In this document: positions 1 to 64,000 of the stretch, piece by piece
Numbering within the stretch: the stretch's first letter is position 1
Layout: each line of letters begins with the position of its first letter
Assembly (NCBI GenBank): GCA_035221665.1
Contig: CM069142.1
Span: 35,464,001-35,528,000 of the forward strand
DNA: 64,000 nt
DNA from: Okamejei kenojei
Lineage: Eukaryota
Direction of reading: 5' to 3'
Position numbers and translations under genes: made by a program
Notes under the pieces: generated by a model
Database searches by the model: none
What the model saw: only the letters and a program-made list of their open reading frames with translations
Told to the model about the DNA's origin: nothing

Positions 1-1343
1 GGTTAACTCTAAAGGCCCCGAGTGCGGGGTTAGTGCAGGAAAGCGGAGCTAAGGTCAAAGATCAGTCATTTTGTGAAATGATAGACCAGACGAGAACAGG
101 AGGATGGCTTACTCCAGTTTATGTTCAAATAATACTGCAGACGCTGGAGATCTGAGATATAAATAAAATATGCTATAATGATTCAGCATCTATAGAGGGT
201 GGAAAATTAAAAACATTGCAGTTGCTGGAAATCTGAAATATAAAACAGAAAATGCTGTAAGCATTCAGCACATTAGGCCATCTGTGGGAAGAGAAACATA
301 GTTAAAGTTACTTAAACAGTCTTCAATCTGAAAATGTTAACTGTTACTGCAAATATGTAACCTGACCTGCTGAGTATTTCCAGCATTTACTGTTTTTGTC
401 TATGGAGAGGCAACGTTCTTTTTCTCCATTCTTGGTATTTTCAGGATACACACATTTCCTTCAAACCATACTCCGGCCAGATGACACCTTTTATCATTAT
501 CCTCTCTCAGCCAGTCGCACTACTGTTTGTGTCAGTTCATCTCTGAGCTGTGGAATTCTTTGCCATAGATGGCTGAGGAGGCAAAAATCAGTGGATATAT
601 TTAAGGCAGAGATAGATTCTTGATTAATACGGGCTTCAGCAGTTATGGGGAGAAGGCAGGCGAATGGAGTTAGGAGGGAGAGATAGATCATCCATGATGG
701 CGGAGTAGACTTGATGGGCCGAATAGCCTAATTCTGCTCCTATCTCGTATGATCTCCTCATATCCAACCCTGTAACCTTTTGATCTGTCTCTGTACAATC
801 CTATTTTCAAGAATTTAAATCCTATCTAATCTAACTTTCCCCACTTCTACTGAAAGCTTCTTGATGGGGGCATAATTAACCTCAAACTGTGTGATGAACT
901 ATGAACCACAAGGCATGCACAGGTAAAACATTCCCTTCCATTTCAGAATTCATCTTGCTGTTTTTGCATTACAACATACAGGAAATAAATATAAGGTTTA
1001 AAAGGTCATGACCTCAACTAACATGCAACAAACTGTTTCAGTGCACACAAGGGCGAATAAAGTTGGAACACATTTAATTCAATATTTTATTGTGTATTGG
1101 TAGAAAAATAGAAAAATTTCCATTTGAAATTATGCTGGAGTGTCAAGGGTTTGCACTGTGTGGGAATCTGCTGCGATTCAAGTGTAATTCAGCACTAAAA
1201 TCGAATATTGTGTACATCTTTATGTGTATGTCTGGTCTAACTACATGTAATAGTAGCTCCAGTTTACAGGTTCTCATTGAAATGTGTCACAATCCTCAAC
1301 TTGTGTGGAACTGATGAAGATTGTTACTACTGATTGGTTCCAG

Positions 1344-1511
1344 GGAGCAGAAATTCAGAAACAGAAAGTTAAATTGATGGAAAAACGGGAGCAGATTCAG
1401 CTAGTGGAGAAGCAAGCGCAAGAAATCAAAGACCTGCAAGACGAAATAAGTCTGCTAACGCGAAAGGGAGGTCACATTCTTCCTCCTGCCCAACCACCTT
1501 TACCACAGTGA
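1344..1511 (+). CDS. CFAP44: Terminal coding exon of cilia- and flagella-associated protein 44 (WDR52)-like gene
   Basis: Acceptor ttccag|GGA at 1343/1344. Reads GAEIQKQKVKLMEKREQIQLVEKQAQEIKDLQDEISLLTRKGGHILPPAQPPLPQ* (TGA 1509-1511), resembling the CFAP44 C-terminus as recalled (Q.QA..I..L..EI.LL.RKG..ILPP). Upstream exons are outside the window. Confidence 0.8.
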   Translation, partial: GAEIQKQKVKLMEKREQIQLVEKQAQEIKDLQDEISLLTRKGGHILPPAQPPLPQ

Positions 1512-2090
1512 ACTCTGCACCATCTTTAGTATAACTTCCTCTTGTATTTCTAATAGGGGAATTTTGTTTTACTTCAAATAGATGTGATTTTATTCTGGCC
1601 TGAAATGGACATCATATTCATTGTGCACCAAACTTTGTTGTTTTGTTATTGATTAAAAGATGGGCATTCCTTTCAAAGATGTTCAACGTTCACACAACTG
1701 CACCTAAAGAGAAGCATAGCTGGCTGTTTCAGTTGTAGTTAGAAACTGTCCAGGTGAGAGAGTATTGTGGGAAATAGTGGCACTTTTTCAGTTCGGTGCC
1801 TAAAATGTTTTCGACACCCCCTAAAACACACAGTAAAAAACGACGCTAGGGTCGGGTGAGCGGGCGTAGGGAAGGGTAGTGGGATATATCTCAGCTTTTT
1901 TTTCACTTCTTCGTTAGTTCAGGGGTTTTTCTTTTTTCTTTTTCGAAATCCTTTCTTCTTCCTTTCCCTTATTCCTTTTTTATTTTTCCAGATTTACTTA
2001 TTAGCTTATAAAATGTTAAAACTGAAGCTGAACGAAAATTGTATAATTGTTATGTTGATTACTTTCTCCTTGTACAATTGCTTCTAACAT

Positions 2091-2096
2091 AATAAA
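2091..2096 (+). promoter_or_regulatory. Candidate polyadenylation signal for the CFAP44-like gene
   Basis: AATAAA about 580 bp after the stop codon, followed by an A-rich tract. It could instead be a retroelement tail. Confidence 0.3.
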
Positions 2097-2509
2097 TATT
2101 AAAAAAAACAGTAAATTCTGAAATCCCAGTGATATTAAAGAACATTTCATGAACTTACTTTCCTTGGGCAGTGGTTATTTGCTGTACCTTTTGAATGCTG
2201 GTTGTTTTCAGGCCTTTCTAATTTGTGAAAAGGGGTATAGTGGATAATCTAGTAAGATTTTGAGGAATAAGCCATGATCTGATGAATGGCAGGCCAGTCT
2301 CTGGTCCTATATCTTCTGCTCTTATGGTCAAAGAACACCCAATGCACAGATGCTGCCTAGCCCCGTAGGGAAACACATTGCCAAACTGGCACAAGAACAT
2401 GGTGTCATTTTTTTTTTGCTTCTATTATATATACAACAGATTATTTCCTCATTTTATGGTGTGTCTACTGTTAGCACAATTTTAAAACTGCCCACCCAGG
2501 TAATATAGA

Positions 2510-2970
2510 GTCAGAGCACAGAAATAGGTCCTTCAGCCCAACTCATTCATGCCCAGAGATACTCGAGGAGCTCCTCTAGTATCTTTGTTCATGCCTACCA
2601 AGATGTTCCATCTAATCTAGACCCATTTGCCCAGGTTTGCTCCCCTCTCAACCTTCCTATTCATATGCCTGTCCAAGTGTCTTTTAAATACTGTTATAGT
2701 ATCTGCCTCAACTACCTCCTCTGGCACCCAATTCCAAATATCCACAACCCAAGTGAAAACGTTGCCCCTCATCTTAAACCAACATCCTCGGGTTCTTGAT
2801 TCCTCTATCCTGAGTAAAAGACTGTGCATTCATTCTATTTATTCTCCTCTTGATTTTATACACCTTTACAAGATCACACCTCAGCCTCCTGCGCTCCAAG
2901 GAATAAAGTCCTTGCCTAGTCAACTTTCCTTATAGCTCAGGTCCTCAAGTCCTGGCAACATCCTTATAAT
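2510..2970 (-). mobile_element. CR1 LINE 3' fragment
   Basis: Minus-strand remnant SRTRG...WN.VPEEVVEADTITVFKRHLDRHM, typical of the CR1 ORF2 C-terminus, plus 3' UTR. Confidence 0.8.
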
Positions 2971-3988
2971 TCTTTGCCTGGTCCATACTTAATACTCTTA
3001 CTAATGATTGTCAAAATTCATAATAATGTTAATGACTAAATTGTGAAGAAGTATTTTAAATGCCTACATGTATGCTGAAACATTTATAATTCACATAAAG
3101 GAAACATACCTGGTTCTTTGATAAACTTATAAACATACCAGATGTATTTCAATTCACAAATATAATAGAATCATTAATACACATTTCAATACTAACAATG
3201 CTAAACAGTCATTACACCTCGAAGAAAGGGTTATGCCTGCCTAGTCCGAACTAAATTCTGTTCAGATAGAATTCATGTATTAAAAATAAATATGTTTTAT
3301 AATCACAAAGAACACAGAGACTCGATTATCTGAGTGTCCTGCGGACACCAAGTTATTAGTTGGGTCCAATGTTTATTTTCTACGCAAGCCGATTCCCGCT
3401 GAAGCGGATCGTAGATTTTGATTATTGTATTAAACCGTGGTGGTGATGATTGTTGGGTTACTTCTACAACAAAAGAGTACCTAATGACATATTTGCACCA
3501 CAGCTCGCTTCTTCTTATTAGTCGGAGTTAGGTGTCTGAGCGGGATAGTTGGGAGGTCGGTACATGGTATTGTTTATAGGTTACAAATCATGGCGGGAAG
3601 GGAACCTAAAAAGCGGGAATATCCCGCCAAAGCGGGATAGTTGGGAATGTCTATATGCTTATTTCAAACTATATGTGTCTTTTTACAATACTGGAGAGAT
3701 TTTGAGGAACAAGATTATTATTCAGTTTTTTTACACCAATACACTGTTCTTAACAAAAGTCTACCCATCATGTGAAACCTTATAAATAAGATATAAATTA
3801 GATAACTTTAAGACCGAAAGTCAAAAACATTTTGCATGACAGACAAATAAATCTTCATTGTTTTACCACCAATTTGGACACCAAAAATGTGACATTAAAA
3901 ACTCTCCTACATTTAGTCATGAATATTTAATTCATAAATAAACTTCATATGGCCCATTATACATATACGTTTTGATAATGATCTAGGG

Positions 3989-4284
3989 CAGGGGTGGGGA
4001 ACCTTTTCATGTTGGAAGGCCGCATTAAGTTAGCTGTAATCTAATAAACCGCATCCAAGAAATTTCAATTAGATATGGGATTATTTTGTTGAATCTTCTT
4101 GTACTCTTTGGTATTTTAAATTAGTTCATTTTAAGATTAAAATTAAAATAATAAAAGACGAACAAAAAGCATCTTGACAAAAATAAAAGTATTTATGCTA
4201 CAAAATTTGGATTCATACAAAAGGCCGCACTTAATGGCCTAGAAGGCCGCATGCGACCTTAAGGCCGCAGGTTCCCCAATCCTG
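3989..4284. mobile_element. Non-autonomous hAT (Charlie-like) MITE
   Basis: TIRs CAGGGGTGGGGAACC / GGTTCCCCAATCCTG. Perfect 8-bp TSD ATCTAGGG (3981-3988, 4285-4292). Repeated subterminal AAGGCCGCA motifs. Confidence 0.9.
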
Positions 4285-7151
4285 ATCTAGGGAAATATCT
4301 TCAGCAATACCAGGAGAAAAATAGTAACATAAAGATAATACAGTACAATAAAAAGATCCCATAACGGTCGTTGTGCTTGGTGTCCATTGTCACAACGACC
4401 GTTATCGGGGTCGATACCTCCAAACCGCTAATGTTTTTCAAAAACCTAACAAGGTATCCTATGGTAGTAGCGATTTTTGGGCGAGTTCATTATTTTTTCT
4501 TATTATGCGATTTAATCCATCAAAAATATCATGGTGTCAAAATTGCAACGACCGTTTATGATATATTTTCAGACTTTTTAAAATCAATTAAAAAATGTTT
4601 TTGACATAAATTGGTTATCAAAACTAAGAAACTGAGCCAATCTTCAATTTGACAACACACAGTCTCTTGTTTACCTTTTGTACGGACCAAGTCGCTAACT
4701 TCATTCCTTCGTGTTAACTTCGGGAAGCTCCGCAACGACTGTTAGAGAGACATTTTACTTACTAAAATTTCAGCCCAAATCAAACGTTCTGATGAATCAT
4801 CAGCCATCGATATAGCTCAAATCCATAAGGTAATGTACCGTTTAGATTACATTGGTGAAAATGTTTGGTTTTCGCTAATAATGTAACGTCGTTTTCTGGG
4901 ACACCAAACCTTTTAGTGTCCACCGCAATGTACATTTGTGTGTATGATGTGTAACGCGCGTTGCGCTGTCCACTCAGATGGATGTAGCATTCCACTACAT
5001 GATCAGGTGAATGAAGTGAAAACGGTGTTTGCAATTTTATTGTTCCATACGGTATTCATAAACATAGAAACAAATAAGAAATACGTGCACTTACTGTGCC
5101 AACCAGGTCACTGGTGGGCACCACATGACAACCGTTACACAAAGTGTATTTGTGTATTCTGATGCAATTTTCGGAAACTTGCCATCAATATGCTATCTTT
5201 TCTTATATTTTTTGTTGATACTATGTTAGTCATGAACCCAATAAAGTGCTTGTCAACTTTTTTGAAGGAATTTGAAATTTGTTACATTTGTCCCCTTTGT
5301 CACATTTTTGTGTGCAGTATTGTAAAAAGACACATATGCTCGTACTCCTAGATCCCTCTGCTCTTCAACACTTCACAGGACCACTGTGAAGTTCCTACCC
5401 TGATCTGACTTCCCAAATGCAAAACCTCGCTGTCATTAAACTCCAATACCCTTTCCTCAACCCACTCGCCCAGCTGATCAAGATCCAGCTGTAATGTGAT
5501 AATCATCTTCACTTTTTACCACCTACTTCAGTGTCATCTGTAATCCTAATTATGCCTTATACATTCTCATCTAAATCATTGATATAAACCATACACAGCA
5601 ATGGGCACAGCACCGTTCCCTGGAGCACACCATTAGTTAAAGGCCTTCAGTCCAAAAAAACACCTTTCCACCACTACCCACTGCCTCCTTCCATTAAGCC
5701 AATTCTCTATCCATATGTCAGGAAGGCTGAAGAGAAAGCCAGTTTCTATTGCTTTGCATGCTATTATCATTTCAGGTTTTAAACTTACAGATGTTTTTTC
5801 CAAGCAGTCTTTTTACATTTTCTCATCTGAACCCTAACACACAGCACTCTGAAAGGGGGAAGGAGAAATCAAAGAAAGGCAAGAAATTGCAGCTGTCTTC
5901 GGAGAGATCATGGAGCTAACTATGTAGATGACTGCCTGCCTAGATTATTGTGTTCCTCTGGAGTTTTATTTTCCCCATCTAAATAAGAGCACGGTGGGTT
6001 TATGTTACTTGAAAAGATAGGGAAGGCAGAATGATTTAGCATGTTTAAAAGGCTACCTGAAAAAACCGGTTTGCCATATTCTGTGCTGCCAGGAAGGGGG
6101 AATTTGGATTTGGCTGAACTCCTCAGCTGGTTGTCCTCCGATAGAGTTAATTTCAATGGTTTTATGGTTATCCTGGTCTCAGCAACCACCTCTGGTCCCA
6201 ATATACCTCAACATATTAACCTCAACAGTCTAACATTCCCTCTAATCAATCTACAGCACAAATCCAGTTCCTGACTTCCATATGCAAACCCTACCCAATC
6301 CTCTCAGACTCTCTCAACTAGGAAAGAAACCAGTTTACGTGATGAATCAGAGAGACAAGCAGTCTTCTGCCAGGTTCCTTTGGCATCAATAGCATTCAGA
6401 CCCACTGGTTTACGGAAAACACTCTTTGACTTGGTGTTTATTATTACTTTTGCACAGAAGCTAATCTTTTCTTAAAAATACATCTAAACATCTCTAAAAT
6501 TCTGCATTTATAAACAATCAATACAAAAAAATCAGCTGTCACGCAGATAGAAGGAACCCTGCATACACCAAAGGAGCAGTTCTACATCCAGAGAAGTGTC
6601 AACTTTTGATTATTGCCTTTTACATATCCAAGTTGCTTGCTGCTGCGAGGCACAGCTGCATTCCACACCAATCAAAAAATAAACATGTAGCAATGCCTTT
6701 ATCCAGGCCATGCCAAGGCAGTGGGGTTCACAAAGTGTCTGGAGGTCTGACTAGACAGTGCCGGTACAATAATTTAATTACACCTGATCAAATGTCACTG
6801 ATATCAAATAACACATTTACCTTCTTCACACTTAATAATTAGATCATTCTATTTAACAATATATTAAAAAGTTATATTTTAGTGGAAAGATAAATATAAA
6901 TTAAGTGACCAAAAGGATCTACAAGTACAAACAGCCCTTCATTAAGTAATCTTACTTTATGTCTAAATCAAATGCTGGATTATTGATCACCTGAATTCAA
7001 TGTGCAAATAGCTAATTAAGTTTTTGAAAGTCAATATTCTACAGGTTACTGGGATAAAGGTCAGGCAACTCCAGCCCATCTGCACAATGGAGGAATGTAG
7101 GAAGTCTTTCAGGTCCTGAGGGACTTTGTGTGCTGGAACTGAACATGCACA

Positions 7152-7241
7152 TCAACTCTGGTCATCTAACTGAGCTCCGCTAATCTCTCGTAGCTTTGTG
7201 ATCACAGTGAGAGGCAGTCGTCCAGGTTCAGTAAATATTTT
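7152..7241 (-). CDS. GRTP1: GRTP1 terminal coding exon (exon 8 equivalent)
   Basis: 90 bp, ttctag|AAA...TGA. Encodes KIFTEPGRLPLTVITKLREISGAQLDDQS*, resembling the GRTP1 C-terminal KIF.EPG.L motif. Phases are consistent across all six exons. Confidence 0.92.
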   Translation of the reverse strand, partial: KIFTEPGRLPLTVITKLREISGAQLDDQS

Positions 7242-7367
7242 CTAGAACGTTGAGGGTAAAAAAAAGACAACATTAATCAGGACCTGTCATTACTAAAATG
7301 TGGTGTAACAAGTAGTTTGACAGCAACTAAGAGAACACTCCCTGGAAAGGACACAGATTATTATTAT

Positions 7368-7450
7368 CAGTCTGATGAAGGGTCTCGACCCGAAACGTCA
7401 CCCATTCCTTCTCTCCAGAGATGCTGCCTGTCCAGCATTTTGTGTCTACC
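7368..7450 (+). ncRNA. Penelope-derived short repeat with minimal hammerhead ribozyme-like motif
   Basis: CTGATGA-A-GGGTCTCGACCC-GAAAC-GTC at 7372-7399, followed by the cccattccttctctccagagatgctgcctg tail shared by many copies in the window. Confidence 0.6.
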
Positions 7451-7535
7451 TGATTATTATAGCATGGAATCAAGCTATTTGGCCCAACAATTTTAGTTCG
7501 CAAATCGTTAATGTGCTTTGGGCTAATTTTGCTGG

Positions 7536-9233
7536 CATCTTTTCTTCGGTATTCACCAAGGAGAAGGATATTGAACTCTGTGAGTTAAGGGGAAAAAGTA
7601 GAGTAGCTATGGAAACTATGAGATTCAAAGAGGAGGAAGTACTGACACTTTTGAAAAATATAAAAGTGGATAAGTCTCCAGGTCCTGACAGGATATTCCC
7701 TAGGACATTGAGGGAAGTTAGTGTAGAAATAGCAGGAGCTATGACAGAAATATTTCAAATGTCATTAGAAACGGGAATAGTGCCGGAGGATTGGCGTACT
7801 GCGCATGTTGTTCCATTGTTTAAAAAGGGTTCAAAGAATAAACCTAGCAATTATAGACCTAATAGTTTGACGTCAGTGGTGGGCAAATTAATGGAAAGGA
7901 TACTTAGAGATAATATATATATAAGCATCTGGATAAACAGGGTCTGATCAGGAACAGTCAACATGGATTTGTGCCTGGAAGGTCATGTTTGACAAACCTT
8001 CTTGAATTCTTTGAAGCGTAACTAGGGAAATTGATGAGGGTAAAGCATGGATGTTGTCTACATGGATTTCAGTAAGGCCTTTGACAAGGTTCCCCATGGA
8101 AGGTTGGTTAAGAAGGTTCAATCTTTGGGTGTTAATGGCGGAGTAGCAAGATGGATTCAACAGTGGCTGAATGGGAGATGTCAGAGAGTAATGGTGGATG
8201 GCTGTTTGTCAGGTTGGAAGCCGGTGACCAGTGGGGTGCCTCAGGGATCTGTGTTGGGTCCACTGTTGTTTGTCATGTACATCAATGATCTGGATGATGG
8301 GTGGAAAATTGGATAAGTATGCAGATGATACTAAGATAGGTGGTGTTGTGGATAATGAAGTAGATTTTCAAAAGTCTACAGAGAGATTTGGGCCATTTGG
8401 AAAAGTGGGCTGAAAGATGGCAGATGGAGTTTAATGCTGTTAATGTGAAGTGCTACATCTTGGCAGGACAAATCAAAATAGGAAGTACATGGTAAAATGG
8501 TAGGGAATTGAGGAATGCTGTGGAGCAGAGGGATCTAGGAATAACTGTGCATAGTTCCCTGAAGGTGGAATCGCATGTAGATAGGGTGGTAAAGAAAGCC
8601 ATTGGTGTGCTGGCCTTTATAAATCAGAGCATTGAATATAGGAGTAGGGAAGTAATGTTAAAATTGTACAAGGCATTGGTAAGACCAATTCTGGAGTATG
8701 GTGTACAATTTTGGTCGCCTAGTTATAGGAAGGATGTCAACAAAATAGAGAGAGTACAGAGGAGATTACTAGAATGTTGCCAGGGTTCCAGCAACTATGT
8801 TACAGAGAAAGGTTGAACAAGTTAGGTCTTTATTCTTTGGAGCGCAGAAGGTTAAGGGGGGACTTGATTGAGGTCTTTAAAATGATGAAAGGGATAGACA
8901 GAGTTGACGTGGATACGTTTTTCCCATTGAGGGTAGGGAAGATTCAAACAAGAGGGCATGACATGAGAATTAAGGGACAGAGGTTTTGGGGTAACGTGAG
9001 GGGGAACTTCTTTACTCAGAGGGTGGTGGCTGTGTGGAATGAGCTTCCAGCAGAAGTGGTGGAGGCAGGATCGATTTTAACATTTAAGAGTAAAGTGGAT
9101 AGGTATATGGACGTGAAGGGAATGGAGGGGTATGGTCTGAGTGCAGGTAGATGGGACTAGGGGAAAACAAATGGTCGGCACGGACTGGAAGGGCCGAGAG
9201 GGCCTGTTTCCGTGCTGTAATTGTTATATGGTT
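7536..9233 (+). mobile_element. 5'-truncated CR1 LINE (frameshifted ORF2 RT and 3' UTR)
   Basis: [43 protein letters not shown] and ERRRLRGDLIE motifs across several frames. Confidence 0.92.
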
Positions 9234-9365
9234 ATCCCACCTCACTCCTTACAACTTCAATGATCTCAGAGACAGATTTATAAAACAGAAACAGGCCCTG
9301 TGTAGAATACTAATATGCAGGGCAGTTTGACTATATATCTGTGTGTGTGCTTGCATGTACGCATA

Positions 9366-10981
9366 CAGTGCTCTCCATAATGTTTGGCACAAAGACCCAT
9401 CAATTATTTATTTGCCTCTACTCCACAATTTGCGACATGTAATAGAAAAAAAATCACATGTGGTTAAAGTGCACATTGTCAGATTTTAGTAAAGGCCATT
9501 TTAATATATTTTGGAGTCACCATGCAGAAATTACTGCGGTGTTTATACATAGTTCCCCCCCCCCCCCACCATTTCAGGGCACAATAATGTTTGGGCCACA
9601 GCAATGTCATGTGAAAGAAAGTAGTCATGTTTAGTATTTTGTTGCATATCCTTTGCATGCAATGACTGCTAGAAGTCTGTCATTCATGGACATCACCAAT
9701 TACTGGGTGTCTTCTCTGGTGATCCTCTGCCAGGCCTGTATTGCAGCCATCGTTAGCTTATGCCTGTTTTGGGGGCTAGTCCCCTTCAGTTTTCTCTTCA
9801 GCATATAAAAGGCATGCTCAATTGTGTTCAGATCGGGTGATTGACTTGGCCACTCAAGAATTGACATTTTTTTAGCTTTGAAAAACTCCTTTGTTGCTTT
9901 AGCAGTATATTTGGGATCATTATCTTGCTGTAGAATGAACCTCCGGCCAATGAGTTTTAAGGCATTTGTTTGAACTTGAGCTGATAGGATGTGTCTATAC
10001 TTCAGAATTCATTATGCTACTACCATCAGCAGTTGTAGCATCAATGAATATAAATGAGCAAATACCTTCAGCAGCCATACATGCCCACGCCATAACACCC
10101 CCACCACTGTGTTTCACAGATGAGGAGGTATGATTTGGATTTGGGCAGTTCCTTCTCTCCTCCATACTTTGATCTTGCCATCACTGATATAAGTTAATCT
10201 TCATCTCATCTGTCAAGACCTTTTTCCAGAACTGTCATTGCTCATTTAAGTACTTATTGGCAAACTGTAACCCGGCCATCCTATTTTTGCATCTTGCAGT
10301 GTAGCCTCTGTATTTCTGTTCATGAAGTCTTCTGCGGACAGTGGTCATTGACAAATCCACACCTGACTCCTGAAGAGTGTTTCTGATATGACAGACAGGT
10401 GTCTGCGAACTTTTCTTTATTTAGTGAGAATTCCTCTGTCATTAGCTGTGGAGGTCTTCCTTGGCCTGCCAGTCCCTTTGTGATTAGTAAGCTCACCAGT
10501 GCTCTCTTTCTTCTTAATGATGTTCCAAACAGTTGATTTTGGTAAGTCTAAGGTTTGGCTGATGTCTCTAATAATTTTATTTTTGTTTCTGAGTCTCATA
10601 ATGGCTTATTTGACTTTCATTGGCACAACTTTGGTCCTTATTGATAAACAACAACAAAAGTTTCCAAAGGTGATAGAAAGACTGGAGGAAAGACTAGGTG
10701 CTGAGAGCTCTCTTATACCTGTATTAAGGAGGCAATTAAACACACTTGAGCAATTACAAACACCTGTGAAGCCATGTGTCCCAAACATTATGGTGCCCTG
10801 AAATGGGGGGACTATGTAATTTCTACATGGTGAAACCAAAATGTATAAAAATATCCTTTAATAAAATCTGACAATGTGCACTTTAACCACGTGGTTTTTC
10901 TAATACAAATCTCAAATTGTGGAGTATAGAGGTAAATAAATAAATGATGGGTCTTTGTCCCAAAAATTATGGAGCGCACTG
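9366..10981 (-). mobile_element. Full-length but decayed Tc1-family DNA transposon (IR/DR type)
   Basis: TA|CAGTGCTCTCCATAATGTTTGG ... CCCAAAAATTATGGAGCGCACTG|TA. Long (~230 bp) inverted repeats with an internal direct repeat. Transposase remnant ISQTLDLPKSTVWNIIKK...GRPRKTS. Confidence 0.93.
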
Positions 10982-11664
10982 TAAATTCATTGACCCGTGC
11001 ATACCATAGGCTGCCTTTATCATATATGGTATATATGATATGTCATGCATTTTATATACGCAGCTGATTAGGTGAAAGGCGAGGACTAGGAATGTCCATG
11101 TTGCAACTGAGAGGGTGGGGAGGAGCAAGAACAGAGGTGTGGCGTAATGTGTGAGGGCCTCTTCTATGACAGAAGGGGAATTCCTGTTCCCTAAAGAATG
11201 AGGAATCTCAGATGTACTGGTATGGAAAACCTCCTTCCTCAAATTAGGAGACCAAAACTGCACACAATACTCCAGTTGTGGTCTTGCCAGTGCCCTATAC
11301 AACTGCAGAAGAACCTCTCTACTTCTATACTGAAATCATCTTTTTATGAAGGCCAACACTCCATTAGCTTTACTGTCATCCTGTTGAGTTCCACTGTCTA
11401 TTATCTCATTATCACCTATCCCACAGCCAACAATGGACCATTGTGGGCTCAACATTTTGTTGATTATAATTACTTACTGCATATCTTCCATTCATTTGTC
11501 CTAAGTACCGTCGCTATCTCTCATTCCCCTTTCCCTTCATTCTCAATCTGAGAAGGGTCTCAACCCGAAACATCGTCTATTCCTTTTCTCCAGAGATGCT
11601 GCATAAGCCGCTGAGTTGCTCCATAATTTTGTATCTGTCTTCAGTTTAAACCAGCATCTGCAGC

Positions 11665-11695
<31 letters not shown>

Positions 11696-11697
11696 AT

Positions 11698-13440
11698 ATA
11701 TTTGTAATAGAAAAAAATCACATGTGGTCAAAGTGCACATTGTCAGATTTTATTAAAGGGTATTTTAATACATTTTGGTTTCATCATGTAGAAAGTACAG
11801 CTGTGTTTATACATCGTCCCTCCATTTCAGGGCACCATAATGTTTTGGACACGTGGCTTCACAGGTGTTTGTAATTGCTCAGGTGTGTTTAAATGCCTCC
11901 TTGATGCAGGTATATGAGAGCTTTCAGCACCTAGTCTTTCCAGTTTTCCCATCGCCTTTGGGAACCTTTATTGCTGTTTATCAAGATGAGGTCCAAAGTT
12001 GTGCCAATGAAAGTCAAAGAAGCCATATTGAGACTAAGAAACAAGAATAAAATAGACAATAGACAATAGGTGCAGGAGTAGGCCCATCGAGCCAGCACTG
12101 TGATCATGGCTGATCATCCACAATCAGTACCCCGTTCCTGCCTTCTCCCTATACCTCCTGACTCCGTTATCTTTAAGAGCCCTATCTAGCTCTCTCTTGA
12201 AAGTATCCAGAGAACCGGCCTCCACCGTCCTCTGAGGCAGAGACTTCACAACTCCGAGAAAATGTGTCATTGTTAGTGACATCAACCAAACCTTAGGCTT
12301 ACCAATATCAAGATCATTAAGAAGAAAGAGAGCACTGGTGAGCTTATTAATCATAAATGGACTGGCAGGCCACGGAATAGGTCCACAGCTGATGACAGAA
12401 GAATTCTCTCTATAATAAAGAAAAATCCTCAAACACCTGTCTGACAGTTCAGAAACACTCTTTAGGAGTCAGGTGTGGATTTGTCAATGGCCACTGTCCG
12501 CAGAAGACTTCAAGAACAGAAATACAGAGGCTACACTGCAAGGTGCAGTTTACAGTTTGTCAAGAAGTACTTAAAAGAGCAACCATAGTTCTAGAAAAAG
12601 GTCTTGGGGAAAGATGAGACGAAGATTAACATATCAGAGTGATAGCAAGAGCAAAGTTTGGAGGAGAGAAAGAACTGCCCAAGATCCAAAGCAAACCTCC
12701 TCATCTGTGAAACACGATGGTGGGGGTGTTACGGCCTGGGCATGTATGGCTACTGAAGGTATTTGCTCATTTATATTCATTGATGATACAACTGCTGATG
12801 GTAGTAGCATAATGAATTCTGAAGAGTATAGGCACATCAGCTCAAGTTCAAACAAATGCCTCAAATTTCATTGGCCGGCGGTTCATTCTACAGCAAGACA
12901 ATGATCCCAAACATACTGCTAAAGCAACAAAGGAGTTTTTCAAAGCTAAAAAATGGTCAATTCTTGAGTGGCCAAGTCAATCATCCGATGTGAACCCAAT
13001 TGAGCATGTATTTTATATGCTGAAGAGAAAACTGTAGGAGACTAGCCTCAAAATAAGCATAAGCTAAAGGTGGCTGCAAGACAGGCCTGGCAGAGCATCA
13101 CCAGAGAAGACACCCAGCAACTGGTGATATCCATGAATCGCAGACTTCAAGCAATCATTGCATGCAAACTATATGCAACCAAAAATTCCAAACACGCTAC
13201 ATTCATTTACATGACATTGCTGTGCCCCAAACATTATGGTGCCCTGAAATGGGGGAACAATATACAAACATTGCTGTAATTTCTACATGGTGAAACCAAA
13301 ATGTATCAAAATAGCCTTTATAAAGATCTGACAATGTGCACTTAACCACATGCGCTTTTTTCTATTACAAATCTGAAATTTCTGGATAATAAGGCAAATA
13401 AATAAATTTATGTTTGTCCCAAACATTATGGAGGGCACTG
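11698..13440 (+). mobile_element. Second Tc1 copy of the same family; left end truncated; contains a CR1 3' fragment (~12052-12265, -)
   Basis: Transposase remnants ([35 protein letters not shown]). Right TIR ends GGAGGGCACTG|TA at 13440. Confidence 0.9.
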
Positions 13441-13442
13441 TA

Positions 13443-13970
13443 AGAGTCAGGACATCATGATACAGCTTTATAGGACTTTGGTTAGGCTGCATTTGGAGTA
13501 TTGCGTGCAGTTCTGGTCGTGCCAATACAGGAAGGATGTGAAGGTTTTGCAAAGGGTGCAAAGGATATTGACCAGAATGATGCCTATATGTAGGGGCATT
13601 ACAGAGAGATGTTGTAAACTTGGATTGTTTTCTGTGGAATGCCATAGATTGATGGAAGACCTGATAGAAGTGTATAAAATTATGAGGGGCATAAATTGGG
13701 TAGACAGTCAGAACCTTCGTCCTCGGATGGAAATATCAAATACAAGGGGTCAAAAGGGCAAAATTCAAAGAAAATGTGCAGGACACACTGCCGGATGTGG
13801 TGGTGGATGCAGTTACGATTGTGGCATTTAAGAGAATTTTAGATCAGCACATGGATATGCACGAATGGAGGTATATGGATTATGTGCAGGCAGATAAGAT
13901 TTGCTTTTGGCATCATGTTCAGTGCAGATATTTTGGGCCGAAGGACCTATTCCTGTGCTGTACTGCTTCA
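13443..13970 (+). mobile_element. CR1 LINE 3' fragment
   Basis: [18 protein letters not shown]...RVQR...DLIEVYKIMRG. Confidence 0.85.
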
Positions 13971-14461
13971 TATTTCTAGGAATTCCAATCAGCTGTTAGT
14001 GTTCAATCAATGCATAAATTACTTTTTAATTTCATTAAATCAATTTCATTTTAATCCCATATACCCTTCTTGAGCCAATATCCCCTTCCAGTTTTTAAAT
14101 ATTAATAAGCTCCTTGTTTTAAGCGCTCAACCCAGGAGTGGATATAACTCTTTTTCAAACTCCAGTGTGTCAATTTATTGTACTGACTTAATAAGGTGAT
14201 TGGGGGACGCCTTACAGACTGACACCAACCAGTGCTTCATGAGTTGTATCCCTTGCTTACCATCTATTTGGCTTGACTGTGTCAGGGTGATGTGTTTAGA
14301 GTGTTGTCTGTGCTAAAATGCAAGCTTGTCAATACACCACATTCACGTTTGGCATCCTGACTCACTGGGAAGAGCTTGTTACAGGTATTGAATTTTGATC
14401 CATGAATAATAAACTCAACAAGATCAGACAATAAACTCAAAAACGGCTGAAATAATCGCAC

Positions 14462-14647
14462 CTTCATAAAACCATGACAGTCTTGTACCAAAGGACCACG
14501 TGTGATCTGTTTGAATTTCTCACAGATTGCTGGGAAATTATTTGCTTCTAAAATTGAAGCCTGGTGGTACTTTATTAACGTCAAGGCCACACGAAACGTG
14601 ATTTTAGATCCTTCATAGAACAGACAGTCCCAGATTCGAAGGACAGT
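14462..14647 (-). CDS. GRTP1: GRTP1 coding exon (exon 7 equivalent)
   Basis: 186 bp, ttctag|ACT...AAG|gtgcg. Encodes TVLRIWDCLFYEGSKITFRVALTLIKYHQASILEANNFPAICEKFKQITRGPLVQDCHGFMK. Confidence 0.95.
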
Positions 14648-15142
14648 CTAGAATAATGGAAAACAGTTATCAGTCAAACAGCACAGGGACAAGGCCTTTC
14701 AGCCCAGCACACACATGGCAACAACTGTGCTGCCGCCTATATTGTTGTACAATTAATAAAACTACCACAAACTCCCTGCTGTTATATTCTATAACACAAC
14801 TAATGAAGGCTGGTATACCATTTGTGGTCTTCATCCCCATTATCTACCTTTATCTTTGGACCAATATCATGGTGCATAGTTCTCAATACTCTTTAGGGCC
14901 CTATCATTCATTGCATATATTTGACCTTTAATTGTTTAGTTTAGCTTAGAGATACAGCATGGAAAGAGGCCCTTTGCCCCACCGAGTCCACATCGACCAT
15001 CGATCACCCATTTACGCTAGTTCTATGTTATCCCACTTTTGCTTCCACTCCATACATATTTGAAACTGTTGACAGAGATCTATTAACCTACAAACCTGCA
15101 GATCTTTGGGATCTGGGAGCATCTGGAGGAAACCCACTCGGT

Positions 15143-18090
15143 CAAACTAAATAGTGGGGGGGAAGGGGTTGACAAATTGGGAGTATAAAGATGGAGTTTA
15201 AGGGGAAGTGAGTACAGGAAAAGTTACAAGACTCCAAAATTAATGGGAAGGAAAGTTCGAGAAGGGATAAGAGAGTACGATTAGGGTCAATAGTGACCAG
15301 TGTGAGAGGGGAGGTGAATACCAAAGTCAAAGTGTTGTATATGAATGCACGAAGTATAAGAAATAAAGTGGATGAGCTTGAGGTTCAGTTAGCAATTGGC
15401 AAGTATGATCTTGTGGGAATTACAGAGAATGCCTGCAAGAGGACCAGGGCTGGGAACTGAATATTCAGGGGTATACATCCCATCGAAAAGACTGACAGGT
15501 GGGCAGAGACAGTGGGGTAGCTCTGTTGGTGAGGAATGAAATTCAGGCCCTTGCGAGGGGTGACATAGAATCAGATGTCGAGTCAGTATGGATAGAACTG
15601 AGAAATTGTAAGGGTAAAAGACCCTAATGGGCGTTATCTACAGGCCCCCAAACAGTAGCCTGGATGTAGAGTGCAAGTTGATTCAAGAGTTAAAATCGGC
15701 ATGTAGTAAAGGTAATACTACATTTGTTATGGGAGATTTCAACATGCTGCTAGACTGGGAAAATCAGGTTGGTACTGGACCCCAAGAAAGGGAGTTTGTG
15801 GCGTGCCTCCGTGATGGATTCTTAGAGCAGCTTGTATTGGAGCCTACCAGGGAAAATGCAATTCTGGATTTAGTGTTGTGTAATGAACCTGATTTGATGA
15901 GGGAACTCGAGGTAAAGGATCCATTCGGAGGTAGTGACCATAATATGGTAGGTTTTAATCAACAATTTGAGAGGGAGAAGGGAAAATCGGAAATGTCAGT
16001 ATTACAATTGAACAAAGGGGACTATGGAGCCATGAGGGTGGAGCGGGCCAAAGTTGACTGGAAAGATACCCTTGCAGGGATGACAGTGGAAGAACAATGG
16101 CAGGTATTTCTGGGAATCATTCAGAAGGTGCAGGATCAGTTCATTCCAAAGAGGAAGAACGATTCCAAGGGGAGTAAGGGGCGACCGTGGCTGACAAGGG
16201 AATTCAGGGACAGTATAAAAAAGAGAAGTAGTATCACATAGCAAAGATGAGCAGGAAGCCAGAGGACTGGGAAACTTTTAAAAAGCAACAGAAGATAACT
16301 AAAAAGGCAATACAGAGAGAAAAGATGAGGAACGAAGGCAAGCCAGCCAGGAATATAAAGGAGGATAGCAAAAGGTTCTTTAAGTATGTGAAGAGGAAAA
16401 CATTAGTTAAGACCAAAGTTGGACCATTGAAGACTGAAACAGGTGAATTTATTATGGGGAACAAGGAAATGGCAGACGATTTGAACAGGTACTTTGGATC
16501 CGTCTTCACTAAGGAAGACACATACAATCTCACTGATGTACTAGTGGCCAGAGGATCTTGGGTGATGGAGGAACTGAAGGAAATTCACATTAGGCAGGAA
16601 ATGGTGTTGGGTAGACTGATGGGGACTGAAGGCTGATATATCCCCAGGGCCCTGATGATCTGCATCGCAGGGTACTTAAGGAAGTGGCTCAAGAAATCGT
16701 GGACGCATTGGTGATCATTTGTTAGCTAATGTTATCACACTTTTTAAGAAAGGTGGGAAAGAGAAAACAGGGAATTATAGACCAGTTAGCCTGACATCGG
16801 TGGTGGGGAAGATGCTGGGGTCAATTATAAAAGATGAAATAGCGGCACATTTGGATAGCAGTAACAGGATTTGTCAGAGTAAGCATGGATTTACGAAGGG
16901 GAAATCATGCTTGACTAATCTTCTGGAATATTCTGAGGATGTTACTAGGAAAATGGACAAGGAAGAGCCAGTGGATGTAGTGCACCTGCACTTTCAGAAA
17001 GCATTTGATAAGGTCCCACATAGGAGATTAGTGGGCAAAATTAGAGCACATGGTATTGGGGGTAGGGTACTGACATGGATAGAAAATTGGCAGAGAGGAA
17101 ACAGAGTAGGGATTAACAGGTCCCTTTCAGAATGGCAGGCAGTGACTAGTGGGGTACCGCAAGGCTCGGTGCTGGGATCGCAGCTATTTACAATATACAT
17201 TAATGATTTAGATGAAGGGATTAAAAGTAACATTACCACATTTGCAGATGACACAAGCTGGGTGGAAGTGTAAACTGTGAGGAGGGTGCTATGAGGATGC
17301 AGGGTGAATTGGACAGGTTGGGTGAGTGGGCAGATGCATGGCAGATGCAGTTTAATGTGGATAAATGTGAGGTTATCCACTTTGGTGGCAAAAACAGGAA
17401 GGCAGATTATTATCTAAATGCTGACAAGTTGGGAAAAAGGGAGGTACAACAAGATCTGGGGTTCCTTGTTCATCAGTCACTGAAAGTAAGCATGCAGGTA
17501 CAGCAGGCAGTGAAGAAAGCGAATTACATGTTGGCCTTCATAAATAGAGGAGTTGGGTATCGGAGCAAAGAGGTACTTCTGCAGTTGTGTAGGGCCCTAG
17601 TGAGTCCACACCTGGAGTATTCTGTGCAGTTTTGGTCCCCAAATTTGAGGAAGGACATTCTTGCTATTGGAGGAGTGCAGAGTAGGTTCAAAAGATTAAT
17701 TTCCGGGATGGCGGGACTGTCATATGATGATAGAATGGTGCGGCTGGGTTTATATACTCTGGAATTTAACATATAAAATTATTAAGGGTTTGGACACGCT
17801 AGTGGCAGGAAACATGTTCCTGATGTTGGGGGAGTCCAGAACCAGGGGCCACAGTTTAAGAATAAGGGGTAAGCCATTTAGAATGGAGATGAGGCGGCCT
17901 CAGAAGGCAGTGGAGGCCAATGCTCTGGATGCTTTCAAGAGAGTTAGATAGAGCTCTTAAAGATAGCGGAGTCAGAGGATATGGGGAGAAGGCAGGAACT
18001 GGGTACTGATTGTGATTATCAGCCATGATCACAGTGAATGGCGATGCTGGCTCGAAGGGCCGAATGGCCTACTCCTGCACCTATTGTCGA
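15143..18090 (+). mobile_element. CR1 LINE, near-complete decayed ORF2 (APE endonuclease + RT)
   Basis: Endonuclease motifs YRPP, MGDFN and SDHN. RT motifs [28 protein letters not shown] and FADDT. 3' end ...ctactcctgcacctattgtc. Multiple frameshifts. Confidence 0.93.
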
Positions 18091-18414
18091 TTGTCACAGG
18101 GGAAAACATTTAGGTTTAATATTGTCATGTGTTCCGAGGTACAGTGAAATGCTTTGTTTTGTCCGCTATCCAATCAGATCAGATAATACTGTACGTAAAT
18201 ACAATCATGTCACACTCAAGTACATTAGGTAAAATCAATGTGGAAGATACAGAGTACAGAATCTAATTCTTAGCACTGTAGCGCACCAATTCCATAGACA
18301 AAGTCCAATGTCCGCAACAGGGTAGAGTTGAATCAGGCAGTAGCTTAGCTTATGGAAGGAACATTCAGAAGCCTGATAATAGAGGGGGAGAAGCTGTTCC
18401 AGAATCTGGTAGTG

Positions 18415-20613
18415 TGAAGAGGTTCATGTGTTGTATAAACACTCAGTTTAATATTTAAACGATAGTTCAACAATTAGTACAAAAGGGCAAGATGTGTTAA
18501 TGTGTTGACTGTGACGTGAAGTCTAGCTCCATTGTCCGCTGTACCCGTCAGCTGATTAACCAGATTGGCATAGATTGGTCAGTCCAGATCATGCCAGTTG
18601 TTCCAGCACTCCGCCCATGGCTGTGCCAGATGTGTCGACCGTGAGAGCTGTTGGTGCGTTGGCCCGTGGAAGTACCAGCATCGTTGCTTGTCGAATGCGG
18701 TCATGGCTGCGTCGTCCGTAACTAGCTCTTTCGGTTTGTGGGCCAGGCCTTGAACAGCAGTTGCATGATCCCAGCGCCTGCTGGCGCGACGCGGTTGTAG
18801 AAGTTGACCATGCAGACAAACGCTTAGAGTCCCATCACAGTTTGATGTGGTGGCCGAGGAAGTTGATGAGGCCAAAGTAACACGTGGCAAGGTTGATGGC
18901 CAGGCCATGCTCGTTGAGCCTCCGGCAGAGCTGCCGGATGTATGCGCGGTGTTCCTGGCACGAGCGGCTGCCGACGAGGATGTTGTTGAGGTAGATGAAC
19001 ACGAAGTCTAGCCCGCGGCCCACCATGTCCATGAGCTGTTGGAAAGCTTGGGCAGCATTCTTGAGGCTGAATGGCATGTGCAGGAATTCAAAGAGCCCGA
19101 ACGGTGTGATGAGGACCGTCTTGGGGATGGCGTTTGGGTGGACCGAAATCTGATCGTTCCAGGTCGATCTTGGAAAATACCTTGGCATAGTCCAAGTTTG
19201 CCGTGACATCCTGGATGTGAGGAACAGGGTACCGATCGGCTGTAAGGAACAGGGTCTCCTGCACCCAGGCGCTTAGAGGACCATGTGAAGCAAGGATGCC
19301 CACAGGCTGTCAGAGCGGCGTAATAAGCCGATTTCCTCCATCTTGCAAAACTCGTCTTTGGCCAGTTGGAGCTTGTAGGGGGGGGGGGGGCAGCCTGCAT
19401 GCGCGTACATGGAGTGGCGGTCCGGTGGTGGGGATTTGGTGCTTCACCCCATGCTTGGGACAGGCCGTTGTAAACTGGGGAGTTATGATGCCAGGGAACC
19501 TGGCCAAGGTCCTAGTGTAGTCGTCGGAGAAGGTGACCGAGCCGAGGTGGGGCGCAGTCAATTCGGTGTGGCGCAAGGCGATCGACTCGAACGTCTCAGA
19601 ATTAACAAGACATTGTCCTTTCAAGTCGACCAGCAGGGAGTGTGCACGGAGGATGTTAGCACCCAGCAGCGGTTGTGAGACCTCGGCGATGGTAAAGGTG
19701 CACTGGAGGCGACAGGAGTTGAAGTTGAGCGGGATCGTGCGGACCCCATATGTTCTGATGTTGCTGCTGTTGGCGGCGGTCAGGGGAGCCACCCGACTGA
19801 TGGTGGTTCCACCCTGCTGTTTGGCTTGCCACAGCACGTCCGCAAGAGCTGCCAGCCGTCGGGGGTTGGTGAAATCGTCATCAGCGAGGAGCAGGCATCT
19901 GCTCGAGGAAGACCTGTTCGAAAAGGAGGCAGGTTTTGTGCCCATCCATCAGGGCGAGCATTTCGTTCATGAGCACGAACAGTTTGCGGTCGCTTGGCCA
20001 TCCACGTGCCAGAGTTTTGCCACCCTGTCACAGCGGCTGAGACCAAATATATCCTTGAGCGTCTTGAGCCCTTCGTACTTGTTGTCGGCTGGTGGCTGGC
20101 GAAGGTAACCGATGAGGCGCCCGGGGGTTTCCTGGTCCAGCGCACTGACCACGTAGTAGTACTTGGTGACGTTGGCAGTTATCTGGTGGATGTGGAATTG
20201 GGCTTCGGCTTGTTCAAACCACACTTGAGGCTCTGATGTCCAGAAGGTGGGCAGTTGGAGTGAAACTGCGTTCTGCTAATCTGGGTTGTCTCCTCCAGGC
20301 ATGATAAAATCCAAAAGAGGCTGTTTTGGATCATCTGGGGTCACCACAGAAGAGGTTCACGTGTTGTATAAACACTCAATTAAAAATTTAAACAATACAG
20401 TTCAACAATTAGTACAAAAGGGCAAGGTGTGTTAACGTGTTGACTGTGACGTGAAGGCTAGCTCCATCGTCCGCTGCACCCCGTCAGCTGATTAACCAGA
20501 TCAGCATTGATTGGTCGGCCCAGATCGCGCCTGGTCCACACGAGAGCTTGAGCTTGAGCTCGAGGAACGACTGTTCGAAGACCAAAGTGGCTCGGCCACA
20601 TGATGGCGCCACA
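18415..20613 (-). mobile_element. Gypsy/Ty3 LTR retrotransposon, internally deleted
   Basis: TG...CA ends and 4-bp TSD AGTG (18411-18414, 20614-20617). 5' LTR ~20348-20613, partial 3' LTR 18415-~18595. PBS TGGTGACCCC (20346-20337, tRNA-Trp). gag WFEQAEAQF...TKYYYVV; RT DRYPVPHI, ITPFGLFEF..MPFSLKNA, YLNN (decayed YLDD). Confidence 0.93.
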
Positions 20614-21564
20614 AGTGCATGGTTTCAAGCTTCTGTATACAGATCTCGCTTGCTGCATTTCATAACTTTCAGCAGTGTACCCCATTTTCTTCAAGTACAC
20701 CTGGACTGTGGAAATAGCTTTCTTCACCATGATGGAGCAGGGAGGGAGAGGAACGACCAACACGGGACGTCTTTGATTATGATGGCTGTTTAGCCAATAT
20801 TCGATAGATCATTTACATCGTGTTCTTACAAAATATGAAATGTTCCTCCCAAAATGCATAATCTCAAATTTTTCAGGATGAATTTCCACCTGTCATTGAT
20901 CAGCCCAATTTACCATCTTCATCAATATCTTTCTGTAGTCTAAAATGACACCCCAATTTTTGGTGTCTTCTGTGAACTTACTAAACATACCTCCTACATT
21001 CTAAAACTGCCAATGTGTATAACAATAAGGTGTATTAATACTGAATATTAAAAACATTGCAAATGAAGGAAATCTGAAATAAAAACAGAAAATGTTGAAA
21101 CACTTGGCAGGTCAAGCAGCATCTGCAAGAGAAAGGGTTAATATTTCATCTCAAAGATTTTTCTGTTTCATTGTGGATTTATCGTCTCTCAGAATCTTTT
21201 TTCAATATTTTTCCCACCAATTTACAGTAACTTCTAATTATATTATGTAGCTTTAGAAGAAAAAAAAAGAGGAAAGAGGGTTGCAATGGCAGCACAAATT
21301 TACCGATGGCAAATATCCAAAAGTGAGAGAGACTTGGAAACGTTGCTTTGAGTGCCAAGAATTCCAATGTCCAAGAGTTGAATGTCTCAGCAGATTCTTG
21401 TTGACTAGAAGATACCATGTCACTTTTAGTCTGACCACTTTGACCTGCTAATTATGAGCCCATACTGAAAGGCAAAGTCAGGGTGAAGAAAGACATTTCC
21501 ACAGTCCAGATGTGCTTGAAAAGGATACGCTACTGAAGGTTATGAAGTGCAGCAAGCATGATTC

Positions 21565-22300
21565 AAAAGAGTTTTATTGTCATGTGTCCCAGATAGGACA
21601 ATGAAATTCTTACGTGCTGCAGCATAACAGAATATGTAAACATAATACAAAATGCAAAATATAAGTTCAGCGAGTCTATAGACCATATATACACAATAAA
21701 TAAACAGATATAGTGCAATAATAATAATAGACGTATTGTTCAGAGGTTATCTGATGCCGTGTTTAATAGCCTGATGACTTTGTGGAAGAAGCTGTTCCTG
21801 AACCTGGATGTTACAGATTTTAGGCTCCTGTACCTTCTTCCCGATGGCAATGGAGAGATGAGTGTGTGACCAGGTTGGTGTGGGTTTTGATGATGTTGGT
21901 AGCCTTTTTGAGGCAATGATTGCGATAGATCCCTTCGATGGTGGGGAGGTCAGATGGTGATGGACTGGGCAGTGGTCACAACTTTCCGCAGTCTTTTCCG
22001 CTCCTGGACGTTGCCGAACCAGGCCACAATGCAGCCAGTTAATATGCTCTCTACTGTGCACCTGCAGAAGTTCGAGAGATACCTCCTTGACATACCGACT
22101 TTCCCTAATCTTCTCAGGAAGTAGAGGCACAATTCTTTATAATTGCATCAGTTTGCTGGGACCAGGAAAGATCCTCGGAAATATGCATGCCCAGGAATTT
22201 TTTTACCCTTTCCACTAATATAAACAGGATTGTGGGTCCCTACCCTACCCCTTCCAAAGCTGGTTTTACTGGTGTTGAGAGCCAGGTAGTTGTGCTGGCG
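21565..22300 (-). mobile_element. Rex1/Babar-type LINE 3' fragment
   Basis: LYFLRRL...FCRCTVESILTGCIVAWFGN is the C-terminal motif typical of this clade. Tail tgacaataaa. Confidence 0.75.
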
Positions 22301-22359
22301 TGACAAATGAGCTGGTGTGACAAATAGAGCAGCAATCTCTGTATGGCAGACATAAGTTT

Positions 22360-22700
22360 CAGAGCTGCTGTCTCACTGTGCCAGAGACCCAGGTTTGATC
22401 CGACCTCCGGTGTTGTGTCGAGTTTGCGACTGTGTGGTTGGTATGTCAAGGAGGTATCTCTCGAACTTCTACAGGTGCACAGTAGAGAGCATACTGACTG
22501 GCTGCATTGTGGCCTGGTTCCTCCCTCATCTCAAAGACATGTGGATATGAAACTTAATTGGCCTCTGTGAAATTCCCCCTTGTGTGTAGGAAGTGGATGG
22601 GAAAGTGGGATAATTTAGATCTCGTGTGAACGGATGGTCTGTGTGACCACAGTGGCTGAAGGGCCCGTTTCCATGCTGTATCCCTAAGCTCTAAACTAAA
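22360..22700 (+). mobile_element. tRNA-derived SINE (V-SINE/HE1-like) with internal foreign insert
   Basis: agagctgctgtctcac...ccagagacccaggtttgatcc head (B-box-like), ctccctcatctcaaagac core and CR1-like tail ctaaactaaa. Confidence 0.7.
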
Positions 22701-23865
22701 CAGCTGTACTTAGCTGAGCCAGCATCACAAGCATGCCTGTTATGGATTGTCCCGAGTCTATACTGCACAGTATCCAATCGCACAATCACACAAAAATATT
22801 TAATGTAAACTGGTTACTGTGAAGCAGCATAAATATGTAGATGTACAGGCAGATCTGCTATAACGTGCATTTCCATACTGAGAACTGGATATAACAAGTG
22901 ATTAATTAGGGAATATTATTCATATTATAAGGGACGAATTGGTTATAACATGATTTTGAGTAAACTACAGAATCACTTAAAACATACTCTGAAAATAGGC
23001 AAGCAGAAAAAAAGCCGTCTTGGGTAAAAGAATGTCTGATAAAAAGTTTCAATGCTTTTTAATGTTTTAATGAGAGACCATGTCTCTTAAGAGCACAGCT
23101 GCTTCTTTAATCATGAGTGGTCACTGAAATTGACAATAACTTTTATTGACACATGTGCAATGGTACTCTATTAAACAACCTTTTATATTTTTAGTTTGCA
23201 GCAACAATCAATTATAAAGACATTCATTTTTAAAAAGTTCTATGGAGAAAAATACCTTTTTGCAAGTGTCAAACTCTCTGGTCTCTAACCTGTCTCGACC
23301 CGAAACGTCGCCTATTCCTTCGCTCCATAGATGCTGCCTCACCCGCTGAGTTTCTCCAGCATTTGTCTACCTTCCTTTTCCCAATGACACTCTTGCCTTA
23401 ACAACCCGATTTTCTATAATACTAAGTTTCGTAGGTACACAACTATTGTGAAATAAAAGAACTACCTAATTCTAAGCTACAGAGATACAATTTGGGATGA
23501 GGCCATTTGCAAAAATCAATTTATCTTGTGATTGTTACATGAATATAAAAATATTTGCAGTAAGTTCCAAGATGAATTGTGGAGGCGGTGCAAGTGTATT
23601 TACCCAGGATGACGGCAAGGGAAAGGCTGACACTGTTGTACTAGCGCCACTTTTCCACAGCGCCTTAAAAACAAGATTTAAGTATGCAAGTAACAAAGTT
23701 TCTCCAACATAAATTGCTCACTCCAAACAGAGCTAAACAGGTAAACAAACATGTTGATGAAACTTTCAATATGATCCAATGATTTAGGGGAAAAAACATG
23801 CATGTATGGAAAACTCTGAACGGCATGGTACCGCAGTATTAAGATGTCCTGTTTCACAAACTTAC

Positions 23866-24038
23866 CTCCACAGGGAGAATATCAATGAACAAACAGATAA
23901 ACCACCGTGAGACTACCAAAGTCCACATCACGTTGTGCCGCTCCATCAACTCAGCCACTGCAGGAACCTTTAACCTAACCAGGTGACCCAGAACCTCCTG
24001 ATCAGTCTTAAGCCCAATCATTGTTGGACTGTAAAAAT
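23866..24038 (-). CDS. GRTP1: GRTP1 coding exon (exon 6 equivalent)
   Basis: 173 bp, ccag|AT...GAG|gtaag. Encodes DFYSPTMIGLKTDQEVLGHLVRLKVPAVAELMERHNVMWTLVVSRWFICLFIDILPVE. Confidence 0.95.
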
Positions 24039-24884
24039 CTGGCAAAGGAAGAAATAAAAGATTCAGCAGGAAACATAAACATATCCTTTGCAAGCAGCAT
24101 TTCAAACGTGAAGGAACCTTAAGCAAAAGTTCCACACAATGATCACTGAAATACTGCTTGTCTCCTTTATGAATCAGACTGCCTTGCTTTGTTAAAACAT
24201 GTCAACCCCTGGTTCACTCATTTGAATGTCCGCTGGTCCTGAATGTTCGCAAAAGGTGCAATTTGAAGATTCTGCAAAGTGATGCAGAGAAAAGAAACAT
24301 TAGTTTGACATAAAATACTGGGACATAAGTAGGGTTCGTACACTTGGAACAGCTATAAATCCAAGGACTTTCAACGTTCAAAAATCCAATTTTCAAGGAC
24401 CAAAATCCGGTTTATCGGAGTCTTGTATATAAATTGCTTGGTATTGGATGATTTGATTCTGTACCAAATAAAAGTAAGTAAGAAGGTTGGCTGGTCACCA
24501 TCTCAGATTTGATTGAAAATCATGTTTTGCACACCTCTGGTACAAAGAACACAGCAGAAAAATCAACTGTCAACTCAAAGTTCCTTAAAAATTATGAACC
24601 ATTGATATAGCTCGAATTATTGCCAAATACCCATTGGAATTTGGAGTTGAGACCTTGTTTTCTGTTGTGTTACTTGTGTGCTCTGATGTACACACTGATT
24701 TTCAGTGAAATCTGAGAAGGTGATCAGTCAATCCATTAGTCCAGGTTGCACAAAACAACACTCAGCTACATAATAATGACATAACAAGATGATTAACATC
24801 TATATTCGTACTTCAATAGAGCACTGATGGTCCATTTTCTCATCTCTTAGTTGTTCAATCTGAAACCATGATAATGGAAAACTG

Positions 24885-50993: not shown

Positions 50994-53254
50994 CTAAAAA
51001 AAAAACAATGAAACAAAAAGTTACTGTTTCTAAAAGGAAACGTTGACAAAAATAAAACCCATGAGAAGTTAAAATAGAAACTTGGTTAAGATTTAATTGC
51101 AGATAAAGGAAAGAAACAGCCTAAACCATGAAGGTTCAATATGGACATCAAAAACAAAACTACATGTGCTGGAAATCTGAAATAAATGCTGGCAACTCAG
51201 CAGCTCAGGCAGTACCTGTAGAGACAAAGTGAGAGAGTCAGTAAATATTGAGGACACTTCTTTAACTCTGGGAAAGAGAGAAAAAGTAATTTTATGGTGC
51301 AGAGAATGCAGCAGGAGGGATGGAAATAACCAAGCAACTATCTTTGATAGTGCAAGGACAAGTCAAATGGTTTAACGGGGCTGTCTGAAGTTGATTATGC
51401 TCTTTTGTCTGTGTTGTGTGTCAATTATCAGATGGTCAGAAATTATACAGATTCCTAGAGGTAGTATGTAGATTATTCTCATTATCCATTTCAATCCTGC
51501 ACAAAATTAATTCATGCTCGTTCAAGTTTAATCTTAACTGTCGACATACTTGTTCTTCTAACTGGTGCTTGTACCAAATTCAAACACACTATCAGGGTCA
51601 TCACACTATCAGCTTATCAATTCCAGAGGAACTGAGAATTTCTGCAGCAGCTGACAGCTTTATTCTATGTTCCTCTTCCCACCGCAGCCCCATCAACGTC
51701 CCTTTAGTAATTCAAATGCTAAACTACCCATCAACCAGGCTTCCCTTTACTGTAGCTTTCAATGCCAGAATATTGGTGCTGTGGAGCTGTGCATGAAATG
51801 TGCAGTAATGTTGGGTGTGAACATACCTGCCTTCGCATCATGCAATGATAACTAGCACACCAGCTTTCTCACTGCACAATGCACTTCCCACCAATAACAG
51901 CTCACTGATGCTATTGGATTCCATGAAGAACAATCAATTCCAGATATCAGACTTTCTGCAAAAAGTCTGGACAAAAGAGATAGTTCCTTAGATATAGTAC
52001 AACTCCGATAAATCTAATATTTTGTTTGGAAATCTCCATGGTTCGGCATTTGGTCATTTATAAACAGTAAAAATAAACCATTTAAATGACAAATGGTAAA
52101 TGTAGGAATGAATATCAGTTACATTCCAAACTATAACAACCCAGAGTAAAGCTCAGGAAGTGAATCAAGGAATATTGTTAAAGAATACTTTCATCCGTCA
52201 TTTCCTTTCTCCTCTCTCTACATTTACTAGAGGGCTCTCCCTACCCAAGCGACTGATCTCATTGCATTGAGATTATAGTCCATATCAAATCATTTTGTGT
52301 CTATCCATATTTAAAATTTTGTGGGTACTAATTTGTATTCTTCTGGAGTTTTCTTATTGCAAAAAACAATCAGGCAATACTGGTCATGAAACTCCTTCTA
52401 CCAGGCAAGGGTGAGGGCAATATAAACTGTATTCCCAAAGCACATTCCAAGGCAAAGGTTTTGAGGGTCTCACTGTAGAAAAATACCCAAGATTTGACAA
52501 AAAAAGGCAAGAATGATTTGATAACCCGACTTAAAAGACCGACAGAAAACAGGACACAAGATTTTTCTGGATTCACAGAATTACCTGGATTTTCTCCAAA
52601 ATAGTACCATCAGGACTTCCACATTGAGTTGAGAAGGTTAAGGCTCACCCCAAAAATGAGAAACATACAAATGGAGATTCTGTTGGAAAGACTTAGCAAA
52701 TATATTTTGATGATTGAAGCTATTCTAAGGAACACAATGCTCAAAATAGTTCAGTTCCTTCATGGAGTACATTTAAGAAAGATAAGGTTGTGCATGATCA
52801 TTAAACAACATTTCCTTCACATCAAAACAACAGGAGGAAACCGCAAGAACACTTGCAGCTCTGGTAACTTCCTGGGCAAACAAAATTTAAACCACACTAA
52901 GCATATATATGAGCTTCCGATCATAATACTTACTACCTCATATATTCCAAAACCAAACCACTCTTGGATTCATGGAGGTTGAAAAATAATTTGCCCAGAA
53001 GGAGACCAGAAATTCCAACTAGCATTTACACTGTGCCTTATAGAGGGCACGATAAAGTGAACAGACCATGGATAAGGTGAATGCTCAGTCTTTTCCAAGG
53101 GTAGAGGATTCTAAAACTAGAGGACATATGCTTAGGCATGAGTGAGAGGGGGAAAATTTAAGAGGCACCTCAGGTGGAACTTTTTCACTGAGGGTAGTTA
53201 GAAGGCAGATACAATTTCAACTTTTAAAAACATTTGGATAGATTTGGATGCAGA

Positions 53255-53549
53255 CTTTAGACTTGAGAGAAACAGCACGGAAACAGGCCCTTAGGCCCAC
53301 TGAGTCCGGGCCGACCAGCGATCACCCTGTACACTAGCACTATCCAACACACCAAGGACAAATTATAATGTTACCATAGCCAAATAACCTAGACACCTGT
53401 ACGTCTTTGGAGTGTGGGAGGAAACTGGAGCACGCAGAGAAACCCACACGGTCACAGGGAGAACATACAAACTCCATACAGTCAGGATCGAACCCAGGTC
53501 TCTGGCGCTGTAAGGCAACAACTCTACCGCTGGACCACTGTGCTGCCCC
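53255..53549 (-). mobile_element. tRNA-derived SINE (V-SINE/HE1-like)
   Basis: Minus strand ggggcagcacagtggtccagcggtagag...cctgggttcgatcc (A and B boxes), conserved core and CR1-type tail. Confidence 0.85.
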
Positions 53550-53864
53550 TAAAAGCAATAAAAAGGGTTTGAGGGCTTTGAGCCAAATGCATGCCAATGC
53601 GACTAGCCCAGTATGCCAACTTGGCTGGCATGGACAAGGTGGGCCAAAGGGCCCAGTTCCATGCTGAATAGCTCTTTGACTCTAAGAGATGTTTCATCAT
53701 CTGTTCACAGGGTCAGTTGGGATCACAGTTTACTATATTCCATGGAGGGAAAGAAAATAATTTACATCCCCCAACATACACATTCTTTACTGTTTTCTCT
53801 GCTAGCTCAGAACAGTAGCTTTTCCCCCACTTCTGCATCAACAACTGGATTGGGACTACCTCCT

Positions 53865-54367
53865 GCCTCAGAGGCGGGTTCTCTGGATGCTTTCAAGAGA
53901 GAGCTAGATAGGGCTCTTAAAGATAACGGAGTCAGGGGATATGGGGAGAAGGCAGGAACAGGGTACTCATTGGGGATGATCAGCCATGATCACATTGAAT
54001 GGCGGTGCTGGCTCGAAGGGCCAAATGGCCTACTCCTGCACCTATTGTCTATTGTCCTGCACCTCTAAAGGACTCGTTGAATCAATTAACTTTACCACCA
54101 GCTTCCACCCTACACTCACCATTATCGAAAATATGTTGTCAAGCTGTAATGGGTGCAGAGAAGATTTATGAGGATGTTGCCAGTCTCGAGGGCTTGAGCT
54201 ATAGGGAGAGGTTGAGAAGGCCCCTATTCCTTTACTCCTTGGGGCACAGGAGGATGAGGGATGATCTTATACAGGTGTACAAAATTATGAGAGAAATAGA
54301 TCAGAAATAACGCACAATCATTTTCCCAGTGTAGGGGAATCAAGAACCAAAGACATAGGTTGAAGGT

Positions 54368-54400
<33 letters not shown>

Positions 54401-54640
54401 GAAAGAGTTAATAGGAACCCGAGTGGTAACTTTTTTTACACCAAAGGTGTAAAGGCATATCGAACGATCTGTCGGAGGAGGTAGTTGAAGCAGGTACTAT
54501 CACACATTTATGAAACATATCTACATGGATAGGATAGGTTTAGAGGGATATGGGCCAAACACAGGCAGGTGGGACTATTGTAGATGGCACACATTTGTCG
54601 GTGTGGGCAAGTTGGGCCGAAGGGCCTATTTCCATGCTGT
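53865..54640 (+). mobile_element. Two adjacent CR1 3' fragments
   Basis: EAGSLDAFKRELDRAL plus 3' UTR; LSYRERL...DLIQVYKIMR plus 3' UTR with a poly-G expansion. Confidence 0.8.
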
Positions 54641-55659
54641 ATGTAAGGTTTCAGAGAAAAACAAGGGGACCCATGACAATAAACAAAAATAATGGGAAAG
54701 ACTATTCATCGAGTACATCTGTCAAAAGAACAGATAGGGCATGATCCAAAATTTAAGAAAAGCCAAAAGCATTAAGCGGGATAGGTCAGATCAGTTGCTT
54801 AAAATATTTAGCCATTTAGAAGTGTGCACATTAACCAGTTTCTCATTGTGAATTCCGAATCAAACAGATGCTATCACATCCAAGTCGTGCTTCCACACTC
54901 CTCCTCCTCACATTGATCCTTGTGCCAAACACTTCTGGACAGGGTTTGTGGAGACCTCCAAATCTAGGGGACAACGACAGCTAACACTCCCAAAATGTAT
55001 GTTTTTGGTATTTCCCACCTAAATATGGACATCCAGTACTCTTAACCAGTACTCTTCTCCACTTATTCTGTTGGTTGAGATTTAACTGGAAACAGTAACA
55101 GAACTGAGTTATCCTCCTCTAATATTCTGTATACTCTGGAAAGATTTCCTCATTGATTCATTTTAAAGTTGGTTTAGTTTAGAGATAGTGTGCAGAAACA
55201 GGTCCTTCGGCCTACCAAATCTGCGCCGACCAGGGTTTACACCCTGTACATTACACTATCCTATGCACCAGGAACAATTTACAATTCTTACCAAAGCCAA
55301 TTAACTTACATACCTGTACGTCTTTGGAATGTGGGAGGAAACCGGAGCTCCCAGAGAAAACCCATACGGTCACAGGGAGAACATACAAGCCCCATACAGA
55401 TGGCACCTGCAGTCAGGATCGAACCCGGTTCTCTGGCGCTATAAGTCAGTACCATCGTATTGTCCTTCAAAGGATGGCATTCAGATTTTACAATCTTTCC
55501 TCACAATACAGACCCGCTTCTTGCCTGGATGTTTCTTTTTGGCAAGAACATTGTAGAGAATGACCTGCACCCAGTGCAGATCACCTGATTTTAAAGATTA
55601 GACATTGTACACTGATCTGGACAAAGCCCTTAAAAAAATAAAAAAAAAATCTTGCATAC

Positions 55660-55784
55660 CTGGCAATAACCAATTGTTTTGTTGTGATTTCCATATGCCA
55701 CCAAAACATTAAAAAGTGGCTGCAGGAAGGAGGGGTTAGTGGTTCTGCGAAACTGCACATTGTCAGGAAACGTCCTGTTAATAT
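55660..55784 (-). CDS. GRTP1: GRTP1 coding exon (exon 4 equivalent)
   Basis: 125 bp, ttttcag|AT...CAG|gtatgc. Encodes DINRTFPDNVQFRRTTNPSFLQPLFNVLVAYGNHNKTIGYCQ, with the IxxDxxR arginine finger and YxQ glutamine finger. Not in the supplied ORF track; read manually. Confidence 0.95.
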
Positions 55785-56199
55785 CTGAAAATAAAAGTTA
55801 TTTGTTATGAGGCATTATTAACCGACACTGATTTCAATTTTTTTTCCTCTTGTACAAATCCATCTGACACTTTTTCACAGCCACACCATGGTTTAGAATT
55901 AGCAAGAAAGAAAAGGTCAAGAGATCTCAGTGTCTGCACTACCCACTAAAATTCTCTCTACCTTTATTGAAAGTAAAACAATATCAAAGGATCAGGAATG
56001 GTGTTACTCTGCCTGGAGATCTACGACTGGTGGTGTTCTGTCGGGATCTCTGTTGCTTGTCATTTATTTAAATGATTGGACATAAATGTAGATGAGTTGG
56101 TGAATCAATTTTCAGACAACACCAACATTGGTGGAGTTGCAGAAAGTGAGGAAAGCTGTGACAATAAAATGACTAATCAATCTCACAAAGGCGCTCAGT

Positions 56200-56960
56200 C
56201 GAGCTAAACGAGTGTAGCTGCTACTTCATCCATTCCTGCACCCAGGAATATTAGAATATTAACCTTTAGGAATGTTGTGACTTGTTATGTGCAGCCTGAC
56301 ATGAGTATTGATAGCTGTGTAAAGGCAATGGCTGGAGTTGTTGTTCCTTCAGTCATTGTCGCAGTCTGAAAGATGTCAGAAAAGGCTGTGTTTTTCTTGA
56401 AGACCGAGCAAGCTGTGACTTAAATAAGGTGATCTTGGTGGGTGGGATTTACCTGCCTGTGGACCCATTAGGTACAATGGGTAATATTCTCCAACGCCCC
56501 TCCCCTCATGACCGATGAGCTCCATCTCCCCCTTCTGGTGGAGGAGCGGTCAGATATTACTCCAATCCCACTCAGTCTTCAGGAGAGCAGCCTCCGTCAT
56601 GCCCTTTTATTTCAACGGTAGCTGGGACACCAAGGGCAATTTTGGTATCCAGTTGCAGTTTCAGGCACTTTCAGGAAAAAAAAAGCCCTAGAATCTTGGC
56701 TGCACCCTCTACCTCAGTGCCCAGGATGCCTAAATTGCAGGGTAGAGTGTGTCACGGGCCGGGGTGGGGGGCTGAGGCCCATACTGAGGGTAAGAAGGCA
56801 AAAAATAAAACATCAAGGCCACCTTGACCCAGAGTCTAACCCTGGGGAGATTAAAAATGGACCTAATGGGGCCAGGAAGTAGGCCAGAGTGGCAGATGCA
56901 GGGACCTCCTCCGGGATGCCCCGAAGACTTGCAGAAAGAAAAGTAGGGGGTACCCATCAT
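56200..56960 (+). mobile_element. L1/Tx1-like ORF1 remnant
   Basis: Decayed frame MSIDSCVKAMAGVVVPSVIVAV*KMSEKAVFFLKTE and ILSNAPP resemble the N-terminus of Tx1-clade ORF1 proteins (from recall). Confidence 0.5.
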
Positions 56961-58425
56961 CTGAAGTAGAGAGCAGCCCTGAGGTACAGGGGCTTCCTGT
57001 GGGGGAGGATTACTCAGCTGTTATTGCCGTGTGCCCGAGTCATGTCCATTGCTTGGCCCTGCAGTGGTGGGATTACCAGAAATGGTAGTTGTAGCGACGG
57101 GACCCTAGCCTGAGCTCTTTGTCCAGGCTGTGTGAGGGTGAAAGGAGCAGTGATCCACTCGATGGGGGGGGGGGGGGGGGCGCTATTAAAGATGCTAGCC
57201 CTATCCACAAAGCAAGGTGCAGATGTGGGGAAGCTCTGGGTGCTGGTTCAGGGGTGGGGACCTGGGTGTGTTTGTGGACAGGGCCCGTGCAGGTCATGTC
57301 CTCTGTTCAGAGTTTGAGCTTGCCATCCTGGAGGCACAGAAAGTTCCCTTGAATCATGCTTCCCCAAGTCTGGAGATAGCGAGCAATGGCGCTGTGTAGG
57401 CCTTTCTGGTCTGATGCCCAGATTGAAGAGGGTCTTTGCCCTGCTGCCACAAGCACCGCAGCAGAACCCGGGGAGGATCCCTCTGTCACCGTCTTGGGGG
57501 TGGGATCGGGACGGTGGGGCTGGCTGGCTGGCTCACCACCTGCCGCCCGAGCAGGTTGAACATATCGGCCGCTGGCAGTGTTTGTTCGGAGGGTGATGAG
57601 CCACTGTGCCTAAAGAGGGTAAAAGGCCGCCTGGGGGAGTCCAAGAGGAGGGGGACTGGTGGAGAAACTCTGGCCTGTTGATGGGCGGTGGAGGGAGGCG
57701 GATTCACTGGTGGAGGCTCGTGGGGGCTGGAGTAAAGGTACGGGCCAGTGGAAACGGCATCAGCCGCCACAATCAGCCGGGGAGTCAGCGGCAGCAGTGT
57801 CAGTCGCCCCGGGGAGGCAGTGAGGGCCGGCAGAACCAGTGTCAGAGGCGCTGGGGAGGCTATCGATCCAACTATCACTTGCCAGCTTTTGCCCCATTCC
57901 TTTCCCTCATCTGATTCCACCATCTATCTCTCCTCTGCTCCATCAGTCTGAAGAACTGTCCCAATCCAAAATGTCACGTTAATTTCCCTCCACAAATGCT
58001 ACCTGACTGAGTTCATTCAGCCGTTAGTATTTTGCTCTAATACCATCATCTGCAGTCTTGTAACTCTATTTTGTTCTCTGGTACCTTCTTATGTAAACAT
58101 ATTACATAGGTGTAATAGGTACGTAAGCCGCACCTAGCCTCTCTTTTAGTTTTTAAGATGGCAACAACAGAAAAAAGAAAATGTGCTATTTTTCTTTGTG
58201 TCATTTTAGTAGACCTTGCTAAAATGCTTGGAATTAAGACTGTCACACTGGGCTTGAGATCAGAGATACCCAAACTACCCACTTTCATGTTTCCTTTCCT
58301 TCATCTGTTCCTGTATCCCGCCCTATCACATGCAACACTCCTATGATTACATAACACAAATTAACTTTAGGACTTCATATGAGATTACAACTGTTATTAT
58401 TAGTTTAATGATAAGCATATGGTAC

Positions 58426-58584
58426 CTGTTCTAATAGATTCAACCAGCTTTGTATCTTCCTCCATTTCCAGCAGTTTCTTGTAGTAAGTTGGATTATTTT
58501 CCATCTGTCCTTGGGCTCCACTCACAGTCATCCAGATGAGACTACGATATTCATTTGGAATGCCTTTTCTGATATATCGTTTTA
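58426..58584 (-). CDS. GRTP1: GRTP1 (TBC1D6) coding exon, equivalent to human exon 3
   Basis: 159 bp, aaag|TA...ACA G|gtacc. Encodes VKRYIRKGIPNEYRSLIWMTVSGAQGQMENNPTYYKKLLEMEEDTKLVESIRT, the start of the TBC domain. Confidence 0.93.
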
Positions 58585-59960
58585 CTTTTATGGGAATAAA
58601 AGTGATTAATATTTTAAACACATTAACACAATAACACTCAAGATCACCTTCACTGATGGTCTCGACATAACTTTTGAAGTAGTTTTCTCGCTTTTTTAAA
58701 AACAAGTTCAAGGTAATTCTTGAATTAACCAGGATACAGTTGTTTACTATTGGCAATTTATGTACATCCAGAGCAAGTGCTGGTGGTGCCATGACACTAT
58801 TATTGGACATTATTGAAAAGAGAACGTGCAAATGATTAGACATTAGTACTGCGAGTCCTCCTCTTAGCCTCAGCATTATTGTTTTCGAACATGCTCAGCA
58901 GAATTTAACAACAACGACAAGACCATCAGCACTCCAACAAAAATATTGTCTTTCTCTAGAAGTGCAAATATATCTGTATTAAACTCCATTAACCATTCCT
59001 CAGCCCACCTGCCCAACGTGATCAAGATCCTACTTTAATTTTGAATAATCTTCTTCACTATCTATGATGCCACCTACTTTTGTGTAATCTGCAAATCATG
59101 CTTTGTACATTGTTATCCAAATCATTGATATAAATCACAAACAGCAAAGGACTCAGCACTGATCCCCGAGGCACACCACAAGACACAGGCATGACGTCCA
59201 AAAGTAAAATTCCACCATCACCCTCTGCTGTGTTCCATGAAGCTAATACTCTAACCAGTCAGCTAGCACGCCCTGGACCTCATGCAATCTAACATTCCAG
59301 AGCAGGATTGGAAGCTAAAAAATTAACTGAATAAAAATGTCCAAAAAAGATTTGTTATCAATAATGTGACTAAATGGAAAAGTCTCCACACCCATGTTAA
59401 GGCCCCAGGAACACTTTATTCAAGCAAGGTAATGATGTTGCTATTCAGGCTAGAAGTATTTGGCAGAGAAGTCGCTTGATTCTCTTGGAGTTCATGAACC
59501 ATTTTGGGTATGACAAACTTCTTTATTCAGTCATATCTTTTATCTCTGGATGAAAGAGCCTTTCAATTTCAACAGAAGCCCTTCATAAATCCTTTTCCTT
59601 TCTCTTTGGTCAAAAATGAATGAATACCCTGGTATAGTGATATTATATAACTAATTTGGGAGGAAGGAGCTGCAGATCATTTTTTTCCAAAACAGTAGGA
59701 TCTATGTGAACGGGCTTTCAAACTGCTGCCTAGCTGTAGGCTTTCCATATGCCAAGTCAATTGCCACAGTTAAATTTAATTCTTCCCAACAGTAAAATGC
59801 TCACCCACTAAGGTCATCCTCTAGATATTCAACAGAATCTCAGTCCATTTTGCATAATCTGAATAGTATTTACAATCCACAAGTGTTCCCACGTTATAAG
59901 CACCTTCCCAGATTTAACATCTTTCTAACCTCTGATGTATTTATAGCTTATCATATCATA

Positions 59961-59997
59961 TCTATTATATATATCACACCTATATACTTTTAAAACG

Positions 59998-60078
<81 letters not shown>

Positions 60079-61205
60079 GGAGATTTTGCCTTTGAAACGT
60101 ATTTTCTCGAAAACCACTCGCAAAAACGCAGAGATTTTTACATATTTCGGTACCGATTTAACTTATGATATCCTCATAAATTTGATCAATTTGATCCTCT
60201 CTAAATTTGATCAATTATCTCCCCAGATTTTTAATGAAGTTGTTCACAAAGCAGACTGTTTTTTAAAAATCAAACTGCTGCGGCAGCTGCGGACGTACAA
60301 TGCCCTTGCTCGCGGCACCACCCCCCTCCCCCGCTCTCGATTAAAGCAAATGCTCGTAACGCGCACTTTCCACCACCATTCCCCCCCCACCACTGTCATT
60401 TTTTTGCCTCCCGCTGTGCTGCGGACCAAAGATCCAGAGGGAGTAAACCTTCTCATCGCGTGCCCCGCGCGACCATAACGGATGCCGCCGCCCGGCTCGG
60501 CTCTCCTCCACCCCTCCTCATCTCCCTACCTATTGTTTTAAAATATAACTGAATCTGAAGCGACCTGATGACGTCACAATGCCTTTGCTCCTCGCGACCA
60601 GCTGCGCAGACTTTTCAATGCACAGCCAGGAGCTGCGAGTCACGTGGCCCAGCTGCCTCTCCCCACAGTGTCTGGATGGAAGCCCGTGAACATGTGATCA
60701 AGTCGGCCAGCATGCTCTGCTGGGCTTTTTGAAGTTCAACATGGCGGCGGCGGTCGTTATTTTGAAGTTCAACATGGCGCCGCCGTGGACAAGCGCCGTT
60801 GAAAAGTCGCCGTCGCGCCCGTCACAGGGGACGACCTCCTCTGCGTCTCCCCCGCCTGAGTTTGGGAGTGTGTGGTGAGTTTGCTGCCGGCCCTCTGCTG
60901 TTTTTCACAGTCCTCAGAGCGCTGTGGGCCTCGCTCTGGTCAACGATGCTCGCAGCCTACCTCGGGCCTGGTGCCTGATGGGGAGACTTGTGCTCTGCAG
61001 CTTCGTTAGCTGCTGCCTGTATCCCGTCCACATCCCTCTCTACCCCCTCCCCGAGGCAGAGAAAGAGAGAGCGAGCGGGTGGGAAAAAGAGGGGGGGGGG
61101 GGTGGAGGGAGAGGGTCCTTCCTCTCTGCCCCCTCCCTCTCTAGGGAACCCCCCCCCCACCATTTCCCCCTCCTCTCTCTCCCCCCCTCGTGTGTTTGGG
61201 AGGTG

Positions 61206-61289
<84 letters not shown>

Positions 61290-61358
61290 CCGGCCACAGG
61301 CCCCCCCCCCCCCCCCCCCCTCCGCCCTCGTTGAGGGGACGGGACCCCCTTGGTCTAG
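59961..61358 (+). mobile_element. Non-autonomous Helitron-like element with two (TG)n tracts
   Basis: A|TCTAT-like 5' end. 3' GC hairpin (aggggacgggaccccct) followed by tggtCTAG|T at 61355-61359. No TIR or TSD. Confidence 0.65.
59999..60075. repeat. (TG)n microsatellite
   Basis: Pure TG run. A second run lies at ~61209-61288. Confidence 0.98.
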
Positions 61359-62553
61359 TATATACTTGAAAGTCTGATCTTGTATGTGCATGTATTTATT
61401 TGTGTATTTGTTTGTGTATAATCACATCTTCTCGAAAAAACGACGAGCAACATTTTAATATATTCCGGTAGAGATTTATCCCGTGGACTCCGAAATCATC
61501 TCATTACAAAATTTCATGCATTATTTTTTCGAGTTATTAATCAAAATGTTCAAAAATCTCAAAAAACTTGGGGGGAAAATAACTGCTTATTCCCTGTCCT
61601 TAAACCCGTCACACGGTGCGAGTCAACCCACGAGTGACCCCGAGTTTAAAACAAATTAAACTCGTGGTAATCACGTACAATTAACGTAGCGGGAACGTCA
61701 GAACTCAACTTAGTGACTCGTGGCACTAAAGGCAGGTACCAGGGAAACTTGTTAACTCTTGAAAAATGTTAAACATGTTTAAAGATTTCCACGAGTCAAA
61801 TTTACTCTTGAAGTTAAAAATTGAAACATTTAAACTTGTTATAAGAACGTAGTAGCCCGTGAGTTTACCGCAGTGATTCGTGACACTCCATGGACACTCT
61901 TTAATTCAGCAGGCAGGCAGCATCTTTGGAGAGAAGGAATGGGTGACAGGCTGTGTCTCCCTGTCCCTGGGATAGCAGGGGGCGATCAAACAGCACAATA
62001 CCTCCCTCCCCCTCCACGCCAACACGAAAGGCAACAATCCAAAGGCTTTAGCGTCAGAAACAGCGGGCAGGCGACAATCGCCCACCATAACGCGAGAGAG
62101 ATCATGCACTATTGTAGGTCTTCTTTGCACGTCGGTGTTTCTGTCTTTCTCCATCTCAATGCTGGCCCCGTCTGTCGCCACCCCCAACTCTGCTTCCCGG
62201 CCATGTGTGACCCCTACCCATACCTGCCAACTATTCCGATTTGGGCGGAATTCTTCCGATTTTTCCATCCCAATTCCGAATTCCGATTTTTTCCTGCATA
62301 TTCCGAAAAAATTGGAATTCGGAATTGGGATGGAAGCGTGCATGCGACCCATGGCGGCGGCGAGGAGACAGCGAGAGAGCGCACCGCGCCTGCGCCGCTT
62401 ATGGGGACACGCACGGGTGTACGTCAGCACGCAGCCGCATGACCCCGCCCCGCCACGGTGGCGTTCGGCGTCACTTGCCCCCCCCCCGCACTGAGGGGGG
62501 GGGGGGGCAAGTTCACTTTGTTAACGAAGAAACTGCAGATGCTGGAGAATGGA

Positions 62554-62863
62554 GGGTTACACAAAATGCTGGAGAAACTCAGCGGGTGCAGCAGCATCTA
62601 AGGAGCGAAGGAGATACACAAAATGCTGGAGAAACTCAGCGGGTGCAGCAGAAAGTCTGAAGAAGGGTCTCGACCCGAAACGTCACCTATCTCCTTCGCT
62701 CCTTAGATGCTGCTGCACCCGCTGAGTTTCTCCAGCCTTTTGTGTATCTCCTTCGCTCCTTAGATGCTGCTGCACCCGCTGAGTTTCTCCAGCCTTTTGT
62801 GTATCTCCTTCGCTCCTTAGATGCTGCTGCACCCGCTGAGTTTCTCCAGCTTTTTGTGTAACC
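62554..62863. repeat. Inverted/tandem array of a 57-bp Penelope pLTR-derived unit around a hammerhead-like motif
   Basis: About 1.7 units (62554-62651), then CTGAAGA-A-GGGTCTCGACCC-GAAAC-GTC (62657-62684), then 3 reverse-complement units (62688-62858, period 57). Confidence 0.9.
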
Positions 62864-62867
62864 CCCC

Positions 62868-62972
62868 TGAGGTCACTTTCCCGCCCTCACTGACGTCACG
62901 TACCCCGCCCCTTACTGACGTCACTTGCCCCGCCCCTTACTGACGTCACGTGCCCCGCCCTCACTGACGTCA
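62868..62972. promoter_or_regulatory. Tandem array of CRE (TGACGTCA) and GC-box (CCCCGCCC) motifs
   Basis: Perfect TGACGTCA at 62891, 62916, 62941 and 62965 (plus TGAGGTCA at 62868), each separated by a GC box. Period 23-25 bp. Function untested. Confidence 0.55.
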
Positions 62973-63299
62973 GACTAATAGGATTCCGATTTTTCAATCT
63001 CACAAGTTGGCAGGTATGCCTACCCTCCCCTCTCCAGCTCCCCGCCCATTGCACCGGGCGCGGGGGCTTTGCACCGTCTTCACGTCAACAACTGGTCAGT
63101 GCCAGTCGCCCCCGGGCAGGTGCTCGGGGGCTCTCTCCCAGCGTGGCCCCGGACCAGGGGGGTGGGGATGGGAATCAGCGGGCACACTGGCTCTGCCACA
63201 CCATGGGCCGCCGCCAACCAAGCCACCAGTCCATGTCCACACGTTCGGTAGAACAGGAGTTGAGACTGGGAACTGTACCGCCCTTGCTCCCTCCCTCTG

Positions 63300-63856
63300 T
63301 GTTCTGCAGGGGTTGGTGCTGGGGCACTAATCGTCACATAGTATATCCATGATTTGGATGAGGGAAATGAAGGCTTTGTTGCCAAGTTTGCAGATGACAC
63401 AAAAATAGGTGGAGGGGCATGTAGTGCAGAGAATGCAGGGACTCTGCAGAAGGACTTGAATAGGTTTGGAGATTGGGTAAAGAAGTGGCAGATGGAATAC
63501 AGCGTAGCAAAGTGTGAAGTTGTGCATTTTGGTAGTAGGAATAAGCGGAGACTATCTCCAACGCCAGCACATTCTTGCTCAGTTATGCGGCCCAAATGTG
63601 CTCCCAATACGCCAACTGTGGTCTGACCAGTGCCTCTGCATTATATCCCTGTTTTTATATTTTAGTCCTCTAAAAAATAAATGCTAGCATTACAATTGCC
63701 TTCCTTACTACCGATTCGTCTCGCAAATTAACTTTTTGGGAATCCTATACCAGCACTCCCAAGTCCCTTTGAGCCTCCGACTTCTGAATTTTTTCCCCCA
63801 TTTAGAAATATGCCTTTATTCCTATTACCAAAATGCATGACTATACTTTGCTACAC
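63300..63856. mobile_element. CR1 RT fragments in opposite orientations
   Basis: Plus-strand KFADDTKIGG...KCEVVHFGSRN to ~63544. The continuation appears on the minus strand at ~63620-63856. Confidence 0.75.
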
Positions 63857-64000
63857 AAACGGATTGTATCTATGTATGGTACATCTGTTTGGATAGCACA
63901 CAAAACAAAGCTTTTCACTGTATCTCAGTACATTAAATAATAACAAACCTAAACTTAATGTGAGCATTTTCCAACTTTTTAAACCTGTCTTTTTAAGTAG

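Follow-up and report, generated by a model that had tools for sequence, protein, structure and literature searches.

A hammerhead-bearing fold-back in the Okamejei kenojei genome is very probably a Penelope-like insertion spread passively within a MITE

INTRODUCTION

How does a self-cleaving RNA motif come to lie between large inverted repeats, and does it have any part in the spread of the structure that encloses it? These questions are raised by a locus at positions 62,554 to 62,863 of a 64,000-nt stretch of the Okamejei kenojei genome (GCA_035221665.1, contig CM069142.1, positions 35,464,001 to 35,528,000 of the forward strand), which we refer to as the window. A preliminary description, made from the sequence alone, interpreted the locus as a hammerhead ribozyme motif enclosed in a fold-back of 57-bp tandem units and proposed either a recent Penelope-type insertion or a ribozyme-bearing, retrozyme-like non-coding retroelement, captured in a DNA transposon. 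Here, we describe the locus, its parent element and its carrier, and weigh the explanations for its origin.

RESULTS AND DISCUSSION

The core, its arms and the predicted fold

Reading of the sequence confirmed an intact-looking hammerhead core, CTGAAGA-A-GGGT-CTCG-ACCC-GAAA-C-GTC, at 62657–62684. To its right, the 57-bp unit recurs 3.0 times at 62688–62860 with 99% matches (TRF; as assembled), in agreement with the three copies counted previously. To its left, in reverse orientation, lie a full unit (62560–62616) and 35 bp of a second one (62617–62651); the array reported on this side is therefore present, at ~1.6 rather than ~1.7 copies, and the left arm extends beyond the span first noted to 62520, through an element tail of ~34 bp. 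The features of the locus are as follows (window positions):

62213–62218, unstranded: left 6-bp target-site duplication (TSD) of the MITE, CCTACC (from the sequence and sister copies)
62219–63018, unstranded: non-autonomous MITE with 14-bp TIRs at 62219–62232 and 63005–63018, ~450 bp when empty
62473–62512, unstranded: private palindromic change that removed part of the left 13-bp duplication in the window copy only (self-inverted match; other copies keep CTGAGGTCACTTT)
62513–62519, (+) strand: remnant of the left 13-bp duplication from the Penelope-like insertion
62520–62559, (−) strand: left arm, ~34-bp element tail and no-tail end motif, reversed
62560–62651, (−) strand: left arm, full 57-bp unit and 35-bp partial unit, reversed
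62652–62656, (+) strand: head-to-head junction, AA then AGT (159 exact genome matches)
62657–62684, (+) strand: putative minimal type-I hammerhead of the pLTR, predicted cut after 62684 (from the sequence, compared with excerpts of PMC4209133)
62688–62858, (+) strand: right arm, three 57-bp units, the pLTR between the ribozyme and the no-tail end (number varies between MITE copies)
62859–62866, (+) strand: no-tail 3′ end of the element and two extra C
62867–62879, (+) strand: right-hand 13-bp duplication, CTGAGGTCACTTT (one copy only in empty MITEs)
63019–63024, unstranded: right 6-bp TSD of the MITE

The inverted arms pair in alternative registers of 94 nt (98%) or 101 nt (97%), and the fold-back is exceptionally stable (z = −21.3; none of 100 shuffles equally stable). 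The alternative registers proposed earlier for a ~98-bp stem were thus recovered, but the motif does not lie open in the loop, since the CUGA core is paired with the 57-bp unit in the MFE structure. Allowing up to three mismatches, we found five matches to the hammerhead motif in the window versus none in 100 shuffles, and the motif is therefore not a chance occurrence. The Rfam search that the preliminary description had proposed as a check returned no hammerhead family at gathering score in the whole window and none at E ≤ 10 in 58000–64000; the Rfam matches were sub-threshold miRNA hairpin models only. At the head-to-head junction, two untemplated A precede AGT, the usual 5′ end of short insertions of a Penelope-like family, according to a tally of 5′ ends.

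The parent Penelope-like element

Two loci, L231 and L232, hold complete pLTR-ORF-pLTR elements with open frames of 1197 and 1190 aa, respectively. Both carry the hammerhead motif in each pLTR, and the pLTRs are 99.8–100% identical within a copy; the parent element looks recently active. The parent ORF matched RVT_1 (E = 5.1e-6) and GIY-YIG (E = 0.0042) in Pfam, both below the curated cut-offs, and has the linker CNRKKCNTC (Cx4CxxC) between RT and GIY-YIG. A zinc-finger-like CX2-5CxxC linker between RT and EN is given as a mark of Neptune and Nematis in excerpts of PMC8557442, and by this linker the parent appears to be Neptune-like; an ORF with RT, then GIY-YIG, and a Cx4CxxC linker between them is also what the available text of PMC8557442, PMC3846280 and PMC11167929 describes for EN+ Penelope-like elements (PLEs). 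In longer copies of the family, the end of the GIY-YIG ORF lies upstream of the hammerhead motif. The right arm of the fold-back is 96.8% and the left arm (62521–62616) 97.9% identical to the 3′ end of L232, which bears out the Penelope-type origin suggested previously. On sequence comparison, the motif and the 57-bp unit of the window are the pLTR 3′ end of an abundant EN+ Penelope-like element.

Counted as exact pattern matches, 39 nt of the 57-bp unit occur 38,330 times in the genome, and a second pattern of the Penelope-like family occurs 14,575 times. Strict hammerhead cores numbered 30 in 609,500 bases (61 regions at round coordinates), compared with 0.33 after shuffling, which extrapolates to roughly 136,000 in the 2.76-Gb genome. 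The loci tallied in the sections below were mostly fetched by similarity and hence are not unbiased samples. The family has two 3′ ends, with or without a ~33-nt tail. Two reverse-transcription start sites bounding the tail are a feature of EN+ PLEs as well (PMC8557442, PMC3846280, PMC11167929, each in excerpt), the tail of the anole element lying between two such sites (PMC11167929).

Elsewhere in the window, this Penelope pLTR family has left eight older solo fragments (7369–7445, 11547–11663, 23292–23369, 31393–31487, 36138–36172, 48953–49076, 57945–57977 and 61917–61947). At a separate locus, L268 (G000:C1:1952468-1952594), an 88-bp unit that includes the ribozyme forms a head-to-tail dimer, a retrozyme-like arrangement.

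Ribozyme features and predicted competence

The motif has the conserved core, a bulged base before helix II, G10.1-C11.1, a palindromic 15.2-16.2 and NUH, and by these core features would be a minimal type-I hammerhead (min-HHR). With the metazoan PLE min-HHRs described in excerpts of PMC4209133 it shares the CUGANGA and GAAA boxes, an extra base between 9 and 10.1, the G10.1-C11.1 pair, the palindromic 15.2-16.2, the GUC triplet and the lack of a helix III of its own, in keeping with the minimal type-I hammerhead with a palindromic ACGU recognized earlier. Helices II and I measure 4 and 2 bp, compared with 7–8 and 4–5 bp in the Schistosoma families, and a 2-bp helix I has been described for D. 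virilis (PMC4209133). The weak stem I of the preliminary description is thus real: its 2 bp compare with the 4–5 bp expected of a min-HHR, and of 86 copies sampled, 51 have A or C at the third position. Across these 86 copies, all from one genome, the helices showed one-sided changes (U-A/U-G) and neutral CpG decay, with two-sided changes in 1–2 copies per pair.

The hammerhead-competent fold lies 6.6–7.6 kcal/mol above the ensemble in the fold-back and 5.7–7.5 kcal/mol above it in the parent, and because these penalties are similar, the cleavage-competent fold is predicted to be weak in both settings. The idea that the fold-back specifically locks the ribozyme found no support, since the penalty in the parent context is much the same. 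According to the portions of the cited papers available, min-HHRs show no cleavage as monomers and low cleavage as dimers (PMC4209133), and the anole motif needed protein in order to cleave, while insertion in vitro did not depend on it (PMC11167929).

The fold-back is carried by a MITE

The element that encloses the fold-back (62219–63018) is 800 bp long, with 14-bp TIRs and a 6-bp TSD. Its TIR has 1,012 exact genome matches, and among 94 copies with both ends, an exact 6-bp TSD was present in 76, a longer match in 6 and none in 12. The TIRs, the TSD of fixed length and the many near-identical non-coding copies identify this element as a MITE, so that the capture in a DNA transposon proposed earlier holds, with hundreds of filled copies. 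The centre junction of the insert has 159 exact genome matches, and all 30 that were fetched lie inside the MITE, while the right junction has 340; the fold-back thus recurs in other copies of the element, which is what the preliminary description had suggested looking for genome-wide. Thirty right-junction loci comprised 14 with the window-type centre, 15 with a two-motif centre and 1 deleted; both cores, read by eye, are broken in the two-motif centres. The empty site has 239 exact genome matches, and among the 30 best matches to the left half, 7 proved to be empty MITE copies of ~450 bp with a single 13-bp site. Filled copies can be told from empty 450-type copies by two diagnostic bases. 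From one MITE copy to the next, the 6-bp TSDs differ, and the inner 13-bp duplication is constant.

The shared junctions and empty sites argue for a single insertion event that was later rearranged and multiplied by DNA transposition. We conclude that the fold-back is very probably a short head-to-head insertion of a Penelope-like 3′ end that entered the MITE once and then spread passively, its unit behaving like a minisatellite. A single Penelope-like insertion would have entered one MITE copy, and the transposase of the MITE would then have spread it. In this spread the ribozyme would play no part, and alone it would cleave poorly; it is likely a passenger, because a lineage in which neither core is intact has been about as successful. 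The window locus is thus a nested transposon fossil that matters little by itself. It is, however, a clean example of a retroelement fragment with its ribozyme being multiplied ~340-fold by an unrelated DNA transposon and becoming a minisatellite, and it warns that, in such genomes, the products of retrotransposition and of DNA transposition are mixed in counts of hammerheads or hairpins.

The 99% identity of the units might be taken to indicate a fresh Penelope insertion into the MITE copy of the window or an artefact of assembly, both raised in the preliminary description. We consider this next to impossible, as 159 to 340 sites, spread over many contigs, share the junctions of the insert and differ in flanks and TSDs; the insert did not arrive recently at the window locus, being present in hundreds of MITE copies with 6-bp TSDs of their own. 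The near-identity from which youth had been argued stands, but it owes as much to tandem gains and losses of units within the MITE as to youth. Among the assembled contigs of the sequencing runs, no listed piece spans the centre junction by 31 letters on each side.

A retrozyme-like non-coding retroelement, the other origin proposed earlier, would mean that the fold-back is transcribed, cleaves itself and is put back into the genome as an independent unit by the Penelope protein. The intact-looking core, the tandem repeats and the pLTR homology agree with this, and animal non-LTR retrozymes, in the part of bioRxiv 10.64898/2026.07.22.740005 available, are likewise non-coding and pLTR-derived, with a type-I hammerhead and tandem repeats nearby. 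However, the definition in that excerpt needs at least two tandem units, each with a complete ribozyme, whereas the 57-bp unit excludes the motif and the insert holds only one; the fold-back is therefore not a retrozyme. Its mobility also differs, as it moves only inside the MITE ends (centre junction in the MITE in 30/30), with the 6-bp TSDs varying around a constant 13-bp duplication. We regard a retrozyme origin as highly improbable and maintain the passive spread of a single insertion.

Filled copies might also be favoured if the hairpin were a functional RNA, with the CpG-rich MITE driving transcripts, the ~95-bp duplex forming, and anti-Penelope small RNAs or a regulated ribozyme resulting. 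The predicted hairpin is very stable, and of 70 window-type copies, 59 retain an intact core and 11 have a damaged one; selection could have preserved the core, but the youth of the copies explains its state. The excess of filled matches (340) over exact empty-site matches (239) could hint at an advantage of filled copies, although exact-match counts underestimate older empty sites. Conversely, free short inverted insertions of the same sequence are common (60 pairs in the fetched loci), so that the MITE would add little, the lineage with both cores broken spread as well, and the hammerhead fold incurs much the same penalty as in the parent. A functional role for the MITE-borne hairpin thus appears very unlikely, and we retain a passively spread Penelope-like insertion as the preferred reading.

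The mobilizer and the superfamily of the MITE can be assigned only by inference, because five stretches beside TIR matches held no autonomous transposase, only LINE and Penelope pieces. Both hAT6 and IS3EU elements make 6-bp TSDs and have TIRs, as does the MITE, but its termini (CATAC..GTATG) do not fit the TAYGG..CCRTA of fungal IS3EU families as given in excerpts of PMC12730594. Membership in hAT6 is therefore the likelier of the two.

Further details of the MITE were observed. Near its left end lies a hairpin with 31-bp arms within 62263–62335, and near its right end a 25-bp tandem array within 62867–62972 that is rich in TGACGTCA, which we take to be a CRE-like motif. Beyond the right end, a LINE reverse transcriptase fragment with an FADD motif (63340–63550), presumably CR1-like, recurs in other fetched loci. 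Capture of passenger sequence by MITEs is a known kind of event, as are the fold-back layout and the ribozyme type; a search of the literature by titles and starts of abstracts, with Repbase and Dfam outside its scope, found no description of the element or the mechanism.

Layout and possible mechanism of the original insertion

The insert consists of a tailed left arm and an untailed right arm within a 13-bp target-site duplication, which is intact in sister copies, single in empty MITEs and partly erased on the left in the window. An inverted 5′-truncated copy, a one-sided tail and a TSD make up the remnant layout of EN+ Penelope-like elements, and an inverted 5′-truncated copy with a tail on one end is the typical PLE layout in excerpts of PMC8557442 and PMC3846280. 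The likeness to EN+ PLE insertions extends to the hammerhead pLTR, the adjoining of the inverted copy at the 5′ end, a tail of 30–40 bp at one end and a TSD of ~10 bp (PMC8557442, PMC3846280, PMC11167929). Unlike the insertions described in the available text of these papers, the window insert has arms of ~95–130 bp, no ORF, one arm without a ribozyme, an internal 57-bp array and amplification by a DNA transposon. In the window copy, 62473–62512 forms a private quasi-palindrome in which a poly-C tract is mirrored as poly-G; it is absent from the other copies inspected, and such changes are typical of those left by template-switch mutation.

After MITE copies had been filtered out, 60 head-to-head pairs comprised 51 with mixed tails, 8 without a tail and 1 with two; one of the eight tail-less pairs (L004) is in fact a decayed MITE copy missed by the filter. 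Some inverted pairs were fetched on purpose, so the frequencies are not unbiased, but no pair was chosen by its tail state. Among young pairs (both arms at least 90% like L232), a tailed arm was joined to an untailed one in 29/29 and a TSD was found in 24/29; this tail asymmetry suggests twin priming. Of the 10 young pairs that include a long arm, 7 have the untailed arm as the longer one, which disfavours the snap-back of a single tailed cDNA, as the untailed arm would then always be the shorter one. Self-priming on an antisense template, proposed for inverted copies in the part of PMC3846280 available, could still have made the inverted insertions.

The insert is quite possibly the product of a Penelope-specific form of twin priming in which every inverted insertion has exactly one tail, a reading that we put forward tentatively. 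A dimeric Penelope protein would nick both target strands 10–16 bp apart, and the nicked strands would prime two cDNAs, the tail site serving as the start of one and the no-tail site as that of its partner, after which the two cDNAs would join head to head at their truncated ends. Such two-nick, two-start priming would explain both the strict tail asymmetry and the TSD. The anole PLE protein, a predicted dimer, cleaves and extends both strands and uses two start sites, and an in vitro system for PLE insertion exists (PMC11167929, in excerpt). If twin priming is correct, the genome holds thousands of such products, and the family-wide tail asymmetry, together with a clustering of 5′ ends, gives a testable prediction for the open question of how Penelope-like elements insert.

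This clustering was seen in gapped alignments of 50 short young solo copies: 41 begin between −7 and +4 relative to C3, and not one begins at the cut. The pattern suggests that either the RNA has its 5′ end at the edge of the ribozyme or RT stops strongly there. The right arm of the window starts at −3 relative to C3. Under twin priming, the template RNA would begin at the 5′ edge of the ribozyme, and most stubs would be cDNAs of the strong-stop kind. Around the cluster, the sequence presumably agrees with an initiator (CCAGTCT) as well as with a 3′ splice site.

Origin and turnover of the 57-bp array

Among 70 filled window-type MITE copies, a sample enriched for window-like copies, the left arm has 1–3 units and the right arm 0–6. 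Since the number of units varies between MITE copies, the array behaves as a minisatellite. Copies with parent-like bases mostly have one right unit, while up to six are present in the derived lineage, to which the window copy belongs. The tandem junction lies at a TA microhomology and has 242 exact genome matches; it is rare, and all 30 fetched matches were in the MITE, and it therefore arose once.

The unit might instead be the cDNA of the 3′ cleavage product of the ribozyme, running from the cut to the RT start, in which case the array would record cleavage in vivo. The unit does begin 3 nt past the predicted cut, its other end lying 6 nt short of the no-tail end. In addition, of 44 short arms from young inverted pairs, 6 have their first base at +29 to +32 from C3, the cut being at +28. 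By contrast, none of the 50 short young solos starts at +28 to +32, no arm starts at +28 itself, the tandem junction arose once, and the position of the unit is explained by the TA microhomology and a GATA/TATC palindrome. We therefore judge a cleavage-product origin to be unlikely.

The first 57-bp duplication may have come from a template jump at insertion or from template switching in the hairpin soon after. Both arms carry the same tandem junction, an indication that sequence was copied from one to the other, and the duplication would have passed from arm to arm by intramolecular conversion and then expanded by slippage. That exchange within the hairpin happens is shown by L069 (G000:C12:73490755 onward), where the loop with the ribozyme lies in the opposite orientation between the inverted arms.

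Two further forms of the carrier were observed. A ~920-bp MITE lineage (L364, L366 and L383-L408) has a different left half, the common right junction and a two-motif centre with both cores broken. A form of 1.93–2.02 kb was found in 6/6 fetched loci of another group (L121-L126, e.g., G000:C1:110254352-110256341); it adds a two-motif inverted Penelope cassette, ~950 bp of other DNA and a second left junction, and was likely produced by template-switch capture during gap repair.
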